This document shows, in pieces, positions 1-64,000 of a stretch of DNA of 64,000 nucleotides. The stretch is from Escherichia phage vB_EcoM_HZ_ZJUN4. Location: sequence record PP216085. One strand, given 5' to 3'. How positions within the stretch are numbered: the first letter of the stretch is position 1; the number at the start of each line of letters is the position of its first letter. The notes under the pieces were generated by a model. The model ran no database searches. It worked only from the letters and a program-made list of their open reading frames with translations, and had not been told where the DNA came from. The position numbers were made by a program, and so were the translations under genes.

Positions 1-56
1 TGATATGTTGTTTATGTGTAGTAGTTGCATACGGTTATTACGCAATTAATGATTAT

Positions 57-374
57 ATGCATTATAAAGATTATGATGTTACTGTAGTTAATACCATTAC
101 AGGAACACAAGGAAAAGGGTCTAGTTTATCGTTTATTGCCGTATATGAACTCAAAGACGGTTATAGATTTAGTGAATATATTTCCCCAGAGATGTATTCT
201 TCAATAGAAAAGGGTGATAATATTACTGTAAGTTTACGTCCTTTCGACGTAAAACAGACACTGTTTGATAATATTGTTTGGTTCTTTGGGATGGTATTAG
301 TTCAATCCGTGTGTGGCGCTTATGTAGTCTGTTCAATCATATTCTGTGTATTTAGTAAAATTGAAATTGAGTGA
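57..374 (+). CDS. hypothetical protein
   Basis: Track ORF; hydrophobic C-terminus; no clear RBS; overlaps next gene. Confidence 0.25.
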   Translation: MHYKDYDVTVVNTITGTQGKGSSLSFIAVYELKDGYRFSEYISPEMYSSIEKGDNITVSLRPFDVKQTLFDNIVWFFGMVLVQSVCGAYVVCSIIFCVFSKIEIE

Positions 375-381
375 GGAAAAT

Positions 382-1272
382 ATGTCAGTAGTAATTAATA
401 ATGTCAATGCAGTAATTAAATCATTAGTTAATAAAAAAATGATGAATGAATGGACTGTACTTCGCCGTGGAGAGCCAGATAAATTTTTTCATAGATTTAA
501 CCCAACTTTGGATTTGAATGTTATCGACAAAGATGTTCATGCAGAAATTTTAGATAAGTTTAAAGTTGATATTGGATTTGGATTAGAAAAACATTTGCAG
601 CGAACAACCGGGTCTGGAATGAGTTTATCTAATCGCATTATGAAAGCCCTTAATAAAATTGGAGCGTTGTCTCGTATTAATGCGAGCGAAATCCTTCGTA
701 ATTATAATAAAGGATATGACCTTTACGGTCGACTAATGCCAAAATTATCATTCGATCAAATGATTGCGGATTTGTGGGAAAATCAACGACGATTATTAGC
801 ATTAGGCGCTCGATTAGCTAAAGGTCTAGATAAACAAATGATTTTTAAGACCAATAATACAGAAGACCTTAAATGCTTTAAATTTAGTATTCGCGGAGAT
901 GATTATTACATCAGAGCTCGCTCTACAGATTATGTTAATATGGGACATCATCTCTGTTTAGCTTTTGAAGTTTTAAAAGAAGCTGGAACACTAGAATATT
1001 CATCTGGTGCTAAATGCCCTATTGGTTCAAGTTGTATTTTAATTTATCGCCCGGATGAATCCAGTTCAACTAAATTGCCTACGAAACCTGTGCCAGTTCG
1101 TAGTAACGAAAAACATTCTGAACAAATTGATTATTTTAATAAGCAGATTGAAGAGCTGAATATTTCTATTCAACAATATGACGATGAAATTTTCAGACTA
1201 TCTGGATTGAGTAGTAAAGCTAAATCTGAGCGTGAAAAGTTAATTAAAATTGTTGATTTACTTAAATCTTAA
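382..1272 (+). CDS. hypothetical protein, tandem paralog 1 (K/E-rich coiled-coil-like C-terminal tail)
   Basis: Track ORF 346..1272 trimmed to ATG (MSVVINN) preceded by GAGGAAAAT RBS; motif RRLLALGARLAKG resembles motifs in next three ORFs. Confidence 0.6.
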   Translation: MSVVINNVNAVIKSLVNKKMMNEWTVLRRGEPDKFFHRFNPTLDLNVIDKDVHAEILDKFKVDIGFGLEKHLQRTTGSGMSLSNRIMKALNKIGALSRINASEILRNYNKGYDLYGRLMPKLSFDQMIADLWENQRRLLALGARLAKGLDKQMIFKTNNTEDLKCFKFSIRGDDYYIRARSTDYVNMGHHLCLAFEVLKEAGTLEYSSGAKCPIGSSCILIYRPDESSSTKLPTKPVPVRSNEKHSEQIDYFNKQIEELNISIQQYDDEIFRLSGLSSKAKSEREKLIKIVDLLKS

Positions 1273-1280
1273 GGAACACT

Positions 1281-2309
1281 ATGAAAACTCGTTCTCAAAT
1301 TGAAGATATGGTTCGTAATGCTAGCTATACTCGTGATGTTATGACATTTTTGTGTGAAAATAATTTAGACCCTGATAAAGTTAATCGTGTTATTCATCAC
1401 TTTAAGTATACGAATAGCAGTGAATGGGTGCGTAATTTTAGTAAAGCGGGGTATATTACACAAATGACGGCTCGTGAGCAGCTCACCGATTTCTGTAAAA
1501 CTATTGATTATAAAAATCCTCTATTTGTTCAAGGCGTTGGTCAAAGTAAGGTCGATTTATCATCTGGATTTTTCAATCCAAATCATTATCGTATTGAATG
1601 GAGATTTATTGCTCTGTTCCGTAGACAATTAAAGCAAATTTTATCAACTGCGAGTCGATTAAAAGGTTCTGATATTAACTTAAAGAATCTGAAATTTGAT
1701 GGTTATACTCTTCAGATGGAAGTAAGACCATTAAAAGAAAATAATAGAACTGCACGAATTAGCTTTAAACCTAATACAAAAAATTCTCTTTCAATTTGCG
1801 AATGCCTTAAATTGCAGTTGACAGAAGCATTTAAGTATATGGATGTTGTTGCCGCTGTTCAGTCTAAGATTTTACCTCGTTTTGAGCGAAATTGGGAACA
1901 TACAACAACGTATGAACTTGATATGATCGTTTCATTTAAATACGATTTTTTGAGAAAGGACGAAGTCCCGCAAGAGAAAAAGCAGGAAGTACAAGATAAC
2001 TTAAATTTAAATTTATCCAATTACTCATCAAACGATCCTAAATTTTGGATGTATAGTTCAGGTAATAAAGATGCATGGAAATTCAATAAAGTGAATTTTC
2101 TTCCTGTTGAAAATCCGAGTCTTAAACCTGTTGAAAAATGGCACGCGGATGCGATTGAGAAGTCTATCAAGGCAGTAGATGATGAACTCGTTAAAGCAAC
2201 TAATGAAGTGCTAGAAGCTGAAAAGATGCTAGAAAAAGCTCAAGAAAAAGTCAAAAATCTCACGAAGCAACGTTCTAAACTGAACAATGCACTAAATGCA
2301 CTAAACTAG
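1281..2309 (+). CDS. hypothetical protein, tandem paralog 2 (coiled-coil-like C-terminus)
   Basis: ATG preceded by AAGGA; N-term MKTRSQIEDM; motif RRQLKQILSTASRLKGSD; tail LEAEKMLEKAQEKVKNLTKQRSKLNNALNALN. Confidence 0.65.
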   Translation: MKTRSQIEDMVRNASYTRDVMTFLCENNLDPDKVNRVIHHFKYTNSSEWVRNFSKAGYITQMTAREQLTDFCKTIDYKNPLFVQGVGQSKVDLSSGFFNPNHYRIEWRFIALFRRQLKQILSTASRLKGSDINLKNLKFDGYTLQMEVRPLKENNRTARISFKPNTKNSLSICECLKLQLTEAFKYMDVVAAVQSKILPRFERNWEHTTTYELDMIVSFKYDFLRKDEVPQEKKQEVQDNLNLNLSNYSSNDPKFWMYSSGNKDAWKFNKVNFLPVENPSLKPVEKWHADAIEKSIKAVDDELVKATNEVLEAEKMLEKAQEKVKNLTKQRSKLNNALNALN

Positions 2310-2338
2310 TTTACTTTGCCACAAGGATGTGGTATAAT
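2310..2338 (+). promoter_or_regulatory. T4-type early promoter
   Basis: GTTTAC -35-like element then TGGTATAAT extended -10 with about 17 nt spacing, upstream of CDS 2367. Confidence 0.6.
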
Positions 2339-2366
2339 GTTCTTACTTTCTACTGAGGAGATTAAT

Positions 2367-3368
2367 ATGACTCGTAACGAATATATCAAATCATTCAATA
2401 GTGTTATTGATGATAAAGCTATACCGGTGTTTGGCCAAAATAGCGTTATTTCTATTATCAATCAATGGCTCAATAGCGTTGACGCGAGTATTGTTTCTTC
2501 TGCTAAATTTATTCATGAAATTCGTAAAATTTCTAGCCGTGTAGATAAAGATGTTATCAAGAAAACCTTTAAAGAGTCTCGTCTTCTTTCATATTTGGTT
2601 AATCGGGATATTCTTGGTAATTTTGGGAAAGAAATTAAACGAACCAAAGATGTAGTAGGATATAATTGGTTCGGTGATGTTAATTCTTATCATCTTAATG
2701 TCAAAGAAGACCCTGAGAATATTTTTACTCGTCGTTGGATTAGTAATTTCAGACTTTTCAAAGGACAGATTCTAAAATCAGCTTCTAAATTATGTTATGG
2801 CGATTATCGTCAAATTCATCCTTTGGCTTCTGATATGATTATCATAAAAGAATATGAACTTGATAAAAATAAAGTATCTATTTTTGTGAATTATGGATTT
2901 TTTACACCAGAAACTAACCAAAAGAATATTAATAAATTTTTCTCAATTGCTAGCACTATAACTCGTCAATTAGAAACCGCATTACTTTGTATGGAAACGG
3001 TAGAAAATATTCATACTTATCCTTTTAAGAATATGTGTGGTTGGGAAGGATATAAAATTATAATTAGCCTTCGTGAAGTGAAATGCGCTTATTCACCGAC
3101 TGATAAAGAAATTTACCAACAAAAATGTGATGAAATTGTGAATACTCCTAAAGAAGAAACTACCCTTGAAGAACTAATGGATAATCTTGACGATTCGCCT
3201 GAACCGATAGAAATTCGTCCAGAAGTTATTGCACTAGAAAAAGCTTATAAAGAAGTTCTAGAAATTTCTAATAAAGCGCAGAAAGAATATGAGAAGGCTA
3301 AAAGGATTTGGGAAGAATCTGTTAATCGCCTGGATCGTCTTGAACAAGCTTTACAGCTAATTAAGTAA
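2367..3368 (+). CDS. hypothetical protein, tandem paralog 3 (coiled-coil-like C-terminus)
   Basis: Track ORF 2316..3368 trimmed to ATG (MTRNEYIKS) preceded by GAGGAG RBS; motif FKGQILKSASKLCYGD; K/E-rich tail. Confidence 0.65.
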   Translation: MTRNEYIKSFNSVIDDKAIPVFGQNSVISIINQWLNSVDASIVSSAKFIHEIRKISSRVDKDVIKKTFKESRLLSYLVNRDILGNFGKEIKRTKDVVGYNWFGDVNSYHLNVKEDPENIFTRRWISNFRLFKGQILKSASKLCYGDYRQIHPLASDMIIIKEYELDKNKVSIFVNYGFFTPETNQKNINKFFSIASTITRQLETALLCMETVENIHTYPFKNMCGWEGYKIIISLREVKCAYSPTDKEIYQQKCDEIVNTPKEETTLEELMDNLDDSPEPIEIRPEVIALEKAYKEVLEISNKAQKEYEKAKRIWEESVNRLDRLEQALQLIK

Positions 3369-3420
3369 TTTAAAGCCAAGGATGGCTCGGAGTATAAATC
3401 ATTAACCAAGTGAGAAGAAC

Positions 3421-4350
3421 ATGAAAACTCGTAAACATTATATTGATTATTTTGACAGTCTTATTACTAAACATCGTAATTATCAGATAGGACATAGAGC
3501 AGTAATCAATAATATTCTTCGTGATTTCCTTCAATATGTTGGCCAGGAAAATCATATCTGTAAAGATACACAGAACGCTTATTCTCATTCGTTGGGCAAT
3601 TTGCTTCAATGGTTTAAACGTTCTCGTATGTTATCTTCTACTGTAGCTCGTGATAACATTAAAAACTTTATGAAGCCGAGCTTTATTAAATCTGAGACAT
3701 CTATAACTGATTTGGTTGAATTTACTATTGTTAACGATGTTAAAAAGACCCATTTGGCTGATTGGTTATCTACCATTCCTGAAACTAAATTTGCTGATAA
3801 ATTCGCTTGTCAATTCAATGACCAAGTGAATATGCTTTTTAAGCATGCTCGTAAACTATTTACCGCAGGCGATGACCGTACAAATACAGTTCATGTTAAG
3901 GACTGGGTTATTGCTGATGAAGTAACGCACAAGCCAGGTGGTTCATCAGTATTAATTAATATCCAGGTTCCTTATTATTACTCACGTAATCTCGGCACCA
4001 TGACAGCTAGAGAAATTAATAAGCATAACAAAACTATTCGTTCGTTGTCTTATAAACTCTGCACGATGGTGGAGATGATGGACGTAGTGGAAATGTATGA
4101 TGAAACCGAAGATAATAGTTCAATGTTATACAGTTCACGCATTTTAATTAAACTGAAGAATCCTAATACATATAAGCCAGTTGTAAAAGAACCTAAAGTA
4201 GAAAAGGTTGATAACTTGAGCGAAGAACGTGAATACCTCAAATCTCGACTAGTTGAAGTTGAAGCCCAGATTGCCGAACACACCAAATTGTTAAAAGCTC
4301 TTAATGCAAAAGCAAATGGTTTACGCAATGCTATTGAGGTATTGAAATGA
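3421..4350 (+). CDS. hypothetical protein, tandem paralog 4 (coiled-coil-like C-terminus)
   Basis: N-term MKTRKHYIDYF similar to paralog 2; motif MLFKHARKLFTAGDD; tail [33 protein letters not shown]. Confidence 0.65.
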   Translation: MKTRKHYIDYFDSLITKHRNYQIGHRAVINNILRDFLQYVGQENHICKDTQNAYSHSLGNLLQWFKRSRMLSSTVARDNIKNFMKPSFIKSETSITDLVEFTIVNDVKKTHLADWLSTIPETKFADKFACQFNDQVNMLFKHARKLFTAGDDRTNTVHVKDWVIADEVTHKPGGSSVLINIQVPYYYSRNLGTMTAREINKHNKTIRSLSYKLCTMVEMMDVVEMYDETEDNSSMLYSSRILIKLKNPNTYKPVVKEPKVEKVDNLSEEREYLKSRLVEVEAQIAEHTKLLKALNAKANGLRNAIEVLK

Positions 4351-4664
4351 AAAAGCGTCTATTAGAAGATATTGCAGCTTCAAGTAATTCCAGTCTAATT
4401 AAAATTATTATGGCTGGTGAAGAAGACGATCTGGAAATGCGCGGAAAGATTCATGGTTGTGACGATCTAGACTTTAAACCTCCTGCTTGGGATGCCATTA
4501 TGGCTATGGTTGAACGTCGCGAAAGGGCTTCTAAGAGTGTTCCGAACTGCCCAAAATGTGGTACCGAACAGGTACAATTAGTTCATTGGCAGACTAGTAT
4601 TCTTCGTTATAAATGTCGTCATTGCAAACACCGATTTAACCGAGAAGAAAATGACAAAGCGTAA
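4347..4664 (+). CDS. small zinc-ribbon protein
   Basis: C-terminal CPKCG...CRHCKH (CxxC-x17-CxxC); start overlaps previous stop (ATGA). Confidence 0.5.
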
Positions 4665-4893
4665 AGAATATATGGAGATTGCTGAAAAAGCAGTCCGTGA
4701 ATTAGCAATAGCTTATTATAATGAACATGGTAAATTTCCTGATAGATACAGCGTGCTTAAATCTGCTTTAACTCGTTCATATAAAAATATGCTATCAGAA
4801 GTAAGTGATATTATATACAAACATAAAGAACAAACTGGCCAAAGTCTTGATTATGACGAGACTTTTAAACAAGTACTAGGAATTAAGGAATAA
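4651..4893 (+). CDS. hypothetical protein
   Basis: Track ORF, 80 aa, tightly packed between neighbours. Confidence 0.45.
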
Positions 4894-4894
4894 T

Positions 4895-5158
4895 ATGTTT
4901 AAAGTATATGGTTATGATAGCAACATCCATAAATGTGTGTATTGTGATAATGCAAAACGTCTCTTGACTGTGAAGAAACAGCCGTTTGAATTTATCAACA
5001 TTATGCCGGAAAAAGGTGTTTTTGATGATGAGAAAATCGCTGAGCTTCTGACTAAACTAGGTCGTGATACTCAAATCGGATTGACGATGCCTCAGGTATT
5101 TGCTCCTGATGGAAGTCATATTGGTGGATTTGACCAATTGCGGGAATACTTTAAATGA
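4895..5158 (+). CDS. nrdC: phage thioredoxin/glutaredoxin NrdC
   Basis: 87 aa with CVYC redox motif near N-terminus; matches recalled T4 NrdC. Confidence 0.85.
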   Translation: MFKVYGYDSNIHKCVYCDNAKRLLTVKKQPFEFINIMPEKGVFDDEKIAELLTKLGRDTQIGLTMPQVFAPDGSHIGGFDQLREYFK

Positions 5159-5370
5159 TGCTTGAAGGAACTGATTATATCCATGACTACCGCGGAAGCG
5201 CGGTATATGTGGGTGATGAGGTTGCAGTTTATTATGGGTATGGAACTTTGATGACAGCAAAGGTTATTCAAATTAAAAATGGCCGTGCTAAACTCGAAGT
5301 TTATTATTCTAATGGTGAAAAGTCTATTTCTAAATGGAAATATGGCGATTGCATGGTTAAACTGGGGTAA
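5155..5370 (+). CDS. hypothetical protein
   Basis: Track ORF, 71 aa; ATGA overlap with nrdC stop. Confidence 0.4.
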   Translation: MMLEGTDYIHDYRGSAVYVGDEVAVYYGYGTLMTAKVIQIKNGRAKLEVYYSNGEKSISKWKYGDCMVKLG

Positions 5371-5372
5371 AT

Positions 5373-5681
5373 ATGATTTACGATGTTGATGCAGTTTTGA
5401 GCGAAATCATCGAAGACCATGATGCATTTTCTGAAAATTATGATTTCGATTTTTCGGATTATCTTAAACCTATCGAAATAGAAGACTGGGTACAAGATGG
5501 CAAATGCCAATATCGGCAGTGTGTTTATTTTAGCCCAAAACATAATGTACATGTTTCCGTAAATGAATGCCGTTCAGGTTCTTATCATTCTGACTGGTAT
5601 TATGCAGTTCCAACTGTTGAGTTAGTTGAACTACGAGAACGTGTAGTAACTCAGACAATACGAGAATGGATTACGCTATAA
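5373..5681 (+). CDS. hypothetical protein
   Basis: Track ORF, 102 aa. Confidence 0.45.
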   Translation: MIYDVDAVLSEIIEDHDAFSENYDFDFSDYLKPIEIEDWVQDGKCQYRQCVYFSPKHNVHVSVNECRSGSYHSDWYYAVPTVELVELRERVVTQTIREWITL

Positions 5682-5786
5682 AACCCTGGTGGGCGGCTAG
5701 ATGGGAAACTGTAGAGCCAGAGCCGGAAGAACCGGTTTACACTGATGAAGAAACAGTATATAATGAACCAACGATAAATGACTTAA

Positions 5787-6251
5787 TTGATATGGAGATG
5801 GGATATGATTGCAGTAGATAAGTGGTTTAGAATTAATCGTGCTGATAAAGGGCTGTGTAATTACTGGCCGGAACTTAGTGCAGGTACTGTCTTTAAAGTT
5901 CGTGAACTTGCAAAAGAATGTGAAGACGATATAGAACCTGATACTGGAATTATTGAAATTGAACTTTCTGGCGGAAAGATTATTAACATCTATGATAAGC
6001 CTATTACATATTGGTGCTTGTGGAATACTGAATCAGTAGAAAATGGCGAAATTGAAGAAGTTGTAGAACGAGTTGATCAAGCTATTCATAAACCTAAAGC
6101 CGCTTTTCAAGGTGAACGTATTTCATATGCATTAGCTAAATTAGCTGCACAAGAAAATAACGATGGTTATGAAGGAAATTTGATGCAAGCTGCGGCAGAA
6201 TATATTGAATGGCTTGAAACTCAAATTTCTTTTTCTGACCGAGCGTTTTAA
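5787..6251 (+). CDS. hypothetical protein; candidate Pin (Lon protease inhibitor) by position between nrdC and gene 49
   Basis: Track start is TTG; in-frame ATG at 5805 preceded by GGAGATGGG is the more likely start; identity by synteny and size only. Confidence 0.4.
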   Translation: MIWRWDMIAVDKWFRINRADKGLCNYWPELSAGTVFKVRELAKECEDDIEPDTGIIEIELSGGKIINIYDKPITYWCLWNTESVENGEIEEVVERVDQAIHKPKAAFQGERISYALAKLAAQENNDGYEGNLMQAAAEYIEWLETQISFSDRAF

Positions 6252-6270
6252 TACTTGAAAATAATAAATA

Positions 6271-6299
6271 CCCTTATCTATTCAAGGTAAGGGTTTTAT
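6271..6299 (+). terminator. stem-loop CCCTTA...TAAGGG followed by TTTTATT immediately upstream of gene 49
   Basis: Inverted repeat plus T-tract; could terminate the upstream transcript and/or sequester the gene 49 initiation region. Confidence 0.4.
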
Positions 6300-6300
6300 T

Positions 6301-6774
6301 ATGTTATTGACTGGCAAATTGTACAAAGAAGAAAAACAAAAATTTTATGATGCACAAAACGGTAAATGCTTAATTTGCCAACGAGAATTAAATCCTGATG
6401 TTCAAGCTAATCACCTTGACCATGACCATGAATTAAATGGACCGAAAGCTGGAAAGGTACGTGGGTTGCTTTGTAATCTCTGTAATGCGGCAGAAGGTCA
6501 AATGAAACATAAATTTAATCGTTCTGGCTTAAAAGGACAAGGCGTTGATTATCTTGAATGGTTAGAAAATTTACTTACTTATTTAAAATCCGATTACACC
6601 CAAAATAATATTCACCCTAACTTTGTTGGAGATAAATCAAAGGAATTTTCTCGTTTAGGAAAAGAGGAAATGATGGCTGAGATGCTTCAAAGAGGATTTG
6701 AATATAATGAATCTGACACTAAAACACAATTAATAGCTTCATTTAAGAAGCAGCTTAGAAAGAGTTTAAAATGA
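6301..6774 (+). CDS. 49: endonuclease VII, Holliday junction resolvase
   Basis: 157 aa; Cys cluster CLICQ...CNLCN; matches recalled T4 gp49. Confidence 0.85.
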   Translation: MLLTGKLYKEEKQKFYDAQNGKCLICQRELNPDVQANHLDHDHELNGPKAGKVRGLLCNLCNAAEGQMKHKFNRSGLKGQGVDYLEWLENLLTYLKSDYTQNNIHPNFVGDKSKEFSRLGKEEMMAEMLQRGFEYNESDTKTQLIASFKKQLRKSLK

Positions 6775-8588
6775 CAATTGAAAAAGAAATTGAAGGATTA
6801 ATTCATAAAACTAATAAAGACCTTTTGAACGAGAATGCTAATAAAGATTCTCGTGTTTTTCCAACTCAACGGGACCTTATGGCTGGTATTGTGTCTAAAC
6901 ACATTGCCAAAAATATGGTCCCGTCTTTTATTATGAAAGCGCATGAAAGCGGAATTATTCATTTCCATGATATTGATTATTCCCCTGCTCTTCCATTTAC
7001 TAATTGCTGTTTAGTAGATTTAAAAGGAATGCTTGAGAACGGGTTTAAGCTTGGTAATGCACAGATTGAAACCCCTAAATCAATCGGCGTTGCTACTGCA
7101 ATTATGGCACAAATTACTGCACAGGTTGCTTCCCATCAATACGGTGGAACGACTTTTGCGAATGTAGATAAAGTCCTTTCTCCTTATGTTAAACGCACCT
7201 ATGCAAAACATATTGAAGACGCGGAAAAATGGCAAATCACTGATGCGTTGAATTATGCCCAATCTAAAACAGAAAAAGATGTATACGATGCGTTCCAAGC
7301 TTATGAATATGAAGTAAATACTCTCTTTAGTTCAAACGGACAAACGCCTTTTGTAACAATTACATTTGGTACGGGAACTGACTGGACTGAACGAATGATT
7401 CAGAAAGCAATTCTGAAAAATCGTATTAAAGGTCTTGGTCGTGACGGGATAACTCCTATTTTCCCTAAACTTGTTATGTTCGTTGAAGAAGGTGTTAATC
7501 TTTATAAAGACGATCCGAACTATGATATTAAGCAGCTTGCTCTAGAGTGTGCAAGCAAAAGAATGTATCCTGATATTATTTCAGCTAAGAACAATAAAGC
7601 TATCACCGGTTCATCTATTCCTGTTTCTCCAATGGGTTGCCGTAGTTTCTTGAGCGTATGGAAAGATTCGACTGGTAATGAAATTCTTGATGGACGTAAT
7701 AATCTTGGTGTTGTAACACTGAATCTTCCTCGCATTGCACTAGATTCTTATATTGGAACACAGTTCAATGAACAGAAATTTGCCGAATTGTTCAATGAGA
7801 GAATGGATTTATGTTTTGAAGCATTGATGTGTAGAATTAGTTCCTTAAAAGGAGTTAAAGCTACTGTTGCTCCTATTCTTTACCAAGAAGGTGCATTCGG
7901 GGTTCGTCTTAAACCTGATGACGATATAATTGAGTTATTTAAAAACGGTAGAAGTTCAGTGTCCCTAGGATACATTGGTATTCACGAATTGAATATTCTT
8001 GTCGGTCGTGATATTGGACAAGAAATTTTAACTAAAATGAATACTCATCTTAAGCAGTGGACTGAAAGAACCGGTTTTGCTTTTAGCTTGTATTCTACTC
8101 CTGCTGAAAACCTGTGCTATCGCTTCTGTAAACTTGATACTGAGAAATATGGAAGTGTAAAAGATGTTACTGATAAAGGATGGTACACTAATAGTTTCCA
8201 TGTTTCAGTAGAAGAAAATATCACTCCGTTTGAAAAGATTTCTCGTGAAGCACCATATCATTTCATTGCGACAGGTGGTCACATTTCTTATGTTGAACTT
8301 CCTGATATGAAAAATAACTTAAAAGGTCTTGAGGCTGTATGGGATTATGCTGCGCAACATTTAGATTATTTTGGCGTTAACATGCCAGTAGATAAATGTT
8401 TTACGTGTGGAAGTACCCATGAAATGACTCCTACTGAAAACGGATTTGTTTGTTCTATTTGTGGAGAAACTGATCCTAAAAAGATGAACACAATAAGAAG
8501 AACTTGTGGTTATTTGGGAAATCCGAATGAACGCGGATTTAATCTTGGCAAAAATAAAGAAATCATGCATAGGGTTAAACACCAATGA
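6771..8588 (+). CDS. nrdD: anaerobic ribonucleoside-triphosphate reductase NrdD (uninterrupted, no intron)
   Basis: 605 aa; C-terminal Cys cluster CFTCGS...CSICGE and glycyl-radical region RRTCGYLGNPNERGFNLGK; matches recalled T4 NrdD. Confidence 0.95.
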   Translation: MTIEKEIEGLIHKTNKDLLNENANKDSRVFPTQRDLMAGIVSKHIAKNMVPSFIMKAHESGIIHFHDIDYSPALPFTNCCLVDLKGMLENGFKLGNAQIETPKSIGVATAIMAQITAQVASHQYGGTTFANVDKVLSPYVKRTYAKHIEDAEKWQITDALNYAQSKTEKDVYDAFQAYEYEVNTLFSSNGQTPFVTITFGTGTDWTERMIQKAILKNRIKGLGRDGITPIFPKLVMFVEEGVNLYKDDPNYDIKQLALECASKRMYPDIISAKNNKAITGSSIPVSPMGCRSFLSVWKDSTGNEILDGRNNLGVVTLNLPRIALDSYIGTQFNEQKFAELFNERMDLCFEALMCRISSLKGVKATVAPILYQEGAFGVRLKPDDDIIELFKNGRSSVSLGYIGIHELNILVGRDIGQEILTKMNTHLKQWTERTGFAFSLYSTPAENLCYRFCKLDTEKYGSVKDVTDKGWYTNSFHVSVEENITPFEKISREAPYHFIATGGHISYVELPDMKNNLKGLEAVWDYAAQHLDYFGVNMPVDKCFTCGSTHEMTPTENGFVCSICGETDPKKMNTIRRTCGYLGNPNERGFNLGKNKEIMHRVKHQ

Positions 8589-9424
8589 ATTACGATAGAT
8601 TTTATCCCTGTGATTTTGTGAATGATAAATTATCTTTAATATTTGAAGAAAATAATGATTTACTATTGTCATATGTTGATTTGATAACAAAAAATTATAA
8701 TAATCCTAAAATAAAAGGAAAAACGGAAGCACATCACGTGCTTCCCAAATCTATATTTCCCGAATATAAAACAGATAAATGGAATATTGTTAATTTGTCA
8801 TATTATGACCACGCGTTAGCTCATTACTATTTAGCTAAAACAAGTAATAGTAAAATGTGTTATGCCTTTCATAGAATGATAAACTCGAATACCGATAGAT
8901 TTAATACAGATGAATTGGATGAAATTCTTAAATTGTATTCCAGTGAAAAGGAATTATTTCACCGCTCTATGTCAAAATTATCGAAAAATATATGGAAGGA
9001 TGACGATTTTAGAAAAAGACATAGAGAACTAACTAAGTTAGCAATGCAAAAACCTGAAGTTAGAAATAAAACTTTATTAAATTTGTCAAATGCAATGAAA
9101 ACTGACGAAGTTAGAAATAAAATTTCCAGGCTAACTAAGTTAGCAATGCAAAAACCTGAAGTAAAAGAAAAACATAGAAATTCATTGAGGTTGGCGTATG
9201 CAAATCCTGAGGTTATGAAAAGAAAACATCAACGTCTTCGAGAAAAATATACTCTTAATTTATTTGGCGCATATAAAGATGGTGTTCTTTTAAAAACATT
9301 TAATTATATACCAGACGCAGCAAAATATTTTAATATTTCTAGCAAAGGAAATATTTTAAAATGTTTAAATGGCGAACGTAAAAGTGTTGAAGGCTATAAT
9401 TGGAAATATATAAATGAATTATGA
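8585..9424 (+). CDS. free-standing HNH homing endonuclease (Mob-like) inserted between nrdD and nrdG
   Basis: HNH region EAHHVLPKS...NIVNLSYYDHALAH; tandem repeated modules LTKLAMQKPEV(R/K)(N/E)K; first 13 codons MNYDRFYPCDFVN nearly identical to nrdG start. Confidence 0.85.
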   Translation: MNYDRFYPCDFVNDKLSLIFEENNDLLLSYVDLITKNYNNPKIKGKTEAHHVLPKSIFPEYKTDKWNIVNLSYYDHALAHYYLAKTSNSKMCYAFHRMINSNTDRFNTDELDEILKLYSSEKELFHRSMSKLSKNIWKDDDFRKRHRELTKLAMQKPEVRNKTLLNLSNAMKTDEVRNKISRLTKLAMQKPEVKEKHRNSLRLAYANPEVMKRKHQRLREKYTLNLFGAYKDGVLLKTFNYIPDAAKYFNISSKGNILKCLNGERKSVEGYNWKYINEL

Positions 9425-9884
9425 CAGAATATACCCGTGCTGCTTTGTGAATGGCCCTGGATGCAGGACCGTTCTTTTCGTTACAGGTTGTTTGCATAAA
9501 TGTGAAGGGTGTTATAATAAATCAACATGGAATGCTAGAAATGGCGTTCCATTCACTGGTGAAACACTGGAACAATTAATTAAATGTTTGAATAATGATT
9601 ATATAGAAGGATTAACTATAACTGGAGGAGACCCTCTTTATCCTGATAACCGAGATGTTGTTCATTGCATTGTTCAAACAGTAAAAAATCTTTATCCAAA
9701 TAAAAGCATTTGGTTGTGGACAGGATATAAGTTTGAAGATATTAAACAACTAGAAATGCTTAAATATGTTGATGTTATTATTGATGGGAAGTATGAGAAA
9801 AATCTTCCGACCAAAAAGCTGTGGCGAGGTTCAGATAATCAGCGACTTTGGTCAAATACCGATGGGGTGTGGAAACATGATTAA
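9414..9884 (+). CDS. nrdG: anaerobic RNR activating enzyme NrdG (radical SAM)
   Basis: 156 aa; CLHKCEGC radical-SAM cysteine motif; N-terminus MNYDRIYPCCFVNGPGC. Confidence 0.9.
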   Translation: MNYDRIYPCCFVNGPGCRTVLFVTGCLHKCEGCYNKSTWNARNGVPFTGETLEQLIKCLNNDYIEGLTITGGDPLYPDNRDVVHCIVQTVKNLYPNKSIWLWTGYKFEDIKQLEMLKYVDVIIDGKYEKNLPTKKLWRGSDNQRLWSNTDGVWKHD

Positions 9885-9998
9885 ACTGAATTATATTATT
9901 GATACTATAAATGATATGATTTTTCATTTTGGTCCAGAATTTTATTCGCAGTATAGTTTAGTACTTATCAATGCTTGGTTAATCAATTAAGGGTAAAT

Positions 9999-10214
9999 AT
10001 GTATAAATTTCGTAAAGGTTTAGCTGATTTTCTTACAACTGTAACGTTCTTTTTGTTTATGGCAGTTGGTGCTATTTTTCTTATTCCTTTTATTGCTATA
10101 TTTTTCGTGATTAGTTTGATTTCTCCAGAAAAAGGACTGTCTTCTAGCGAGTTCAATGAACGCCTGGATAAAATTACTAATAAGCTGAATGCTGTTCTTG
10201 ATAAAAAGGATTAA
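9999..10214 (+). CDS. small membrane protein
   Basis: Track ORF 9975..10214 trimmed to ATG (MYKFRKG) after AAGGG; one long hydrophobic segment. Confidence 0.4.
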   Translation: MYKFRKGLADFLTTVTFFLFMAVGAIFLIPFIAIFFVISLISPEKGLSSSEFNERLDKITNKLNAVLDKKD

Positions 10215-10216
10215 TT

Positions 10217-10528
10217 ATGATTAGTTTTGAGCGGTATGTGGTAGAGAGTTGGAAAGGTTTTGATATGTTCGGTAATGACTATTATTTTTACGAATGTAAT
10301 CTAAATCCTAGTTTTTGGGCTGGACGTGAACGAGATCTCGAAGAAATTAATGCTCGTGCCGAATTGTTAGGTGAACTACCTACGGTTTATTTTACCTTTG
10401 ATGCATCTGGATTTGTTATCCAGGTTTATTTTCCTGAAGAAAACTCTGGTGAGGATTCTGTTAACCCGCCATACTGGGCTTATCAAGGAATTATTTCTCG
10501 TGGAACAAAACTCGAACTTAAAGAATAA
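10217..10528 (+). CDS. hypothetical protein
   Basis: Track ORF, 103 aa, ATG 2 nt after previous stop. Confidence 0.45.
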   Translation: MISFERYVVESWKGFDMFGNDYYFYECNLNPSFWAGRERDLEEINARAELLGELPTVYFTFDASGFVIQVYFPEENSGEDSVNPPYWAYQGIISRGTKLELKE

Positions 10529-10823
10529 GATTGAAGTCTATGGAATTCCAGATGAAGTAGGTCGTTGTCCTGGATGTCAATCAGTTACAAAACTTCTAAA
10601 GGAGCTCAATGCTCCTTTTACTTTCTATAAAGTTCTTACAAATAATGGTAAGATCGAGTATGATCGTCCATTGATTGTATCTCTTGCTAAACGCGCTGGA
10701 TTCACATCTCTTAACATTCGTTATCCAGTCATTTTCATCAATGATTCTAGACAAAAGAACATTAAACACTTCAAAGAAACTCTCATTTCACTTGGATATG
10801 ATAGAGATATCATAGAAGACTAA
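10500..10823 (+). CDS. glutaredoxin-like protein (NrdH-like), start uncertain
   Basis: KIEVYGIPDEVGRCPGCQ thioredoxin-fold motif; no in-frame ATG ahead of the domain, GTG at 10500 preceded by AAGGA is the best candidate; overlaps upstream ORF by 29 nt. Confidence 0.55.
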   Translation: MEQNSNLKNKIEVYGIPDEVGRCPGCQSVTKLLKELNAPFTFYKVLTNNGKIEYDRPLIVSLAKRAGFTSLNIRYPVIFINDSRQKNIKHFKETLISLGYDRDIIED

Positions 10824-10826
10824 GAC

Positions 10827-10849
10827 GGGCCCTCTGGGCCTTTCTTTCT
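10827..10849 (+). terminator. intrinsic terminator
   Basis: GGGCCC-TCT-GGGCC hairpin followed by TTTCTTTCT. Confidence 0.5.
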
Positions 10850-10920
10850 CGCATTCTGTATATTACCATTCTAAGCTATCGTTCCCTTCTTATCATTCCC
10901 TAAAATAATTTCACAAAGTT

Positions 10921-10950
10921 GTTTACAAGAAGTTCAAACTGTGGTATTAT
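10921..10950 (+). promoter_or_regulatory. T4-type early promoter
   Basis: GTTTACAAG...GTGGTATTAT. Confidence 0.6.
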
Positions 10951-10980
10951 TAACATATGAATTGCCTTTGAGGATTTGAT

Positions 10981-11163
10981 ATGGTTGTGGTTGATAAAGA
11001 AATTAAAAAGGGACAATATTATTTTATTAATGGTAATGTTGTTCGTGTTACTTATGTAAACGGTTTTGAAGTTTATTATCTTATACTCAAGTTACATAAA
11101 CAGATGATTTGTGATCGTGCTGTATTTAGTTCAGTTGCTAAGGAAATTAAACTCCATGGGTAA
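10981..11163 (+). CDS. hypothetical protein
   Basis: Track ORF, 60 aa, downstream of early promoter. Confidence 0.4.
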   Translation: MVVVDKEIKKGQYYFINGNVVRVTYVNGFEVYYLILKLHKQMICDRAVFSSVAKEIKLHG

Positions 11164-11588
11164 AACGTATCGTCGTAAAGATTTAAAAGTACGTGATTAT
11201 GACTATTTCGGAAAGCGTAAAGCTCCTGATGGTGTAAGTCATAAAGATATGGTTGAAAACATTTTTCACTCAGATAAATGACGTAGAATGAAAGGCATTG
11301 ATTCAGAAGTTAAAGATGAGTTAAATCGTCAATTACGTGGTGAAGTAAGAAAGTTGAAAAAATCAGTTTACATTGACGATGATTTTGATTACAATACTTC
11401 TCAACGAGTTGCTAAGCGTAAATCAAACGAGTGCTATCGTTACAGCTGAGGAAAATATGAATATCAAACGCATGCTTTTTAAACAGGGATTATATACTTT
11501 AAATGTTGCTCCAAAAGGCGATACGACCAAGTGGTCAGTAAATGACTGGATTAAATTTATTGATGAAAACGGTAACTGGAAAATTTAA

Positions 11589-11789
11589 ATGAATCCTGAA
11601 TCTAAATTATCGCAACGAATTGCTGAAGCTCGTCGTCAGTTCTTTGAAAATATGATAGCCCAAGGTATTGATGACGAAGTTTTTCTGAACTGGTTTTGGA
11701 ATCACAAATATTCAAAATGCGCAGGAGCAATATTAATATCAGCCGCAATGATGTACGAAGGCTGGAAGGGTGCCAAACAGTTTAGCTAA
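11589..11789 (+). CDS. hypothetical protein
   Basis: Track ORF, 66 aa. Confidence 0.45.
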   Translation: MNPESKLSQRIAEARRQFFENMIAQGIDDEVFLNWFWNHKYSKCAGAILISAAMMYEGWKGAKQFS

Positions 11790-11806
11790 GGGCTTCGGCC
11801 CTTTTT
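11790..11806 (+). terminator. GGGCTTCGGCCC hairpin (UUCG loop) + U-tract
   Basis: Perfect GC stem with UUCG tetraloop followed by TTTTT. Confidence 0.55.
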
Positions 11807-11841
11807 GGATAATAAAATTTTAATGCAATTGAGGATAATGT

Positions 11842-12168
11842 ATGACTATTCAAATTAAAAACGCCATCAATTCTTACGCATATGATAAAGTAGTTTCTTT
11901 GCTAGAAAAAGGCGATATTGTAACTCCTCAAATTTTGGATAAATGGGAAAAAGAGCTTCATCAGACGATGAAACAGAATGATCAGAAAATTGGACGAAAT
12001 ACTATCCGTGAATTGTTGGTTCAATATATCTTGTCAGAATTTGATGTTAAAGCTTTTGGCGTAGAATCTAAAGCTTATCAAAAGCATGAAATTTCTGATA
12101 AAACTATTCGTCGTATGAAAAATCAACGCAAGAAAAAATTTGCTGACCTGAAAATTGCTAAGGTATGA
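11842..12168 (+). CDS. hypothetical protein
   Basis: Track ORF, 108 aa, RBS GAGGATAATG. Confidence 0.5.
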   Translation: MTIQIKNAINSYAYDKVVSLLEKGDIVTPQILDKWEKELHQTMKQNDQKIGRNTIRELLVQYILSEFDVKAFGVESKAYQKHEISDKTIRRMKNQRKKKFADLKIAKV

Positions 12169-12386
12169 ATATGAACGAAGCTCTTATTAACGATTTGCGT
12201 CTTGCCGGATATGAAGTAAATACAAACGGCATTGGTTTAACTCAAATTGAAGGAAATGGATTCATCCTTGAGTATGAATTTAGCCAATGGTGGTTATACG
12301 CTAATTACGGCGAATTGATTGAATACGTTGACCAGTTTGATTCACTAGATGCAGCTCTCGAAGCGGCTAAGTTGATGAATGTATGA
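12165..12386 (+). CDS. hypothetical protein
   Basis: Track ORF, 73 aa, ATGA overlap. Confidence 0.45.
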   Translation: MNMNEALINDLRLAGYEVNTNGIGLTQIEGNGFILEYEFSQWWLYANYGELIEYVDQFDSLDAALEAAKLMNV

Positions 12387-12652
12387 AATTTATTAATATT
12401 TCTATTACTATTGAAAATTATGGAATTTTCTATGTTGACCAATACATGAAAATTTCATTTTTCCCAAATAAGACTGGTGTTGGATATTGGGAAAGCCATG
12501 TTTCTGAATTAAATGAAAGTGAATATGCTAGCACACATGAAAAGTTTTTAGACTTTTTATATCATGCTGATTTAACTAGTCATTACATAGATATTCATGA
12601 ATTTAAAAAGATGATGGAGAAAGTGTTCCAAGCATACTGTTTACTTAGATAA
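12383..12652 (+). CDS. hypothetical protein
   Basis: Track ORF, 89 aa, ATGA overlap. Confidence 0.4.
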   Translation: MKFINISITIENYGIFYVDQYMKISFFPNKTGVGYWESHVSELNESEYASTHEKFLDFLYHADLTSHYIDIHEFKKMMEKVFQAYCLLR

Positions 12653-12730
12653 CTGATATCCTCTATGCTTTAAGATAGATCTTCAAATATTATGATATAA
12701 TAGATCTATGAATTGAGCTAAGAGGTGAAA

Positions 12731-13288
12731 ATGTCAGAAACTAAGCCTAAATATAATTACGTAAACAATAAAGAGCTTTTACAGGCTATTATTGATTGGA
12801 AAACAGAATTAGCAAATAATAAAGACCCAAATAAAGTAGTTCGTCAGAATGATACTATCGGATTAGCCATTATGCTTATCGCAGAAGGCTTATCTAAACG
12901 TTTCAACTTTTCAGGATACACCCAATCTTGGAAACAAGAAATGATTGCAGATGGTATAGAAGCTTCTATTAAGGGGCTTCATAATTTTGATGAAACGAAA
13001 TATAAAAACCCACATGCATATATAACTCAAGCTTGTTTTAATGCATTCGTCCAACGTATTAAAAAAGAACGTAAGGAAGTTGCAAAGAAATATAGTTACT
13101 TCGTTCACAATGTCTATGACAGTCGTGACGACGATATGGTTGCGTTAGTAGATGAAACTTTTATTCAAGACATCTACGATAAAATGACGCATTACGAAGA
13201 ATCAACCTATAGAACACCAGGGGCTGAAAAGAAAAGTGTTGTAGACGATTCTCCTAGTTTGGATTTTTTATATGAGGCTAACGATTAA
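12731..13288 (+). CDS. 55: late-transcription sigma factor gp55
   Basis: Track ORF 12725 (GTG) trimmed to ATG with AGAGGTGAAA RBS giving 185 aa [24 protein letters not shown]; matches recalled T4 gp55. Confidence 0.9.
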
Positions 13289-13490
13289 CCTCTCCGGATT
13301 CTTGGAAGAAATACCTGAAGTTGAAGCTATTCCCTATTTACTTAAAATGTATCTCAGGGAAGTTTTAGCTCTTGACATTGATATTGATCCAGAAAATCCG
13401 TATGATACCGCTTTTAAATCTAATGGTGTAGAATTAAACTATCGGTATCATTTAACAGATGATGATTTTTATTTTATATTAGAGAAATAA
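13272..13490 (+). CDS. hypothetical protein
   Basis: Track ORF, 72 aa. Confidence 0.4.
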
Positions 13491-13491
13491 T

Positions 13492-13809
13492 ATGACTGAT
13501 AAACCCGAAATTAATGATGAAGTGGAAAAGCTTATTTCTTCTATTGAAGAAAAGAACCGTCTTGAAGCAGAAAGAAAAGCAAATAAGTTATTGTCTAAAA
13601 ATAAACGCGAACTGAACCGTCTTTATAAACACGCTCAGATTGCAGCTGAAAACAATAATTTTGCTCAATACGAATATGCTATCAAGAAAAGTCGGGATAT
13701 TCTAAAACAGCCATATAATGATGAACTCATTAGTATTCTTTGGAAGACTACTAGATCGCAGATTGAGGATATGATTGATGCTTACACACGTAAAATTCAA
13801 GCGTCTTAA
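13492..13809 (+). CDS. hypothetical protein
   Basis: Track ORF, 105 aa, K/E-rich. Confidence 0.5.
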   Translation: MTDKPEINDEVEKLISSIEEKNRLEAERKANKLLSKNKRELNRLYKHAQIAAENNNFAQYEYAIKKSRDILKQPYNDELISILWKTTRSQIEDMIDAYTRKIQAS

Positions 13810-13981
13810 AATTAATGCAGGATTTACTGAATCTTTGAACGGTCATCTTTGTGTGAAAATTTCTGAAAAAGAATACCATGATAGTTCAATTAAAGAAGTT
13901 AATCCTCCTATTGTAAGAGCAGACCCTAATATGAAAGTGTGGGTTGATTCTTATCAAGTCAAAAAATGGTGGCAACTGTGA
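13775..13981 (+). CDS. hypothetical protein
   Basis: Track ORF, 68 aa; overlaps previous gene end. Confidence 0.3.
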   Translation: MMLTHVKFKRLKINAGFTESLNGHLCVKISEKEYHDSSIKEVNPPIVRADPNMKVWVDSYQVKKWWQL

Positions 13982-14224
13982 AAGATGAACACCCAGACTT
14001 CTGAAATAGATTATAACAAAATTCGTTCCTCTAAAGTAGAAATGATGAGACGCTTTAAAGAGGCTCATGATAAAGCTAAAGCAGAAGGAACTATAACATA
14101 TAAACGCATAAAATTTAGAAGCTCTAATGAGCCTCTGTATGGTGTATTATGTGGATAGGAGCTTCGGCTCCTATATTGCTTTATAAATTTTTGGTAAAAT
14201 AAACCAAAACAATGAGGATATTAA

Positions 14225-15427
14225 ATGAAAGTATGTATTTTTATGGCTCGAGGTCTTGAAGGTTGCGGTGTAACTAAATTTTCTCTTGAGCAGCGTGATT
14301 GGTTTATTAAAAATGGTCATGAAGTAACTTTGGTTTATGCTAAAGATAAATCATTTACTCGTAATTGCGCGCATGATTATAAATCATTTTCAATTCCGGT
14401 TTTATTGGCAAAAGAATACGATAAAACACTTAAGTTGGTAAATGATTGTGATATTCTAATTATCAATTCAGTTCCTGCTACTTCAGTTGAAGAAGACACG
14501 ATTAATAACTATAAAAAAATTATTGATAACATTAAACCTTCGGTTCGTGTTGTAGTTTATCAGCATGACCATTCTTCTCTTTCTTTACGCCGAAATTTGG
14601 GATTAGAAGAAACTGTTCGTCGAGCTGATGTTATTTTTAGCCATTCTGATAATGGCGATTTTAATAAAGTTTTAATGAAAGAATGGTATCCAGAAACTGT
14701 TTCACTGTTTGATGATATTGAAGAAGCACCGACTGTATATAACTTTCAGCCTCCTATGGATATTGCGAAGGTTCGATCAACTTACTGGAAAGATGTTTCT
14801 GAAATTAACATGAATATCAACCGTTGGATTGGTCGTACTACTACATGGAAAGGCTTTTATCAGATGTTTGATTTTCACGAAAAACATCTTAAACCTGCAG
14901 GACTAAGTACTATTATGGAAGGTCTGGAACGTTCTCCAGCGTTCATTCCTATTAAAGAAAAAGGAATTCCATACGAGTATTATCGTCTTCATCAAGTAGA
15001 CCAAATTAAAATTGCTCCTAATTTGCCAACGCAAATTCTCGACCGTTATGTAAATAGCGAAATGCTTGAACGTATGAGTAAATCCGGATTTGGTTATCAG
15101 CTGAGTAAATTAGATAAAAAATATCTACAACGTTCTTTAGAATACACTCATCTCGAGCTTGGTGCATGCGGAACAATTCCAGTATTTTGGAAATCTACTG
15201 GTGAAAATTTAAAATTCCGTGTTGATAATACTCCGTTAATTTCTCATGATAGCGGTATCGTTTGGTTTGATGAAAATGACATGAAATCAACATTTGAGCG
15301 TATTAAAGAACTGTCATCTGACCGAGCTCTTTATGACCGTGAACGTGAAAAAGCTTATGAATTTTTGTATCAGCATCAAGATTCAAGCTTCTGCTTTAAA
15401 GAGCAGTTTGACATTATTACAAAATAA
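14225..15427 (+). CDS. agt: DNA alpha-glucosyltransferase
   Basis: 400 aa, N-terminus M-x-CIFMARGLEGCGVTKFSLEQRDWFIKNGHEVTLVYAKDKSF matches recalled T4 Agt. Confidence 0.9.
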   Translation: MKVCIFMARGLEGCGVTKFSLEQRDWFIKNGHEVTLVYAKDKSFTRNCAHDYKSFSIPVLLAKEYDKTLKLVNDCDILIINSVPATSVEEDTINNYKKIIDNIKPSVRVVVYQHDHSSLSLRRNLGLEETVRRADVIFSHSDNGDFNKVLMKEWYPETVSLFDDIEEAPTVYNFQPPMDIAKVRSTYWKDVSEINMNINRWIGRTTTWKGFYQMFDFHEKHLKPAGLSTIMEGLERSPAFIPIKEKGIPYEYYRLHQVDQIKIAPNLPTQILDRYVNSEMLERMSKSGFGYQLSKLDKKYLQRSLEYTHLELGACGTIPVFWKSTGENLKFRVDNTPLISHDSGIVWFDENDMKSTFERIKELSSDRALYDREREKAYEFLYQHQDSSFCFKEQFDIITK

Positions 15428-15428
15428 A

Positions 15429-15443
15429 GGGCTTCGGCCCTTT
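15429..15443 (+). terminator. GGGCTTCGGCCC hairpin + short U-tract
   Basis: UUCG-loop GC hairpin directly after agt stop. Confidence 0.5.
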
Positions 15444-15466
15444 AGCTTTATACGGAGTTTGATATA

Positions 15467-15607
15467 ATGATATTTCTTGGATATGTGATACTTTTTCTTG
15501 CATTTTATCTATTTGCTAGAGCATGTTGGATTGGGTTCTTTAGCACTCCAGATGGATTTATTTCAATAATTTTATTTTGCATTTCAATGACGGTTCTTGA
15601 TATATGA
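15467..15607 (+). CDS. small hydrophobic peptide (46 aa)
   Basis: Not in ORF track; ATG after GGAG; MIFLGYVILFLAFYLFARACWIGFF...; stop overlaps gene 47 start (ATATGA). Confidence 0.3.
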   Translation: MIFLGYVILFLAFYLFARACWIGFFSTPDGFISIILFCISMTVLDI

Positions 15608-16623
15608 AAATTTTAAATTTAGGTGATTGGCATTTAGGCGTTAAAGCTGATGATGAGTGGATTCAATCAATCCAGTTGGATGGAATTAAGCAAGCGATAG
15701 AATATTCTAAGAAAAACGGAATTACTACATGGATTCAATACGGCGATATTTTTGATGTGCGAAAAGCAATCACACATAAAACTATGGAGTTCGCCCGTGA
15801 AATAGTTCAAATGCTTGATGATGCTGGTATTACCCTGCATACTGTTGTAGGAAACCATGATATGCACTTTAAAAATACTTTAACTCCAAATGCTTCTACT
15901 GAGCTTTTGGCTAAATATCCTAATGTTAAAGTATATGATAAGCCTACTACAGTAGATTTTGACGGATGTTTGATTGATTTAATTCCTTGGATGTGTGAAG
16001 AAAATACCGGTGAAATTCTTGAACACATCAAAACTTCATCTGCTTCTTTTTGTGTTGGTCACTGGGAACTGAATGGATTTTATTTTTATAAAGGAATGAA
16101 ATCTCACGGTCTTGAACCTGATTTCCTTAAGACTTATAAAGAGGTGTGGTCTGGTCACTTCCATACTATCTCTGAGGCTGCTAACGTCAAATATATTGGG
16201 ACACCATGGACACTAACTGCAGGTGACGAGAATGACCCTCGCGGGTTCTGGATGTTTGATACAGAAACAGAACGAATGGAATTTATTCCAAACAACACTA
16301 CCTGGCATCGTCGAATTCAATATCCATTTAAGGGAAAAATTGACTACAAAGATTTTACAAATCTATCAGTACGTGTTATAGTAACTGAAGTAGACAAAAA
16401 TCTAACGAAGTTCGAATCTGAACTAGAAAAAGTTGTGCATTCATTACGAGTTGTGTCAAAGATTGATAACTCTGTCGAGTCAGATGATAGCGAAGAAGTT
16501 GAAGTTCAATCTCTTCAGACGTTGATGGAAGAATACATTAATGCAATTCCAGACATCACTGATTCTGATCGCGAAGCACTTATTCAATATGCAAATCAGT
16601 TATATGTAGAGGCAACACAATGA
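15604..16623 (+). CDS. 47: recombination endonuclease subunit gp47 (Mre11/SbcD-like)
   Basis: 339 aa; phosphoesterase motifs GDWHLG, GDIFD, GNHD. Confidence 0.9.
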   Translation: MKILNLGDWHLGVKADDEWIQSIQLDGIKQAIEYSKKNGITTWIQYGDIFDVRKAITHKTMEFAREIVQMLDDAGITLHTVVGNHDMHFKNTLTPNASTELLAKYPNVKVYDKPTTVDFDGCLIDLIPWMCEENTGEILEHIKTSSASFCVGHWELNGFYFYKGMKSHGLEPDFLKTYKEVWSGHFHTISEAANVKYIGTPWTLTAGDENDPRGFWMFDTETERMEFIPNNTTWHRRIQYPFKGKIDYKDFTNLSVRVIVTEVDKNLTKFESELEKVVHSLRVVSKIDNSVESDDSEEVEVQSLQTLMEEYINAIPDITDSDREALIQYANQLYVEATQ

Positions 16624-16883
16624 CTTTTGATGAATTTAAAAATGTTATGATGTGTCAGCATTTTGAATGCGAAGTAAAAGATGATATTGGGCATAAAGAA
16701 ATTATTGAATATTGGTTTGAACCGCTAGAGGTTGAAGATAATTGTATTAAAAAGGTCACGGTCTGCACTGACTGGGCGGTATCTTTTAACTTCAACATTT
16801 TAGATAATGACACACCTAAATCATTACAAGATATGGCTGTATCTTGTATTAAGGATGCATACTGTGAAGTTTTCGACATTTGA
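16620..16883 (+). CDS. hypothetical protein
   Basis: Track ORF, 87 aa, ATGA overlap with gene 47. Confidence 0.5.
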   Translation: MTFDEFKNVMMCQHFECEVKDDIGHKEIIEYWFEPLEVEDNCIKKVTVCTDWAVSFNFNILDNDTPKSLQDMAVSCIKDAYCEVFDI

Positions 16884-17070
16884 CATTAACGATGAATTCA
16901 TAGCAAATATTGATTACACCGAAGAAGATTCTAGATATGTTGGAATAATTTATATCACATCAAAAGCAGCACAAGGTGTTGTTTGCATGGCTGAATTTGA
17001 TGAATACTTTTTAGATTATGATGATATGATAGAATGGTCTAAAAGATACATTAAAAGGAATCTTTTGTGA
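16855..17070 (+). CDS. hypothetical protein
   Basis: Track ORF 16807..17070 trimmed to ATG (MHTVKFSTFD) after AAGGATG. Confidence 0.35.
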   Translation: MHTVKFSTFDINDEFIANIDYTEEDSRYVGIIYITSKAAQGVVCMAEFDEYFLDYDDMIEWSKRYIKRNLL

Positions 17071-18749
17071 AGAATTTTAAACTAAACCGAGTTAGGTATC
17101 AAAATATAATGTCAGTAGGTGGAAATCCTATTGACATTCAACTAGATAAGGTTCAAAAAACTCTTATTACTGGACGAAATGGCGGTGGTAAGTCTACTAT
17201 GTTAGAAGCCATCACATTTGGGCTTTTTGGCAAGCCATTCCGTGATGTAAAGAAAGGTCAATTAATAAACAGCACAAATAAGAAAGAACTTTTAGTTGAA
17301 CTGTGGATGGAATATGATGAGAAAAAGTACTATATCAAAAGAGGACAAAAACCAAACGTTTTCGAAATCACCGTTAACGGTACACGTCTTAATGAATCTG
17401 CCAGCAGTAAAGATTTCCAAGCAGAATTTGAACAGCTTATCGGAATGTCATATGCCAGTTTCAAGCAGATCGTCGTACTCGGCACGGCTGGATATACCCC
17501 TTTCATGGGCCTATCCACTCCTGCAAGAAGAAAACTCGTCGAAGACCTGCTCGAGGTAGGAACATTAGCTGAAATGGATAAGCTTAATAAAGCACTAATA
17601 CGTGAATTAAATTCACAAAACCAAGTGCTTGATGTTAAAAAAGATAGTATTATCCAACAAATTAAAATATATAATGATAACGTTGAACGCCAGAAAAAAT
17701 TAACCGGTGATAACCTTACTCGTCTGCAGAATATGTATGATGATTTGGCAAAAGAAGCTAGAACGTTAAAATCGGAAATAGAAGAAGCTAATGAAAGATT
17801 AGTTAATATTGTTTTGGATGAAGACCCGACTGATGCATTTAATAAAATCGGTCAAGAAGCATTTTTAATTAAATCAAAAATTGACTCGTATAATAAAGTC
17901 ATTAATATGTATCACGAAGGTGGATTATGTCCAACCTGTTTGTCACAATTAAGTTCCGGTGATAAAGTTGTTTCTAAAATTAAAGATAAAGTTTCTGAAT
18001 GCACGCATTCGTTTGAACAGCTTTCAACGCATCGTGATAATTTAAAAGTTCTTGTTGATGAATACCGAGATAATATTAAAACCCAGCAGACGTTGGCGAA
18101 TGATATTCGCAATAAAAAGCAATCCTTAATCACGACGGTAGATAAAGCTAAAAAGGTTAAAGCGGCTATAGAAAAAGCATCATCTGAGTTTATTGACCAT
18201 GCTGATGAAATAGCACTGCTTCAAGAAGAACTTGATAAAATTGTTAAGACAAAAACTAATTTGGTAATGGAAAAATACCACAGAGGAATTTTGACTGACA
18301 TGCTCAAAGATTCTGGTATTAAAGGTGCTATTATTAAAAAGTACATTCCATTATTTAATAAGCAGATTAACCATTATCTTAAAATAATGGAAGCGGATTA
18401 TGTGTTTACATTAGATGAAGAATTTAATGAGACAATTAAATCACGTGGTCGTGAAGATTTTAGTTATGCTTCATTTAGTGAAGGTGAAAAAGCACGAATC
18501 GATATTGCTCTTTTATTTACTTGGCGTGATATTGCTTCTATCGTATCTGGTGTTAGTATTAGTACATTAATTCTTGATGAAGTGTTTGATGGGTCATTTG
18601 ATGCCGAAGGTATTAAAGGCGTAGCTAATATTATAAATTCAATGAAAAATACTAATGTTTTTATAATTTCGCATAAAGACCATGACCCGCAAGAATATGG
18701 TCAGCATCTTCAAATGAAGAAAGTTGGTCGGTTTACTGTAATGGTTTAA
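17067..18749 (+). CDS. 46: recombination endonuclease subunit gp46 (Rad50/SbcC-like ATPase)
   Basis: 560 aa, GTG start after AAAAGGAA; Walker A GRNGGGKST; coiled-coil middle; CxxC zinc hook CPTC. Confidence 0.9.
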   Translation: MKNFKLNRVRYQNIMSVGGNPIDIQLDKVQKTLITGRNGGGKSTMLEAITFGLFGKPFRDVKKGQLINSTNKKELLVELWMEYDEKKYYIKRGQKPNVFEITVNGTRLNESASSKDFQAEFEQLIGMSYASFKQIVVLGTAGYTPFMGLSTPARRKLVEDLLEVGTLAEMDKLNKALIRELNSQNQVLDVKKDSIIQQIKIYNDNVERQKKLTGDNLTRLQNMYDDLAKEARTLKSEIEEANERLVNIVLDEDPTDAFNKIGQEAFLIKSKIDSYNKVINMYHEGGLCPTCLSQLSSGDKVVSKIKDKVSECTHSFEQLSTHRDNLKVLVDEYRDNIKTQQTLANDIRNKKQSLITTVDKAKKVKAAIEKASSEFIDHADEIALLQEELDKIVKTKTNLVMEKYHRGILTDMLKDSGIKGAIIKKYIPLFNKQINHYLKIMEADYVFTLDEEFNETIKSRGREDFSYASFSEGEKARIDIALLFTWRDIASIVSGVSISTLILDEVFDGSFDAEGIKGVANIINSMKNTNVFIISHKDHDPQEYGQHLQMKKVGRFTVMV

Positions 18750-18763
18750 TTTATAAGAGATTA

Positions 18764-18787
18764 TGCTTTAATTTATTAGAGTATAAT
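18764..18787 (+). promoter_or_regulatory. candidate MotA-dependent middle promoter
   Basis: MotA-box-like TATGCTTTA about 11 nt upstream of TATAAT. Confidence 0.35.
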
Positions 18788-18804
18788 CTCTATGGAGGAA
18801 AAAC

Positions 18805-18993
18805 ATGGAATATTCAACTGGACAGCATCTATTAACTATTCCCGAAATAAAACGATATATTCTGAGAAATAATTTTTCTAATGAAGAGCATATAGTTACT
18901 GAATCTATGCTTAAGAATGCATTTAAATCAGAATATACGAAAATAATGTCCAACAGAAATGAAGCTTGGACTGTTACTGATTATTATGACTAA
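18805..18993 (+). CDS. hypothetical protein
   Basis: 62 aa, RBS GGAGGAAAAAC. Confidence 0.5.
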   Translation: MEYSTGQHLLTIPEIKRYILRNNFSNEEHIVTESMLKNAFKSEYTKIMSNRNEAWTVTDYYD

Positions 18994-19002
18994 AGGTGTA
19001 TT

Positions 19003-19392
19003 ATGACTAAAATTACTGTGAATTATAGTGTTGATGTAAAAGATATTCAGCCAAAACACGTGCGTTCTGAATCAAATCCACAAAACCAAAATAAAATTCG
19101 TCGAGCATGGGTTTTGTCTCTTTCTGATAACGCGATGGAAGTTATTCAGAGCAAAATTAAATCTGCACCTGCTCGTCATGCGTATTATGAAGCTATCGAT
19201 CGTGAAGTGAGTGATAAATGGATTGAACTGATGCGCAAACATACGGCAGAATCTCTAAACGCTGGTGCCAAATTTATTATGACTTCATGTGGTGAACGCC
19301 TTGAAGATGATTATTGCGGTAATGCAGATGAACGTCTAATTGTTGCTGCTCAAATTGTTGCGGAAATAATTGCTGCTGATTTTAATCGTTAA
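19003..19392 (+). CDS. rpbA: probable RNA polymerase-binding protein RpbA
   Basis: 129 aa ORF between genes 46 and 45; assignment by synteny and length, not sequence recall. Confidence 0.5.
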
Positions 19393-19447
19393 TTGCTTTA
19401 TTAAATTAGTTATAAAATTAAATCTCATTTGAATTGAAGGAAATTAC

Positions 19448-20134
19448 ATGAAACTGTCTAAAGATACTACTGCTCTGCTTAAAAATTTCGCTACTATTAA
19501 CTCTGGTATTATGCTTAAATCCGGTCAATTTATTATGACTCGCGCGGTTAATGGTACTACTTATGCGGAAGCAAATATTTCTGACACTATTGATTTTGAT
19601 GTAGCAATTTACGATTTGAACGGTTTTCTCGGTATTCTGTCTCTAGTTAATGACGATGCAGAAATTTCCCAGTCAGAAGATGGTAATATTAAAATTGCTG
19701 ATGCCCGTTCAACAATTTTTTGGCCAGCAGCCGATCCGAGTACAGTAGTTGCTCCTAATAAACCAATTCCATTCCCGGTAGCATCTGTTGTTACTGAAAT
19801 TAAAGCTGAAGACCTTCAACAGCTGTTGCGTGTATCTCGTGGTCTGCAGATTGATACAATTGCTATCACAGTAAAAGAAGGTAAAATCGTAATTAATGGT
19901 TTTAATAAAGTGGAAGATTCTGCTTTGACTCGTGTTAAATATTCTTTGACTCTTGGTGATTATGATGGTGAAAATACATTTAATTTCATTATCAATATGG
20001 CAAATATGAAAATGCAACCAGGAAATTATAAACTTCTGCTCTGGGCAAAAGGTAAACAAGGTGCTGCTAAATTTGAAGGTGAACACGCGAATTATGTAGT
20101 AGCTCTTGAAGCTGATTCTACCCACGATTTTTAA
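19448..20134 (+). CDS. 45: sliding clamp gp45
   Basis: 228 aa; MKLSKDTTALLKNFATINSGIMLKSGQFIMTRAVNGTTYAEANISDTIDFDVAIYDLNGFLGILSL matches recalled T4 gp45. Confidence 0.92.
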   Translation: MKLSKDTTALLKNFATINSGIMLKSGQFIMTRAVNGTTYAEANISDTIDFDVAIYDLNGFLGILSLVNDDAEISQSEDGNIKIADARSTIFWPAADPSTVVAPNKPIPFPVASVVTEIKAEDLQQLLRVSRGLQIDTIAITVKEGKIVINGFNKVEDSALTRVKYSLTLGDYDGENTFNFIINMANMKMQPGNYKLLLWAKGKQGAAKFEGEHANYVVALEADSTHDF

Positions 20135-20138
20135 TAGA

Positions 20139-20153
20139 GGGCTTCGGCCCTTT
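20139..20153 (+). terminator. GGGCTTCGGCCC hairpin + short U-tract
   Basis: UUCG-loop hairpin after gene 45 stop. Confidence 0.5.
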
Positions 20154-20185
20154 ATAATTTACATTAAAACTTGAATGAGGAAATT

Positions 20186-21145
20186 ATGATTACTGTAAAT
20201 GAAAAAGAACACATTCTTGAACAGAAATATCGTCCATCTACTATCGATGAATGTATTCTTCCCGCCTTTGATAAAGAAACCTTTAAATCTATTACAAGTA
20301 AAGGTAAAATTCCACATATTATTCTTCATTCTCCTTCTCCAGGAACAGGTAAAACAACCGTAGCAAAAGCATTATGTCATGATGTAAATGCTGATATGAT
20401 GTTTGTGAATGGGTCAGATTGTAAAATTGATTTCGTTCGCGGTCCTTTGACTAATTTTGCTAGTGCAGCTTCATTTGATGGTCGTCAAAAAGTAATTGTT
20501 ATTGATGAATTTGACCGTTCAGGGTTAGCAGAGTCTCAGCGACATCTTCGTTCCTTTATGGAAGCTTATAGTTCAAACTGTAGTATTATTATTACTGCTA
20601 ACAATATTGATGGTATTATTAAACCGCTTCAGTCACGCTGCCGAGTTATTACATTCGGTCAACCAACCGATGAAGATAAAATTGAAATGATGAAGCAGAT
20701 GATTCGTCGATTGACTGAAATCTGTAAGCATGAAGGAATTGCTATAGCTGATATGAAAGTTGTAGCAGCTTTGGTTAAAAAGAATTTTCCTGATTTTCGT
20801 AAAACTATTGGCGAGCTCGATAGTTATTCGTCTAAAGGTGTTTTGGATGCTGGTATTTTATCACTGGTTACTAACGATCGTGGTGCTATTGATGATGTTC
20901 TTGAATCTCTCAAAAATAAAGATGTTAAACAGCTCAGAGCTTTAGCACCAAAATATGCAGCTGATTATTCGTGGTTCGTAGGTAAACTTGCCGAAGAAAT
21001 TTATACACGCGTAACTCCGCAAAGTATTATTCGTATGTATGAAATTGTTGGTGAAAATAACCAGTATCATGGAATTGCGGCTAATACTGAATTACATTTA
21101 GCATATCTTTTCATTCAATTGGCATGTGAAATGCAGTGGAAGTGA
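20186..21145 (+). CDS. 44: clamp loader large subunit gp44 (AAA+)
   Basis: Track ORF trimmed to ATG after GAGGAAATT giving 319 aa MITVNEKEH...; Walker A SPGTGKTT. Confidence 0.92.
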
Positions 21146-21146
21146 T

Positions 21147-21710
21147 ATGAGCTTATTTGAAGATGATATTCAATTAAACGAGCATCAAGTTGCTTGGTAT
21201 TCAAAAGATTGGACAGCTGTCCAATCTGCTGCTGATTCTTTTAAAGAAAAAGCTGAAAATGAGTTTTTTGAAATAATTGGGGCTATCAATAATAAAACTA
21301 AATGCTCTATTGCTCAAAAAGATTATTCAAAATACATGGTTGAAAATGCATTATCACAATTTCCGGAGTGCATGCCAGCTGTATATGCTATGAATTTAAT
21401 TGGATCAGGTTTAAGCGATGAAGCCCATTTTAATTATCTGATGGCTGCTGTTCCTCGGGGTAAAAGATACGGTAAATGGGCAAAACTGGTTGAAGATTCT
21501 ACCGAAGTATTGATTATTAAGTTACTTGCTAAGAGGTATCAAGTTAATACAAATGATGCAATTAACTATAAATCAATTCTTACTAAAAATGGAAAACTTC
21601 CTTTAGTATTAAAAGAACTAAAAGGTTTAGTCACGGATGATTTTTTGAAAGAAGTGACTAAGAATGTAAAAGAACAGAAACAACTTAAAAAACTAGCATT
21701 GGAATGGTAA
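21147..21710 (+). CDS. 62: clamp loader small subunit gp62
   Basis: 187 aa from [22 protein letters not shown]; start 2 nt after gene 44 stop. Confidence 0.9.
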
Positions 21711-21711
21711 A

Positions 21712-22080
21712 ATGATTGAAATTACTCTTAAAAAACCTGAAGATTTTCTGAAAGTAAAAGAAACTTTGACTCGCATGGGAATTGCTAATAATAAAGATAA
21801 AGTTCTGTATCAGTCCTGTCATATTCTTCAGAAAAAAGGACTATACTATATCGTTCATTTTAAAGAAATGCTTCGTATGGATGGTCGTCAAGTTGAAATG
21901 ACAGAAGAAGATGAAGTTCGTCGTGATTCGATTGCATGGCTGTTAGAAGATTGGGGACTGATTGAAATCGCTCCAGGTCAAAGAACTTTTATGAAAGATT
22001 TAACTAATAACTTCCGAGTTATTTCTTTTAAGCAAAAACATGAATGGAAACTCGTTCCTAAATATACGATTGGAAATTAA
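21712..22080 (+). CDS. regA: translational repressor RegA
   Basis: 122 aa MIEITLKKPEDFLKVKETLTRMGIANNKDKVLYQSCHILQKKGLYYIVHFKEMLRMDGRQ matches recalled T4 RegA. Confidence 0.9.
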   Translation: MIEITLKKPEDFLKVKETLTRMGIANNKDKVLYQSCHILQKKGLYYIVHFKEMLRMDGRQVEMTEEDEVRRDSIAWLLEDWGLIEIAPGQRTFMKDLTNNFRVISFKQKHEWKLVPKYTIGN

Positions 22081-22084
22081 GCAA

Positions 22085-22104
22085 GGGGCTTCGGCCCCTT
22101 ATTT
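22085..22104 (+). terminator. GGGGCTTCGGCCCC hairpin + U-tract
   Basis: UUCG-loop hairpin after regA. Confidence 0.5.
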
Positions 22105-22158
22105 GGAGTATAATATATCAAGAGCCTAATAACTCGGGCTATAAACTAAGGAATATCT

Positions 22159-24855
22159 ATGAAAGAATTTTATATCTCTATTGAAACAGTCGGAAATAAC
22201 ATTGTTGAACGTTATATTGATGAAAATGGAAAGGAACGTACTCGTGAAGTAGAATATCTTCCGACTATGTTTAGGCATTGTAAGGAAGAGTCAAAATACA
22301 AAGACATTTATGGTAAAAATTGTGCTCCTCAAAAATTTCCATCAATGAAAGATGCCCGAGACTGGATGAAACGAATGGAAGACATCGGTCTCGAAGCTCT
22401 CGGTATGAACGATTTTAAACTCGCTTATATCAGTGATACATATGGTTCAGAAATTGTTTATGACCGAAAATTTGTTCGTGTAGCTAACTGTGACATTGAG
22501 GTTACTGGTGATAAATTTCCTGACCCAATGAAAGCAGAATATGAAATTGATGCTATCACTCATTATGATTCAATTGACGACCGTTTTTACGTCTTTGATT
22601 TGTTGAATTCAATGTACGGTTCAGTATCAAAATGGGATGCAAAGTTAGCTGCTAAGCTTGACTGTGAAGGTGGTGATGAAGTTCCTCAAGAAATTCTTGA
22701 CCGAGTAATTTATATGCCATTTGATAATGAGCGTGATATGCTCATGGAATATATTAATCTCTGGGAACAGAAACGACCTGCTATTTTTACTGGTTGGAAT
22801 ATTGAGGGATTTGACGTTCCGTATATCATGAATCGTGTTAAAATGGTTCTCGGCGAACGCAGTATGAAACGCTTCTCTCCAATCGGTCGAGTAAAATCTA
22901 AACTAATTCAAAATATGTACGGTAGCAAAGAAATTTATTCTATTGATGGCGTATCTATTCTTGATTATTTAGATTTGTACAAGAAATTCGCATTTACTAA
23001 TTTGCCATCATTCTCTTTGGAATCAGTTGCTCAGCACGAAACCAAAAAAGGTAAATTACCATACGACGGTCCTATTAATAAACTTCGTGAGACTAATCAT
23101 CAACGATACATTAGTTATAACATCATTGACGTAGAATCAGTTCAAGCAATTGATAAAATTCGCGGGTTTATTGATCTAGTTTTAAGTATGTCTTATTACG
23201 CTAAAATGCCTTTTTCTGGTGTAATGAGTCCTATTAAAACTTGGGATGCTATTATTTTTAACTCATTGAAAGGTGAACATAAGGTTATTCCTCAACAAGG
23301 TTCGCACGTTAAACAAAGTTTTCCAGGTGCATTTGTATTTGAACCTAAAGCGATTGCTCGTCGATACATTATGAGTTTTGACTTGACGTCTCTGTATCCG
23401 AGTATTATTCGTCAGGTTAACATTAGTCCTGAAACTATTCGTGGTCAGTTTAAAGTTCATCCAATTCATGAATATATCGCAGGAACAGCTCCTAAACCGA
23501 GTGATGAATATTCTTGTTCTCCGAATGGATGGATGTATGATAAGCATCAAGAAGGTATCATTCCAAAGGAAATCGCTAAAGTATTTTTCCAGCGTAAAGA
23601 TTGGAAAAAGAAAATGTTCGCCGAAGAAATGAATGCCGAAGCTATTAAAAAGATTATTATGAAAGGTGCAGGGTCTTGTTCAACTAAACCAGAAGTTGAA
23701 CGATATGTTAAGTTCAATGATGATTTCTTAAATGAATTATCGAATTACACCGAATCTGTTCTTAATAGTCTGATCGAAGAATGTGAAAAAGCAGCTACAC
23801 TTGCTAACACAAATCAGCTGAACCGTAAAATTCTTATTAACAGTCTTTATGGTGCTCTTGGTAACATTCATTTCCGCTATTATGATTTGCGAAATGCTAC
23901 TGCTATCACAATTTTTGGTCAAGTCGGTATTCAGTGGATTGCTCGTAAAATTAATGAATACCTGAATAAAGTGTGTGGAACTGATGGTGAAGATTTCATT
24001 GCAGCGGGTGACACTGATTCTGTATATGTTTGTGTAGATAAAGTAATTGAAAAAGTAGGTCTTGACCGCTTTAAAGAACAAAATGATTTAGTTGAATTCA
24101 TGAATCAGTTCGGTAAGAAAAAGATGGAACCTATGATTGATGTTGCATATCGTGAGTTATGTGATTATATGAATAACCGCGAGCATCTGATGCATATGGA
24201 CCGTGAAGCTATTTCTTGTCCTCCGCTTGGTTCAAAGGGTGTCGGTGGATTTTGGAAAGCGAAAAAACGTTATGCTCTAAACGTTTATGATATGGAAGAT
24301 AAGCGATTTGCTGAACCACATCTAAAAATCATGGGTATGGAAACTCAGCAGAGTTCAACACCAAAAGCAGTACAAGAAGCTCTCGAAGAAAGTATTCGTC
24401 GTATTCTTCAGGAAGGCGAAGAGTCTGTCCAAGAATACTACAAGAACTTTGAGAAAGAATATCGTCAACTTGACTATAAAGTTATTGCTGAAGTAAAAAC
24501 TGCGAATGATATAGCGAAATATGATGATAAAGGTTGGCCAGGATTTAAATGCCCGTTCCACATTCGCGGGGTGCTAACTTATCGTCGAGCTGTTAGTGGT
24601 TTAGGTGTAGCTCCAATTTTGGATGGAAATAAGGTAATGGTTCTTCCATTACGTGAGGGAAATCCATTTGGTGACAAGTGCATTGCTTGGCCATCAGGTA
24701 CGGAACTTCCAAAAGAAATTCGTTCTGATGTACTGTCTTGGATTGACTACTCAACTTTGTTCCAAAAATCGTTTGTTAAACCGCTTGCGGGCATGTGTGA
24801 ATCGGCAGGTATGGACTATGAGGAAAAAGCTTCGTTAGACTTCCTGTTTGGCTGA
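22159..24855 (+). CDS. 43: DNA polymerase gp43 (family B, with 3'-5' exonuclease)
   Basis: 898 aa; exo motif ANCDIEV, polymerase motifs SLYPSII, KILINSLYGALG, YGDTDS. Confidence 0.95.
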   Translation: MKEFYISIETVGNNIVERYIDENGKERTREVEYLPTMFRHCKEESKYKDIYGKNCAPQKFPSMKDARDWMKRMEDIGLEALGMNDFKLAYISDTYGSEIVYDRKFVRVANCDIEVTGDKFPDPMKAEYEIDAITHYDSIDDRFYVFDLLNSMYGSVSKWDAKLAAKLDCEGGDEVPQEILDRVIYMPFDNERDMLMEYINLWEQKRPAIFTGWNIEGFDVPYIMNRVKMVLGERSMKRFSPIGRVKSKLIQNMYGSKEIYSIDGVSILDYLDLYKKFAFTNLPSFSLESVAQHETKKGKLPYDGPINKLRETNHQRYISYNIIDVESVQAIDKIRGFIDLVLSMSYYAKMPFSGVMSPIKTWDAIIFNSLKGEHKVIPQQGSHVKQSFPGAFVFEPKAIARRYIMSFDLTSLYPSIIRQVNISPETIRGQFKVHPIHEYIAGTAPKPSDEYSCSPNGWMYDKHQEGIIPKEIAKVFFQRKDWKKKMFAEEMNAEAIKKIIMKGAGSCSTKPEVERYVKFNDDFLNELSNYTESVLNSLIEECEKAATLANTNQLNRKILINSLYGALGNIHFRYYDLRNATAITIFGQVGIQWIARKINEYLNKVCGTDGEDFIAAGDTDSVYVCVDKVIEKVGLDRFKEQNDLVEFMNQFGKKKMEPMIDVAYRELCDYMNNREHLMHMDREAISCPPLGSKGVGGFWKAKKRYALNVYDMEDKRFAEPHLKIMGMETQQSSTPKAVQEALEESIRRILQEGEESVQEYYKNFEKEYRQLDYKVIAEVKTANDIAKYDDKGWPGFKCPFHIRGVLTYRRAVSGLGVAPILDGNKVMVLPLREGNPFGDKCIAWPSGTELPKEIRSDVLSWIDYSTLFQKSFVKPLAGMCESAGMDYEEKASLDFLFG

Positions 24856-24868
24856 TAGAATAAATCTA

Positions 24869-24889
24869 GGGACCTCCGGGTCCCTTTTT
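24869..24889 (+). terminator. intrinsic terminator
   Basis: GGGACC-TCCG-GGTCCC hairpin followed by TTTTT. Confidence 0.55.
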
Positions 24890-24972
24890 CATACAAGTAA
24901 TATAAATCTATACTTAGGAAAAATAGATGATTCTGGGCCCTTTGAATTCATTAAAAATTTTTTCACAAAATG

Positions 24973-25002
24973 GTTTACATCTCTGTTCTTCCGTGGTACT
25001 AT
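24973..25002 (+). promoter_or_regulatory. T4-type early promoter (copy A of repeated promoter-leader cassette)
   Basis: GTTTACATC...CGTGGTACTAT; leader ATACAACTATCAACTGATGCGGATTTGGAGAAT shared with cassette at 53744. Confidence 0.6.
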
Positions 25003-25036
25003 ACAACTATCAACTGATGCGGATTTGGAGAATGAA

Positions 25037-25417
25037 ATGAAAATCGCTATTTTGGTTATTGCATTGGGTCTTACTGGTTGTGTAGCTCAAGGACCGGTAG
25101 TAAATCAATCTGATGTAGGAAAAATTGTAAACTGTTCAAGCAAATTTTATAATCCTAATGTTAAGTGTTATAAAGAAGCTCCAAAACAGACATTAGAACA
25201 AATGCAGGCGAATTTTGATGAAGCTATTCGTCCAGATGAATCTGCACAAGCATATCGTAATTCAGATGTAATTACACGCGAAGAAAAAATTGAAAACTAC
25301 TGCGCTGTGCTTTGGGCAAATTGGGCTAATAATTACCAATGGCGCACAGGTAAAAATGCTCCAATGGAGTATGTAGTGAATTCTTATAATTCATGTGTAA
25401 AAAATTTGACTAAGTGA
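25037..25417 (+). CDS. predicted lipoprotein
   Basis: Track ORF 24848..25417 trimmed to ATG after GGAGAATGAA; signal peptide MKIAILVIALGLTGC with lipobox LTGC. Confidence 0.55.
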   Translation: MKIAILVIALGLTGCVAQGPVVNQSDVGKIVNCSSKFYNPNVKCYKEAPKQTLEQMQANFDEAIRPDESAQAYRNSDVITREEKIENYCAVLWANWANNYQWRTGKNAPMEYVVNSYNSCVKNLTK

Positions 25418-25424
25418 GGAAAAC

Positions 25425-25676
25425 ATGGAAACTTTAGTAGCAGGTTCAATTTTTATGGTTTTAGTTTCAGGCGTGTTGGCTATTATTATATACATGCTTC
25501 CATGGTTCATCGCCTTGATGCGCGGGTCAAAATCGACAGTAGGAATCTTTTTCACATCTTTACTGTTTAACTGGTCAATTATTGGTTGGTTTATTACATT
25601 TATTTGGTCAATTGCTGGTGAAACTAAAAAATCTGCGCAGCCAAATCAGGTAATTATCATCAGAGAGAAGGAATGA
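25425..25676 (+). CDS. imm: probable superinfection immunity membrane protein Imm
   Basis: 83 aa, two hydrophobic helices, directly upstream of gene 42; assignment by synteny and length. Confidence 0.65.
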   Translation: METLVAGSIFMVLVSGVLAIIIYMLPWFIALMRGSKSTVGIFFTSLLFNWSIIGWFITFIWSIAGETKKSAQPNQVIIIREKE

Positions 25677-25822
25677 AAAGCAAAATTTTAGCAGTATTGC
25701 TTTTAATATTGATGATTATAATAAGTATATACTATAGCGTAACAGTTCCTTGTATGATTCCGCCACTTATTATAGGTTGGGGTTTATTACTGTTACAAGT
25801 TAAATATGAATGTATCAATTGA
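25673..25822 (+). CDS. small membrane peptide (49 aa)
   Basis: Not in ORF track; ATGA overlap with imm stop; MKSKILAVLLLILMIIISIYY... Confidence 0.3.
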   Translation: MKSKILAVLLLILMIIISIYYSVTVPCMIPPLIIGWGLLLLQVKYECIN

Positions 25823-25829
25823 GGTTTAA

Positions 25830-26570
25830 ATGATTAATGACTCTATGACAGTTGAAGAAATTCGTCTTCATTTGGGAATTGCATTAAAGGAAAAAGATTT
25901 TGTAATTGACAAAACCGGGGTTAAAACTATTGAAATTATTGGTGCATCATTTGTAGCAGATGAACCTTTTATTTTTGGCGCTCTTAATGATGAATACATT
26001 CAGCGTGAACTTGAATGGTATAAGTCTCAAAGTTTGTTTGTTAAAGATATTCCAGGTGAAACACCAAAGATTTGGCAGCAGGTAGCATCTTCTAAAGGCG
26101 AAATTAACTCGAATTATGGTTGGGCTATTTGGTCAGAAGATAACTATGCTCAGTATGATATGTGTTTAGCTGAACTTGGTCAAAATCCTGATTCTCGGCG
26201 TGGTATCATGATTTATACTCGTCCATCCATGCAGTTTGACTACAATAAAGATGGTATGTCAGATTTCATGTGTACGAATACAGTACAGTACCTGATTCGT
26301 GATAAGAAAGTCAATGCAGTAGTAAGCATGAGAAGCAATGATTGCTGGGCAGGCTATCGTAATGATTATGCTTGGCAAAAATACGTACTAGATAAATTAG
26401 TATCTGACTTGAATGCAGGCGACCCATCGCGGCAATATAAAGCAGGTTCTATTATATGGAACGTTGGAAGTCTTCATGTGTACGAAAATCAGTTTTATTT
26501 AGTTGACCATTGGTGGAACACCGGTGAGACTCATATTGCTAAAAAGGATTATACTGGAAAATGGAAGTAA
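25830..26570 (+). CDS. 42: dCMP hydroxymethylase gp42
   Basis: 246 aa thymidylate-synthase-like; catalytic Cys context FMCTNTVQY. Confidence 0.92.
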   Translation: MINDSMTVEEIRLHLGIALKEKDFVIDKTGVKTIEIIGASFVADEPFIFGALNDEYIQRELEWYKSQSLFVKDIPGETPKIWQQVASSKGEINSNYGWAIWSEDNYAQYDMCLAELGQNPDSRRGIMIYTRPSMQFDYNKDGMSDFMCTNTVQYLIRDKKVNAVVSMRSNDCWAGYRNDYAWQKYVLDKLVSDLNAGDPSRQYKAGSIIWNVGSLHVYENQFYLVDHWWNTGETHIAKKDYTGKWK

Positions 26571-27202
26571 ATGTGCCACATGTTTATAAGTATAAACATC
26601 CTAAAACTAAAAAGTGGTATATAGGAAGTCATGATGGTCACAACCCGAATTATGATGGTTCGGGTGTAGTTTGGCAACATGCTAAAAAGAAATATGGAAT
26701 AAAATCCTTTAATAAAGAAATATTATATGAAGGACCAATGTTTAGACAGGTTGAAGAAATTATTTTAACTTGTTTAGATGCTGCTAATTGTCCGGATTCA
26801 TATAATTTAAAGAATGAAGCATGGGGAGGAAGTTTTCCAGGCAAATTAAATGGAATGTACGGTAAAAAACTATCTCCAGAAGAAAGATATAAGTGCGGAA
26901 ATGCCTTTCGTGGAATCAAGCGTCCTGATCATTCTAAAAGAATGAAAGGCGAAGGTAATCCAATGTATGGTAAAAATGAGCAGGCATATGGAATTATAAA
27001 TCGAGCCAAGGAAAATTCTGGTAAAACTTATGAAGAAATTTTTGGCGTAGAAAAAGCTAAAATAATTAAAGAAACGATGTCTAAAAATCGTAAAGGAAAA
27101 CCTCATAATTTGATAGAAAAAATATGTCCGCATTGCGGACTAAAAGGACGTGGGCCAAATATGACAAGATACCATTTTGACAAATGTAAGGCACTTAAAT
27201 GA
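26561..27202 (+). CDS. GIY-YIG homing endonuclease (Seg-like)
   Basis: N-terminal KWYIGSHDG...YDGSG GIY-YIG-like motif; repeated modules (GKKLSPEERYK / GIKRPDHSKRMKGEGNPMYGK); C-terminal CPHCG; overlaps gene 42 end. Confidence 0.75.
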   Translation: MEVNVPHVYKYKHPKTKKWYIGSHDGHNPNYDGSGVVWQHAKKKYGIKSFNKEILYEGPMFRQVEEIILTCLDAANCPDSYNLKNEAWGGSFPGKLNGMYGKKLSPEERYKCGNAFRGIKRPDHSKRMKGEGNPMYGKNEQAYGIINRAKENSGKTYEEIFGVEKAKIIKETMSKNRKGKPHNLIEKICPHCGLKGRGPNMTRYHFDKCKALK

Positions 27203-28041
27203 TTCAATTCGTAATTCCAAGTTATCAACGCGTAGGGGCAGTTTCTGCCCTTGATATGTTTCCGACTGATTATGAACCTCATATTGTAGTACGTGAACAC
27301 GAAGAAAAAGCTTATTATGACGCTTACGGGTCTAGAGCTAAAATTATAACTATTCCTGATGATGTTAATGGAATTGCTGGAACTCGTAAAGCAATTACTG
27401 ATATGTATGCAGGTCAACGAATCTGGATGATTGACGATGATACTACTATTCGTATGAGTTCAATGCGAAAGAAAGATGATCGTCGCTGCGTAGATAAAAT
27501 TAACCAGTTAACTCGTGAACAGTTCTATGAATTGATTCAATACGTTGAAGATGCCATGGATTGCGGGTATTATCATGGTCATGCTCGTTTACCTATTTTT
27601 AAAATTACTTCATCTTGGGGTAATTATCGTGAAAATTCATATGGATTCACGAATACTTGGTATGACCTCGGAAAACTTGCAACAGAACAAATTGGGTATG
27701 GAAAAATTGATTTATGCGAAGATATGTATGCATTTCTCAATTTAATTAATCAAGGTTATCCGCATTTGGCCTTGTTCAAATATCTAGTTGTATCTGGAAA
27801 AGCACAGGCTCCCGGTGGATGCAGCTCAATTCGTAGTAATTCAAAACATAATAGAGCGCTTGAGCAAATCAATAGAGAGTTTCCAGAGCAAGCTCGTTGG
27901 AAAACTTCTAATATTGAAAAACGAAAATCATTGGGTGAAGAAGACGAGCCATTAAAGGTTCTTCGCATGTGTGTTTCACGCAAAGAAAAGTCAGAAGCAT
28001 TTCATAAGTTTAATGCTATTCATCCAATAGCAGTTGATTAA
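27199..28041 (+). CDS. putative DNA-modifying glycosyltransferase at the beta-gt locus (possibly beta-glucosyl-HMC-alpha-glucosyltransferase type)
   Basis: 280 aa between gene 42 and uvsX; N-terminus MIQFVIPSYQRVG and acidic MIDDDTT; not the recalled T4 Bgt sequence. Confidence 0.45.
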   Translation: MIQFVIPSYQRVGAVSALDMFPTDYEPHIVVREHEEKAYYDAYGSRAKIITIPDDVNGIAGTRKAITDMYAGQRIWMIDDDTTIRMSSMRKKDDRRCVDKINQLTREQFYELIQYVEDAMDCGYYHGHARLPIFKITSSWGNYRENSYGFTNTWYDLGKLATEQIGYGKIDLCEDMYAFLNLINQGYPHLALFKYLVVSGKAQAPGGCSSIRSNSKHNRALEQINREFPEQARWKTSNIEKRKSLGEEDEPLKVLRMCVSRKEKSEAFHKFNAIHPIAVD

Positions 28042-28065
28042 TGCCTAAATTTATTGTGTTATAAT
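28042..28065 (+). promoter_or_regulatory. candidate middle promoter upstream of uvsX
   Basis: MotA-box-like ATGCCTAAA about 11 nt upstream of TATAAT. Confidence 0.3.
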
Positions 28066-28118
28066 TACTTTATCTTTAACCAGTGAGGAAAATATAATGA
28101 TGCCTATGGAAAAAATGA

Positions 28119-29300
28119 ATGTCTATTGCAGATTTAAAATCCCGTTTGATTAAAGCTTCCACTTCTAAAATGACTGCTGAACTGACTACATCTAAATTCT
28201 TTAATGAAAAGGATGTAATCCGTACAAAAATCCCAATGCTTAATATCGCTATTTCAGGTGCGATTGACGGTGGTATGCAGTCTGGTTTAACCATTTTTGC
28301 AGGTCCTTCTAAACACTTTAAATCAAATATGTCTTTGACTATGGTTGCGGCGTATTTGAACAAATATCCTGACGCGGTATGTCTATTTTATGATAGCGAA
28401 TTTGGTATTACTCCAGCTTATTTGCGATCCATGGGAGTTGACCCGGAACGAGTAATTCATACACCAATCCAGTCAGTTGAACAACTGAAAATTGATATGG
28501 TGAATCAGCTTGAAGCTATTGAGCGCGGTGAAAAAGTTATTGTATTCATCGACTCAATCGGTAATATGGCTTCTAAGAAAGAAACGGAAGATGCCTTGAA
28601 TGAAAAATCTGTGGCAGATATGACTCGTGCTAAATCACTGAAGTCATTATTCCGTATTGTTACTCCTTATTTTAGCATTAAAAATATTCCATGCGTTGCG
28701 GTTAACCATACAATTGAAACAATTGAAATGTTTAGTAAAACCGTGATGACAGGTGGTACAGGCGTAATGTATTCGGCTGATACTGTATTCATTATCGGTA
28801 AGCGTCAGATTAAAGATGGTTCTGATCTTCAGGGGTATCAATTTGTTCTAAATGTAGAAAAATCTCGTACCGTTAAAGAAAAAAGTAAATTCTTTATTGA
28901 TGTTAAATTTGACGGTGGTATCGATCCTTATTCTGGATTGTTAGATATGGCTCTTGAATTAGGATTTGTGGTAAAACCTAAAAATGGCTGGTATGCTCGT
29001 GAATTTCTTGATGAAGAAACCGGCGAGATGATTCGTGAAGAAAAATCTTGGCGTGCAAAAGATACCAATTGCACTACATTCTGGGGTCCTTTATTTAAGC
29101 ATCAACCATTCCGAGATGCTATTAAACGTGCTTATCAGTTAGGTGCTATTGATAGTAATGAAATTGTTGAAGCTGAAGTTGATGAATTGATTAACTCAAA
29201 GGTTGAAAAATTTAAATCTCCAGAAAGTAAAAGTAAATCAGCAGCTGATTTAGAAACTGACCTAGAACAGTTAAGTGATATGGAAGAATTTAATGAATAA
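28119..29300 (+). CDS. uvsX: recombinase UvsX (RecA-like)
   Basis: 393 aa; Walker A GPSKHFKS; C-terminal sequence matches recalled T4 UvsX closely. Confidence 0.95.
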   Translation: MSIADLKSRLIKASTSKMTAELTTSKFFNEKDVIRTKIPMLNIAISGAIDGGMQSGLTIFAGPSKHFKSNMSLTMVAAYLNKYPDAVCLFYDSEFGITPAYLRSMGVDPERVIHTPIQSVEQLKIDMVNQLEAIERGEKVIVFIDSIGNMASKKETEDALNEKSVADMTRAKSLKSLFRIVTPYFSIKNIPCVAVNHTIETIEMFSKTVMTGGTGVMYSADTVFIIGKRQIKDGSDLQGYQFVLNVEKSRTVKEKSKFFIDVKFDGGIDPYSGLLDMALELGFVVKPKNGWYAREFLDEETGEMIREEKSWRAKDTNCTTFWGPLFKHQPFRDAIKRAYQLGAIDSNEIVEAEVDELINSKVEKFKSPESKSKSAADLETDLEQLSDMEEFNE

Positions 29301-29637
29301 AGATGATTTAGATTTAGATCTAGAAATTATCGACGAATCCCCCTCTTCGGAGGGGGAAGAAGAAAGAAAAGAACGTCTTTTTAATGAATCTCTTAAGATA
29401 ATTAAATCTGCCATGGAAAATGTTATCCAGGAGATTGTCATTAAACTAGAAGATGGTTCTACACACATTGTGTATGTGACAAAATTAGATTGGGTTGATG
29501 GAAAAGTCGTAATGGACTTTGCTGTTCTTGACCAAGAAAGAAAAGCTGAGTTAGCTCCTCATGTAGAAAAATGTATTACAATGCAACTACAAGATGCATT
29601 TAATAAAAGGTCAAAGAAAAAATTTAAATTCTTTTAA
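29293..29637 (+). CDS. 40: gp40 (head assembly-associated protein)
   Basis: Track ORF 29275 (GTG) trimmed to ATG giving 114 aa MNKDDLDLDLEII; position between uvsX and 41. Confidence 0.65.
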   Translation: MNKDDLDLDLEIIDESPSSEGEEERKERLFNESLKIIKSAMENVIQEIVIKLEDGSTHIVYVTKLDWVDGKVVMDFAVLDQERKAELAPHVEKCITMQLQDAFNKRSKKKFKFF

Positions 29638-29646
29638 GGAGTAAGT

Positions 29647-31074
29647 GTGGTAGAAATTATTCTTTCTCATCTCATATTTGATCAAGCTTATTTTTCAAAA
29701 GTTTGGCCATATATGGATTCAGAATATTTTGAAAGTGGTCCAGCTAAAAATACATTCAAATTAATTAAATCACATGTTAATGAGTATCATAGCGTTCCAT
29801 CTATTAATGCGTTAAATGTTGCATTAGAAAATAGTTCATTTACTGAAACAGAATATTCTGGTGTAAAAACACTTATTTCAAAACTAACCGATTCTCCGGA
29901 AGACCACAGCTGGTTAGTAAAAGAAACAGAAAAATATGTTCAGCAAAGGGCGATGTTTAACGCCACATCTAAAATAATTGAAATTCAAACCAATGCTGAG
30001 CTTCCTCCAGAAAAACGAAATAAGAAAATGCCGGATGTAGGTGCTATTCCTGACATCATGCGCCAAGCATTATCAATTTCATTTGATAGTTACGTTGGTC
30101 ATGATTGGATGGATGACTATGAAGCACGTTGGCTATCTTATATGAATAAAGCTCGTAAGGTTCCATTTAAACTCAAAATTCTAAATAAAATTACTAAAGG
30201 CGGAGCTGAGACTGGAACACTGAACGTTTTAATGGCTGGTGTTAACGTTGGTAAGTCATTAGGTCTATGTTCATTGGCAGCAGATTATTTGCAGCTCGGT
30301 CATAATGTTCTTTACATTTCAATGGAAATGGCAGAAGAAGTCTGTGCTAAACGTATTGACGCTAATATGCTTGACGTTTCTCTTGATGACATTGATGATG
30401 GGCATATTTCTTACGCTGAATATAAAGGAAAAATGGAAAAATGGCGTGAGAAATCTACTCTCGGTCGTTTAATCGTTAAACAGTATCCTACTGGTGGTGC
30501 AGACGCTAATACATTTCGTTCTCTTTTGAACGAATTGAAGCTCAAGAAGAATTTTGTTCCAACAATCATTATTGTTGACTATCTAGGTATTTGTAAATCT
30601 TGTCGCATCAGAGTTTACTCAGAAAATAGTTACACAACTGTTAAAGCTATCGCAGAGGAATTGCGTGCTCTGGCTGTTGAAACCGAAACTGTTCTTTGGA
30701 CTGCAGCACAGGTTGGTAAGCAGGCTTGGGATTCTTCTGATGTTAACATGAGCGATATTGCAGAATCCGCCGGTCTTCCAGCAACAGCCGATTTTATGCT
30801 TGCGGTCATTGAAACCGAGGAGTTAGCAGCTGCTGAACAACAACTCATTAAGCAAATCAAATCACGATATGGTGATAAGAATAAATGGAATAAGTTTTTG
30901 ATGGGTGTTCAAAAAGGAAATCAAAAATGGGTAGAAATTGAGCAAGATTCTACTCCAACCGAAGTGAACGAAGTAGCAGGTTCACAGCAGATTCAGGCTG
31001 AGCAGAATCGCTATCAAAGAAACGAATCTACTCGAGCCCAGTTAGATGCTTTGGCAAATGAATTAAAATTTTAG
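29647..31074 (+). CDS. 41: replicative DNA helicase gp41 (DnaB-like)
   Basis: 475 aa, GTG start; Walker A GVNVGKS; matches recalled T4 gp41. Confidence 0.95.
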   Translation: MVEIILSHLIFDQAYFSKVWPYMDSEYFESGPAKNTFKLIKSHVNEYHSVPSINALNVALENSSFTETEYSGVKTLISKLTDSPEDHSWLVKETEKYVQQRAMFNATSKIIEIQTNAELPPEKRNKKMPDVGAIPDIMRQALSISFDSYVGHDWMDDYEARWLSYMNKARKVPFKLKILNKITKGGAETGTLNVLMAGVNVGKSLGLCSLAADYLQLGHNVLYISMEMAEEVCAKRIDANMLDVSLDDIDDGHISYAEYKGKMEKWREKSTLGRLIVKQYPTGGADANTFRSLLNELKLKKNFVPTIIIVDYLGICKSCRIRVYSENSYTTVKAIAEELRALAVETETVLWTAAQVGKQAWDSSDVNMSDIAESAGLPATADFMLAVIETEELAAAEQQLIKQIKSRYGDKNKWNKFLMGVQKGNQKWVEIEQDSTPTEVNEVAGSQQIQAEQNRYQRNESTRAQLDALANELKF

Positions 31075-31103
31075 TTTACAAGCTGACAGGACTATGGTAT
31101 AGT
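31074..31103 (+). promoter_or_regulatory. T4-type early promoter
   Basis: GTTTACAAG...TATGGTATAGT. Confidence 0.6.
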
Positions 31104-31132
31104 AGTCTTGTTGGTTAAATGAGGAGATTGTT

Positions 31133-31315
31133 ATGGAATTGGTAAAGGTAGTTTTTATGGGGTGGTTTAAGAATGAAAGCATGTTTACTAAAGAAATCAC
31201 AATGATGAAAGACGACGTTCAATGGGCTACTACTCAATATGCTGAAGTTAATAAAGCATTAGTTAAAGCTTTCATTGATGACAAGAAAGTATGCGAAGTG
31301 GATTGCCGAGGATAA
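31133..31315 (+). CDS. dmd: Dmd, antitoxin against host RnlA/LsoA toxins
   Basis: 60 aa MELVKVVFMGWFKNESMFTKEITMMKDDVQW... between 41 and 61; matches recalled T4 Dmd. Confidence 0.7.
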   Translation: MELVKVVFMGWFKNESMFTKEITMMKDDVQWATTQYAEVNKALVKAFIDDKKVCEVDCRG

Positions 31316-31316
31316 T

Positions 31317-31571
31317 ATGCACATTGTTTTATTTAAACCTACTCCATACAGTGAATCATACTGTGTTAGGAAAAATACAAAATTTAAATTACCTATTTCA
31401 TCCGCATGGGAATTGGTATTAGATATTCCAGCAGAAGAAAGCCCTCCATTCGGTCGAGTGGAATTTATTGAGTTTGTTGTACGTCCTACGAAGCGACAGA
31501 TTCGCCAATGCAAAAGATACTTTCGTAAAATAGTCAAGTTAGAGAAACAGTTACTGATGCTAGTAAAATAG
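31317..31571 (+). CDS. hypothetical protein
   Basis: Track ORF 31275..31571 trimmed to ATG after GAGGATAAT; 84 aa. Confidence 0.5.
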   Translation: MHIVLFKPTPYSESYCVRKNTKFKLPISSAWELVLDIPAEESPPFGRVEFIEFVVRPTKRQIRQCKRYFRKIVKLEKQLLMLVK

Positions 31572-31573
31572 TA

Positions 31574-31603
31574 GTTTACAAGCTGATAGAGTTGTGTTAT
31601 AGT
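31574..31603 (+). promoter_or_regulatory. T4-type early promoter
   Basis: GTTTACAAG...TGTTATAGT. Confidence 0.55.
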
Positions 31604-31634
31604 AATTCTATCAGCTAATCGCGGAGAAAAGAAA

Positions 31635-31889
31635 ATGATGCTAGTTAATAGAGAATATCAGTTTAAATCAGAAGAAGATTTGGAAAAATTCGCAAGTGGT
31701 TGTGAACTGAATAGACGCACAGCTAAAGTCATAGGATTAAAACCCTTTACAGTTCTAGATTGTGAAGTTTCTAAATTCCGCAGAGGGTGTTCTATTAGCG
31801 GTCATGCTCTGGTTGATGGGAACACATTTTTCTTTGTTTTTAGCGTCAGAGAACTTTTATTGATTAACGAACTTGAGGAAATAAAATAG
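31635..31889 (+). CDS. hypothetical protein
   Basis: 84 aa, RBS GGAGAAAAGAAA. Confidence 0.5.
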   Translation: MMLVNREYQFKSEEDLEKFASGCELNRRTAKVIGLKPFTVLDCEVSKFRRGCSISGHALVDGNTFFFVFSVRELLLINELEEIK

Positions 31890-31919
31890 TTTACTTTTGT
31901 TGGAAATTGAGATACTATA
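31887..31919 (+). promoter_or_regulatory. T4-type early promoter
   Basis: GTTTACTTT...GATACTATAT. Confidence 0.45.
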
Positions 31920-31946
31920 TAAACATAAACTACTGAGGAGATTATC

Positions 31947-32240
31947 ATGAAAAAATTTGTTTTTGCTGCAATTTTTGCTTTGACTTCTTGTGCTGCTCAG
32001 CCTGCTATGGCGGGTTATGATAAAGATTTGTGCGAATGGTCTATGACTGCAGATCAGACTGAGGTTGAAACTCAAATTGAAGCGGATATTATGAATATCG
32101 TTGAGCGTGATCGTCCTGAAATGAAAGCTGAAGTACAAAAACAGCTTAAATCTGGTGGTGTAATGCAGTATAATTATGTTCTGTATTGCGATAAAAACTT
32201 CAATAATAAAAATATCATCGCTGAAGTGGTAGGTGAATAA
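31947..32240 (+). CDS. sp: probable Spackle (periplasmic lysozyme inhibitor / superinfection exclusion)
   Basis: 97 aa with signal peptide MKKFVFAAIFALTSCAAQPAMA; between 41 and 61; RBS GAGGAGATT. Confidence 0.65.
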   Translation: MKKFVFAAIFALTSCAAQPAMAGYDKDLCEWSMTADQTEVETQIEADIMNIVERDRPEMKAEVQKQLKSGGVMQYNYVLYCDKNFNNKNIIAEVVGE

Positions 32241-32851
32241 TGCTTTATCAAATGCACAAGTGCAAAGACACGTACAAATATAAAGGTGCCCAGTGTTATA
32301 TCATTAATCGTGAAAACGCAGGTCCAGGTCATTCGCATCAATCGCGGTTTGTATTCGTTAAAAACAACGAAATTATAGCAGTTGCTAATTACATGCTTGC
32401 GACTAGTGATGTTAATCCGGTGCCTTTCACATATTATAATCTAATGGACTTGGCGTACGATTATAATTGGTTTAATCATGATACTTTGGCTCATATTGAA
32501 GGTGTAGGATTTGATATCTCTTATTCTAGTTACTCGTTGTGTCCTATGAGCCGAGCTCATAAAGAGCCTGAATATTTTTCATTTCGTCGGCGTGTAGACT
32601 TTAAACGCAGCACAGAGTATGTCGGTGGAATCTTTGTTAAAGATAATCGAATTACTCGCATTATTTATCCTTTGGGCTGTGGTCAAAAAGATATTGATGT
32701 TGATTTAGACTTTACTGAAAACATCATTAATCATATTGCTTCTGTGTATTTTGATATTGATCACAAAATTGTAATATGTGGATATGAATTACCATCAGAA
32801 AAACAGTCTATTGATGACCAAATTTTTAATGCTTTTATGAATAGAGGTTAA
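32240..32851 (+). CDS. hypothetical protein
   Basis: 203 aa; start overlaps sp stop. Confidence 0.55.
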   Translation: MLYQMHKCKDTYKYKGAQCYIINRENAGPGHSHQSRFVFVKNNEIIAVANYMLATSDVNPVPFTYYNLMDLAYDYNWFNHDTLAHIEGVGFDISYSSYSLCPMSRAHKEPEYFSFRRRVDFKRSTEYVGGIFVKDNRITRIIYPLGCGQKDIDVDLDFTENIINHIASVYFDIDHKIVICGYELPSEKQSIDDQIFNAFMNRG

Positions 32852-32852
32852 T

Positions 32853-33017
32853 ATGAAAACGTTTAAAGAATTTATCAAAGAAGATATGGTCGCTGGAGAT
32901 TCAGGTGGTAATCCTGAAAATATCTCTACTGGAACAACGTCAGGCGCTGCAGTAAATAAAGGTCCTGAACAGATTCCTAAAAAGAAAAAAGAGGAATCTA
33001 AAGAAAAAGAAGAGTAA
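32853..33017 (+). CDS. small acidic/lysine-rich protein (54 aa)
   Basis: Not in ORF track; ATG after GAGGTTAAT; fills the gap before gene 61. Confidence 0.35.
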   Translation: MKTFKEFIKEDMVAGDSGGNPENISTGTTSGAAVNKGPEQIPKKKKEESKEKEE

Positions 33018-33020
33018 AAA

Positions 33021-34049
33021 ATGTCATCAATACCTTGGATTGATAATGAGTTTGCATATCGTGCGCTAGCTCATTTACCTAAATTCACACAAGTAAATAA
33101 TAGTTCAACTTTTAAATTGCGGTTTAGATGCCCTGTTTGTGGAGATTCAAAAACCGACCAAAATAAAGCCCGTGGATGGTATTACGGCGATAATAATGAA
33201 GGAAATATTCATTGTTATAACTGTAACTATCATGCACCAATCGGAATATATTTAAAGGAGTTTGAACCTGATTTATATCGTGAGTATATCTTTGAAATAA
33301 GAAAAGAAAAAGGTAAAAGTCGTCTAGTAGAAAAACCTAAAGAACTTCCTAAACAACCCGAGAAGAAAATAATTAAATCTCTTCCGTCATGCATTAGATT
33401 AGATAAACTGGCGGAAGACCATCCAATTATAAAATACGTAAAAGCTCGCTGTATTCCAAAGGATAAATGGAAATATCTTTGGTTTACAACCGAATGGCCT
33501 AAATTAGTTAATAGTATAGCACCAGGAACATATAAAAAGGAAATACCTGAGCCTCGTCTTGTTATTCCAATTTATAATGCTAATGGAAAAGCTGAGTCTT
33601 TTCAAGGACGTGCATTAAAGAAAGATGCTCCTCAAAAATATATCACCATCAAAGCTTATCCTGAGGCAACAAAAATCTATGGAGTTGAACGAGTTAAAGA
33701 TGGTGATGTATATGTTCTAGAAGGACCTATAGATTCACTTTTTATTGAAAATGGTATAGCTATTACGGGTGGTCAATTAGACCTAGAAATTGTTCCATTT
33801 AAAGATAGACGTGTATGGGTTTTAGATAATGAACCTCGTCACCCTGACACTATTAAACGAATGACTAAATTAGTTGATGCAGGAGAAAGGGTTATGTTTT
33901 GGGATAAATCTCCCTGGAAATCAAAAGATGTTAATGATATGATTAGAAAGGAAGGTGCAACCCCTGAACAAATTATGGAATATATGAAAAATAATATTGC
34001 CCAAGGGTTGATGGCTAAAATGCGGCTATCTAAATATGCTAAGATTTAA
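33021..34049 (+). CDS. 61: DNA primase gp61
   Basis: 342 aa; zinc ribbon CPVCGDS...CYNC; TOPRIM acidic residues. Confidence 0.92.
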   Translation: MSSIPWIDNEFAYRALAHLPKFTQVNNSSTFKLRFRCPVCGDSKTDQNKARGWYYGDNNEGNIHCYNCNYHAPIGIYLKEFEPDLYREYIFEIRKEKGKSRLVEKPKELPKQPEKKIIKSLPSCIRLDKLAEDHPIIKYVKARCIPKDKWKYLWFTTEWPKLVNSIAPGTYKKEIPEPRLVIPIYNANGKAESFQGRALKKDAPQKYITIKAYPEATKIYGVERVKDGDVYVLEGPIDSLFIENGIAITGGQLDLEIVPFKDRRVWVLDNEPRHPDTIKRMTKLVDAGERVMFWDKSPWKSKDVNDMIRKEGATPEQIMEYMKNNIAQGLMAKMRLSKYAKI

Positions 34050-34246
34050 ATTAACCCAACCAAAGCAAATGCTAAATCTACGAATGTATCAAGAGTAATT
34101 ACTGGAATACTAACGCCATGAGCAATAGCAACTGGCGATAAAACAAAATTCCAAAGTAAAATTCCTATCATAGCAGAAATAGTAAAAGCTATACGTTTTT
34201 TATTACCTTTGATGGCATTAACAAGTGCCATTAATTTTTGTACCAT
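34046..34246 (-). CDS. small membrane protein, antisense to flanking early genes
   Basis: 66 aa hydrophobic; strong RBS AAAGGAGG 7 nt upstream of ATG on - strand; convergent with gene 61. Confidence 0.45.
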   Translation of the reverse strand: MVQKLMALVNAIKGNKKRIAFTISAMIGILLWNFVLSPVAIAHGVSIPVITLDTFVDLAFALVGLI

Positions 34247-34295
34247 GCGTCGTCCTCCTTTAAATTAAATATTTATCGCAAATTTTACAAAATTT

Positions 34296-34325
34296 GTTTA
34301 CTTTCTCAGCTTGTTGTGGTATTAT
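34296..34325 (+). promoter_or_regulatory. T4-type early promoter
   Basis: GTTTACTTT...TGTGGTATTAT. Confidence 0.6.
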
Positions 34326-34350
34326 AAAATAAACTGCTGAGGATAATATA

Positions 34351-35690
<1,340 letters not shown>

Positions 35691-35753
35691 CTGCTTATAT
35701 ATTCAAATGATATAATTATTTAACTTATTAATGAATTGAAAGGAAAACTAATG

Positions 35754-36269
35754 GCTCACTTTAATGAATGTGCTCATTTGATCGAAGGTGTTGATAAAGC
35801 AAATCGTGCATATGCTGAGAATATTATGCACAATATTGACCCACTGCAGGTTATGCTTGATATGCAGAAATCTTTACAGATTCGCTTGGCTAATGATAAG
35901 CCAGAAACAAATCGTCATCCTGATTCGCTTGAAACTGCAGGAGAAGTTCTTGCTTGGTTGCGAAACCAAGACGATTATATCGCAGACGAAACTCGCGAGC
36001 TATATACTTCTCTTGGCGGTATGAGTAATGGCGAAAAAGAAGCTTCTGCTGTATGGAAACCTTGGAAGAAACGTTATTCTGAAATGCAATCCAAGAAAAT
36101 TCAAGATTTATCTCCTGAAGATCAACTTGAAATTAAATTTGAACTAATTGACCAATTTCACTTTTTCATGAATAAATTCATTGCTCTTGGAATGTCAGCT
36201 GAAGAAATCTTTAAACTTTATTATCTGAAAAATGCCGAAAACTTCGCTCGTCAAGACCGAGGCTATTAA
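35754..36269 (+). CDS. 56: dCTPase-dUTPase gp56 (MazG-like)
   Basis: Track ORF trimmed to 171 aa MAHFNECAHLIEGVDKA... Confidence 0.85.
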   Translation, partial: AHFNECAHLIEGVDKANRAYAENIMHNIDPLQVMLDMQKSLQIRLANDKPETNRHPDSLETAGEVLAWLRNQDDYIADETRELYTSLGGMSNGEKEASAVWKPWKKRYSEMQSKKIQDLSPEDQLEIKFELIDQFHFFMNKFIALGMSAEEIFKLYYLKNAENFARQDRGY

Positions 36270-36436
36270 TGGCTCGTTTAAATAAACGTCAGCTTAAGAA
36301 AGCCCATAAGAAACGTATTGACCAGCTATTTAAAGATTATAACAAAGAGCTCGTGTGTGAGCTCTTAACTAATCAACTTCGTATGGTTGAAATTATAGAA
36401 GGTCCTGACGAAATTTTGTCAGTGAAGAAGCTTTAA
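36269..36436 (+). CDS. small basic protein (55 aa)
   Basis: Not in ORF track; TAATG overlap with gene 56 stop. Confidence 0.3.
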   Translation: MARLNKRQLKKAHKKRIDQLFKDYNKELVCELLTNQLRMVEIIEGPDEILSVKKL

Positions 36437-36465
36437 AATTAATTATAGAGCATTCAAAATGAAAT

Positions 36466-36669
36466 TTGATTTTTTATGCATGGCAAAAAGCCGGGAGACC
36501 GGCTAGTCGAGCATTTGGTTCCGATGGATATAATATTAGAGCCCATTGGAAATTTAATGCTCCAGAAGATTATTCTCCGGTAATTATTAACGGCGATGTT
36601 GTTATATTAACTAAAATCGGGTATTTTAACGTTCCGCGAGAATTTATTATAAATAATCATGTAATTTAA
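36466..36669 (+). CDS. hypothetical protein
   Basis: Track ORF, 67 aa; contains soc late promoter near its 3' end. Confidence 0.3.
   Translation: MIFYAWQKAGRPASRAFGSDGYNIRAHWKFNAPEDYSPVIINGDVVILTKIGYFNVPREFIINNHVI
36648..36655 (+). promoter_or_regulatory. late promoter core TATAAATA upstream of soc
   Basis: Exact TATAAATA about 30 nt upstream of soc ATG. Confidence 0.5.
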
Positions 36670-36685
36670 ATAAAAGGAGAATTAC

Positions 36686-36943
36686 ATGGCTAGTACTCGC
36701 GGTTATGTTAATATCAAAACATTTGACCAAGCAGTTGATGGTGGTACAATTCAGGGTAAAGAAATTTCTGTAGCTTTCCCTCTTTATTCTGATGTTCACA
36801 AAATTTCTGGTGCTCATTATCAGACATTCCCTTCTGAAAAAGCAGCATATTCTACAGTATATGAAGAAAATCAGCGTACTGAATGGATCACTGCAAATGA
36901 AGGTCTTTGGACTGTTACACCTACACCTGGTGTAGGTGGTTAA
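36686..36943 (+). CDS. soc: small outer capsid protein Soc
   Basis: MASTRGYVNIKTF...EISVAFPLYSDVHKISGAHYQTFPSEKAAYSTVYEENQRTEW matches recalled T4 Soc. Confidence 0.9.
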   Translation: MASTRGYVNIKTFDQAVDGGTIQGKEISVAFPLYSDVHKISGAHYQTFPSEKAAYSTVYEENQRTEWITANEGLWTVTPTPGVGG

Positions 36944-36952
36944 ATAATTTAA

Positions 36953-36976
36953 GGAATCCTTCGGGGTTCCTTTTTT
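36953..36976 (+). terminator. intrinsic terminator
   Basis: GGAATCC-UUCG-GGGTTCC hairpin followed by TTTTTT. Confidence 0.6.
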
Positions 36977-36986
36977 CGTTTTTGCA

Positions 36987-37016
36987 GTTTACTTTCCAAA
37001 ACAAGTATGGTATAAT
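36987..37016 (+). promoter_or_regulatory. T4-type early promoter
   Basis: GTTTACTTT...TATGGTATAAT. Confidence 0.6.
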
Positions 37017-37042
37017 AGAATTATCTTATAGAGGAGAGCACT

Positions 37043-37255
37043 ATGTTAAATCGCTGGATTAAACCAAATGAAGACCTCCAGAAGGTTCTTGATAAAGCTA
37101 TCGCTGATAAATGGGGTATGAAAAGCTGGGATTGTGATGTCGTCACGCATTCATTCATGATGCATGCAGATGGTTCAGTCGAGTTCAATGCTGAAATGCG
37201 ATATACTGACTGGGGTGGATTTCAAAGAGTCGAATTTCAAAGAGGCTTTTTGTAA
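37043..37255 (+). CDS. hypothetical protein
   Basis: 70 aa, RBS AGAGGAGAG. Confidence 0.5.
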   Translation: MLNRWIKPNEDLQKVLDKAIADKWGMKSWDCDVVTHSFMMHADGSVEFNAEMRYTDWGGFQRVEFQRGFL

Positions 37256-37596
37256 TGTTTATCTTTAATTGGTTTAAAAATTTCTTTATGGATTTTTTCT
37301 TTACAGCTCCTGGAGAAGGTGTAGTTCCTATTTCAAATGACTACCTTCCTTTAACTGTAGTTGAATATGTTTATATGGGAGATGGAACAGTAGAAGCAGT
37401 TACTATGACTTATGAAGAAGCCCAGGAATATTATAAAAATCCTTGGCGCTGGTCAACACCTACTACATCATCTAATACACAGAATACACAGTCTAATTCT
37501 GATTCATATGACACTAATGTTCCTGTTCATGTATGGACGGGCGATTCGTGTGGAAGTTCTTGCGATTCTAGTTGTTCATCTACATCTTGCGATTGA
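37255..37596 (+). CDS. hypothetical protein with Cys/Ser-rich C-terminal tail
   Basis: 113 aa; ends [17 protein letters not shown]. Confidence 0.5.
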
Positions 37597-37604
37597 GGAA
37601 AATT

Positions 37605-38090
37605 ATGGAAGCGATTTTGTTTGAAATGTATATTAGCAGTGATAGCATGTCGTTTGCTAAAGACGTTCCAATTACTGTAGCAGTAATGATTGATAAGGGT
37701 TATTGTGACCCAATGTATCTCGTAGAAAATTTCGTTTCAATGCCAGTTCCAGAAGATGCTGAAATAAAACTTAAAAAGATTGGTATTATTGAAACTGTAC
37801 CAAATATTCCATTTAGAGCAATTGAAGCATTTACTAAATCCGAATACATTAATGTTAGCGCAGAACAATATAATGATAAACCTTTATCTTTCTATTCGTA
37901 TGATTCATTATATAGTTGGAAAATAGATAAAGGAAATAAATTTATAATTGCAAGTGAAGATGCTTTATCATACTTTATTTCTTCTATATGGAATAGTTTA
38001 CATCCAAATTTGCTAAAAATTCATAAATTCGATGATGCTCCTACTGTTGTTTTAGGTAAAATAAATGAAAGTTCTGAAGAAAATGTTTGA
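37605..38090 (+). CDS. hypothetical protein (possible Mrh by position)
   Basis: Track ORF 37572..38090 trimmed to ATG after GAGGAAAATT; 161 aa. Confidence 0.45.
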
Positions 38091-38268
38091 ATGGTTCAAT
38101 AGACCAAACTCAATGTACATTGACGATGGTTGGGTTGAACAAGCAAATAAAGAAATGCAGAACGAATCAGAAGAATGGATGAAATCAATGATTAGTGCTG
38201 AGAAAGAAAAGAAATTAGAACGCTCAGCGCTTAAATTGATGAGAGACATCTATGGGGATAAATCGTGA
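38065..38268 (+). CDS. hypothetical protein
   Basis: Track ORF, 67 aa, overlaps previous gene end. Confidence 0.35.
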
Positions 38269-38421
38269 ACAGAGATATGACGTTAGAAGAGGCCAAGGCT
38301 AAAGCAAATGAAGCATTGGATTTGCTTCTTAAAATTGGCAGTAAAATGATGGAAGAAAATGAGAAATATATCCAGGAAAACAAAATTCCTGACGGCCCGT
38401 TAGTAGGCAAGAGGAAATCAC

Positions 38422-38892
38422 ATGATTGAAGTAGCAAAACATTATTCAATAGAATTTATGTCTAAAGAAGGTAAATCAGTAAATACGCTTGACAAAGATT
38501 GCTCATTAATTATTCCTTTAGCAGAAAATCCGGACCTTTTAATTAAAGATATAAAAGAAAGAAAATATCCAGAAAATGTTATTCTAATTATAAAGCATAC
38601 TGAAGATATTTTGCAGCATACTGATTCACCATTTTCTTCTTCTGAGGCTTTAACTATTAAAGGCTATAAAAGAGCTCATGAATATGGTCTTTTTGACCTG
38701 TTTGAAGACGATAAAGTTAAATTAGCGAGTCAACCTTCTAAAAGTAAAACATTCATTATTGAAGATATTAAAGATATAAATGCATTTGTTAAGATGGTCT
38801 GGGCTCATTTTGATGTTGGACTACGCTGGAGAATGTCCGAAGAAGAAAGAAAGATTATTGAAGCTAATCGTTATTTTGGTTTTTATCGCTAG
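38422..38892 (+). CDS. hypothetical protein
   Basis: Track ORF, 156 aa. Confidence 0.5.
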
Positions 38893-38900
38893 GAATTAAT

Positions 38901-39083
38901 ATGGATTTATTTGAGATGTTAGAAGATAATCATTCTACGAATATCCAGAATGATTCTAGTGATTATAAGAAAGAATACCGTATAGTATTACAGAATTATG
39001 GAATTGAAGCTCCAGATGCTCTTCTAGAAGAACTAGCTTCATACCATCTTGACCCTCCGCCCTGGGCTCCCTGGGCAAAATAA
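38901..39083 (+). CDS. hypothetical protein
   Basis: Track ORF, 60 aa, acidic. Confidence 0.4.
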   Translation: MDLFEMLEDNHSTNIQNDSSDYKKEYRIVLQNYGIEAPDALLEELASYHLDPPPWAPWAK

Positions 39084-39094
39084 TTCAAAAAGTT

Positions 39095-39124
39095 GTTTAC
39101 TTTCCTTCCTAACAATGATATGAT
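39095..39124 (+). promoter_or_regulatory. T4-type early promoter
   Basis: GTTTACTTT...GATATGATAG. Confidence 0.5.
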
Positions 39125-39150
39125 AGCTTCTGAAGTATATGGAGGCTATC

Positions 39151-39774
39151 ATGATTATTAATCTTGCAGATGTTGAACAGTTATCTATAAAAGCTGAAAG
39201 CGTTGATTTTCAATATGATATGTATAAAAAGGTCTGTGAAAAATTTACTGACTTTGAACAGTCAGTTCTTTGGCAATGTATGGAAGCCAAAAAGAATGAA
39301 GCTCTTCATCGGCAGTTGAATAAAATCGTTAAAAAGCATTTAACTAAATCACCTTATCAGCTATATCGTGGTATATCAAAATCGACAAAAGAACTCATTA
39401 AAGATTTACAAGTCGGAGAAGTGTTTTCAACGAACAGAGTAGATTCATTTACTACTAGTTTGCATACAGCGTGTTCTTTTTCTTATGCTGAATATTTCAC
39501 TGAAATAGTACTTCGCTTAAAAACTGATAAAGCTTTTAATTATTCTGACCATATCAGTGATATCATACTTTCTTCTCCTAATACTGAGTTTAAGTATACA
39601 TATGAAGATACTGATGGATTAGATTCAGAACGTACTGATAACTTAATGATGATTGTGCGTGAACAAGAATGGATGATTCCAATTGGAAAGTATAAAATAA
39701 CTTCTATTTCAAAAGAAAAATTACACGATTCATTTGGAACATTTAAAGTGTATGATATTGAGGTAGTTGAATGA
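39151..39774 (+). CDS. modB: ADP-ribosyltransferase ModB
   Basis: Track ORF trimmed to ATG after GGAGGCTATC (207 aa); R-S-E motifs YRGIS, FTTSL, EQEWMIP. Confidence 0.65.
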   Translation: MIINLADVEQLSIKAESVDFQYDMYKKVCEKFTDFEQSVLWQCMEAKKNEALHRQLNKIVKKHLTKSPYQLYRGISKSTKELIKDLQVGEVFSTNRVDSFTTSLHTACSFSYAEYFTEIVLRLKTDKAFNYSDHISDIILSSPNTEFKYTYEDTDGLDSERTDNLMMIVREQEWMIPIGKYKITSISKEKLHDSFGTFKVYDIEVVE

Positions 39775-40373
39775 AATATTCAGCAATGCAATTAAAAGAT
39801 TTTAAAATCAAATCAATGGATGCATCGGTGCGTGCTTCTATTCGTGAAGAATTACTTTCTGAAGGATTTAATTTATCCGAAATTGAACTTTTAATTCATT
39901 GTATTACTAATAAGCCAGACGACCACTCTTGGTTAAATGAAATAATCAAATCTCGTTTGGTTCCAAACGATAAACCTCTTTGGAGAGGTGTTCCAGTTGA
40001 AACTAAGCAGGTGTTAAATCAAGGAATTGATATTATTACATTTGATAAAGTAGTATCAGCTTCATATGATAAAAATATAGCTCTACATTTTGCTTCTGGA
40101 TTAGAATACAACACACAAGTTATTTTTGAATTCAAAGCTCCTATGGTATTTAATTTTCAGGAGTATGCTATAAAAGCTCTACGTTGTAAAGAATATAGTC
40201 CGAGTTTTAAGTTTCCGGATAGCCATCGTTATCGTAATATGGAATTAGTTTCAGATGAACAAGAAGTAATGATACCAGCTGGAAGTGTATTTAGAATTGC
40301 GGATAGATATGAGTATAAAAAGCATTCAACATACACTATCTATACTCTTGACTTTGAAGGATTTAATCTATAA
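39771..40373 (+). CDS. modA: ADP-ribosyltransferase ModA
   Basis: 200 aa; R-S-E motifs LWRGV, SASYD, EQEVMIP; ATGA overlap with modB. Confidence 0.7.
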   Translation: MKYSAMQLKDFKIKSMDASVRASIREELLSEGFNLSEIELLIHCITNKPDDHSWLNEIIKSRLVPNDKPLWRGVPVETKQVLNQGIDIITFDKVVSASYDKNIALHFASGLEYNTQVIFEFKAPMVFNFQEYAIKALRCKEYSPSFKFPDSHRYRNMELVSDEQEVMIPAGSVFRIADRYEYKKHSTYTIYTLDFEGFNL

Positions 40374-40428
40374 TGGAAGGACTTAGATTCATTATACCAT
40401 GAAAGTTTTAAAGCATTTTTCATAAAGT

Positions 40429-40460
40429 TGTTTACAAGCTGAAGTAAAAATGTTATAGTA
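40429..40460 (+). promoter_or_regulatory. T4-type early promoter
   Basis: GTTTACAAG...TGTTATAGT. Confidence 0.55.
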
Positions 40461-40488
40461 TAAGTAGTTAACCGTCCGTGAGAAAAAT

Positions 40489-41235
40489 ATGAAACTGTCT
40501 AAAAATCAAATTCGTAAAATTACACGTCGTCTAGAGCATACTCAGGCATCTGCTAAAAGACGTTCTAAAGATTTTAACTTAGACTTCAATTACATTAAGA
40601 ACATTTTAGATCAGAAAGTTTGCGCTTACTCGGGAGAACCTTTTGATAATCGTATTGAAGGAGAGAAATTATCGTTAGAACGTTTTGATAATAACGTTGG
40701 ATATATTAAAGGGAATGTTATTGCAGTAAAGAAAAAGTATAATACATTTCGTTCTGATTATACTTTAGAAGAGTTGATTGAAAAGCGTGATTTATTTGCT
40801 TTGCGAATTTGTCGTTCATCTGCGAAAAAAGTTCATAAACTAAATTTAGATGAAAAGAAATGGGCTAAAATCAAAAAGACTTATAATCAAATTAAAGCTA
40901 TACAGAAAAAACGTGAAAACCGAATTGAGCACATTTCTCAGCTTTCTAAATCAAAACAAACCTCTGACATTAAGCTAACGATTATAGCACTTAAAGCTCG
41001 TATTGATGGTTCTCGTATAGCAGAAGGCGCTGAAGTTGTTAAATTGAACGTTCTTCTTAAAGGCTCGGATTGGAAAACTGTGAAAAAGTTGTCAGAAGCA
41101 GAAATGCAATATGATATGTGTGATAAAATTATTCAAGGTGTAGAGCGGTATCAAAACTTGTCTTTTATTGATAAACTTAAACTGAAAAGAGGATACCCGC
41201 TAAATTGTTCAATTTTTAAACTTATCCGAGGATAA
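40489..41235 (+). CDS. hypothetical protein (Srd-like by position between modA and dda)
   Basis: 248 aa basic protein; assignment by synteny only. Confidence 0.45.
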   Translation: MKLSKNQIRKITRRLEHTQASAKRRSKDFNLDFNYIKNILDQKVCAYSGEPFDNRIEGEKLSLERFDNNVGYIKGNVIAVKKKYNTFRSDYTLEELIEKRDLFALRICRSSAKKVHKLNLDEKKWAKIKKTYNQIKAIQKKRENRIEHISQLSKSKQTSDIKLTIIALKARIDGSRIAEGAEVVKLNVLLKGSDWKTVKKLSEAEMQYDMCDKIIQGVERYQNLSFIDKLKLKRGYPLNCSIFKLIRG

Positions 41236-41236
41236 T

Positions 41237-41548
41237 ATGTTTTATGTATATGCGATAGTGTATAGAGATAAAGATGGATTTGCGGTGCCTGTTCCTCTTG
41301 ATGAACATCGTCCTGCTGTATTTTTTGAAAGGGAGATTGCTGATAAAGTATTTACTACTCTTAAAGAGCAGTATCGACTAGCTTTAAGTATGGGAATTCC
41401 GAGATTAGTTGAGACTCCACGCAAGTTTTGGTTTAATAAAATAGAAGTTAAACATGTTAAGCCTGATGTAGACACACAAAGATTATATCGGCGAATTTTA
41501 GATACTGGGCGTATTGTTAGTATACCAATTGCAGGGAATTTACGATGA
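41237..41548 (+). CDS. hypothetical protein
   Basis: Track ORF, 103 aa. Confidence 0.5.
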   Translation: MFYVYAIVYRDKDGFAVPVPLDEHRPAVFFEREIADKVFTTLKEQYRLALSMGIPRLVETPRKFWFNKIEVKHVKPDVDTQRLYRRILDTGRIVSIPIAGNLR

Positions 41549-42864
41549 CATTTGATGATTTGACTGAAGGCCAGAAAAATGCCTTTAACATCGTTATGAG
41601 GGCTATTAAAGAAAAGAAACATCATGTAACTATTAATGGACCTGCTGGTACTGGTAAGACTACTCTTACTAAGTTCATCATTGAAGCCTTAATATCTACG
41701 GGCGAAACTGGCATTATTTTAGCAGCTCCTACTCATGCAGCTAAAAAGATTCTTTCAAAACTGTCAGGGAAAGAAGCGAGTACTATTCACAGTATTCTCA
41801 AAATTAACCCAGTAACATATGAAGAAAACGTTCTTTTTGAGCAAAAAGAAGTACCGGATTTAGCCAAATGCAGAGTATTAATCTGCGACGAAGTGTCAAT
41901 GTATGATAGAAAGCTATTTAAAATTCTGCTTTCAACTATTCCACCGTGGTGTACTATAATTGGAATAGGCGATAATAAGCAAATTAGACCTGTTGACCCA
42001 GGAGAAAACACTGCTTATATCAGTCCATTCTTTACACACAAAGATTTTTATCAATGTGAACTCACTGAAGTTAAACGCAGTAATGCTCCTATTATTGATG
42101 TAGCTACTGATGTTCGTAACGGTAAGTGGATTTATGATAAAATTGTTGACGGACATGGAGTACGTGGATTTACTGGTGATACTGCTTTACGCGATTTTAT
42201 GGTAAATTATTTTTCAATCGTCAAATCGTTAGATGATTTGTTTGAAAATCGCGTAATGGCATTTACGAATAAATCTGTTGATAAGTTAAATAGCATTATT
42301 CGTAAAAAGATTTTTGAAACTGATAAAGATTTTATTGTCGGTGAAATTATTGTAATGCAGGAACCATTAATTAAAACATATAAAATTGATGGAAAGCCTG
42401 TGTCAGAAATTATTTTTAATAACGGACAATTAGTTCGTATTATAGAAGCAGAGTATACATCAACATTTGTTAAAGCTCGTGGTGTTCCTGGAGAATATCT
42501 AATTCGTCATTGGGATTTAACAGTAGAAACTTACGGCGATGATGAATATTATCGTGAAAAGATTAAAATAATTTCATCTGATGAAGAGCTGTATAAGTTT
42601 AACTTATTTTTAGGTAAAACTGCAGAAACTTACAAAAATTGGAATAAAGGCGGAAAGGCTCCATGGAGTGATTTTTGGGATGCTAAATCACAATTTAGTA
42701 AAGTGAAAGCACTTCCTGCATCAACATTCCACAAAGCTCAGGGCATGTCTGTAGACCGTGCTTTCATCTATACGCCTTGTATTCATTATGCAGACGCTGA
42801 ATTGGCTCAGCAGCTTCTTTATGTTGGTGTCACTCGTGGTCGTTATGATGTGTTTTACGTATGA
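41545..42864 (+). CDS. dda: DNA helicase Dda (SF1B)
   Basis: 439 aa; Walker A GPAGTGKTT; Walker B LICDEVSM. Confidence 0.92.
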   Translation: MTFDDLTEGQKNAFNIVMRAIKEKKHHVTINGPAGTGKTTLTKFIIEALISTGETGIILAAPTHAAKKILSKLSGKEASTIHSILKINPVTYEENVLFEQKEVPDLAKCRVLICDEVSMYDRKLFKILLSTIPPWCTIIGIGDNKQIRPVDPGENTAYISPFFTHKDFYQCELTEVKRSNAPIIDVATDVRNGKWIYDKIVDGHGVRGFTGDTALRDFMVNYFSIVKSLDDLFENRVMAFTNKSVDKLNSIIRKKIFETDKDFIVGEIIVMQEPLIKTYKIDGKPVSEIIFNNGQLVRIIEAEYTSTFVKARGVPGEYLIRHWDLTVETYGDDEYYREKIKIISSDEELYKFNLFLGKTAETYKNWNKGGKAPWSDFWDAKSQFSKVKALPASTFHKAQGMSVDRAFIYTPCIHYADAELAQQLLYVGVTRGRYDVFYV

Positions 42865-42885
42865 TTAAATTTGAGGAAGCTATTC

Positions 42886-43131
42886 GTGGAAATAACTAAA
42901 GACCAGTTTTATCTGCTTCAAGATAAAGTAAGCGAAATTTATGAAATATCTTATAGTAAAAATTATGAAACTGTGAAAATTGAGTCTAGTAAGTTAATGC
43001 TTCAATTGGAAGAAATTGAACGAGATTTGACTGCGTTAGAATTCTTTTGTGGTAGAGTGAAAACTGTTACAATCAGTGATTATATTTTAGGTGAAATTAG
43101 TCATCTTTATAAGGCGATTATTAATGTTTGA
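42886..43131 (+). CDS. hypothetical protein
   Basis: Track ORF 42871 (TTG) trimmed to GTG after GAGGAAG; 81 aa. Confidence 0.4.
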   Translation: MEITKDQFYLLQDKVSEIYEISYSKNYETVKIESSKLMLQLEEIERDLTALEFFCGRVKTVTISDYILGEISHLYKAIINV

Positions 43132-43807
43132 TTTTATTATAGATTTTGAAACAATGGGAAGCGGTGAAAAAGCAGCTGTTATTGATTTGGCTGTTATTGC
43201 CTTTGACCCTAATCCAGAAGTAGTTGAATCATTTGATGAATTAGTTTCACGTGGCATTAAAATCAAGTTTGATTTAAAAAGCCAAAAAGGACATCGTCTT
43301 TTTACTAAAAGCACTATCGAATGGTGGAAAAATCAGTCTCCTGAAGCTCGAAAAAATATTGCACCATCAGATGAAGATGTAAGCACTATCGATGGTATTG
43401 TAAAATTTAATGATTACATCAATGCGCATAACATCGATCCTTGGAAATCTCAAGGCTGGTGCCGTGGAATGTCGTTTGATTTTCCAATTTTAGTCGATCT
43501 CATTCGCGATATTCAACGTCTTAATGGCGTTTCTGAGAATGAACTTGACACATTTAAGTTAGAACCATGTAAATTCTGGAATCAGCGTGATATTCGTACA
43601 AGAATTGAAGCACTTCTGCTTGTTCGTGATATGACCACGTGTCCTCTTCCAAAGGGAACTTTAGATGGATTCGTTGCACATGATTCTATTCATGACTGTG
43701 CGAAAGACATCCTGATGATGAAGTATGCTTTGCGATATGCTATGGGTCTTGAAGATGCTCCGTCAGAAGAAGAGTGCGATCCTCTATCTCTTCCAACAAA
43801 ACGATAA
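43124..43807 (+). CDS. dexA: exonuclease A DexA (DEDD family)
   Basis: Track ORF trimmed to 227 aa MFDFIIDFETMGS; exo motif I DFET. Confidence 0.85.
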   Translation: MFDFIIDFETMGSGEKAAVIDLAVIAFDPNPEVVESFDELVSRGIKIKFDLKSQKGHRLFTKSTIEWWKNQSPEARKNIAPSDEDVSTIDGIVKFNDYINAHNIDPWKSQGWCRGMSFDFPILVDLIRDIQRLNGVSENELDTFKLEPCKFWNQRDIRTRIEALLLVRDMTTCPLPKGTLDGFVAHDSIHDCAKDILMMKYALRYAMGLEDAPSEEECDPLSLPTKR

Positions 43808-43813
43808 AAAGTT

Positions 43814-43843
43814 GTTTACTTCCTCGGTTAGTTGTGGTATTAT
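43814..43843 (+). promoter_or_regulatory. T4-type early promoter
   Basis: GTTTACTTC...TGTGGTATTAT. Confidence 0.6.
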
Positions 43844-43870
43844 AACACCATAGCTACTGAGGATAATAAA

Positions 43871-43915
43871 ATGAAAATTTATCGTGTTGAATCATCGTTT
43901 AGTGAATTAAATTAA
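43871..43915 (+). CDS. 14-codon mini-ORF (possible leader peptide)
   Basis: ATG after GAGGATAATAAA between two early promoters; MKIYRVESSFSELN. Confidence 0.2.
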   Translation: MKIYRVESSFSELN

Positions 43916-43945
43916 GTTTACAAACTCTTGGGACCAGAGTATAAT
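43916..43945 (+). promoter_or_regulatory. T4-type early promoter with dyad around -10
   Basis: GTTTACAAA...GAGTATAAT; -10 flanked by inverted repeat GGGACC...GGTCCC. Confidence 0.5.
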
Positions 43946-43989
43946 GGTCCCGCGGAGTATAAAATCTTTTTAACAAGTGAGAGATAACT

Positions 43990-44487
43990 ATGATTATTAA
44001 TATTGGTGAAATTGCTCGTGTATCTGATAAATCCCGTTCTAAAGCAGCAGGAAAATTGGTCGAAATTGTAAGCATTCAGCTTAAACACGGCGTTAAAGAT
44101 GAAGATTCTGAAGTAAAAGTGCGTATCATTCCTAAAGATGGAAAGTCTAAACCCCAGTTTGGCTATGTTCGTGCGAAATTTCTTGAATCTGCGTTTTTGA
44201 AAGCTGTTCCTGCTAAAGAAATTGAAACGATTGATACTTCGCATGTAGGTGTAGACTTTAAGTGGAAACTCGGTCAGGCTATTAAGTTCATTGCTCCTTA
44301 TGAATTCGAATTTACCGAAGATGAGGAAGGGGTTGTTCAAAAACATCGTACTCGTGCTATGTGTGCATACATTACTGATCAATGGGTAGAAGATGGCGTT
44401 AAGCTGTACAACGCGGTATTTTTAGGAACATACAAAGTCATTCCTGAAAGTTGGATTAAACACTATAGCAAAGCTCGCTGTGCATAA
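43990..44487 (+). CDS. hypothetical protein (MotB-like by position and size)
   Basis: 165 aa basic protein, RBS GAGAGATAACT. Confidence 0.45.
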   Translation: MIINIGEIARVSDKSRSKAAGKLVEIVSIQLKHGVKDEDSEVKVRIIPKDGKSKPQFGYVRAKFLESAFLKAVPAKEIETIDTSHVGVDFKWKLGQAIKFIAPYEFEFTEDEEGVVQKHRTRAMCAYITDQWVEDGVKLYNAVFLGTYKVIPESWIKHYSKARCA

Positions 44488-44585
44488 AGTTTAAAATTTT
44501 TTCATAAAACTATATACATCAGTAGTTGATTATGGTACTATATCAATATCAACTACTGATACAGAAAAACAACTTGGAGAATAAA

Positions 44586-44855
44586 ATGGAAAACTTAATT
44601 ATCATCGAGCAATCTTTCAACGATTATGGTATGGCTTACGGTTATCGTGCGATAATGGAAGATTCTCGTGGATGTGTTATCGATATTGCTGAATGTAAAG
44701 ATTTACTGCAGCTTTTGAAGATTGTTCGCAAAAATTGGGATTGTGAAAACATTAAAGTTCGTGTTGTAACGGAAGAAGAAACTGTTTTTCATGATGTAAA
44801 ATTTGCCAAAGGTGCTGCTACTCTTCTGAAACGCATCGCTCCACTGTTCAATTAA
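44586..44855 (+). CDS. hypothetical protein
   Basis: Track ORF 44526 trimmed to ATG after TGGAGAATAAA; 89 aa. Confidence 0.5.
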   Translation: MENLIIIEQSFNDYGMAYGYRAIMEDSRGCVIDIAECKDLLQLLKIVRKNWDCENIKVRVVTEEETVFHDVKFAKGAATLLKRIAPLFN

Positions 44856-44868
44856 TGAGGAAATTGTA

Positions 44869-45084
44869 ATGAAACGTAAAACTGTTCAGAATTGCACTAA
44901 TGACGAATTTGAAGATGTATTATTCGATCCAGATTTGGTAGTAGTTCAAAAAGAACATACCGTTAAGTTTACTCACTTGACTTCGGTTTATGTGTATGAA
45001 AAGGTTGGTGATAAACAGCCAATTTACGGTGTATTTCGTGAAATTACTGAAGATGGCACAACTTACTGGAAGGAAATTTATTAA
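44869..45084 (+). CDS. hypothetical protein
   Basis: 71 aa, RBS GAGGAAATTG. Confidence 0.5.
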
Positions 45085-45503
45085 TGGCTATTAAATTTGA
45101 AGTTAATAAATGGTATCAATTTAAAAATAAACAAGCTCAAGAAAATTTTATTAAAGACCATACTGATAACGGAATCTATGCACGACGTTTAGGTATGGAA
45201 CCTTTTAAAATTTTAGATGCTGATTATCTTGGGCGTCCTACTAAAATTGTGACATCCACAGGTGTACTCAAACGTTGTGCCGGCGCTGATATCCTTGACG
45301 AAAACTTTATCTGGCTCTCTACTAACGAAGCTGGGTTCTTTGATGAAGTGGAAAATCCATATCAGGCAGCTGGAGAGCAAGAGCAGGAAGAGCAAGAACA
45401 AATAGAAGATTTCACAGAATTCCCGGTAATGAAAGTTACTATTGAAAATAATGAGCAGGCATGGTCCTTGTATCAGATGTTGAAAGCACACTTTAAGGAA
45501 TAA
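45084..45503 (+). CDS. hypothetical protein (GoF-like by position)
   Basis: 139 aa with acidic stretch EQEQEEQEQ. Confidence 0.45.
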
Positions 45504-45505
45504 TT

Positions 45506-45682
45506 ATGCCAATGTATGATTATAAATGCCAATCTGAAGATTGCGGGCATGAATATGAAAAAATTAAAAAGATTTCTGAACGAGAAAATGATGTTTGCCC
45601 TAAATGTCATCGTTTGTCTACTCGTCGGCCTTCTGCTCCTAAGCATGTGAATGGTGGTTTTTACGACTTACTTAAAGGGTAA
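45506..45682 (+). CDS. small zinc-ribbon protein (FmdB-like)
   Basis: Not in ORF track; MPMYDYKCQSEDCGHEYE...CPKCH (CxxC-x17-CxxC). Confidence 0.45.
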   Translation: MPMYDYKCQSEDCGHEYEKIKKISERENDVCPKCHRLSTRRPSAPKHVNGGFYDLLKG

Positions 45683-45684
45683 TT

Positions 45685-46056
45685 ATGTTTAAAATTGGTA
45701 AGAAATATCGCATTCGTGAAGGTGAAGAACAGAAATATCTACTTTCTGCTAGTAATAGGAATAGTTCTATTAATGCTGTAATATTGACTAGTGAATTTAT
45801 CGTTGAAGATATGAAAGGTCATAATGTTACAATGATTAGTACAGCATCTAGAAATGACGGAAAAATTCTTCATAGTTGTCAGAGTAGTGTTCTAATTTAT
45901 GATGAAGAATTTGACTTCTTCAAAGAAGTTTCCGAAGATTTTGATTTTGAATGCACTATCACTATGAAATCTGGCGACCCTCTTTCTTTTACAGTTAAAG
46001 ATGAAAGAAGCCGCTTGAGAATTATTAGTCTCCTTCAAGCCATTAAATTTGAGTGA
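45685..46056 (+). CDS. hypothetical protein
   Basis: Track ORF, 123 aa. Confidence 0.5.
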   Translation: MFKIGKKYRIREGEEQKYLLSASNRNSSINAVILTSEFIVEDMKGHNVTMISTASRNDGKILHSCQSSVLIYDEEFDFFKEVSEDFDFECTITMKSGDPLSFTVKDERSRLRIISLLQAIKFE

Positions 46057-46060
46057 AATT

Positions 46061-46321
46061 ATGAAATATGTTAATCGTTCTATCGCAGCATTAGTATTAG
46101 CAGTATCTTTAGTAGGATGTACTGATGCTGATAATGCAACCAAAGTTTTGTCTTCAAGCGGTTTTACTAATATTGAAATCACTGGATATAATTGGTTCGG
46201 TTGCTCTGAAAATGATTTCCAACACACTGGATTTCGTGCTATTGGACCTACCGGGCAGAAAGTAGAAGGAACAGTATGTTCTGGTCTATTCTTCAAGGAT
46301 TCGACTATCCGTTTTAAATAA
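46061..46321 (+). CDS. predicted lipoprotein
   Basis: Track ORF trimmed to MKYVNRSIAALVLAVSLVGC (lipobox LVGC). Confidence 0.5.
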   Translation: MKYVNRSIAALVLAVSLVGCTDADNATKVLSSSGFTNIEITGYNWFGCSENDFQHTGFRAIGPTGQKVEGTVCSGLFFKDSTIRFK

Positions 46322-46338
46322 AAGGCCTTCGGGCCTTT
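46322..46338 (+). terminator. GGCCTTCGGGCC hairpin + short U-tract
   Basis: UUCG-loop hairpin after lipoprotein gene. Confidence 0.5.
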
Positions 46339-46390
46339 AGCTTTATGATTACCGGAGTATAATATTCCCGAAACCAAACGAGGATAAGTG

Positions 46391-47941
46391 ATGATTAAGA
46401 ATGAAATTAAAATTCTAAGCGATATTGAACATATCAAAAAGCGTAGCGGCATGTATATTGGCTCTTCTGCTAATGAAATGCATGAGCGCTTTCTGTTTGG
46501 TAAATGGGAAAGTGTTCAGTATGTACCTGGTCTTGTTAAGCTTATTGATGAAATTATCGATAACTCAGTAGATGAAGGTATTCGTACTAAGTTTAAATTC
46601 GCAAATAAAATTAATGTTACTATTAAAAACAATCAAGTAACAGTTGAAGATAACGGTCGTGGTATTCCACAAGCGATGGTTAAAACACCTACCGGTGAAG
46701 AAATTCCTGGTCCTGTTGCTGCATGGACTATTCCAAAAGCAGGCGGTAACTTTGGTGATGATAAAGAACGCGTCACTGGCGGTATGAACGGTGTTGGTTC
46801 TAGTTTAACTAACATTTTTTCTGTGATGTTTGTCGGTGAAACTGGCGACGGTCAAAATAATATTGTAGTTCGTTGTTCAAATGGCATGGAAAATAAATCA
46901 TGGGAAACTATTCCTGGAAAATGGAAAGGAACTCGCGTTACTTTCATTCCTGATTTTATGTCATTTGAAACTAATGAGCTATCTCAAGTTTATCTTGACA
47001 TTACACTAGATCGTCTCCAGACACTTGCAGTAGTTTATCCTGATATTCAATTTACCTTTAATGGTAAAAAGGTTCAGGGTAATTTTAAGAAATATGCACG
47101 CCAATATGATGAACACGCTATCGTTCAAGAACAAGAAAATTGTTCTATTGCGGTTGGTCGTTCACCCGATGGTTTTCGTCAATTAACATACGTCAATAAC
47201 ATTCATACTAAGAATGGTGGCCATCACATTGACTGCGTTATGGATGATATTTGTGAAGACCTTATTCCACAAATCAAACGTAAGTTCAAAATTGACGTAA
47301 CTAAAGCACGTGTTAAAGAATGTTTGACTATCGTTATGTTTGTTCGTGATATGAAAAACATGCGATTTGATTCTCAAACTAAAGAGCGTCTGACTTCTCC
47401 ATTTGGTGAAATCCGTAGTCATATTCAGCTTGATGCTAAAAAGATTTCACGTGCTATTTTGAATAATGAAGCAATTTTAATGCCAATCATTGAAGCTGCC
47501 TTGGCTCGTAAATTGGCGGCAGAAAAAGCAGCAGAAACTAAAGCAGCTAAAAAGGCTTCTAAAGCTAAGGTTCATAAACATATTAAAGCGAATCTTTGCG
47601 GTAAAGATGCTGATACTACTCTTTTCTTGACTGAGGGTGATTCTGCTATCGGATATCTTATTGATGTTCGTGATAAAGAACTTCATGGTGGTTATCCATT
47701 GCGTGGTAAAGTTCTTAACAGTTGGGGTATGTCATATGCTGATATGCTTAAAAATAAAGAACTGTTTGATATTTGCGCAATCACTGGATTAGTTCTTGGT
47801 GAAAAGGCGTTTGAAGAAAAAGAAGATGGCGAGTGGTTTACTTTCGAACTAAATGGCGATACAATTATCGTAAATGAAAATGATGAAGTACAGATTAATG
47901 GTAAATGGATAACAGTAGGTGAATTACGAAAAAATCTATAA
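46391..47941 (+). CDS. 39: DNA topoisomerase II large subunit gp39 (GyrB-like ATPase)
   Basis: ATG after CGAGGATAA; GHKL ATPase motifs (IDNSVDEG, DNGRGIP); 516 aa. Confidence 0.92.
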   Translation: MIKNEIKILSDIEHIKKRSGMYIGSSANEMHERFLFGKWESVQYVPGLVKLIDEIIDNSVDEGIRTKFKFANKINVTIKNNQVTVEDNGRGIPQAMVKTPTGEEIPGPVAAWTIPKAGGNFGDDKERVTGGMNGVGSSLTNIFSVMFVGETGDGQNNIVVRCSNGMENKSWETIPGKWKGTRVTFIPDFMSFETNELSQVYLDITLDRLQTLAVVYPDIQFTFNGKKVQGNFKKYARQYDEHAIVQEQENCSIAVGRSPDGFRQLTYVNNIHTKNGGHHIDCVMDDICEDLIPQIKRKFKIDVTKARVKECLTIVMFVRDMKNMRFDSQTKERLTSPFGEIRSHIQLDAKKISRAILNNEAILMPIIEAALARKLAAEKAAETKAAKKASKAKVHKHIKANLCGKDADTTLFLTEGDSAIGYLIDVRDKELHGGYPLRGKVLNSWGMSYADMLKNKELFDICAITGLVLGEKAFEEKEDGEWFTFELNGDTIIVNENDEVQINGKWITVGELRKNL

Positions 47942-48737
47942 TGACTTAATAGTGCGGGGTAAAACCCGCGTTTCTAAATTTAAGGGTGAAATTCATCATA
48001 TCCTTCCAAGATCAATGGGAGGTTCTGATGATAAAGAAAATTTGGTGAAACTGACTTTTCGTGAACATTTTTTAGCACATTTTCTACTATATAAAATTCA
48101 TCGTAATCGTGAAATGGCATATGCGATGAATAGAATGTTAAACACTGAAAAATATTTACGTTCTAGTAAATTATATGAAATTACTAGAATTTACCATCAA
48201 AGAGCAGTATCTGAATGGTCAAAAAACTTTATGAAAGATAAAGTTTTAATGAGAAGTATTAAATCGGGTAAATGCGCCTTATTAATTAAAGGATCATTTA
48301 ACCCAAAGGAATGGTGCGGTGTTAATAAAGGTGTTAAGCTTCCTGGAATTAAAGGCATGACATGCTTTAAAAATGAAAAAGGCGAAGTTTTTCGTCTTCA
48401 TGTTAATGATCCACGCATTAAAGCTGAAAAATTAGTTGGTATTGGAAATACTGTTGCTGCTACTGCAAAAGCAGCTGAACTTGAAAAAGCGAAACCATGG
48501 TATAATAAATCAGCGACAAATCCAGAGGCTGTAAAATTAATACCAAATTTATATGAATGGTACGTCACGAAATATGACCCCGATCATTATAAACGAACGG
48601 GAGTTGCTAAATGGAAATCAGTTAATAATATAACTGTGAATTCAAAATTATTCGGCCGAGCATTTAATGAATTTAAACGCGGTTGGATTCCTGATGAAAA
48701 GTTCTATGAGGTGTATAATGAAATTTGTAAAAATTGA
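47919..48737 (+). CDS. mobA: HNH homing endonuclease MobA between genes 39 and 60
   Basis: 272 aa; HNH region EIHHILPRSMGGSDDKENLVKLTFREHFLAH; overlaps gene 39 end (23 nt) and gene 60 start (20 nt). Confidence 0.85.
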   Translation: MNYEKIYNDLIVRGKTRVSKFKGEIHHILPRSMGGSDDKENLVKLTFREHFLAHFLLYKIHRNREMAYAMNRMLNTEKYLRSSKLYEITRIYHQRAVSEWSKNFMKDKVLMRSIKSGKCALLIKGSFNPKEWCGVNKGVKLPGIKGMTCFKNEKGEVFRLHVNDPRIKAEKLVGIGNTVAATAKAAELEKAKPWYNKSATNPEAVKLIPNLYEWYVTKYDPDHYKRTGVAKWKSVNNITVNSKLFGRAFNEFKRGWIPDEKFYEVYNEICKN

Positions 48738-49250
48738 TTCTTCTAGCGTTGATATGAAAAAATATAAATTGCAGAACAATGTTCGTCGTTCTATTAAATC
48801 CTCTTCAATGAACTATGCGAATGTCGCTATTATGACAGACGCAGATCACGATGGATAGCCTTCGGGCTATCTATAGAAATACCTCATAATTAAGAGATTA
48901 TTGGATTAGGTTCTATTTATCCTTCTCTGCTCGGATTTTTTAGTAATTGGCCAGAATTGTTTGAACAAGGAAGAATTCGCTTTGTCAAAACTCCTGTAAT
49001 CATCGCTCAGGTCGGTAAAAAACAAGAATGGTTTTATACAGTCGCTGAATATGAGAGTGCCAAAGATGCTCTACCTAAACATAGCATCCGTTATATTAAA
49101 GGACTTGGCTCTTTGGAAAAATCTGAATATCGTGAGATGATTCAAAACCCAGTATATGATGTTGTTAAACTTCCTGAGAACTGGAAAGAGCTTTTTGAAA
49201 TGCTCATGGGAGATAATGCTGACCTTCGTAAAGAATGGATGAGCCAGTAG
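48718..49250 (+). CDS. 60: DNA topoisomerase II small subunit gp60, translated by ribosomal bypass of a 50-nt gap (segment 1 48718..48855, segment 2 48906..49250)
   Basis: Segment 1 ends ...DADHDG at GGA then TAG; matching GGA lies 47 nt downstream and the continuing frame encodes LGSIYPSLLGFFSNWPELFEQGRIRF...; matches recalled T4 gp60. Confidence 0.9.
48853..48908 (+). other. gene 60 translational bypass (hop) element: take-off GGA, UAG stop, CCUUCGGG hairpin, landing GGA
   Basis: GGATAGCCTTCGGGCTATCTATAGAAATACCTCATAATTAAGAGATTATTGGATTA read directly. Confidence 0.9.
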
Positions 49251-49279
49251 TTTACTTTACCACAAGGACGTGGTATAAT
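49249..49279 (+). promoter_or_regulatory. T4-type early promoter
   Basis: GTTTACTTT...CGTGGTATAAT. Confidence 0.6.
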
Positions 49280-49304
49280 TAATTGGGCAAATGAGGATAT
49301 TGAA

Positions 49305-49508
49305 ATGAAATCATATAAAGTAAATTTAGAACTTTTTGATAAAGCAGTTCATCGAGAATATAGAATCATTCAACGCTTTTTCGATATGGGAGAAGCCGAA
49401 GAGTTTAAAAACCGCTTTAAGAATATTAGAGATAAAATTCAATCCGACACCGCAACTAAAGATGAACTACTAGAAGTTGCTGAAGTTATTAAACGCAATA
49501 TGAATTAA
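49305..49508 (+). CDS. hypothetical protein upstream of rIIA
   Basis: 67 aa, RBS GAGGATATTGAA. Confidence 0.5.
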
Positions 49509-49518
49509 TGAGGAAATT

Positions 49519-51696
49519 ATGATTATCACCACTGAAAAAGAAACTATTCTTGGTAATGGTTCTAAATCAAAAGCATTTAGCATCACAGCATCTCCTAAAG
49601 TATTTAAAATTCTGTCATCTGATTTGTATACAAACAAGATTCGCGCAGTAGTACGTGAATTGATTACTAATATGATTGATGCCCATGCTCTTAATGGAAA
49701 TCCTGAAAAATTTATCATACAAGTTCCAGGACGATTAGACCCACGATTTGTTTGCCGAGATTTTGGTCCGGGTATGAGCGATTTTGATATTCAGGGTGAT
49801 GATAATTCTCCTGGGTTGTATAATTCATACTTTAGTTCATCTAAGGCTGAATCTAACGATTTCATTGGCGGATTTGGTTTAGGTTCTAAATCTCCGTTTA
49901 GTTATACTGATACATTTAGTATTACTTCATATCATAAAGGTGAAATTCGTGGTTATGTAGCTTACATGGATGGTGACGGTCCGCAGATTAAACCTACATT
50001 CGTAAAAGAAATGGGTCCAAATGATAAAACTGGTATTGAAATCGTAGTTCCAGTTGAAGAAAAAGACTTTAGAAACTTTGCTTATGAAGTTTCTTATATC
50101 ATGCGACCATTCAAAGATTTGGCTATTATTAATGGTCTTGACCGTGAAATTGATTATTTTCCGGATTTTGATGACTATTACGGCGTAAATCCAGAAAGAT
50201 ATTGGCCAGATCGTGGTGGATTGTATGCTATCTATGGCGGTATTGTTTATCCTATTGATGGTGTTATTAGAGACCGTAACTGGTTAAGCATCCGCAATGA
50301 AGTGAATTATATTAAGTTTCCAATGGGTTCACTTGATATTGCTCCATCGCGTGAGGCTCTTTCACTAGATGATCGTACTCGTAAAAATATTATTGAGCGT
50401 GTTAAAGAGCTCAGTGAGAAGGCATTTAATGAAGATGTAAAACGATTTAAAGAATCTACATCTCCTCGTCATACATACCGTGAATTGATGAAGATGGGGT
50501 ATTCTGCTCGAGATTATATGATTAGTAATTCAGTCAAATTCACGACTAAAAATCTGTCATATAAGAAGATGCAGAGCATGTTTGAACCTGACAGTAAGTT
50601 ATGCAATGCAGGGGTTGTGTATGAAGTAAATCTTGACCCTCGACTGAAACGCATTAAGCAAAGTCATGAAACTTCAGCCGTTGCATCAAGCTATCGTCTG
50701 TTTGGTATTAATACGACAAAAATTAATATTGTTATTGATAATACTAAAAATCGTGTTAATATTGTCCGTGGATTAGCACGCGCGTTAGATGATAGTGAAT
50801 TTAATAACACCTTAAATATTCATCACAATGAGCGGCTTCTGTTTATTAATCCGGAAGTAGAATCGCAGATTGATTTGCTTCCTGATATTATGGCAATGTT
50901 TGAAAGTGATGAAGTTAACATTCATTATTTATCAGAAATTGAAGCTTTAGTTAAAAGTTATATTCCAAAGGCAGTAAAAAGTACAGCTCCTCGTCCTAAA
51001 GCTGCTACTGCATTTAAGTTTGAAATTAAAGACGGGCGCTGGGAAAAAGAGGAATTGTTTACGCTCACATCAGAAGCAGATGAAATTACTGGTTATGTAG
51101 CATACATGCATCGTTCTGATATTTTCTCTATGGATGGTACTACATCGCTTTGTCATCCATCTACGAGTATTTTGACTCGTATGGCTAATCTTATTGGCAT
51201 TAATGAATTTTATGTTATTCGTCCGCTTTTGCAGAAAAAGGTAAAAGAACTTGGTCAATGCCAATGTATTTTTGAAACTTTGCGTGATTTATATGTAGAT
51301 GCTTTTGATGATGTAGATTATGATAAGTATGTAGGTTATTCAAGTTCAGCTAAACGATATATTGATAAAATTATCAAGTATCCTGAGTTAGATTTTATGA
51401 TGAAGTACTTCAGTGTAGATGAAGTTTCTGAAGAATATACACGACTCGCTAATATGGTTAGTTCATTACAGGGTGTATATTTCAACGGTGGAAAAGATAC
51501 CATCGGTCATGACATCTGGACAGTAACTAATCTTTTTGATGTATTATCAAATAATGCTTCAAAAAACAGTGATAAAATGGTTGCTGAGTTTACCAAGAAA
51601 TTCCGTATTGTTTCCGACTTCATCGGTTATCGCAACTCTTTAAGTGATGATGAAGTTTCCCAAATCGCTAAAACTATGAAGGCCCTTGCGGCCTAA
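49519..51696 (+). CDS. rIIA: rIIA protein
   Basis: 725 aa; N-terminal GHKL-like ATPase motifs ([25 protein letters not shown]); followed by rIIB. Confidence 0.9.
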
Positions 51697-51707
51697 TAAG
51701 GAAAATT

Positions 51708-52646
51708 ATGTACAATATTAAATGCCTGACCAAAAACGAACAAGCTGAAATTGTTAAACTGTATTCAAGCGGTAATTATACCCAACAGGAATTGGCTTAT
51801 TGGAAAGATGTATCGGTTGACACCATCCGTCGTGTTTTGAAAAATGCTGAAGAAGCTGAACGCTCCAAAGTTACTATTAGCGGTGACATTACAGTTGAAG
51901 TTAAGAGTGATGTAGCTATTGCTCCAGTTGCTAAATCTGACATTATTTGGAATGCATCTAAAAAATTCATTTCAATTACTGTTGACGGCGTAACTTATAA
52001 CGCAACTCCTAATACTCATTCAAACTTCCAGGAAATTCTTAACCTGCTTGTTGCAGATAAATTGGAAGAAGCAGCACAAAAAATTAACGTTCGTCGCGCT
52101 GTTGAAAAATATATTTCCGGTGATGTTCGAATTGAAGGTGGAAGCTTGTTCTATCAAAACATTGAATTGCGGTCTGGTTTAGTTGATCGTATTCTCGATT
52201 CGATGGAAAAAGGCGAAAACTTTGAATTTTATTTTCCGTTCTTGGAAAATCTGCTGGAAAACCCAAGCCAAAAAGCGGTATCTCGACTCTTTGATTTCTT
52301 GGTAGCAAACGATATTGAAATTACAGAAGACGGTTACTTCTATGCTTGGAAAGTAGTTCGCAGTAATTACTTTGACTGCCATTCAAATACTTTTGATAAC
52401 AGTCCTGGTAAAGTAGTTAAAATGCCACGTACTCGTGTGAATGACGATGATACACAAACTTGTTCTCGTGGTCTGCATGTGTGTTCTAAATCTTATATTC
52501 GTCACTTTGGCAGTTCAACCAGCCGAGTTGTAAAAGTTAAAGTACATCCTCGCGATGTAGTATCAATTCCGATTGATTACAACGATGCTAAAATGCGTAC
52601 CTGCCAATACGAAGTAGTTGAAGACGTTACTGAACAATTTAAATAA
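51708..52646 (+). CDS. rIIB: rIIB protein
   Basis: 312 aa; MYNIKCLTKNEQAEIVKLY...; immediately downstream of rIIA. Confidence 0.9.
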   Translation: MYNIKCLTKNEQAEIVKLYSSGNYTQQELAYWKDVSVDTIRRVLKNAEEAERSKVTISGDITVEVKSDVAIAPVAKSDIIWNASKKFISITVDGVTYNATPNTHSNFQEILNLLVADKLEEAAQKINVRRAVEKYISGDVRIEGGSLFYQNIELRSGLVDRILDSMEKGENFEFYFPFLENLLENPSQKAVSRLFDFLVANDIEITEDGYFYAWKVVRSNYFDCHSNTFDNSPGKVVKMPRTRVNDDDTQTCSRGLHVCSKSYIRHFGSSTSRVVKVKVHPRDVVSIPIDYNDAKMRTCQYEVVEDVTEQFK

Positions 52647-52658
52647 GGGCTTCGGCCC
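52647..52658 (+). other. GGGCTTCGGCCC hairpin after rIIB (no strong U-tract)
   Basis: UUCG-loop GC hairpin; likely RNA structure or weak terminator. Confidence 0.4.
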
Positions 52659-52674
52659 CTTACTGAGGAAAATT

Positions 52675-52869
52675 ATGTTAGGTTATCAAGCACGAGTAAA
52701 AGAAGAATACGATCAATTAATGCTCAAAATTAATGCGCTGAGCAAATTTTTAGAAAGCACAAAGTTTCTAACGATTAATGAAGTTGAACAAGAATTACTG
52801 CTTTCACAGTTCATCTCAATGAAATCTTACGCAGATTGTTTAGAAAAAAGAATTGCACAATTCAAATAA
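52675..52869 (+). CDS. hypothetical protein
   Basis: Track ORF 52618 trimmed to ATG after TGAGGAAAATT; 64 aa. Confidence 0.45.
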   Translation: MLGYQARVKEEYDQLMLKINALSKFLESTKFLTINEVEQELLLSQFISMKSYADCLEKRIAQFK

Positions 52870-52874
52870 AATAA

Positions 52875-52896
52875 GGGGCTTCGGCCCTTTTGTTTT
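52875..52896 (+). terminator. GGGGCTTCGGCCC hairpin + U-tract
   Basis: UUCG-loop hairpin followed by TTTTGTTTT. Confidence 0.55.
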
Positions 52897-52907
52897 AAGG
52901 AAAAATT

Positions 52908-53237
52908 ATGATTTATTGTATGAATATCGGTGATTCCGACATAAAAGAGATTAAACTGCACGGAAATCATCACGCTAATATTGTGTACTGCAATAAATTT
53001 GAGTTTGGTCACGAAAAACTTGGGTTTCTTTACTGTAATGATGTTATAGTCATGGATAAAAAGGAACTCGATGATCTCGACCATGAGTCTTTAGATGAAA
53101 ATGATCGAATTTATTATGGCACTCTTAAAGTATATAACGCTTATCTCAGCGGTAAAAAGGAAAGTCTAAATGCAGAAAACGAATCCGGGTTTACAGAGAC
53201 TATTTCAGATTCCGACATTTACCCTATCGAACAATGA
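52908..53237 (+). CDS. hypothetical protein
   Basis: 109 aa, RBS AAGGAAAAATT; overlaps next ORF. Confidence 0.4.
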   Translation: MIYCMNIGDSDIKEIKLHGNHHANIVYCNKFEFGHEKLGFLYCNDVIVMDKKELDDLDHESLDENDRIYYGTLKVYNAYLSGKKESLNAENESGFTETISDSDIYPIEQ

Positions 53238-53727
53238 TTTGACTAGTGAAATGAAGGTCAAAATTGCTGATACAGCAAGATACTCTTTAAAACAAAATCC
53301 AAATCAGGATAAAGCAGAAGTCATCGAAAGATGCCGTATCGCTGTGTATGCAGAGTTTTTTGTAGCAGATTGGTTAAGCGGGTATGTTAACAAAGGCCAA
53401 GAGGATGTTAATGACCCGTATACATACGCATGGGATGTATTGGCGCATCCAAGATACTGCGGGCTTCGTGTAGAAGTTAAGACACATCAAACTGACTCAC
53501 GTTGGATTTCTGTAACAACAGGATGCAGCGGAGAGTATCCATACGGTTCTGGAATAAATCTAGGGCCCATTCTGAATCATCAGGTCGCTGACTGTATAAT
53601 TATATTCAACACTAAAGAAATTCACCCAGGTGTCATCCAGTACACTCCGAAGTTCATCGGTGATAGAGAAGACCTTCGTAAAGTTGTAAGAAAAAGCAAC
53701 TACAACGGATGGTATCTTTCCATTTAA
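53170..53727 (+). CDS. denB: probable endonuclease IV DenB
   Basis: 185 aa ORF between rIIB and ndd; assignment mainly by synteny and length. Confidence 0.55.
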   Translation: MQKTNPGLQRLFQIPTFTLSNNDLTSEMKVKIADTARYSLKQNPNQDKAEVIERCRIAVYAEFFVADWLSGYVNKGQEDVNDPYTYAWDVLAHPRYCGLRVEVKTHQTDSRWISVTTGCSGEYPYGSGINLGPILNHQVADCIIIFNTKEIHPGVIQYTPKFIGDREDLRKVVRKSNYNGWYLSI

Positions 53728-53743
53728 AAAATTTCACAAAACG

Positions 53744-53773
53744 GTTTACATACCACAAGGACTGTGGTACTAT
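53744..53773 (+). promoter_or_regulatory. T4-type early promoter (copy B of repeated promoter-leader cassette)
   Basis: GTTTACATA...CTGTGGTACTAT followed by leader identical to copy A. Confidence 0.6.
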
Positions 53774-53807
53774 ACAACTATCAACTGATGCGGATTTGGA
53801 GAATAAA

Positions 53808-54014
53808 ATGTTTACTACAGCTGAATTAAAACGAGCAAAAGCTAAGAAAGGGCAAGGAAAATATAAAGCTGAATTAGTTAAAGAACTTCAGTTTGCTGAG
53901 GCTGAATTGAATTCAATGATTATTCAAAATGCTCCAGAAACTGAAATTGCTCTTAAACGTATTGCGAATAAGTGTCTTCGTGATGCAATTGTCGATCTTT
54001 TAGCGGATTATTGA
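53808..54014 (+). CDS. hypothetical protein
   Basis: Track ORF 53709 trimmed to ATG after GGAGAATAAA; 68 aa. Confidence 0.45.
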   Translation: MFTTAELKRAKAKKGQGKYKAELVKELQFAEAELNSMIIQNAPETEIALKRIANKCLRDAIVDLLADY

Positions 54015-54283
54015 ATAAAATGAAATTTAAATTTTATTACGCTAAACATAAAATAACTGATGAGTTTGTGTCAGTTGAATATTCTAGCGATGATGAAGGT
54101 ATGATTTATACTCGCTTGGGACTATCGCACTGGGAGTCTGATACGCCTTATTTTTCAACTCCCGAAGAAATTACACGCTTAGTTAATGGTCATATGAATG
54201 ACCACTGGAATGTAATTCTTTCAGATAGTCTTAAAGCGGCTATTAATAGTAATGAAATGAAAATCGCTGAGATTGAACTATGA
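54011..54283 (+). CDS. hypothetical protein
   Basis: Track ORF, 90 aa, ATGA overlap. Confidence 0.45.
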   Translation: MNKMKFKFYYAKHKITDEFVSVEYSSDDEGMIYTRLGLSHWESDTPYFSTPEEITRLVNGHMNDHWNVILSDSLKAAINSNEMKIAEIEL

Positions 54284-54468
54284 GTTCATTATGGTGGTGT
54301 TTTGTTTGGTTAATTAGTATTCCATTGATTTGTTTAGTATTTACTTTTGTGATGAGGTTATTATGAAAATTTTGAATTCTGTACTTATTGCTTGTGCATG
54401 GTGGGTTGCGCAAGTTTCAGCAGTAGTAGTTGGTATTCACATTTATTACGAATATTTTTAAAAAAGTT

Positions 54469-54498
54469 ATTTACAAGACTGTTCCTCTGTGGTATTAT
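54469..54498 (+). promoter_or_regulatory. T4-type early promoter
   Basis: ATTTACAAG...TGTGGTATTAT. Confidence 0.55.
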
Positions 54499-54526
54499 TA
54501 CCCTATCAACTACGGAGGAACAGAAA

Positions 54527-54640
54527 ATGAAAAAGATTGTTAAAGCTATATGGAATGTAGTTATAATACTAATAGTTTTGAGTATATTCCCAATCGTTTT
54601 AATGATTGATGTATTAAACGCTTACTTTGGATTTATGTGA
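54527..54640 (+). CDS. small hydrophobic peptide (37 aa)
   Basis: ATG after CGGAGGAACAGAAA; MKKIVKAIWNVVIILIVLSIFPIVLMIDVLNAYFGFM. Confidence 0.4.
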   Translation: MKKIVKAIWNVVIILIVLSIFPIVLMIDVLNAYFGFM

Positions 54641-54647
54641 GGAAAAT

Positions 54648-54845
54648 ATGAAGCGTAAACGTAGTGCTTTTACATTTATGGAATGGTTTTTCGATAATAT
54701 TTTTCCAGCTTTATTCATTTTCATGCTGATTTTTGCCTTAGGTTCAGTTGTAGTTGGAATCTATTTGATGGCAGTTGTCGGAATGGACATTCATCAAAAT
54801 GGCTTAAAATCTGTAGTTGAAACAATTTGGAATGGTGTAAAATAA
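54648..54845 (+). CDS. small membrane protein (65 aa)
   Basis: Track ORF 54627 trimmed to ATG after GAGGAAAAT. Confidence 0.45.
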   Translation: MKRKRSAFTFMEWFFDNIFPALFIFMLIFALGSVVVGIYLMAVVGMDIHQNGLKSVVETIWNGVK

Positions 54846-54960
54846 TGAATTTACTAAGCATTTGGTTTTATATTCTTATGTTTTACATTGGTGCAAATTT
54901 CCCATACTGGATGGGATGGTCAACAACTGCATTTGGATTTTATACTCCCTGAGGTGAATT

Positions 54961-55176
54961 ATGAAAATTTTTAAAGATGTAAAGGTCGGTGAAATTTTTT
55001 GCTTAGATAATGGTGATCAGTTAATTCGTATTTCACCTCTTAAGAGCACTAGCGAGAAAATGACAGTTAACGCTACTTTAGCAAATAACAGTAATGAACG
55101 TTTCTGTATTGAAAATGATACTGAAACTTATACTGTAGAAGAATTCTGGGAATTAAGTGTCGACTGCGACGATTAA
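54961..55176 (+). CDS. hypothetical protein
   Basis: 71 aa, RBS TGAGGTGAATT. Confidence 0.5.
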   Translation: MKIFKDVKVGEIFCLDNGDQLIRISPLKSTSEKMTVNATLANNSNERFCIENDTETYTVEEFWELSVDCDD

Positions 55177-55236
55177 TTTATCGGCCGTGTGTATTCATGC
55201 GGCCTTGGAGTAGAAAATAATTTAGAGGAAATTAAT

Positions 55237-55692
55237 ATGAAATACATGACTGTTACTGATCTGAATAATGCAGGCGCAACTGTTATTGGTACAATTAAGG
55301 GCGGTGAATGGGTTTTTGGAACTCCGCATAAAGACATTTTGTCTAACCCTGGATTTTACTTTTTAGTAAGCAAATTTGGTGGTCCATTTGATAGTCCATG
55401 TGTATCTGCACGATTTTATGTAGGTAATCAGCGTTCTAAACAAGGATTTAGCGCAGTTCTAAGTCATATTCGCCAGCGTCGGTCTCAGCTTGCGCGTACT
55501 ATTGCAAATAACAATGTTCCATACACGGTATTTTATCTACCTGCTTCTAAGATGAAACCTCTGACGACGGGATTTGGAAAAGGTCAGTTAGCTTTAGCGT
55601 TTACTCGTAATCATCATTCTGAGTATCAAACACTTGAAGAAATGAACCGTATGTTGGCTGATAACTTTAAATTTGTTTTGCAGGCATATTAA
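55237..55692 (+). CDS. ndd: nucleoid disruption protein Ndd
   Basis: Track ORF trimmed to 151 aa [25 protein letters not shown]...; matches recalled T4 Ndd. Confidence 0.8.
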
Positions 55693-55772
55693 TGAGTAAT
55701 TTCCATAACGAACATGTAATGCAGTTCTATCGTAACAATCTTAAAACTAAAGGCGTCTTCGGACGCCAGTGA
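55692..55772 (+). CDS. stp: Stp peptide (activator of host PrrC anticodon nuclease)
   Basis: Not in ORF track; 26 aa [26 protein letters not shown]; start overlaps ndd stop (TAATG); matches recalled T4 Stp. Confidence 0.75.
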
Positions 55773-55779
55773 GGAAAAT

Positions 55780-55935
55780 ATGAATATTGCAAAACTATTA
55801 GGAGTTATTTCATTTATTTGTTGGATAGTAGCATGTGTTTTAACTATCTGTATCGATGCTAGCAGTGTGTTTTCGCAAGCTTTAGCTCAGGGTATGTGTG
55901 CATATTTAACATTTGCGTTGTTATCTAATGATTAA
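55780..55935 (+). CDS. ac: probable Ac (acriflavine sensitivity) membrane protein
   Basis: Not in ORF track; 51 aa hydrophobic peptide between stp and 52, RBS GTGAGGAAAAT. Confidence 0.55.
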   Translation: MNIAKLLGVISFICWIVACVLTICIDASSVFSQALAQGMCAYLTFALLSND

Positions 55936-56068
55936 GAAAATCTTGGGCTACTCGGTAGCCCTTGCTGCTTTATTGGTAGCACTATATTATGGAGTAATGT
56001 TCGGATTAATTCAAGTCGTGCTTTTCATTTCTGATGTTATTATGGCACTACATTCACTAGTATGGTAA
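55928..56068 (+). CDS. small membrane peptide (46 aa)
   Basis: Not in ORF track; ATG overlaps the preceding stop. Confidence 0.3.
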   Translation: MIKKILGYSVALAALLVALYYGVMFGLIQVVLFISDVIMALHSLVW

Positions 56069-56072
56069 ATTT

Positions 56073-57401
56073 ATGCAACTGAATAATCGCGATTTAAAAA
56101 GTATCATTGATAATGAAGCATTGGCTTATGCTATGTACACGGTTGAAAATCGTGCTATTCCAAATATGATTGATGGATTTAAGCCAGTTCAACGATTTGT
56201 TATTGCTCGAGCTCTTGATTTGGCACGGGGAAATAAAGATAAGTTTCACAAACTTGCTTCTATTGCAGGTGGTGTAGCAGACCTTGGATATCATCATGGT
56301 GAAAACTCTGCGCAAGACGCGGGGGCTTTGATGGCTAATACTTGGAATAATAACTTTCCTTTGTTAGATGGTCAAGGAAACTTTGGTTCTCGTACCGTCC
56401 AAAAAGCAGCAGCAAGTCGTTATATTTTTGCTCGTGTAAGTAAAAATTTCTATAACGTATATAAAGATACTGAATATGCTCCGGTACATCAAGATAAAGA
56501 ACACATTCCTCCTGCTTTCTATCTGCCTATTATTCCTACTGTTCTTCTTAATGGTGTTTCCGGTATTGCAACTGGTTATGCAACTTACATTCTTCCTCAT
56601 AGTGTTTCTTCTGTCAAGAAAGCTGTACTACAAGCTCTTCAAGGAAAGAAAGTAACTAAACCAAAGGTAGAATTCCCAGAATTTCGCGGTGAAGTCGTTG
56701 AAATTGAAGGTCAATATGAAATTCGTGGAACGTACAAGTTTACTTCACGAACTCAAATGAATATCACTGAGATTCCGTATAAGTATGATCGCGAAACTTA
56801 TGTGAGTAAAATCTTAGACCCGCTTGAAGATAAAGGCTTCATTACGTGGGATGATGCTTGTGGTGAGCATGGTTTTGGCTTTAAAATTAAATTCCGCAAA
56901 GAATACTCTTTGAGCGATAACGAAGAAGAACGCCATGCAAAAATTATGAAAGACTTCGGGTTGATTGAGCGTCGTTCCCAGAATATTACAGTCATCAACG
57001 AGAAAGGAAAACTACAAGTTTACGATAACGTAGTTGATTTAATTAAAGACTTCGTTGAAGTTCGTAAAACTTATGTCCAAAAACGAATTGATAACAAAAT
57101 CAAAGAAACTGAATCAGCATTTCGTTTAGCCTTTGCCAAGGCACATTTCATTAAGAAAGTGATTTCAGGTGAAATTGTTGTACAAGGTAAAACTCGCAAA
57201 GAACTGACTGAAGAACTTTCTAAAATTGATATGTATTCTTCTTATGTTGATAAACTAGTTGGAATGAACATTTTTCATATGACTTCCGACGAAGCAAAGA
57301 AACTTGCTGAAGAAGCTAAAGCTAAGAAAGAAGAAAACGAATATTGGAAAACTACTGATGTAGTTACAGAATACACCAAAGATTTAGAGGAAATCAAATG
57401 A
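56073..57401 (+). CDS. 52: DNA topoisomerase II medium subunit gp52 (GyrA-like)
   Basis: 442 aa; N-terminal MQLNNRDLKSIIDNEALAYAMYTVENRAIPNMIDGFKPVQRF breakage-reunion domain. Confidence 0.92.
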   Translation: MQLNNRDLKSIIDNEALAYAMYTVENRAIPNMIDGFKPVQRFVIARALDLARGNKDKFHKLASIAGGVADLGYHHGENSAQDAGALMANTWNNNFPLLDGQGNFGSRTVQKAAASRYIFARVSKNFYNVYKDTEYAPVHQDKEHIPPAFYLPIIPTVLLNGVSGIATGYATYILPHSVSSVKKAVLQALQGKKVTKPKVEFPEFRGEVVEIEGQYEIRGTYKFTSRTQMNITEIPYKYDRETYVSKILDPLEDKGFITWDDACGEHGFGFKIKFRKEYSLSDNEEERHAKIMKDFGLIERRSQNITVINEKGKLQVYDNVVDLIKDFVEVRKTYVQKRIDNKIKETESAFRLAFAKAHFIKKVISGEIVVQGKTRKELTEELSKIDMYSSYVDKLVGMNIFHMTSDEAKKLAEEAKAKKEENEYWKTTDVVTEYTKDLEEIK

Positions 57402-57547
57402 GTCCATTCATAGGTATTACAAGCGCTGCATTAGTATCCGGTGGCATTTTACTGGCGGGTTTAGGTGTTGTTCCAGCTGTAGCAGGAGGTCTTCTTGCGT
57501 TCGGCATTCAACGTGTTATCATGACAGTTATCACAGTCATGCAGTAA
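57398..57547 (+). CDS. small glycine-rich membrane peptide (49 aa)
   Basis: Not in ORF track; ATGA overlap with gene 52 stop. Confidence 0.35.
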   Translation: MSPFIGITSAALVSGGILLAGLGVVPAVAGGLLAFGIQRVIMTVITVMQ

Positions 57548-57552
57548 TTTTA

Positions 57553-57578
57553 GGGAGAGCCTCGGCTCTCCCTTTTTT
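57553..57578 (+). terminator. intrinsic terminator
   Basis: GGGAGAGC-CTCG-GCTCTCCC hairpin followed by TTTTTT. Confidence 0.65.
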
Positions 57579-57603
57579 ATTTCAAAATTTTTTTCACAAA
57601 ACG

Positions 57604-57633
57604 GTTTACAACCAAAGCATACTGTGGTACTAT
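57604..57633 (+). promoter_or_regulatory. T4-type early promoter (copy C of repeated promoter-leader cassette) upstream of motA
   Basis: GTTTACAAC...CTGTGGTACTAT; shares 23-nt GTGGTACTATACAACTATCAACT with copies A and B. Confidence 0.6.
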
Positions 57634-57674
57634 ACAACTATCAACTACTGATACAGAATTACGGAGATTAGAAA

Positions 57675-58310
57675 ATGTCTAAAGTAACTTACATCATCAA
57701 AGCTTCTAACGATGTTCTGAATGAAAAAACTGCTGCGATTTTAATTACCATTGCTAAGAAAGATTTCATTACAGCTGCAGAAGTTCGTGAGGTGCATCTA
57801 GATTTAGGTAACGCAGTAGTTAATAGTAATATTGGGGTATTGATTAAAAAAGGCCTGGTGGAGAAATCTGGTGATGGATTAATCATTACAGGTGAAGCTC
57901 AGGATATTATTTCAAATGCAGCAACTTTATACGCACAGGAAAATGCTCCTGAACTGTTGAAAAAACGAGCAACACGTAAAGCTCGCGAGATTACTTCCGA
58001 TATGGAAGAAGATAAAGACTTCATGTTAAAACTTTTAGATGAAAATGGATTTGTTCTTAAAAAAGTTGAAACTTATCGTAGTAACTATCTCGCTATTTTA
58101 GAAAAACGCACTCACGGAATTCGCAATTTTGAAATTAACAACAATGGAAATATGCGAATTTTTGGATACAAAATGATGGAACATCATATTCAGAAATTTA
58201 CTGATATTGGAATGTCATGTAAAATCGCTAAAAACGGTAATGTGTATCTTGACATTAAACGCTCGGCAGAAAACATTGAAGCTGTAATCACCGTAGCATC
58301 TGAACTGTGA
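57675..58310 (+). CDS. motA: middle-transcription activator MotA
   Basis: 211 aa MSKVTYIIKASNDVLNEKTAAILITIAKKDFITAAEVREVH...; matches recalled T4 MotA. Confidence 0.85.
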   Translation: MSKVTYIIKASNDVLNEKTAAILITIAKKDFITAAEVREVHLDLGNAVVNSNIGVLIKKGLVEKSGDGLIITGEAQDIISNAATLYAQENAPELLKKRATRKAREITSDMEEDKDFMLKLLDENGFVLKKVETYRSNYLAILEKRTHGIRNFEINNNGNMRIFGYKMMEHHIQKFTDIGMSCKIAKNGNVYLDIKRSAENIEAVITVASEL

Positions 58311-58320
58311 GGAATAAATA

Positions 58321-58650
58321 ATGAACAAGTTAGAAATTATCAATGAACTTCGTCGCTGTGCAGAACCCACTCAAGAGGGGTGGGACATCTGGTACCATGG
58401 AGCTTATCTTGGAACCATCGTAAAGATTAAGACTGGCAAATACATGATTATTCGTGAAAGTAAAGATGCTCCAGTAGGTATTCGCAATAATTTCATGGCA
58501 GCGATAAGTTCCTTTACGGATTCAGCTTACGAAATTTACCTTGCTGATTATAAAGAATTCCAGGAATCTCAATCAGTTATTCGCTCAATTGGTGTTAACA
58601 AAGCTCAACAGAAAACCTTGTGGCAACGTATTAAAGGATGGTTTAAATGA
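58321..58650 (+). CDS. hypothetical protein
   Basis: Track ORF, 109 aa. Confidence 0.5.
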
Positions 58651-59108
58651 ACCCATTTATTAATCGTTTAAAAATGCTGAATGTTCCTTTATCTCGTGAA
58701 ACTCCAGAAAGTCTTGTTGAAAAATTTAAAGCGCATGGTTATAAATGCACAGAAGAAGATATTCTTGCAGAAGTTCCTGAAATCTGTTGGCAGTCTGCAT
58801 ACTGGGATGAAAACCAAAAGTATCAACGACGAATTGTTTGCGCAGCCAACCGTTTTAAATTAAAAGATGGACGAACTCTTGTTATTCCAGGTGCTCGTCA
58901 TTATTCTAAAGACATGGCAGCAGTTTTAGATGTAGTTAAACCTCAATTAGTTACTCAGCAAGTTTGTGATGATGACCAAGGGTTTATTGACCAATATAGT
59001 AATTATTGGACACGTGAAGAAGCAATGATTATTGCAACTTACGCTGGACAAGTACGCATTGAACGTGGTGGTAGTGAAAAAGAACTTTACTCTGAGGACC
59101 TTTACTAA
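58647..59108 (+). CDS. hypothetical protein
   Basis: Track ORF, 153 aa, ATGA overlap. Confidence 0.5.
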
Positions 59109-59404
59109 TGAATATTAAAAAGTTTCAAATTGACGGAATTATGAATCAAATCCAGGCATTGGAATATGCCAATAAAATGATGTCAACCAAATGGGGAATT
59201 TATGCCAATGAACCGGCATTTCAGTTCTGTAATATGGAATTCACTAAAAAGCTCGTAGGAAAAGATTATGTATGTCCATTTAGTTCTCCAGTAAATGGAA
59301 TGTTAAAGCCTGCTTTACGCGATCTTTATATCGCGATGAACGAAGAGATGATAAAAGAACTAAAACGTCAACTGAAGGTGATTCAATTTGGCCAGGGAAA
59401 TTAA
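59108..59404 (+). CDS. hypothetical protein
   Basis: Track ORF, 98 aa. Confidence 0.5.
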   Translation: MNIKKFQIDGIMNQIQALEYANKMMSTKWGIYANEPAFQFCNMEFTKKLVGKDYVCPFSSPVNGMLKPALRDLYIAMNEEMIKELKRQLKVIQFGQGN

Positions 59405-59606
59405 TTCAAAATCCGATTATTTTAATTCTCTTAATGATAAAGATAAAAATCTAATACGGCATTTTATCGTTGAGATGGGATATACTGATACACGTGATTT
59501 AAGAGAACATATATTTGAATGTGGTGTAGCTAAAAAGTTTTCATTCACATGCAAATGTTTAAGAGAGGTAATTCAGCACTATGAACAATTTAGTCGCAAA
59601 ACATAA
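59388..59606 (+). CDS. hypothetical protein
   Basis: Track ORF with TTG start; 72 aa. Confidence 0.3.
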   Translation: MAREINSKSDYFNSLNDKDKNLIRHFIVEMGYTDTRDLREHIFECGVAKKFSFTCKCLREVIQHYEQFSRKT

Positions 59607-59689
59607 TTTTAATAAAGCTTCTGTCCATAAGGATAAGAAGAAAGCGTTTAAAGAATCTAATCGCAAACAGAAACATAAGGGGAAGGTCT

Positions 59690-59968
59690 ATGATTATTGA
59701 TTCTCAATCTGTGGTTCAATACATAATCAAAATTGACATTCTAGAAAAGCTATATAAGTTTCTACCAAATTTATACCACTCAATTGTCGATGAATTAGTT
59801 GAAGAACTACATCTTGAGAATAATGATTTCTTGGTTGGAACTTATAAAGATAACTCAAAGGCGGGATATTTTTACGTAATTCCAGCTCCAGGAAAAAGTA
59901 TTGATGATGTATTAAAAACTATAATGATTTATGTCCATGATTACGAAATTGAAGATTATTTCGAATGA
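59690..59968 (+). CDS. hypothetical acidic protein (possible Arn anti-restriction protein by position and size)
   Basis: 92 aa acidic ORF just upstream of asiA; assignment by synteny and length only. Confidence 0.45.
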   Translation: MIIDSQSVVQYIIKIDILEKLYKFLPNLYHSIVDELVEELHLENNDFLVGTYKDNSKAGYFYVIPAPGKSIDDVLKTIMIYVHDYEIEDYFE

Positions 59969-60120
59969 GTCATAATCTTGAAATGGTAATCGAGCATAAT
60001 GTAGCTCAGGAACGTGAGTCGTTCAAAGAATTCGTAGAAAAAATTTTTGAAGAAAATAACACAGACCAGTTTACAAATCAAGCGTCTGATGATATTATAA
60101 TAAAGTCAACTAATTGAGTG
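59965..60120 (+). CDS. small acidic protein (51 aa)
   Basis: Not in ORF track; ATGA overlap with preceding ORF. Confidence 0.3.
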
Positions 60121-60129
60121 GTGTAGTTA

Positions 60130-60402
60130 ATGAATAAAAGCATTGATACAGTTCGTGAAATTATTACTGTTGCATCTATTTTGATTAAATTTTCCAGAGA
60201 AGATATTGTTGAGAATCGTGCTAATTTTATTGCATTTCTGAATGAGATTGGAGTAACGCATGAAGGTAGAAAGTTAAATCAGAATTCATTCCGTAAAATT
60301 GTTGCTGAATTAACTCAAGAAGATAAGAAAACCCTCATCGACGAATTCAACGAGGGTTTTGAAGGTGTATATCGATATCTAGAGATGTATACAAACAAAT
60401 AA
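60130..60402 (+). CDS. asiA: anti-sigma-70 factor AsiA
   Basis: 90 aa MNKSIDTVREIITVASILIKFSREDIVENRANFIAFLNEIGVTHEGRKLNQNSFRKIV; matches recalled T4 AsiA. Confidence 0.9.
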   Translation: MNKSIDTVREIITVASILIKFSREDIVENRANFIAFLNEIGVTHEGRKLNQNSFRKIVAELTQEDKKTLIDEFNEGFEGVYRYLEMYTNK

Positions 60403-61059
60403 TTATTTAGCCCTTCCTAATATTCTGGCCGCCTGAGAACATATTGATTCAAGGCGGTCATTACTTATATGATCATTTCTATACCAGTACATGGTTATTG
60501 TTCCAGCATAGATATTATCCAAATTGAAATATGGACAACTGTACATGTAATTTATTTCAGGAGTAGGCTTTTTAGTTGGTAAAAAAGCAAATTTTGAGTC
60601 GGAATAATAATGACGTCCATTTAAATGAACTGTATATTCATCCATAGTTTTATCAACAGGATATCCTCCAAGTGATTTTTCACTTATTGTTGAAGGTAAT
60701 TTTCCTTCATATGCTATAATATCAACAAAATAGTTTAAGTTTTTAGGGCGGAAAGAATACACCGCACTAAAGTCTGCCTCAGATGATATGTGAACTATCT
60801 GGAGTTGTTCCAGGGCGACAGATTCAAAGCGTGCATTTCTTTCCTTTTCAATAATTTCACTGTATGTTTCATACTTTGATTGCTTATAGTACTCAAAGAA
60901 ACTATCTCCCCTATACCAAACAATCGCCATTATAAACAAAAGAATTACGACAGCTACTCGGGAAGCAAGAACCTTCCCGGTAGCGTTATCTTTGAACAAG
61001 CGATCTAGAACACCCAACAGAATATCAGAGGGCGAAAATGATATTCTAGGTGCTGCCAT
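60403..61059 (-). CDS. t: holin T
   Basis: 218 aa MAAPRISFSPSDILLGVLDRLFKDNATGKVLASRVAVVILLFIMAIVWYRGD; single TMD plus large periplasmic domain; matches recalled T4 gpt. Confidence 0.95.
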   Translation of the reverse strand: MAAPRISFSPSDILLGVLDRLFKDNATGKVLASRVAVVILLFIMAIVWYRGDSFFEYYKQSKYETYSEIIEKERNARFESVALEQLQIVHISSEADFSAVYSFRPKNLNYFVDIIAYEGKLPSTISEKSLGGYPVDKTMDEYTVHLNGRHYYSDSKFAFLPTKKPTPEINYMYSCPYFNLDNIYAGTITMYWYRNDHISNDRLESICSQAARILGRAK

Positions 61060-61089
61060 AGACCCTCCTTTTAAGGGTATTTATTCAAA

Positions 61090-61866
61090 TTATACTCTTG
61101 GACCATATATTGCTCCAACGTTTTGCCATGTCGGTGTAGACCCTATGACGGCATAACCGGCAGCTCCGCCATCGTATTCATATCCTTGACCACGAATATT
61201 ACATCTACCTCCCGCTGAACCTACTTCACCGCCGTTTCCACCATTATAGATACCATTCACGGATCCTGAGCCAGGTGCAGAAATAGTACCGCCAGTCGCG
61301 CCTGATTGCATATCAATAGATCCGCCTGGCGCACCAAAAGGACGACCGCCACCGCCGCCAAAGGTCAATCTCATTTGTGAAAAAGGAGAATAATATCCGC
61401 CGCCACCGCCGCCGCCGCCGCCTGCAATAGCTCCGCCATTATTAATTCTTAGTCTCCCACCAATATCGTTTTGAATACAATGACCTCCAGCTGAGCCAGG
61501 ACTATTGCTACCGCCATTACCTCCACGACCATACATCGTTACGCCATGTATATTTAACTGAACATATTCATTTGGTGTATCTCCGTACATGAAGAATAAA
61601 GGAACATCTTTAGAATATGATACTAAATCTCCAGTGATATTAAACACTATAGGTGCACTACCTGCCTCAAAACATCTATCTCGGAACCATTGGCCATTGA
61701 AGTTATGGTCTGCTCCAAGCGTGTGAATTATTTCAACAGACCGCCCGTTCATATTACTCATCCAAAACGGAATACCCATTCTCAATCGTTGGGCGGCGCC
61801 GCCCATCCAATTTTGTCCTGTATTAACTACTGCAGACGATCCTACCCACGGTCCTGTTACTGCCAT
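61090..61866 (-). CDS. 38: long tail fiber adhesin gp38, T2-type with glycine-rich motifs
   Basis: Track ORF 61090..61878 (TTG) trimmed to ATG after GGAGG; polyglycine runs [11 protein letters not shown] and [13 protein letters not shown] separating variable segments. Confidence 0.85.
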
Positions 61867-61878
61867 ATAAACCTCCAA

Positions 61879-61892
61879 GGGGCCGAAGCCCC
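61879..61892 (-). other. GGGGCUUCGGCCCC hairpin in the 37-38 intergenic region
   Basis: UUCG-loop hairpin between gp37 stop and gp38 RBS; no U-tract. Confidence 0.4.
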
Positions 61893-61897
61893 TCTTA

Positions 61898-64000
61898 TTA
61901 TTTTAACAATGATTTAACTAATGCTTTAAGTTCTTCAATTTCTGATTTAAGTTCCGCAATTTCTGCAGTATGCTCATTGATTGCAGCTGTATTTAAACCA
62001 ATTACGCCGTTATAGTTCAAACGAAGTAAAGCTTCACCATCAGGGTCACCTTCAACTAATTCTGGTAAAATAGCTTGAACTTCTTGAGCTATCAAACCGG
62101 CGTTAGGTTCCCATTTCTGATTGCCTTCTTCATCTAGGCCTCGCTTCTGCATATAAGTGTAACCGTTAATTTTAGAAAGCTTCTCAGAAGCATTTTCAAA
62201 TTTAACAAGGTCTTTTTTAACACGAATATCAGAGCGGACATAAACGTCACGAACAAATGTTGAATAGTTGTCATTCGCCTGAATCAAATGACCATGTGAA
62301 ATAATAGCTTTGTCAACTTCAGTCCATAAAGCAGCACCAACAGACCACAATCCTGGGTGTTCTTGATGGAAAACCCCCCATGACGCAATATGTTGTCCGT
62401 TAGCAAACATGTTAATACGACCATCACCGCCATGGACTAAACCAGTATCATTATCACCGATGGCGATAGATGCTCCGCCCCATACCGGAATTGTACCGAC
62501 ACCCAAGTTAACACCAGCGCGAAGACCAGCCGGAGCTTTAAAATCGCCATTAGCTTGAAACACAAATATTGCATTAGGATGACTGCTATCTCCACTTTCC
62601 GCAGAACCAACACGAATTACTGCATTTCCCCAAGTAGCATCTCCGCCCAATCTAATAATACCAAAATCTGCCTTTGTTGCATATCCTTCGTTAATGATTT
62701 GGCTTCTTCCTTTAATTATAGGCATATAACTATCTTTCGGAACAGATTCACCAAAGTCAACGAAGAATGGGGCTTCTGTTTGCCATTGATTACTATATCC
62801 GTGGCCTTGGGTAGCTGTCCATTGTCTTCCGTTTAAATATAAACGATAAAAATTTAATGAAGCTGCAGTAGCTTGATTTTTAACATTAAAGTCAATATCG
62901 CCTACACTATTAAGAGTAATTCCTGCCGTAGTCTTAAAATTATAAAATGAAGCAGTGTCATCTGCCCCGCCTTTACCGATGTACCATGAATTCGCTCCAC
63001 CTGATGTTCCAAGTAAATAACCAGAATCATTTTCATCGGCAGCAATGTTAATAGCGTCAGAGCCTCTTTTAACGATTAATTTGCCGGTCATCGTATCGCC
63101 TTCTTTAGCAACACGGGAGGCAATAGCATCATGAAGGTTGGTTATATCACCAGCAGAGCTAAATAATTTCCAAATATCAGAGAAGATATTACCATTTCGA
63201 GCAATAGTAGCTTCGCCGCCACCGACCTGTACGTTATCCGGGAAGTTAACTGTACCGTCCTGATTAAAACGAGACGTATGGCCTTGTGAACCATCTTCTT
63301 TCAGATGATGAATAACGAATGTACCCGAATTAATTTCAGTACCTAAAGACCAAACAGCTTTGCCGTTTAAAAACTTCTGTTTAACAATAGGATAATATTT
63401 GCTTATAGCATCATCATCAATTTCCTGGAAAATAGGAGCTGCTTGAACATACTGAATGTCATAACCACCAGCGCCTGCGCCATGACCAGTAAATTTAATA
63501 TAGCCGTTTGCTGCGAACGTATTGTAACTTGATTGTAAATCTGGAATAGTAACTTTACCAGTATCTAAAGCCATACTAAACGGGCGAAGTGGACCGATAT
63601 CACCATATTTACCTTCACCGTAAGCAGTTGGAATAATATGAAGACTTCCTTCTGAACGTCTAAAAATGGCTCCATAATCTGCGTTCCAAATACGAAGAGC
63701 ATTCACTGCTCCAGATGAAATTTCGCCTGTTGTGTGAACTCCTCTATTTCCAGCAGTAACACCGGATGATTCAAATGAACCATTGACGTTCATTTCTACT
63801 TCGCCGGTAGTAAGTCTTTGAATATAGCTCATCCAACTAGTTGCGTCAGAAATTTCCATGACATTTTTACGATTACCTACGCTAGGATTAGTAAACGTAT
63901 TACCCCATACAGAAATTGTCATATTATCAACTGAACTGCTACCAGTTGTGTTACCTCTAAACATCAGCGTAGAAGCATTATTACGACCATCAATATTAAC
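61898..64000 (-). CDS. 37: long tail fiber distal subunit gp37 (C-terminal part; 5' end beyond window)
   Basis: ORF open to the window edge; C-terminal segment SDIRVKKD...[14 protein letters not shown] resembles an intramolecular-chaperone/auto-cleavage domain. Confidence 0.9.

Follow-up and report, generated by a model that had tools for sequence, protein, structure and literature searches.

A 1106-nt MobA homing element splits the topoisomerase II large-subunit gene of Escherichia phage vB_EcoM_HZ_ZJUN4 as in T4

The gene for the large topoisomerase II subunit is split as in phage T4

In Escherichia phage vB_EcoM_HZ_ZJUN4 (PP216085), the gene encoding the large topoisomerase II subunit is divided by an open reading frame for a predicted homing endonuclease, which raises the question of whether the DNA separating the two pieces represents one inserted element and how this element came to reside in a backbone that is not that of T4. 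The locus spans positions 46391–49250 of the analyzed stretch of 64,000 nucleotides (hereafter, the window), and all features described below lie on the plus strand. With high confidence, we assign it to a split gene of the T4 type, derived from an ancestral unsplit gene 39 by the presence of a 1106-nt MobA homing element in the part that encodes TOPRIM. Gene order and all ORF boundaries match the annotation of phage T4T (HM137666; genes 39, mobA and 60, the latter as a two-part join with a 50-nt bypass) at an offset of 44799, and the region shows 97.9% identity to T4 across 3 kb. Given this identity and the matches to phrog families, chance can be dismissed as a source of the ORF layout, and nothing in the sequence contradicts the assignment. 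The observation made in a preliminary description of this DNA is thereby confirmed as real and correctly interpreted; since the arrangement is the well-known one of T4, it is at the same time already known.

The N-terminal piece, gene 39 (46391–47941; 516 aa), has the same coordinates as its T4T counterpart. It begins at the annotated ATG at 46391 (the mechanical ORF call starts at a GTG at 46388) and ends, as previously proposed for this GyrB-like ATPase, at 47941 with a TAA codon (47939–47941). Its product comprises the GHKL ATPase and transducer domains followed by the beginning of TOPRIM, matches HATPase_c and DNA_gyraseB in Pfam as well as phrog_543 (E 1e-229), and differs from T4T gp39 at four residues (53 nt). 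The remaining C-terminal part of the subunit is encoded by gene 60, in agreement with the preliminary description: its second coding segment (48906–49250; codons 47–160) contains the rest of TOPRIM and the GyrB C-terminal part, with Pfam matches to TOPRIM_C (E 2e-8) and DNA_gyraseB_C, so that the domain set of a type IIA GyrB-like protein is complete across the two halves. Compared to T4T, this segment shows three synonymous differences, and the joined product has 160 aa.

The intervening reading frame encodes an intact endonuclease

Between the two pieces lies mobA (47919–48737), an uninterrupted ORF for a predicted HNH homing endonuclease of 272 aa (published range 269–279 aa), which starts with GTG, ends with TGA and is annotated alike in T4T. 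The two topoisomerase pieces are read in other frames, and mobA shares 23 nt with gene 39 (47919–47941) and 20 nt with gene 60 (48718–48737), exactly as the preliminary description had placed it. The overlap with gene 39 slightly exceeds the quoted 1–20 nt, a value that depends on which GTG is chosen as the start. In the JEP6 record, a later GTG is annotated as the mobA start.

MobA aligns over residues 1–265 with phrog_655 ("homing endonuclease"; E 1e-56) and carries the HNH motif EIHHILPRSMGGSDDKENLVKLTFREH. The catalytic residues on which the HNH reading depends are present, H26/H27, N41 and H50 aligning with solved HNH domains (group II intron maturase 6me0 and a Cas8f-HNH fusion). The Pfam HNH profile (PF01844) covers 20 residues with 20.1 bits (E 7e-4), a near miss below the gathering cut-off of 21.4. 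Two amino acid changes, A89T and T169A, distinguish this protein from T4T MobA, and A89T is private to it.

These data also bear on whether the endonuclease might be a decayed relic, leaving only the split gene and the bypass functional. In favor of decay, the reference T4 records AF158101 and NC_000866 annotate a mobA pseudogene together with a separate ORF 60.1, and progressive loss of MobA has been described in some lineages (Manning & Atkins 2022, bioRxiv 10.1101/2022.08.31.505936). For the phage studied here we nevertheless consider it improbable, as the 272-aa frame is collinear with those of T4T, Lv5cm, BF15, G50 and HY01, the phrog_655 alignment spans nearly the entire protein, and both differences from T4T MobA fall outside the HNH motif. 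The AF158101 copy, on the other hand, is 11 nt longer than the cassette in the window and runs out of register from 48035.

The junctions delimit a single mobile element

In order to delimit the inserted DNA, the locus was compared with the fused gene 39 of the phages AR1, Pu-Krd-SF4, BMB16, EP01 and GEP001. Junctions were set by anchored string comparison, as a global MAFFT alignment of the window with the fused genes placed the right flank wrongly. Against all five genes the boundaries are clean and discrete: the element occupies 47809–48914, its left junction falls within codon Ala473 of gene 39 (47807–47809), and its 1106 nt replace 64 nt of the unsplit gene. The preliminary description, which had proposed this comparison, had deduced one inserted cassette from the overlapping ORFs. 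That conclusion stands on the alignment with the fused genes, whereas the overlaps alone were a weak argument for it.

The dimensions fit those published for the MobA element (1097–1106 nt, with a parental loss of 64 nt, range 55–75 nt; Manning & Atkins 2022), and the position agrees with the published insertion site in the TOPRIM-coding part, given as around residues 466–473 for this element (Bonocora et al. 2011, as summarized in citing work; Manning & Atkins 2022). The copy in the window differs at 5 nt from that of T4T and at 1 nt from those of Lv5cm and BF15.

The element exceeds mobA and the coding gap. It also provides the last 43 residues of gp39 (residues 474–516, encoded with the stop codon at 47810–47941), the sequence shared with the fused genes stopping in codon 473, and the first 46 residues of gp60. 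The reported C-terminal extension of gp39 is about 43–44 aa long, and the N-terminal extension of gp60 44–46 aa (Manning & Atkins 2022). Part of the latter is homR, a recoded copy of the parental region that MobA targets; homR covers gp60 N32–G46 (48811–48855) and continues for 9 nt past the gap (48906–48914). It is identical to the parental sequence at 37/54 nt (68.5%) and encodes NYANVAIMTDADHDG-LGS here compared with NYHNIAIMTDADHDG-LGS in the parental gene; published values lie at 67–81%, and the 9 extra nt are known from clade 1 (Manning & Atkins 2022). All sequence features of MobA elements that we checked were thus found, namely the site, the size, the endonuclease ORF, the extensions with homR and the bypass signals.

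A different explanation for the split would be an ancient fission into genes 39 and 60, with the intervening ORF as an unrelated later arrival. Two separate events would be compatible with the proposal that endonuclease and bypass were perhaps once independent and with the different endonuclease found in some metagenomic versions (Manning & Atkins 2022). The distribution among relatives renders this very improbable for the present locus: about 460 close relatives have an unsplit gene, the 1106-nt block either occurs whole, with these same two junctions, or is missing altogether, and none of the sampled Tequatrovirus genomes carries the split without the bypass or the bypass without the split.

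The bypass signals of gene 60 are identical to those of T4

The gene 60 hop, reportedly described for T4 by Huang et al. in 1988, is a classic extreme case of programmed translational recoding. In the window, the first coding segment of gene 60 (48718–48855; codons 1–46) starts with an ATG at 48718, encodes the nascent-peptide signal for bypassing and has the take-off GGA (48853–48855) as its last codon; it is identical to that of T4T and matches phrog_19082 (E 3e-27). It is followed by a 50-nt coding gap (48856–48905), a predicted ribosome skip that matches T4T, T4 AF158101, Lv5cm and BF15 as an exact string and is annotated as a bypass in T4T. The gap opens with UAG (48856–48858) and contains the mini Shine-Dalgarno GAG (48894–48896), 6 nt ahead of the landing GGA (48903–48905), as in the literature (published range 5–7 nt). 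The TOPRIM DxDxD motif (TDADHDG) is located at the take-off site. As the sequence is identical to T4 throughout 48718–48950, i.e. the first segment, the gap and the first 45 nt of the second segment, every known bypass signal in this interval is present. Coordinates of take-off, gap and landing had not been part of the preliminary description and are supplied here.

In RNA folding predictions, the take-off stem-loop (48851–48874), with 10 bp and a UUCG tetraloop, holds the take-off GGA and the UAG and folds with −14.7 kcal/mol (z −5.4; 0/200 shuffles fold as well). Upstream of the take-off site, the 5' stem-loop already described in T4 (48816–48843; identical in sequence) reaches −10.8 kcal/mol (z −1.9). 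No stable fold was predicted for 48906–48960, the region of the downstream "forward slippage barrier" hairpin (z +0.9), the first 45 nt of which are identical to T4. Scanning 46000–49600 against Rfam at E ≤ 1 returned zero families, and this database seems to lack a bypass model. A promoter and terminator scan was uninformative, with nine promoter-like sites compared to 13.8 expected from shuffled sequences.

Judging from the identity with T4, ribosomes are expected to bypass the gap in this phage as well. For annotation, gene 60 needs a two-part join here. In several records, e.g. those of Lv5cm, BF15, LH2 and G50, it is called as two separate small genes.

Proposed working of the element

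The element supplies five components: the 43 residues with which gp39 ends; MobA, the predicted HNH nicking endonuclease, in another reading frame; a new start for gp60 with a leader of 30 residues; a recoded version of the 15 displaced codons; and the 50-nt untranslated gap. By analogy with T4, ribosomes on gene 60 would stall at the Gly46 GGA followed by UAG, and the peptidyl-tRNA-Gly would come off, a step aided by both the UUCG hairpin at the take-off site and the nascent peptide. After sliding over 50 nt, the ribosome would re-pair at the landing GGA, to which the GAG mini Shine-Dalgarno directs it, and yield the 160-aa gp60, which together with gp39 and gp52 would form the active enzyme. 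The literature gives a bypass efficiency of about 50% for gene 60, and a similar value may apply to this copy.

During co-infection, MobA would nick the intact gene 39 of an element-free phage, and recombinational repair would copy the element in. Carriers would be safe from their own nuclease because the gap interrupts the MobA recognition site. For T4-type MobA, experiments are reported in which the element homed into T2 and the gap protected its carriers (Bonocora et al. 2011, as represented in Manning & Atkins 2022 and Nat Commun 2024), and it is on this analogy that the endonuclease of the present phage is predicted to nick the cassette-free target, drive homing and spare its own genome. 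From the present sequence, indirect support comes from the higher conservation of the cassette relative to its flanks. The MobA element also explains the origin of the gene 60 hop.

The element is more conserved than its flanks

The backbone surrounding the element is not that of T4. In line with the non-T4-like features listed in the preliminary description, it encodes a T2/T6-type gp38 adhesin of 262 aa and a beta-alpha-glucosyltransferase instead of beta-gt; it also has an extra ORF upstream of gene 39.1. Cassettes were found in approximately 41 of about 500 Tequatrovirus records, representing at least four ICTV species. The flanks of the copy studied here are closest to cassette-free phages (98.2–98.6% identity), whereas the cassette itself reaches 99.5–99.9% identity to copies from carriers that match the gene 39 of the window at only 95–98%. 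This is evident in the second half of gene 39, which shows 95.3–97.2% identity to the carriers Lv5cm, BF15 and T4T compared to 98.2% to cassette-free BMB16. Relative to T4T, the gene 39 flank has diverged by 3.7%; T4T differs at 47788, 47789, 47797 and 47806, and then at only five sites in the next 1106 nt. Co-conversion on the right-hand side of the cassette was considered and rejected: 48915–49250 is 99.1% identical to T4T, but 97.9–99.1% identity is found in every sampled phage, carrier or not, and the SNP table contains no carrier-specific haplotype.

The distribution of the cassette fits its known spread by homing and is not new in this respect. The suggestion in the preliminary description that it moved between lineages is consistent with the identities of cassette and flanks and with the SNP patchwork around them, and such movement was already established (Bonocora et al. 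2011, as represented in a citing paper; Manning & Atkins 2022). We slightly favor the view that nature has here repeated the laboratory cross of T4 with T2: a T2/T6-like backbone with flanks nearest to cassette-free phages would recently have gained its T4-type MobA element through homing, and practically no sequence to the left of the insertion would have been co-converted. In that case, the element would still be moving between Tequatrovirus species in the wild.

Alternatively, the cassette could have descended vertically from a T4-like ancestor, with the genome around it, including gp38, glucosyltransferase and gene 39 flanks, swapped piecemeal by later homologous recombination and without any MobA-driven entry into this lineage. 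Such a history would suit the strongly mosaic nature of T-even genomes, the flanking SNP haplotypes, which form a patchwork common to carriers and non-carriers and do not sort by carrier status, and the fact that no single database genome exceeds approximately 97.5% identity to the window over long flanks. However, divergence from T4T drops precisely at the left junction (four differences within 47788–47806, then five in 1106 nt), cassette copies across four species differ by no more than about 1.5%, and the element is reported to be mobile in experiments. Vertical descent thus seems rather unlikely to us, although vertical and homing routes leave similar traces; it bears on the history of the element only and not on its identity.

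Either way, what the window contributes is not a new principle but a further natural carrier, whose backbone is not that of T4 and whose endonuclease gene is intact. It could serve as a data point in population-level studies of the rates at which the element spreads and decays.

Comparison with known systems

The closest known system is the T4 39/mobA/60 cassette (Bonocora, Zeng, Abel & Shub 2011, PNAS 108:16351, as summarized in citing work), with which the locus shares the gene order, ORF boundaries, 23-nt and 20-nt overlaps, 50-nt gap and all known bypass signals within 48718–48950, only 5/1106 nt being different. It is unlike T4 in its backbone (gp38 type, glucosyltransferase and the extra ORF upstream of gene 39.1) and in the MobA changes A89T and T169A. 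Within the classification of Manning & Atkins 2022, it resembles the "clade 1" elements of E. coli T4-like phages such as HY01 in its length of 1106 nt, the 64-nt deletion, the 43-aa C-terminal and 46-aa N-terminal extensions, the 9 extra recoded nt past the gap, GGA as both take-off and landing codon, the UAG and the UUCG hairpin. We found no structural difference from this clade, and the copy in the window is 98.6% identical to that of HY01 and 99.9% to those of Lv5cm and BF15.

The MobA elements of Proteus, Salmonella S16, Acinetobacter and Shewanella phages (clades 2–6) share the insertion site and architecture at a DNA similarity of 64–72%, but have other take-off and landing codons, other gap sequences and more divergent MobA proteins. 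A more distant parallel is MobE in Aeromonas phage Aeh1. This free-standing HNH homing endonuclease likewise interrupts an essential gene (nrdA), with terminal extensions that let the pieces reassemble (Manning & Atkins 2022); unlike the element described here, it has a different target gene and works without translational bypass.

Gene layout of the split topoisomerase locus

The ORF coordinates of the preliminary description, including overlaps of 23 nt and 20 nt, proved exact on the + strand. Gene 39 (46391-47941, +) encodes a 516-aa GyrB-like protein with the Pfam domains HATPase_c and DNA_gyraseB, which was assigned to the topoisomerase II large subunit in PHROGs (E 1e-229). It shares 47919-47941 with mobA, a 272-aa ORF with a GTG start at 47919 (47919-48737, +), which in turn shares 48718-48737 with the first part of gene 60, a short + strand ORF running from ATG 48718 into the UAG at 48856-48858. 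This first segment matches the gp60 N-terminal family (PHROGs, E 3e-27), the second part is a + strand reading frame extending to 49250 with TOPRIM_C and DNA_gyraseB_C (Pfam), and joining both segments gives a gp60 of 160 aa. On the minus strand, a 186-aa ORF (45892-46452) lies across the gene 39.1/39 junction; AR1 carries a similar annotation (ar1_006), and the ORF is probably a spurious shadow ORF.

The 272-aa ORF matches the homing endonuclease family phrog_655 (E 1e-56), with the alignment starting at residue 1. Missing catalytic residues had been named as a possible objection; the HNH core (EIHHILPRSMGGSDDKENLVKLTFREH) is present and lines up position by position with HNH domains from a group II intron maturase and from Cas8f-HNH fusions. 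The Pfam HNH score of 20.1 bits narrowly misses the cut-off of 21.4, and such near misses are usual for this short motif. Compared to the protein of T4T (HM137666), MobA shows only the differences A89T and T169A, and A89T (48183) was absent from all sampled cassette-carrying phages (carriers) amenable to base-by-base alignment.

A discrete insertion in gene 39

Of 502 Tequatrovirus records with matches to a junction-spanning query, about 460 aligned only in two short pieces or along one flank and lacked the block between. Gene 39 is a single gene of 1818 nt in all cassette-free records retrieved (5/5). The junctions were set by anchored comparison with the fused genes of AR1, Pu-Krd-SF4, BMB16, EP01 and GEP001: the common sequence ends at 47808, in codon Ala473, and restarts at 48915, with 1106 nt between the junctions in place of 64 nt of parental gene. 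The alignment to fused 39/60 genomes proposed in the preliminary description thus yielded a discrete insertion. The parental codons lost to the element are ENL-NYHNIAIMTDADHDG-LGS; the element holds a recoded copy, NYANVAIMTDADHDG, followed by the gap and then LGS, and this copy is identical to the parental sequence at 37/54 nt (68.5%).

These dimensions equal those reported for the MobA element, which is 1097-1106 nt long, goes with a deletion of 64 nt in HY01, and adds a C-terminal extension of 43 aa and an N-terminal one of 46 aa; copies of the E. coli clade have 9 further recoded nt behind the gap (Manning & Atkins 2022, 10.1101/2022.08.31.505936). Together, the junctions and this match show that endonuclease and bypass do form one inserted unit, as first proposed. 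The unit also codes for the gp39 tail and the gp60 head.

Bypass signals and proposed mechanism

Window and T4 do not differ anywhere in 48718-48950, which covers the first gene 60 segment, the gap and the initial 45 nt of the second segment. All of the following signals and the full nascent-peptide signal are therefore present on the + strand: the take-off GGA (48853-48855), the UAG stop (48856-48858), the 50-nt gap (48856-48905), the GAG mini-SD (48894-48896) 6 nt 5' of the landing codon, and the landing GGA (48903-48905). Folding predicted a take-off hairpin with a UUCG loop (48851-48874, +; -14.7 kcal/mol, z -5.4) and a 5' stem-loop (48816-48843, +). Several of the natural carriers LH2, G50, HY01, PEC04 and JEP6 are substituted in the equivalent region, in the gp60 leader, the gap or just downstream; one substitution in G50, for instance, lies inside the take-off hairpin (equivalent of 48872). 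Several carrier records annotate gene 60 as two small separate ORFs with no join.

While the structure was read from the window, the dynamics come from published work on the identical sequence of T4. On this basis, about half of the ribosomes would stall at GGA-UAG, retain peptidyl-tRNA-Gly, slide across the gap and restart at the second GGA. In element-free phages, MobA would nick the parental counterpart of homR, the recoded target region on the gene 60 side, and recombinational repair would then copy the element into the nicked phage; homing from a T4-type phage into T2 was reported as an experimental result by Bonocora et al. 2011. Carriers would be guarded against their own nicking by the gap, which lies about 20 nt away from the nick site. 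In the cryo-EM structure of T4 topoisomerase II, the roughly 70 inserted residues project away from the TOPRIM domain and hardly affect activity, in keeping with a role in assembly.

Genomic backbone and element history

The claim that other features of the window are not T4-like held for both loci concerned: gp38 (61090-61878, -; phrog_2056, E 1e-109) is a 262-aa adhesin of the T2/T6 type, and gene 42 is followed by a 280-aa beta-glucosyl-HMC-alpha-glucosyltransferase (27199-28041, +; phrog_842, E 6e-89) rather than the T4 beta-gt. At these loci, the backbone is accordingly T2/T6-like. An alpha-gt gene is present (14225-15427). A 213-aa ORF (26561-27202, +) sits between gene 42 (25830-26570) and the gene for the glucosyltransferase and matches two homing-endonuclease PHROGs: phrog 314 (E 2e-31), with the match limited to positions 174-392 of its 574-position profile, and phrog 655, to which MobA belongs (E 1e-8). 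This ORF may encode a second free-standing endonuclease, possibly truncated. Upstream of gene 39.1 and 0.3 kb from gene 39 lies an extra 123-aa ORF of unknown function (45685-46056, +; phrog_622). It represents a minor presence/absence polymorphism: an ORF of equal length (372 nt) is annotated at the same position in AR1, BMB16, LH2 and G50, and not in T4T, BF15 and HY01.

No database genome matched the long flanks above ~97.5%, and none reached at least 99% over the flanking 15-24 kb (INPHARED, August 2025). The best long-flank matches include BMB16, P8, GEP001 and EP01, in which gene 39 is unsplit based on matched coordinates or annotation. Two Logan contigs, built from the runs SRR33482062 and SRR33482064, match window 45461-51659 at 100% identity; the phage is present in public sequence data, though apparently missing from that INPHARED set. 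Outside the element, gene 39 is 98.2-98.6% identical to cassette-free BMB16 and 95.3-97.5% to the carriers T4T and BF15, whereas the 1106-nt element differs by 1 nt from Lv5cm and BF15 and by 5 nt from T4T. Relative to T4T, the window shows differences at 47788, 47789, 47797 and 47806, and then at just these 5 sites within the element. Among the sampled phages, carrier status was not reflected in flanking SNP haplotypes, no co-conversion tract was found beside the element, and carriers belong to no fewer than four ICTV species (T4, hy01, gee50, sgallinarium).

An element moving independently of its flanks would be expected to leave such a pattern, which fits the earlier suggestion of transfer between lineages. 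Vertical descent of the cassette with later replacement of the flanks by recombination would leave a similar pattern; we consider it less likely. Independent movement is also in line with published work, which concluded that the insertions happened recently and that the element remains active (Manning & Atkins 2022).

Comparison with T4 and other carriers

Overall, the original observation is confirmed and its interpretation supported. The feature is the already known, textbook T4 mobA/gene 60 cassette, described experimentally in 2011 and surveyed comparatively in 2022; the window represents one more natural carrier. Over 3 kb, the locus shares 97.9% identity with T4 and 98.6% with the best-matching database entry, the window + strand corresponding to the T4 minus strand and rIIA.1 and then rIIA lying downstream. 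At offset 44799, the window carries all features annotated here in T4T, namely gene 39, a mobA of 272 aa that begins at the same GTG, a gene 60 joined from two parts, and the 50 nt labelled "non-coding translational bypass region". In the T4 reference AF158101, by contrast, mobA is annotated as a pseudogene and ORF 60.1 is listed separately, and the cassette is 11 nt longer than that of the window and out of register from window position 48035. The uninterrupted mobA form is common to the window, T4T, Lv5cm, BF15, G50 and HY01.

Follow-up and report, generated by a model that had tools for sequence, protein, structure and literature searches.

We conclude that the DNA analysed here almost certainly carries the programmed translational bypass of phage T4 gene 60, borne by a phage of the T4 clade. 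The window, by which we mean the whole stretch of DNA, comprises 64,000 nt of Escherichia phage vB_EcoM_HZ_ZJUN4 (sequence record PP216085), and all coordinates are positions within it; its source is evidently a T4-like phage (Tequatrovirus), distinct from T4 itself. Among programmed translational bypasses, the gene 60 hop is the founding case, and it has been taken apart by genetics, kinetics and cryo-EM. Earlier studies of the T4 element reportedly include those by Huang et al. in 1988, Weiss et al. in 1990 and Samatova et al. in 2014. Agirrezabala et al. 2017 (PMC5462505) and Klimova et al. 2019 (PMC6551183) also belong to this literature. The bypass element is already known and adds no new biology, and the evidence points to no new bypass mechanism; what we document for this phage is the anatomy of the locus, its identity with the T4 element, its collinear alignment with uninterrupted homologues, the way in which the bypass signals are conserved and covary, the boundaries of the cassette that carries them and the mosaic divergence around it.

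On the + strand, the genes follow one another in the order 39, mobA, 60, rIIA.1 and rIIA, and the features of the locus are collected in Table 1. Gene 39 gives Pfam matches to HATPase_c and DNA_gyraseB, and the start of gene 60 coincides with that annotated in T4. The take-off and landing codons are matched GGA triplets decoded by the same tRNA-Gly; because 47 nt (48856-48902) separate them, the gap, counted from the first base of UAG to the last of the landing GGA, has a length of 50 nt. A sequence-only reading had placed a hop at 48853-48908, with the frame ending in ...TDADHDG at a GGA followed by UAG and resuming at the codon after an identical GGA 47 nt downstream, and from take-off codon through resume codon this proved exact to the base. 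The resumed frame remains open for 114 codons, giving a joined product of 46 + 114 codons, or 160 aa, in which exon 2 supplies what remains of the TOPRIM domain, along with the C-terminal region, and matches Pfam TOPRIM_C. Almost all large ORFs of the window lie on the + strand, at 346-58310, and three ORFs at 60403-63964 lie on the - strand; ARAGORN found no tRNA genes in the whole 64-kb window. Directly after the gene 60 stop, at 49251-49279 and upstream of rIIA.1 and rIIA, lies the strongest sigma-70-like match of the region (TTTACT-17 nt-TATAAT with an upstream TG, 10/12), and the total of promoter-like sites in the region shows no excess over shuffle expectation.

Table 1. Features of the gene 39-mobA-gene 60 locus (window positions)
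Feature	Position	Strand	Remarks
Gene 39, topoisomerase II large subunit N-terminal part	46391..47941	+	516 aa
mobA/bypass cassette	47810..48914	+	1,105 nt, inserted after gene 39 codon 473; absent from BMB16; boundaries by DNA alignment
gp39 C-terminal extension	47810-47938	+	last 43 codons; cassette-encoded
mobA, intact HNH homing endonuclease gene	47919..48737	+	272 aa; GTG start
Shine-Dalgarno GAGG	48708..48711	+	6 nt 5' of gene 60 ATG (48718); sequence inspection
Gene 60 exon 1	48718..48855	+	46 codons, MKFVKIDSSSVDMKKYKLQNNVRRSIKSSSMNYANVAIMTDADHDG; last codon is the take-off GGA
Nascent-peptide bypass signal	48757..48807	+	KKYKLQNNVRRSIKSSS, codons 14-30
5' stem-loop upstream of take-off hairpin	48816..48843	+	RNAfold centroid of 48800-48930
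Take-off stem-loop	48851..48874	+	10 bp + UUCG tetraloop; 5' arm contains GGA + UAG
Take-off GGA	48853-48855	+	directly followed by UAG stop 48856-48858
Coding gap	48856..48905	+	50 nt; stops in all three frames
Cognate GGG inside take-off hairpin	48864-48866	+	non-scanned
Mini Shine-Dalgarno GAG	48894..48896	+	6 nt 5' of landing codon
Landing GGA	48903-48905	+	resume codon UUA (TTA) 48906-48908
Gene 60 exon 2	48906..49250	+	114 codons + stop (49248-49250), LGSIYPSLLGFFSNWPELFEQGRIRF...
Predicted hop junction peptide			...AIMTDADHDGLGSIYPSLLGFF...; spans take-off/landing

One indication that the two reading frames encode a single protein comes from homologues in which the gene is uninterrupted. 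The joined 160-aa product aligns without a gap across the junction both with T6 gp39 (PDB 8ylu) and with the 605-aa gp39 of BMB16. The junction falls within the invariant TOPRIM motif, IMTDADHDG being continued as LGSIYPSLLGFF, and no residue is gained or lost there; 128 of 134 aa are identical to the uninterrupted gp39 in an ungapped alignment that runs across the junction. Alignment at the DNA level places the 50 nt as an interval that is absent from the BMB16 gene. On the gene 39 side, codons 1-473 encode a protein identical to BMB16 gp39 at all 473 positions as far as ...LGEKA, after which the two diverge. The codons that flank the gap are synonymously recoded, reading GGA...TTA GGT TCT in the window (48853-48914) and GGT CTA GGA AGC in BMB16; this recoding creates the matched GGA pair and fits the published idea of an altered MobA target site.

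One could suppose instead that the gene is simply split, or is a pseudogene, with the UAG at 48856 terminating translation to leave a 46-aa peptide and, beyond it, either an independently initiated C-terminal fragment or nothing. Many automatic pipelines annotate it in this way, a 97-aa ORF begins at an in-frame TTG at 48957, and an in-frame AUU lies at 48900, after GAG; moreover, some 40-50% of T4 ribosomes fail to finish the hop (PMC6551183). However, the break lies inside the invariant motif DxDxDG/xGS (the slash marks it), so neither fragment would possess a complete motif, and near its 5' end exon 2 lacks an ATG or GTG preceded by a Shine-Dalgarno sequence. The gap and its signals are also kept, with compensatory change, in 53 phage records from four clades, and published work on T4 has found the product of 160 aa and just one landing site (10.1101/2022.08.31.505936, PMC6551183). 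We therefore regard a split gene as very improbable.

Conventional recoding, by readthrough of the stop codon, by a single +1 or -1 frameshift or by both, might be proposed on the ground that a 50-nt gap amounts to a net +2/-1 change of frame. The frame of exon 1 meets the UAG at 48856 and a further stop six codons on, the frame of exon 2 is closed by stops until about 48891, which leaves it open for just some 15 nt ahead of the landing codon, and stops close the third frame too; with stops in all three frames of the gap, no single shift connects the two ORFs. A product made in this way would carry extra residues within the TOPRIM motif, and the gaps of homologous cassettes, at 48, 50, 51 and 52 nt, cover all three frame offsets, which fits a hop that is independent of frame and not frameshifting. 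This makes readthrough or a simple frameshift scarcely conceivable as the route by which exon 2 is reached.

Translational bypassing at this site is further supported by identity with the characterised T4 element. From 48442 to 48964, a segment that spans the end of mobA, exon 1 and the gap, and the opening 59 nt of exon 2, there are zero differences from T4, and within exon 1 and the gap there are no substitutions relative to either T4T or ESh36. In both the T4 RefSeq record (NC_000866) and T4T (HM137666), gene 60 is entered as a CDS in two pieces that maps to 48718..49250, together with a 50-nt misc_feature, 'non-coding translational bypass region', that maps to 48856..48905. The spliced protein is identical at 160 of 160 positions to the gp60 part of PDB 8yo3, which occupies residues 517-676 in its T4 gp39-gp60 chain; this structure was obtained with a codon-optimised construct in which the annotated proteins are fused, and it supports the predicted product and not the hop itself. 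The 46-aa peptide of exon 1 is that of PDB 5np6 chain C, the nascent chain of a ribosome stalled at take-off. The phage thus shares with T4 its exon 1, gap, first 59 nt of exon 2, 160-aa product and gene order, but its flanking gene 39 and rIIA differ from those of T4T by 3.7-3.9%, and mobA, which is intact here and in T4T, is broken in the T4 RefSeq record. The best 24-kb matches that the phage collection offers share about 95-96% identity with the window. This identity and annotation, together with the ungapped uninterrupted homologues, bear out the proposal made from the letters alone that the site is the classic gene 60 ribosome hop.

The accessory signals known from T4 can be located individually. 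The nascent-peptide signal that had been claimed upstream of the take-off site occupies residues 14-30, and the key residues Y16, Q19, V22, R24, Y33, M39, T40 and H44 are all found in exon 1. The signal is encoded by the cassette and is not ancestral to the topoisomerase, gp60 residues 1 to about 26 having no counterpart in uninterrupted gp39. A CCUUCGGG stem-loop had also been described as following the UAG; it is present, but it is only the tip of a longer hairpin that includes the take-off GGA and the UAG themselves. This take-off hairpin has a predicted energy of -14.7 kcal/mol (z = -4.75), and none of 200 shuffled sequences folds equally well. For the 5' stem-loop, whose sequence is the same in T4, the reported role is to promote forward movement (10.1101/2022.08.31.505936, PMC6551183). 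The mini Shine-Dalgarno GAG sits in a tract (48877-48902) that is 81% A+U as compared with 65% for the whole window. The 3' hairpin published as a barrier to forward slippage after landing folds weakly (-5.5 kcal/mol) in a sequence that equals that of T4 up to 48964; as it is only weakly predicted, we do not count it as independently confirmed here.

The configuration of codons by itself carries little information. A bare pattern, in which a stop is preceded by a codon that appears again 20-80 nt 3' with at least 100 open codons after it, has 43 instances on the + strand of the window, mostly at ordinary gene junctions in this tightly packed genome, so that a matched codon with a downstream ORF is not beyond chance in so gene-dense a window; we dropped this pattern as evidence. 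The case for bypassing rests instead on collinearity with uninterrupted homologues, on the lack of a simpler recoding route, on the accessory signals and on identity with the characterised T4 element, and no feature of the sequence argues against it.

The gene 60 bypass region was found in 53 records of the phage collection, made up of 41 from the T4 clade (at least 98.6% identity), five from Proteus phages, six from S16-like phages and one from a Shewanella phage. These counts were taken from the annotated collection since a pattern scan of IMG/VR added nothing: a degenerate pattern of the flanks, ATGACNGAYGCNGAYCAYGAYGG-N45-75-ATTTATCCTTC, had 0 matches among the IMG/VR viral contigs, though it matches the window. 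That the hairpin should be a mere intrinsic terminator or mRNA-stability element, and the 50-nt insertion an artefact of sequencing or assembly, is the least probable of all the explanations we weighed. Hairpins of the CC-UUCG-GG type do recur in T4 as stabilising or terminator motifs (10.1101/2022.08.31.505936); a terminator scan nevertheless found no site at this hairpin, as there is no T-run after the stem, and 26 independently deposited records share a 146-nt stretch of this region at 100% identity, while 41 share it at not less than 98.6%.

We aligned nine representative cassettes from four phage clades, which include six distinct hairpin sequences. In all nine, UAG directly follows the take-off codon, the landing codon is preceded at a distance of 5-7 nt by GAG or AAG, the gap's 3' portion is AU-rich, and the resumed frame reads xGSI(Y/F)PSLL; the pairs of Gly codons are matched or wobble-matched (GGA/GGA, GGG/GGA, GGU/GGC and GGU/GGU). 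The cassettes of Proteus (Bragavirus), Salmonella S16 (Gelderlandvirus) and Shewanella Thanatos-1 phages break the TOPRIM motif at the same position and share with that of the window the UAG after take-off, a UUCG-type hairpin that takes in the take-off codon, the Shine-Dalgarno-like triplet and the AU-rich 3' gap, but they differ in their codon pairs (GGG/GGA, GGU/GGC and GGU/GGU), in gap length (48, 51 and 52 nt) and in overall sequence, with 73-81% nucleotide identity. The take-off hairpin is fully paired in 6/6 of the distinct homologous sequences, and the pair opposite the wobble base of the take-off codon is A-U, U-A or G-C among them, a compensatory change by which this pair tracks the take-off codon. 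With only six distinct sequences, and with seven of the ten pairs invariant, we take the covariation as supportive and not as decisive. These comparative results reproduce those of Manning & Atkins (10.1101/2022.08.31.505936).

Within the T4 clade, Salmonella phage GRNsp7 (ON720975.1; 467-517 of the compared locus) has a 51-nt gap owing to an extra T in GAGATTTATTGGA, as a result of which exon 2 lies in frame 0 relative to exon 1 and GAG lies 7 nt from the landing codon. This could be a natural variant that reflects tolerance of spacing, or it could be a homopolymer sequencing error. A more distant likeness is offered by the mitochondrial 'byp' elements of the yeast Magnusiomyces capitatus, which we compared by literature description and which, as far as the account in 10.1101/2022.08.31.505936 goes, involve programmed hopping over inserts of 27-55 nt with matched take-off and landing codons and a next codon that is slow to decode. 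They differ in that their sequences are unrelated, their 81 inserts in 12 genes spread like GC-cluster elements, and no homing endonuclease or nascent-peptide signal is known for them.

Conservation of this kind also bears on whether the 50 nt might be removed at the level of RNA, by a tiny intron or by processing and ligation, to leave a contiguous mRNA for translation. The gap lies exactly between two codons of a conserved motif, and T4-like phages carry self-splicing group I introns. Yet 50 nt falls far below the length that a group I or group II intron requires. The persistence of the gap sequence in T4 mRNA is, moreover, said to have been reported by Huang et al. in Science in 1988. At Rfam gathering thresholds there were no matches anywhere in the 64-kb window, and hence no known RNA family or intron that overlaps the gap, and the matched codons, the stop, the Shine-Dalgarno-like triplet and the nascent-peptide signal are all conserved, though none of them would have a role in splicing. 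When unspliced mRNA was translated in vitro, the full product was obtained (PMC6551183). Removal from RNA is accordingly an extremely improbable account of how the two exons are joined.

By analogy with published experiments on T4, one can envision how gene 60 of this phage would be read as a programmed bypass. Ribosomes would translate the 46 codons of exon 1, whereupon the nascent peptide, through KKYKLQNNVRRSIKSSS and neighbouring residues, would grip the exit tunnel and retain the peptidyl-tRNA-Gly on the ribosome; in T4, the nascent peptide holds the peptidyl transferase centre inactive and the ribosome is in a rolled, hyper-rotated state (PMC5462505). The top of the take-off hairpin would form in the A site at GGA-UAG, where it would block release factor, near-cognate tRNA and readthrough. 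EF-G, with GTP hydrolysis, would then start the sliding, the anticodon would leave GGA, and the 50 nt would be crossed without decoding. Behind the ribosome, the 5' stem-loop and the take-off hairpin would fold again and thereby aid its movement, the former giving directionality. Pairing of GAG with the anti-Shine-Dalgarno sequence, 6 nt before the second GGA, together with the downstream hairpin, would help the tRNA to re-pair at the landing codon, and decoding would resume at UUA to yield the 160-aa gp60. About half of T4 ribosomes, ∼50-60%, complete the hop (10.1101/2022.08.31.505936, PMC6551183).

The bypass does not stand alone but forms part of a mobile cassette, the insertion of which divided what was ancestrally one gene 39 into genes 39 and 60. 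In order, the cassette comprises the C-terminal extension of gp39, mobA, the N-terminal extension of gp60, the 50-nt gap and nine recoded nucleotides after the landing codon. The 46-aa N-terminal extension of gp60 contains the whole of the nascent-peptide signal as well as a region of homologous replacement, in which the cassette segment SSSMNYANVAIMTDADHDG substitutes for the deleted topoisomerase segment AENLNYHNIAIMTDADHDG. The mobA gene overlaps its neighbours out of frame, by 23 nt with gene 39 and by 20 nt with gene 60; its GTG start and 23-bp overlap match those already described (PMC2988022). The Pfam HNH match of MobA is weak (E = 7e-4, 20.1 bits against a curated cut-off of 21.4), and the protein differs from T4T MobA at 2 aa. 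In the T4 RefSeq record NC_000866 (1842-2638 of the compared locus), mobA is broken into 'mobA' and '60.1', with about 11 single-base indels relative to the window, which reflects either pseudogenisation in a laboratory strain or old sequencing errors.

In size and position, the cassette fits what has been published for clade 1 of these elements, namely a length of 1097-1106 nt with an extra 9 nt after the landing codon and a point of insertion between codons 466 and 473 of the uninterrupted gene (10.1101/2022.08.31.505936), that of the window being after codon 473. We found no structural difference from the MobA/bypass 'clade 1' family (Bonocora et al. 2011, PNAS; Manning & Atkins 2022), of which this phage is one more carrier, but its backbone lies nearer to the uninterrupted BMB16 (1.6% in gene 39) than to T4 (3.7%). 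For T4 and T2, MobA is described as nicking the target where it is uninterrupted, and protection by the bypass sequence is reported (Bonocora et al. 2011, as cited in 10.1101/2022.08.31.505936). According to that literature, so far as the citing account conveys it, the gap interrupts the target site of MobA itself and would for that reason protect the genome that carries it; by analogy, the same protection may be expected for the phage described here.

The divergence of the locus from T4T is mosaic. Within the cassette (47810-48914) it is 0.45%, as compared with 3.66% in the ancestral part of gene 39 (46391-47809) and 3.86% in rIIA (49519-51696), so that the cassette is about 8-fold less diverged than its flanks. 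Gene 39 of the window is in turn 1.56% diverged from the uninterrupted BMB16 gene, and thus nearer to it than to T4T. At the left boundary of the insertion (47810) the break in divergence is sharp, and on the right, low divergence persists through the remainder of gene 60 (0.9%), which suggests one-sided co-conversion. We infer that a mosaic of this kind is the pattern to be expected if a homing element had moved between backbones. On balance, we lean slightly towards a comparatively recent natural homing event in which a T4-type mobA/bypass cassette, possibly with co-conversion of the remainder of gene 60, entered a Tequatrovirus backbone other than that of T4.

The practical value of this locus lies in annotation, because many deposited records split gene 60. 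Gene callers that assume collinear decoding fragment an essential topoisomerase subunit or call it a pseudogene, as had been anticipated from the sequence, and the deposited records bear this out: gene 60 is divided into two or three CDS, labelled hypothetical or 'frameshift', in ESh36, G50 ('frameshift'), GRNsp7, S16, the Proteus phages and others, and a joined CDS is given only for T4, T4T, HY01 and a few other records. For the biology of the T-even phages, the locus supplies a further observation on how the mobA cassette has spread among them and, if the homing interpretation is true, the window could help to map the co-conversion tracts of this element in nature.

Follow-up and report, generated by a model that had tools for sequence, protein, structure and literature searches.

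The window, a stretch of 64,000 nucleotides from Escherichia phage vB_EcoM_HZ_ZJUN4 (PP216085), carries between denB and an ORF of 68 aa a promoter and leader that recur, nearly unchanged, upstream of other genes. The approximately 5 kb around this cassette (copy 2) share 95-97% identity with numerous genomes of the T4-like genus Tequatrovirus, the nearest being those of vB_EcoM_Nami and EcNP1. Judging from this similarity, the window is a Tequatrovirus genome. Its plus strand corresponds to the minus strand of T4, which is the strand of early genes and early transcription, and its genes run from about nrdC through genes 43, 42 and 41, dda, motB, 39, rIIA/B, denB, ndd, 52 and motA, and beyond. 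The window has around 16 early promoters of the general cassette type, all of them on the plus strand.

The sequence-only reading had proposed three near-identical copies of the cassette, a partial fourth one, and unrelated genes downstream, and all the strings it quoted were found where it had placed them. The pattern GGTTTACA-N(12-18)-TGGTACTATA occurs exactly three times (24972, 53743, and 57603) and never in 100 shuffles, and the 23-mer GTGGTACTATACAACTATCAACT has 3 occurrences for 0 expected. The near-identity of copies 1 and 2 does extend into the start codon: 45 of the 46 bases between the TGn and the ATG are the same (24994-25039 versus 53765-53810), the sole difference being G/A at 25034/53805. 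The fourth copy (44512-44588) is a partial relative, having TGGTACTATA, ATCAACTACTGATACAGA, and TTGGAGAATAAAATG in common with the others and a degenerate -35 (ATATACA). The downstream genes belong to four different PHROG families (phrog_1754, 4535, 1345 (MotA), and 3720) and encode an imm.1-like lipoprotein, the 68-aa ORF, MotA, and an ORF of 89 aa. A fifth close relative (...CTATCAACTACGGAGG...ATG) lies at 54469-54529. We rejected segmental duplication as the origin of the copies because the homology stops at the cassette edges. The parts of the cassettes are listed in Table 1.

Table 1. Parts of the promoter/leader cassettes, in positions of the whole window.
Feature	Coordinates	Strand	Basis or remark
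Intrinsic terminator hairpin AGGGACC-TCCG-GGTCCCT and T run, 3' of gene 43; stem-loop part of cassette 1	24868..24890	+	Terminator scan; -13.9 kcal/mol, z -2.2
Cassette 1: A/T-rich UP element and -35 GTTTACA (24973-24979)	24950..24979	+	
Cassette 1: TGn (24994-24996), -10 TACTAT (24997-25002), discriminator, first transcribed bases; predicted +1 A25009	24994..25014	+	21-nt block invariant in 12 genomes
Cassette 1: SD GGAG and A-rich tail GGAGAAUGAAA, ATG of imm.1-like lipoprotein gene (25037-25417)	25027..25039	+	1 mismatch to RegB/S1 consensus
Cassette 4 (3' of motB): -35 ATATACA, -10 TACTAT (44536-44541), GGAGAAUAAAA (44576-44586), ATG 44586 of 89-aa ORF	44512..44588	+	
Cassette 2: UP element, first base being the last of the denB stop codon (53725-53727); -35 GTTTACA (53744-53750)	53727..53750	+	
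Cassette 2: TGn, -10 TACTAT (53768-53773), discriminator, start region; predicted +1 A53780	53765..53785	+	
Cassette 2: GGAGAAUAAAA, ATG of 68-aa ORF (53808-54014)	53798..53810	+	Exact RegB/S1 optimum
Fifth family member (ndd.4 promoter): ATTTACA, 17-bp spacer including TGG, TATTAT, then TACCCTATCAACTACGGAGGAACAGAAAATG	54469..54529	+	
Intrinsic terminator AGGGAGAGCC-TC-GGCTCTCCCT and T run, 3' of motA.1; stem-loop part of cassette 3	57552..57579	+	-18.6 kcal/mol, z -4.3
Cassette 3 (motA promoter/leader): -35 57604-57610, -10 57628-57633, predicted +1 A57640, GGAGAUUAGAA 57663-57673, ATG 57675	57580..57677	+	Identical in T4

Copies 1 to 3 have the anatomy of T4 early promoters. Their -35 element matches the T4 form GTTTAC(A/T), lies 17 bp from the -10 (TTTACA-17-TACTAT, with a TG before the -10), and is preceded by an A/T-rich UP element, AAAAATTTTTTCACAAAA, in the region from about -40 to -60. 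Copy 4 also has TGG TACTAT; its -35 fails to match the T4 form. We aligned 34 T4 early promoters on their -10 and obtained, by majority rule, the consensus ...AAAAtATTTCA.AAAgTTGTTTACA-(15)-TGTGGTATTATA.aacTATCAACTA..gAgGAgaA.AaaAA, which the copies match, including TATCAACTA after the -10. The cassettes are on the early strand and precede early genes. The orthologous places in T4 hold mapped promoters, 5' of motA, imm.1, and ndd.6 and 3' of motB. With at most 4 mismatches, the same core is found at ten sites of T4: 5' of ndd.6, ndd.4, motA, denV, rI.-1, nrdC.10, nrdC.8, imm.1, and e.8, and 3' of motB. T4 early promoters were described as carrying "additional regions of consensus", with the architecture seen in our copies (Hinton 2010, PMC2988021). 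Both have the UP element, the -35 GTTTAC(A/T), the 17-bp spacing, the TGn, the -10 TAYWAT, the consensus past the -10, a short leader, and a GGAG ribosome-binding site. Copy 3 is identical to its T4 counterpart, and nothing essential differs in the others: we found a 3-nt indel, a few substitutions in the spacer and mid-leader, and the degenerate -35 of copy 4.

As DNA, the cassette would be a very strong sigma-70 promoter (UP element, -35 GTTTACA, TGn, and -10 TACTAT) followed by a conserved discriminator and start region. Promoter activity, start site, and RegB cleavage are carried over to vB_EcoM_HZ_ZJUN4 from the T4 literature. By analogy with T4, the promoters would fire right after infection with the unmodified host RNA polymerase, and the transcript would begin at about AUCAAC. 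A literature search for mappings of T4 transcription start sites by RNA-seq gave nothing directly usable. Given its poor -35, copy 4 may not be an active promoter.

Two other features of the spacers were observed among the early promoters. A motif CCACAAGGA(C/T)(T)GTGG, forming a 5-bp hairpin in the -35/-10 interval, is common to the promoters at 2316-2330, 49257-49271, and 53751-53765. These three have different -10/leader types, which adds to the evidence for an independent assortment of spacers and leaders. In many early promoters, an inverted repeat pairs the spacer with the bases just 3' of the -10 (e.g., gacaggacta-TGGTATAGT-agtcttgt), as at 31081-31112 of the window and at 20583, 57961, 73910, 133302, and 129890 of T4. 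Such repeats make up the class of "stem-loop overlapping the -10" described for PeSLs (see below).

The conservation had been thought to run beyond the promoter into the 5' untranslated region, and this holds in part. Much of ACAACTATCAAC turned out to be T4 consensus extending past the start site, but the identity does continue beyond the consensus. It has three layers. The first, TGGTACTATACAACTATCAAC, is the T4 early-promoter consensus, which reaches about 13 nt past the -10 hexamer in the 34 T4 promoters. The second, GGAGAAUAAAA, coincides base for base with the RegB/S1 cleavage site published as optimal. The third is a short mid-leader, specific to the subfamily and variable among orthologues. 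Since the alignment of the 34 T4 early promoters includes it, the "leader head" ACAACTATCAACTA is part of what early promoters have in common generally; it comprises the discriminator and the start site as well as the bases transcribed first. At the same distance from the -10, TATCAAC is also seen in 4 of the 11 early promoters of RB69, a phage of a different genus (Mosigvirus).

Three roles had been suggested for the shared leader: an RNase processing site, the operator of an RNA-binding repressor, or part of a cassette spread by recombination. The first is supported, as the 3' end of the leader, GGAGAAUAAAA, is the published optimum of the T4 RegB/S1 endoribonuclease, and cleavage is predicted here. 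RegB cuts were mapped in T4, where the target has to be single-stranded and the ribosomal protein S1 stimulates cleavage (Durand et al. 2006, PMC1702504). The consensus is an 11-nt sequence, GGAG (rarely GGAU) followed by RAYARAA, in the intergenic translation-initiation region of early mRNA (PMC1702504; Uzan & Miller 2010, PMC3014915). The Shine-Dalgarno of motA is itself a known target and is cut by RegB. All four copies have GGAG 6-8 nt before the ATG (at 25027, 53798, 57663, and 44576). The 7 nt that follow match the consensus exactly in copies 2 and 4 (AAUAAAA) and with one mismatch to RAYARAA in copies 1 (AAUGAAA) and 3 (AUUAGAA). The minimum free energies of the four leaders, from -0.6 to -4.7 kcal/mol, are no better than those of shuffled sequences (z from 0 to +1), and the candidate RegB target region is single-stranded. 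Hence, the likeness to the T4 sites comprises a GGAG in the intergenic Shine-Dalgarno of an early transcript, the adjacent A-rich heptamer, and the single-stranded region. The difference is that copies 1 and 3 each depart by one base from GGAGRAYARAA. The gene regB maps outside the window (at 62.3 kb in T4). It is near-universal in relatives, being present in 1137 phage records, 500 of which at 95% protein identity or more.

The leader would be an unstructured segment of 30-45 nt ending in GGAG, an A-rich tail, and AUG. Ribosomes would bind strongly at this tail region, which would at once be the 11-nt target on which RegB acts with the ribosomal protein S1. From what is known in T4, we propose that a RegB cut inside GGAG shuts off translation of the early messages within minutes. 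As a separate observation, the A-rich tail of cassette 1 (25032-25040) contains an extra ATG in ATGAAATGA that reads Met-Lys-stop and overlaps the real start codon at 25037; this two-codon arrangement is also present in T4.

The second role fared poorly. According to it, the leader would be the operator of a translational repressor binding RNA, RegA-like or unknown, or a structured cis-regulatory RNA, and would co-regulate the downstream genes. The identity running through the 5' untranslated region up to the AUG fits this idea, and T4 has such a repressor of translation in RegA, the gene of which maps to this part of the genome. Yet, the known targets of RegA are replication genes, with AU-rich sites at their AUG, and these cassettes are not known to be among them. 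The folding energies given above, together with a scan of the whole window that matched no Rfam family, are at odds with a structured leader, and we rejected a structured riboregulator on the grounds that none of the four leaders surpasses its shuffled controls. The pattern of variation also contradicts an operator. Among 12 genomes at the gene 43/imm.1 locus (site A), no column varies out of the 21 of the TGn/-10/start block, and only 1 out of 17 varies in the SD/RegB tail and ATG, versus 9 out of 14 in the spacer and 8 out of 11 in the mid-leader ((ACT)GATRCGG). The mid-leader, which is the sole segment outside of the promoter and RegB consensus sequences, is thus the one that varies the most among orthologues, and it has a 3-nt indel. 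At the locus of copy 2 (site B), one IMG/VR genome has a different leader type in its place. The part of the leader that lies outside of the two consensus sequences is therefore not under visible constraint, which argues against a repressor operator and makes this explanation very unlikely.

The third role, recombination, corresponds to a published phenomenon. PeSLs are conserved cassettes of about 100 bp comprising an AT-rich region, an early promoter, often a stem-loop terminator, an SD, and an ATG; recombination among them gives rise to mini-circles and reshuffles the ORFs of hyperplastic regions (Arbiol et al. 2010, PMC2839356). The concept was extended to T-even phages with the pair PST/T4, with a promoter TTTACW-N17-TAYWAT and a stem AGNA-loop-TCNT, and the denB-ndd locus (PST ORF268/269) is the worked example, in Fig. 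6A (Comeau, Arbiol & Krisch 2014, PMC4122927). The exchange of that figure took place at the locus of copy 2: PST ORF269 is 100% identical to the 68-aa ORF of the window, and the PST cassette is one base off copy 2. Our cassettes resemble PeSLs in their size (about 100 bp), in what they are made of (an AT-rich region, then the early promoter, an SD, and the start codon), in their concentration in hyperplastic regions, and in their position at indels and gene swaps between close relatives, and they match the T-even promoter consensus. The stem consensus is matched by the terminators (AGGGA...TCCCT) upstream of copy 1 (24868-24885) and copy 3 (57552-57573). Copy 4 has, in place of the upstream stem-loop, a palindrome across the -10. 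We did not find a stem-loop upstream of copy 2, only a CCACA-N5-TGTGG hairpin in its spacer, and this copy therefore fits the PeSL definition only in part.

The comparison of related genomes revealed the footprints expected from a cassette spread by recombination, as indel or replacement junctions and block conversions lie at the cassettes in 12 related genomes. An exact-pattern scan of IMG/VR returned only about 5 T4-like genomes, and the comparison was then made on GenBank phage records. We compared the window with T4, Nami, slur02, vB_SsoM_113, LF73P3, UGKSEcP1, PST, and five IMG/VR genomes. Sites A and B were covered in 12 genomes, site C in 9, and site D in 7. All four sites are junctions, each cassette adjoining indels or gene replacements between close relatives.

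At site A, what comes 3' of the cassette, ATGAAAAT included, is the imm.1 lipoprotein gene or an unrelated lipoprotein gene (MKIVMGC... / MKIVYGC...). In slur02 (32037-32273) and UGKSEcP1 (4620-4877), an annotated CDS for an extra lipoprotein-like ORF of 78-85 aa stands between the gene-43 cassette and imm.1, and in other relatives this gene is found directly 3' of the cassette in place of imm.1. Site B has three arrangements: the ORFs of 68 and 90 aa in the window, the latter alone in several genomes, and only a remnant in T4. This remnant is a mini-ORF of 8 codons, MKIAEIEL (166,997-167,022, minus strand), located 3' of the denB-proximal early promoter and overlapping the start of ndd.6. It corresponds to the C-terminus of the 90-aa ORF (54011-54283; PST ORF268), the T4 deletion spanning about 450 bp with the junction AATAAAATG/AATGAAATG. 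At site C, three genomes have a 75-aa ORF (MKFKIENEIV...) and a second, different early-promoter cassette between motA.1 and motA (35211-35600 in L029, 35110-35500 in L031, which is UGKSEcP1, and about 1588 on the minus strand of L030). A direct repeat of 23 nt, CTATCAAATAAATGAACTGAAAC, flanks the insert, and such repeats around the 75-aa ORF are consistent with PeSL mini-circles being formed. At site D, most of the 89-aa ORF was deleted in T4, Nami, LF73P3, and UGKSEcP1, with the loss of about 210 bp at the junction ATGGAAAA/ATGTAAAA. The 11-codon ORF MENSLKVLILF, which these four genomes have 3' of the motB-proximal cassette (approximately 6,520-6,552 in T4), is a frame-shifted deletion derivative of the window ORF (44586-44855).

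The cassettes themselves were also exchanged in blocks. At the ndd.4 site, some orthologues have TGGTATTATTACCCTATC and others TGGTACTATACAACTATC, although the sequence around the block is nearly the same. At the site of the 75-aa ORF, the whole spacer is either of the motA type, aaccaaagcatactg, or of the nrdC.10/frd.3 type, aagcataaagcttta, matching paralogous promoters. As a control, seven sets of other orthologous early promoters from the same genomes revealed point changes only. The G in the GATGCGG common to copies 1 and 2 is present elsewhere only at the imm.1 site of Nami, and at the denB site of no other genome, PST included. The homogenisation of copies 1 and 2 with each other is thus suggestive, as it is read from one shared base and a slippage-prone indel of 3 nt; the block swaps at the ndd.4 site and at that of the 75-aa ORF are clearer.

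These footprints bear on two other accounts of the similarity. If it were purely convergent, each site would have been selected independently towards an optimal promoter and ribosome-binding sequence, and no recombination would have taken place between copies. The most conserved blocks do fall on consensus sequences with a function, and a second genus has the TATCAAC start motif as well, but identity is also found outside of any consensus, as in the mid-leader GATGCGGATTT of copies 1 and 2. Paralogous promoters have identical 15-nt spacers (aagcataaagcttta at T4 nrdC.10 and frd.3, aagactgttcctctg at two Sso113 sites), the differences between orthologous sites are clustered replacements of blocks, each an exact match to paralogues, and an ORF was inserted between 23-nt direct repeats. 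We regard convergence alone as highly improbable. The other account holds that the cassettes are sites of a dedicated site-specific mobile-element system, integron-like and with its own recombinase, rather than substrates of general homologous recombination. Insertions are precisely intergenic, and the possibility was raised for the conserved stem-loop in the original PeSL study (Arbiol 2010, PMC2839356). Against it, the junctions are scattered over the spacer, the -10/start block, the leader, and SD-ATG microhomologies, with no single core site; copy 2 lacks the stem-loop; a non-systematic look at the inspected ORFs and annotations met no integrase-like gene; and T4 is known to recombine at very short homologies. 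This makes a dedicated system extremely unlikely.

We propose instead that the same 85-100 bp or so precede unrelated genes because T4 homologous recombination uses these repeats as crossover points. Genes would be inserted, deleted, or swapped at the 3' edge of a cassette, and segments would be copied between paralogous cassettes. Lambdoid morons and the gene cassettes of integrons offer a parallel, since in these too an accessory gene moves singly, together with a promoter and terminator of its own, and comes to lie between genes already present. The difference is in the substrate: the regulatory sequences of morons are not what recombines and integrons rely on attC sites and an integrase, whereas here the homology is provided by the repeated promoter/leader itself.

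The palindrome of copy 4 is a separate matter. It is a near-palindrome (44518-44560) centred on the -10, with arms of 20 nt that are 85% complementary and an inner part of 13 nt that is perfect. The 5' end of the family transcript is ATCAACTACTGAT, a sequence also present as the motA leader at 57640-57652, and the left arm, ATCAGTAGTTGAT, is exactly its reverse complement. The palindrome, folded as RNA, has an energy of -20.2 kcal/mol (z -5.7). Its conservation extends to 7 genomes, with one A-to-G change that keeps a G.U pair. There is a small chance that the 13-nt "anti-leader" of copy 4, whose complementarity to the 5' end AUCAACUACUGAU is perfect, pairs in trans with early mRNAs of this family.

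The block TGGTACTATACAACTATCAAC, which extends from the TGn/-10 through the first 6 transcribed bases, is the part of the cassettes with the strictest conservation in the 12 genomes. The complete invariance of its 21 nt exceeds the known needs of sigma-70 contacts, and RegB does not account for it. There is a slim chance that the abrupt shut-off of T4 early promoters works through a factor recognising this block, or that the block is what is recognised in Alt-dependent stimulation.

Our analysis comprised the anatomy of the cassettes, their match to both consensus sequences, the absence of RNA structure, and the comparative footprints of recombination. Taken together, these results lead us to give a probability of about 0.9 to copies 1-4 being T4-type early-promoter/translation-initiation cassettes, the T-even version of the published PeSL elements. 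The cassettes are real, probably functional, and ordinary for T4-like phages, and have already been described. They combine three published things: the T4 early-promoter consensus, a RegB/S1 target doubling as ribosome-binding site, and cassette recombination of the PeSL type. As read from the compared sequences, the short block conversions between paralogous cassettes are an addition to the published account of PeSLs. The cassettes explain how dozens of small accessory genes are expressed in the first minute of infection and then silenced, as well as why accessory genes are readily exchanged among related T4-like phages. Both explanations are already established in the literature, to which this phage adds one more example genome and detailed footprints of junctions and conversions.

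Follow-up and report, generated by a model that had tools for sequence, protein, structure and literature searches.

Five short open reading frames (ORFs) on the + strand at positions 54280-54952 of the window, the 64-kb stretch (64,000 nucleotides) of Escherichia phage vB_EcoM_HZ_ZJUN4 DNA that we analyzed (PP216085), encode predicted products of 28, 32, 37, 65 and 35 aa. We are highly confident that these ORFs are the coding genes known in T4 as ndd.6, ndd.5, ndd.4, ndd.3 together with ndd.2a, and ndd.2. We propose, with moderate confidence, that they are conserved early genes of the T-even phages for dispensable accessory microproteins that would each cross the inner membrane once. Because the ORFs are part of the textbook T4 annotation, finding them here is largely a rediscovery.

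Identity and coding status of the five small genes

The DNA of this locus is 97% identical to Tequatrovirus genomes, whose annotation agrees, and the locus is the denB-ndd early region of a Tequatrovirus. The five ORFs are flanked by an ORF ending at 54283 and a 71-aa gene at 54961, and the set lies on one strand between denB and ndd.1/ndd. The T4 genes ndd.6 to ndd.2 (NP_049886 to NP_049881) are 94-97% identical to the window at the DNA level, with the same order and the same flanks from denB to ndd; unlike T4, the window has two further ORFs, of 68 and 87 aa, that separate denB from ndd.6. Farther downstream on the + strand, the ORF list and the annotation of T4 and its relatives place ndd.1 (54961-55176), ndd (55237-55692), stp (55692-55772; 26 aa) and ac (55780-55935; a 51-aa membrane protein). 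No paralogues of the five ORFs were found elsewhere within the 64-kb window. The sequence-only reading that drew attention to this cluster had reported five tiny ORFs of 28-65 aa; all are present and the sequences it quoted match, and it did not recognize them as the annotated T4 genes ndd.2 to ndd.6. The preceding ORF, which it gave as 90 aa, also exists, but has that length only if counted from a TTG and is 87 aa from the ATG at 54020.

Each of the five proteins matched a PHROG family. The product of ndd.6 (54280-54366, + strand, 28 aa) matched phrog_8851 over residues 1-28 of 28 (E=4.8e-16), differs from T4 NP_049886 by one or two substitutions, and has one hydrophobic helix with a conserved W-C...I-P-x-I-C; pN/pS for the gene is 0.13, and homologues were found in 25 of 46 loci. 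The product of ndd.5 (54363-54461, + strand, 32 aa) matched phrog_5011 over residues 1-32 of 32 (E=3.6e-26) and has no differences from the T4 protein (NP_049885). It has one hydrophobic helix and an aromatic C-terminus, YYEYF; its gene (pN/pS 0.07) is present in Tequatrovirus loci only. The ndd.4 protein (54527-54640, + strand, 37 aa; T4 NP_049884) matched phrog_3098 over residues 1-37 of 37 (E=3.9e-21). Its N-terminus is basic and amphipathic (MKKIVKAIWN), its predicted transmembrane helix carries a conserved IFP...ID, and its C-terminus is aromatic. Homologues of ndd.4 were found in 41 of the 46 loci, with pN/pS of 0.08-0.23 in other clades. The 65-aa protein (54648-54845, + strand), which corresponds to T4 'ndd.3' plus 'ndd.2a', is a DUF7248 protein: residues 5-63 aligned with profile positions 3-57 of 58 of PF23906 at 73.4 bits (cutoff 27), and the protein also matched phrog_2401 (E=6e-30). 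Its N-terminus is basic (MKRKR) and is followed by a long hydrophobic helix, and its C-terminal part has the conserved motif Q-x-G-L-K-S-V-V-E-x-I-W-N-G; pN/pS is 0.10 and there are homologues in 28 loci. Finally, the ndd.2 protein (54845-54952, + strand, 35 aa; T4 NP_049881) matched phrog_4135 (E=2.8e-23) and is uncharged and aromatic-rich, with a conserved G-x-N-x-P-Y-W-(M/L)-G-W (pN/pS 0.12; homologues in 24 loci).

Three of the genes have an SD sequence (GAGG for ndd.5, GGAGG at 54514-54518 for ndd.4, and GAGG for the 65-aa gene), rather than the two with good ribosome-binding sites that had been counted in the sequence-only reading. The ATG of ndd.6 overlaps the stop codon of orf87 (ATGA at 54280), the ATG of ndd.5 overlaps the ndd.6 stop, and the ATG of ndd.2 overlaps the stop of the 65-aa gene (TAATG at 54845). 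The ndd.6 and ndd.2 starts within stop/start overlaps suggest that these two genes would be translated by coupling to the preceding gene, and ndd.5, ndd.4 and the 65-aa gene would each be translated from their own SD.

For the five ORFs, pN/pS was 0.07-0.13 gene by gene and 0.14 overall in the annotated frame compared with ~1.3 in the other two frames, and variable sites were distributed 17:12:46 by codon position. Within five other clades, pN/pS was 0.08-0.43. Even phages with an Ndd of only 46-66% identity have four of the five families upstream of ndd, in unchanged order, and across genera the protein is conserved but the DNA is not. In every family, a characteristic polar or aromatic motif that lies beyond the hydrophobic core or at its edge is conserved; Pro, Asp, Asn, Gly and Trp feature in these motifs. 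The sequence-only reading had listed a lack of cross-phage conservation among the results that would refute it; the frames are conserved across the T-even phages and beyond. These patterns indicate that the five ORFs are real genes under protein-level purifying selection. It is extremely improbable that they are untranslated chance ORFs in AT-rich intergenic DNA: short frames are common here (36 ORFs of at least 20 aa in 2.3 kb) and no peptides from the five were detected in the T4 proteome, but frame-specific selection and the conservation of protein but not DNA across clades and genera effectively rule this out, and the ORFs have SDs or coupled starts and belong to curated families.

The subset of families varied between phages, from none to all five, and their order was fixed (46 loci). 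From these mixed subsets in a fixed order, we infer that the genes are modules inherited independently. In Pfam and NCBIfam, DUF7248 was the sole match, and the other four proteins had none even at E up to 10. For the 65-aa protein, a word-indexed search for homologues turned up close relatives only. An exhaustive HMMER search with ndd.4 against 1.84 billion representatives returned 6 clusters, all of the same family (53-97% identity), with no sign of non-phage relatives, and a PDB sequence search gave no matches.

Within Tequatrovirus, the DNA of ndd.4 varies unusually little, with at least 99% identity in 312 of 494 phage records, an observation that may be new. The coding RNA was not unusually structured (z=-1.07), so RNA structure does not explain the invariance. 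Deep nucleotide-level constraint on ndd.4 was rejected because synonymous divergence is normal in other clades. For the same reason we prefer a Tequatrovirus-specific sweep or homogenization, which is an unproven candidate.

The T4 reference and alleles of the 65-aa gene

The 65-aa gene is intact in the window, but the T4 reference divides it into two ORFs, ndd.3 and ndd.2a. A single missing base, found only in X75802, AF158101 and NC_000866, accounts for the division, and the gene is intact in re-sequenced T4. T4 'ndd.3' appears to be an artifact of this missing reference base, the real gene encoding 65 aa, and this observation may be new. The ndd.4 product is 37 aa here compared with 42 aa as annotated in T4, in which a C-to-T change makes an upstream ATG inside the ndd.4 SD. 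The annotation can be corrected, with ndd.3 and ndd.2a combined into one 65-aa gene and ndd.4 set to 37 aa.

Two laboratory lineages of T2 carry different nonsense mutations in the 65-aa gene (Gly45-stop and Ser33-stop), alleles that may not have been noted before. Over the 50 kb compared, there were 8 differences between these lineages, three of which were in this gene (two nonsense, one missense). The recurrent loss of the gene in T2 suggests that it has a measurable effect on fitness. We considered and rejected the nonsense allele of the T2 'ymfE mutant' as a selected escape, because the allele is common to four other records (three T2, one SV76).

Promoters and a stem-loop at the ndd.4 ribosome-binding site

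A consensus scan identified a T4-type early promoter at 53745-53773 (+ strand; TTTACA-17-TACTAT with TG). The record of phage SA21RB marks this site as a T4 early promoter, and it probably drives orf68, orf87, ndd.6 and ndd.5. The best-scoring site (10 of 12 consensus matches) was at 54470-54498 (+ strand), with a -35 TTTACA at 54470-54475, a -10 TATTAT at 54493-54498, a spacer of 17 and an extended TG. This is the early promoter that the sequence-only reading had pointed out, and it too is annotated as a T4-type early promoter in the close relative SA21RB. By these consensus matches, the five genes are downstream of two sigma-70-type early promoters. The promoter element is also copied elsewhere in T4, for example at nrdC.9/nrdC.8, with annotated -35 and -10 signals. 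In T4, the RNAs of ndd.2 to ndd.6 are classed as 'early' (PMC9697503, supplement 4), and the proteins were not detected in the proteome time course (PMC9697503). This absence is weak evidence, because tiny hydrophobic peptides easily escape mass spectrometry.

RNA folding revealed a 15-bp stem-loop spanning the second promoter (54479-54523, + strand). The 5' arm (54479-54493) is in the promoter spacer and the 3' arm (54509-54523) includes the ndd.4 SD. The fold has a predicted energy of -23.4 kcal/mol (z=-4.9), and none of 200 shuffled sequences was equally stable. In other clades, the same stem-loop design was found upstream of the ndd.4 homologues, with compensatory changes on both sides at at least 7 pair positions. 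Covariation was determined from per-sequence folds anchored on the SD; RNAalifold gave no structure for a MAFFT alignment of the promoter hairpins, in which the arms are misaligned.

We propose that pairing in the stem-loop would mask the ndd.4 SD in read-through transcripts. Transcripts from the adjacent promoter would lack the 5' arm and have an exposed SD, and only on these would the SD be open, because the 5' arm is upstream of their start site. A covarying stem-loop that lies across a promoter and masks the SD in read-through RNA may be a new arrangement. Start-site-dependent translation in T4 was reportedly described by McPheeters et al. in 1986, as for the lysozyme gene e, soc and gene 49. 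In those cases, too, a hairpin occludes the SD on long transcripts from upstream but not on transcripts that start inside the hairpin; they use late promoters inside the hairpin, whereas ndd.4 would use an early promoter.

Alternatively, the stem-loop could have one of the roles proposed for PeSL elements (PMC4122927), in recombination, in termination or in the stability of the RNA. The element here has the defining features of a PeSL, namely a T4-type early promoter (TTTAC..N..TAyTAT) with a stem-loop, repeated in the genome. The PeSL elements of T4-like phages (Arbiol 2010; Comeau 2014, PMC4122927) likewise combine an early promoter and a stem-loop, are repeated in the genome and are tied to cassette exchange, and ndd.4/.5 is named in PMC4122927 as an exchanged cassette. 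The element here differs in that the 3' arm is the ndd.4 ribosome-binding site, the 5' arm is upstream of the transcription start, and the pairing covaries across clades. A translational-masking reading of PeSL was not found in the passages of PMC4122927 that were consulted.

Possible functions of the predicted membrane microproteins

The Kyte-Doolittle mean over 19 residues was 2.2-3.1 for four of the proteins. The hydrophobic segment of ndd.2 was borderline (mean of 1.43, with 34% aromatic residues), and so the earlier claim of one predicted transmembrane helix per ORF holds for four and is borderline for the 35-aa ORF. AlphaFold2, run on the single sequence, predicted one long helix for the 65-aa protein (pLDDT 90). 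In Shigella phage Sf25 there is a natural in-frame ndd.4::DUF7248 fusion that keeps one helix and the C-terminal motif, which is consistent with a common topology for ndd.4 and DUF7248 proteins. By the positive-inside rule, ndd.5, ndd.4 and the 65-aa protein are predicted to be N-in/C-out. Based on these properties, each product is predicted to be a microprotein that spans the host inner membrane once.

Bacteria have small membrane-protein regulators, including AcrZ, MgrB, MgtS, PmrR, SgrT, KdpF and CydX. Proteins of the AcrZ/MgrB type are likewise ~30-65 aa long, with a single transmembrane helix and short conserved flanks; the products described here are predicted single-helix proteins under ~70 aa, as such small proteins are, with ndd.2 borderline. 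There is no homology between these regulators and ndd.2 to ndd.6, and the likeness is one of analogy only. The T4 proteins Ac (51 aa) and Stp (26 aa) are also tiny, non-essential and early, and their genes lie on the same strand, a few hundred bases farther downstream. The AcrAB-TolC pump has been suggested as the target of Ac, which is predicted to cross the membrane once (preprint bioRxiv 10.1101/2025.06.30.662393), and the T4 annotation gives a host protein complex as the target of Stp. Neither is similar in sequence to ndd.2 to ndd.6, and both have genetic phenotypes (acridine sensitivity and prr exclusion), whereas none is reported for ndd.2 to ndd.6.

The products would most likely serve as accessory factors that the phage can do without and that work independently of one another. 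In the first minutes of infection, each would use its conserved juxtamembrane motif to bind one particular component of the host envelope, much as has been proposed for Ac. The suggestion in the sequence-only reading that they are modulators of host membrane complexes is plausible; the mechanism in which each is a specific modulator of a host membrane component is one that we advance only tentatively. It has indirect support from the motifs conserved outside the hydrophobic core and from the action on AcrAB-TolC proposed for Ac. In the literature searched, no interaction partner, phenotype or localization was reported for ndd.2 to ndd.6. Searches for ndd.2a or DUF7248 gave no literature matches, and searches for the ndd.N names were obscured by papers on neurodevelopmental disorders.

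The T4 deletion saΔ9 removes ndd.2 to ndd.6 and is viable, and it loses the T4-induced shift in phospholipid synthesis (PMC6071114). This deletion of ~3.4 kb, to which the lipid phenotype maps, also removes denB, ndd, stp, ac and 52.1 (PMC6071114). The phospholipid effect of T4, a stimulation of phosphatidylglycerol, has been known since 1968 and is mapped only to saΔ9. The shift is a candidate phenotype of ndd.2 to ndd.6. It is a long shot that at least one of the microproteins, DUF7248 being the best candidate, is the T4 determinant that reprograms host phospholipid synthesis via phosphatidylglycerol stimulation, acting on an inner-membrane component of lipid synthesis or envelope stress through its C-terminal, predicted periplasmic motif. 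If so, the T2 nonsense alleles would mean that DUF7248 activity is costly on standard laboratory hosts.

It is unlikely that the products are generic membrane-active peptides, comparable to type I toxins, to holins or antiholins, or to superinfection-exclusion proteins, that perturb or reseal the inner membrane without a specific protein partner; for example, they might aid recovery after DNA injection or block secondary infection as Imm and Sp do. Such a role would suit very short, very hydrophobic single helices with early RNAs, similar in size and hydrophobicity to the type I toxin peptides TisB, Hok, Ibs and Ldr. T4 encodes other small membrane proteins with roles of this kind (Imm, Sp, rI and T), and mild toxicity of the product would be in keeping with the loss-of-function alleles of laboratory T2 stocks. 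However, the motif conserved in each family is a different one and specific residues are under purifying selection, and generic pore-formers allow far more variation. In PHROG, Pfam and NCBIfam, none of the five proteins matched a toxin or holin family, and no similarity to Imm or Sp was found. In contrast to type I toxins, ndd.2 to ndd.6 have conserved, family-specific polar motifs and there is no antisense RNA gene or known RNA family in the region, in which Rfam gave only a sub-threshold chance match to potC (E=0.68).

A role as counter-defense factors, or triggers, for membrane-associated host immunity, with the patchy distribution resulting from host-specific arms races, is similarly improbable. 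The genes belong to the same early transcription unit as stp and ac, rIIB and denB adjoin, and the neighboring 26-aa Stp activates the PrrC anticodon nuclease. Gene content is modular and mixed and matched between phages, in a hyperplastic region with PeSL-mediated cassette exchange for which PMC4122927 gives ndd.4/.5 as an example. Escape from sensing could also account for the independent nonsense alleles of two T2 stocks, but these alleles are common to stocks propagated on the standard hosts B and K-12, in which no system of this kind has been implicated. This support is circumstantial, no defense system is known to interact with ndd.2 to ndd.6, and the near-universal, strongly conserved ndd.4 (41 of 46 loci) is unlike a fast-evolving arms-race gene.

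We consider it still less probable that the proteins are subunits of one phage membrane complex with Ndd, for example anchoring the disrupted nucleoid at the inner membrane: the synteny immediately upstream of ndd is tight and widely conserved and Ndd is described in the T4 record as a protein that binds host DNA to the membrane, but the families are not co-inherited, and two loci (L034 and L035) have ndd and none of the five. Cloned ndd alone reportedly disrupts the nucleoid, according to work by Bouet and colleagues in the 1990s.

For T4 biology, ndd.2 to ndd.6 constitute a short, defined list of candidates for the old saΔ9 phospholipid phenotype. Masking of an SD by a promoter-embedded hairpin may also be how PeSL cassettes are expressed in general. 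Frame-specific selection together with conservation across genera justifies experiments on these phage products that proteomics has missed.

The ndd.6 to ndd.2 genes and their early promoters

We identified window positions 53170-55935 as the early region denB-ndd-stp-ac of a Tequatrovirus, a genus of T4-like phages. When 2 kb around the ORF cluster served as the query, 525 phage records matched (top identity 97.6%), and these records annotate denB, ndd.6 to ndd.1, and ndd. By gene-table comparison with UFV-AREG1, ime09 and T4, the ORFs, all on the + strand, are ndd.6 (54280-54366, 28 aa), ndd.5 (54363-54461, 32 aa), ndd.4 (54527-54640, 37 aa), a single 65-aa ORF corresponding to ndd.3 plus ndd.2a (54648-54845), and ndd.2 (54845-54952, 35 aa). 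Each ORF had a full-length PHROG family match, and the 65-aa protein matched Pfam DUF7248 (73.4 bits vs a cutoff of 27). The cluster of five tiny ORFs described in a sequence-only reading was therefore correctly placed, as judged from the gene tables, PHROG and Pfam. The identity and coding status of these ORFs are near-certain, and they are genes already known as annotation.

The genes ndd.1, ndd, stp and ac lie 3' of ndd.2 on the same strand. The tiny-gene theme reaches past the reported span and continues downstream of ndd with stp (55692-55772), encoding a 26-aa peptide, and ac (55780-55935), encoding a 51-aa membrane protein. Between denB and ndd.6 are ORFs of 68 aa (53808-54014, phrog_4535) and 87 aa (54020-54283, phrog_2390, RB69ORF270c-like). 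Both are missing in the T4 reference and found in many relatives, and the 87-aa family reaches more distant clades too. A GC-rich stem-loop between ndd.1 and ndd (55183-55204; GGCCG, 12 nt, CGGCC) is annotated as a terminator in phage SA21RB; no U-run follows the stem.

There are two T4-type early promoters on the + strand, at 53745-53773 and 54470-54498. Both are annotated likewise in SA21RB, and the second, the top-scoring site, is the early promoter that had been proposed within the cluster. A suitably spaced GAGG or GGAGG precedes ndd.5, ndd.4 and the 65-aa gene. The ndd.6 start lies in an ATGA overlap with the preceding stop and the ndd.2 start in a TAATG overlap. In a T4 time-course omics study (PMC9697503, supplement 4), RNAs of ndd.2, ndd.2a, ndd.3, ndd.4, ndd.5 and ndd.6 were classed as early and their proteins were without a class, that is, undetected; ndd and ndd.1 were early in both RNA and protein.

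Many GenBank phage records (e.g. ime09, EcNP1, T4_3t3) name ndd.4, ndd.1 and even ndd "naphthalene 1,2-dioxygenase"; "outer membrane protein" is the name given to ndd.5, ndd.6 and ndd.2, and "periplasmic protein" that given to the 65-aa product. These labels are unsupported by the sequences and look like propagated annotation errors.

Coding status and natural lesions

In an alignment of the window and 14 further Tequatrovirus sequences, variable sites numbered 17:12:46 at codon positions 1, 2 and 3, and pooled pN/pS was 0.14 in the annotated frame vs about 1.3 in the other two frames. For single genes in the annotated frame, pN/pS was 0.13 (ndd.6), 0.07 (ndd.5), 0.10 (the 65-aa gene) and 0.12 (ndd.2). 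Within-clade pN/pS was 0.08-0.43 in five other clades. An IMG/VR scan with Ndd yielded 36 loci with an Ndd sharing 46-95% identity with that of the window. Profiles were searched against the ORFs lying upstream of ndd at 46 loci in total, and homologues were found for ndd.4 at 41, the 65-aa family at 28, ndd.6 at 25 and ndd.2 at 24; ndd.5 was restricted to the 15 Tequatrovirus sequences. Outside Tequatrovirus, DNA-level similarity was recognisable for ndd.4 alone (~72% identity), indicating that conservation is at the protein level. Conservation of the reading frames across phages, named as a check in the sequence-only reading, is thus present. Frame-specific pN/pS, codon-position bias and cross-clade protein conservation effectively exclude chance ORFs. 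No paralogues of the five ORFs were found elsewhere in the window.

The T4 ndd.3 gene appears to be an artefact, with ndd.3 and ndd.2a forming one 65-aa gene. In the T4 reference (NC_000866 166432-166628) this gene is split by the lack of one G after ATGAA, a lesion confined to X75802, AF158101 and NC_000866. The matching span is 302 nt, vs 301 nt in the T4 query, in a further eleven records (nine re-sequenced T4, RB55 and RB59); OL964735, the one inspected directly, has the 65-aa frame intact.

The 65-aa gene is disrupted in all eight T2-type records of the collection (seven T2 and SV76; among them NC_054931, PV958097, AP018813 and MH751506), at a site homologous to window 54744-54782. Five carry Gly45-stop, and three, of a Japanese lineage, carry Ser33-stop plus Ala42Glu. 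Representatives of the two lineages have only 8 differences over 50 kb, 3 of them inside a 36-nt stretch of the 65-aa gene; 198 nt would be expected to contain 0.03 (P about 5e-6; about 1e-3 when corrected for how many windows of this kind there are). This clustering suggests repeated selection for loss of the gene in laboratory T2 stocks and, indirectly, points to its expression and to an effect on fitness. Elsewhere, phage a51 lacks the ndd.2 start owing to a 12-nt deletion where the 65-aa gene meets ndd.2, and in another compared locus (L005) ndd.6 is lengthened to 83 aa by a 2-nt insertion close to its end.

A promoter-spanning stem-loop and DNA invariance at ndd.4

A 15-bp stem-loop (54479-54523) lies across the promoter at 54470-54498. 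Its 5' arm (54479-54493) is within the promoter spacer, upstream of the expected transcription start, its loop holds the -10 hexamer and that start, and its 3' arm (54509-54523) includes the ndd.4 Shine-Dalgarno (SD) sequence. The predicted RNA fold has an energy of -23.4 kcal/mol (z=-4.9). The same arrangement of promoter and stem-loop is found ahead of ndd.4 homologues from other clades, where the stem sequence differs and pairing is retained, with both-sided changes at 7 or more positions around the SD (G-C to A-T, T-A to G-C and C-G to T-A among them). Within Tequatrovirus, three stem positions vary, alternating only between G-C and G-U.

In read-through transcripts from upstream, the stem would mask the ndd.4 SD; in transcripts begun at the proximal promoter, the SD would be exposed. 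From the conservation of the stem-loop with compensatory changes across T4-like clades, we infer that translation of ndd.4 may depend on the transcription start site. The same masking logic is known for T4 lysozyme and soc, which ndd.4 would resemble in having its SD masked or exposed. The element also matches the PeSL (promoter-early stem-loop) cassettes of Comeau et al. (PMC4122927), who tie such cassettes to gene shuffling and give ndd.4/.5 as an example.

The T4 annotation of ndd.4 (42 aa, MEEQKMKK...; positions 237-365 of our T4 locus, L003, in ndd orientation) starts at an ATG that arises from a C-to-T substitution within the SD (window 54511). The conserved ATG, used in all other phages compared, gives 37 aa, and the annotated T4 start is probably over-extended.

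We found zero synonymous variation in ndd.4 across the 15 aligned Tequatrovirus sequences. In 312 of 494 records its DNA matched the window with an identity of 99% or more; the corresponding counts were 2 of 475 (ndd.2) and 11 of 491 (ndd.5). The gene and its leader form a low-diversity island (~54503-54652) within Tequatrovirus. The ndd.4 RNA has no unusual structure that would account for the island, and in other clades ndd.4 shows normal synonymous divergence and no such island. For these reasons, a Tequatrovirus-specific sweep or homogenisation is a likelier candidate cause than a nucleotide-level function.

Protein features and possible function

Each ORF had been read as encoding a single predicted transmembrane helix. 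Four of the proteins fit this (19-residue Kyte-Doolittle means of 2.2-3.1); ndd.2 is borderline (1.43), with no charge and 34% aromatic residues. Basic N-terminal residues in ndd.5 (K2), ndd.4 (KK..K) and the 65-aa protein (KRKR) predict an N-in/C-out topology. AlphaFold2 with single-sequence input modelled the 65-aa protein as a single long helix (pLDDT 90); no related solved structure was found. Shigella phage Sf25 gp120 is a natural fusion protein in which ndd.4 residues 1-32 run in frame into the C-terminal half of the DUF7248 protein, consistent with a shared topology of the two. Precomputed annotation gives gp120 a second Pfam family, PF26889, which had no match in the Pfam copy searched.

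The literature searched assigns no function to ndd.2-ndd.6. In the T4 deletion mutant saΔ9, which lacks 52.1, ac, stp, ndd, ndd.1-ndd.6 and denB, the burst is still about half that of wild type, and infection no longer stimulates the synthesis of phospholipids, in particular phosphatidylglycerol (Kutter et al., PMC6071114). Several products of this region are predicted membrane proteins according to the same authors, and Ac, encoded just downstream, has been proposed to act on the AcrAB-TolC pump (2025 preprint, bioRxiv 10.1101/2025.06.30.662393). Over and above hydrophobicity, families keep motifs of their own: W-C..I-P-x-I-C in ndd.6; K-A-I-W-N ... I-F-P-x-V-x-M-I-D and an aromatic C-terminus in ndd.4; C-terminal Q-x-G-L-K-S-V-V-E-x-I-W-N-G in the 65-aa protein; and G-x-N-x-P-Y-W-(M/L)-G-W in ndd.2. 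Because of the saΔ9 data, the Ac proposal and these motifs, the best-supported mechanism is, tentatively, that the proteins may serve as accessory factors that specifically modulate components of the host envelope. The earlier suggestion that they might modulate host membrane complexes is a reasonable one. Generic membrane-active peptides seem unlikely, and we give similarly little weight to counter-defence factors or triggers. Gene order is fixed and content varies, with phages carrying anywhere between zero and five of these families, which argues for independent modules rather than a single obligate complex; a membrane complex linked to Ndd is very improbable.

The ORF cluster is real, and its genes had been annotated before. 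What is new amounts to corrections and leads, not to a novel type of system.
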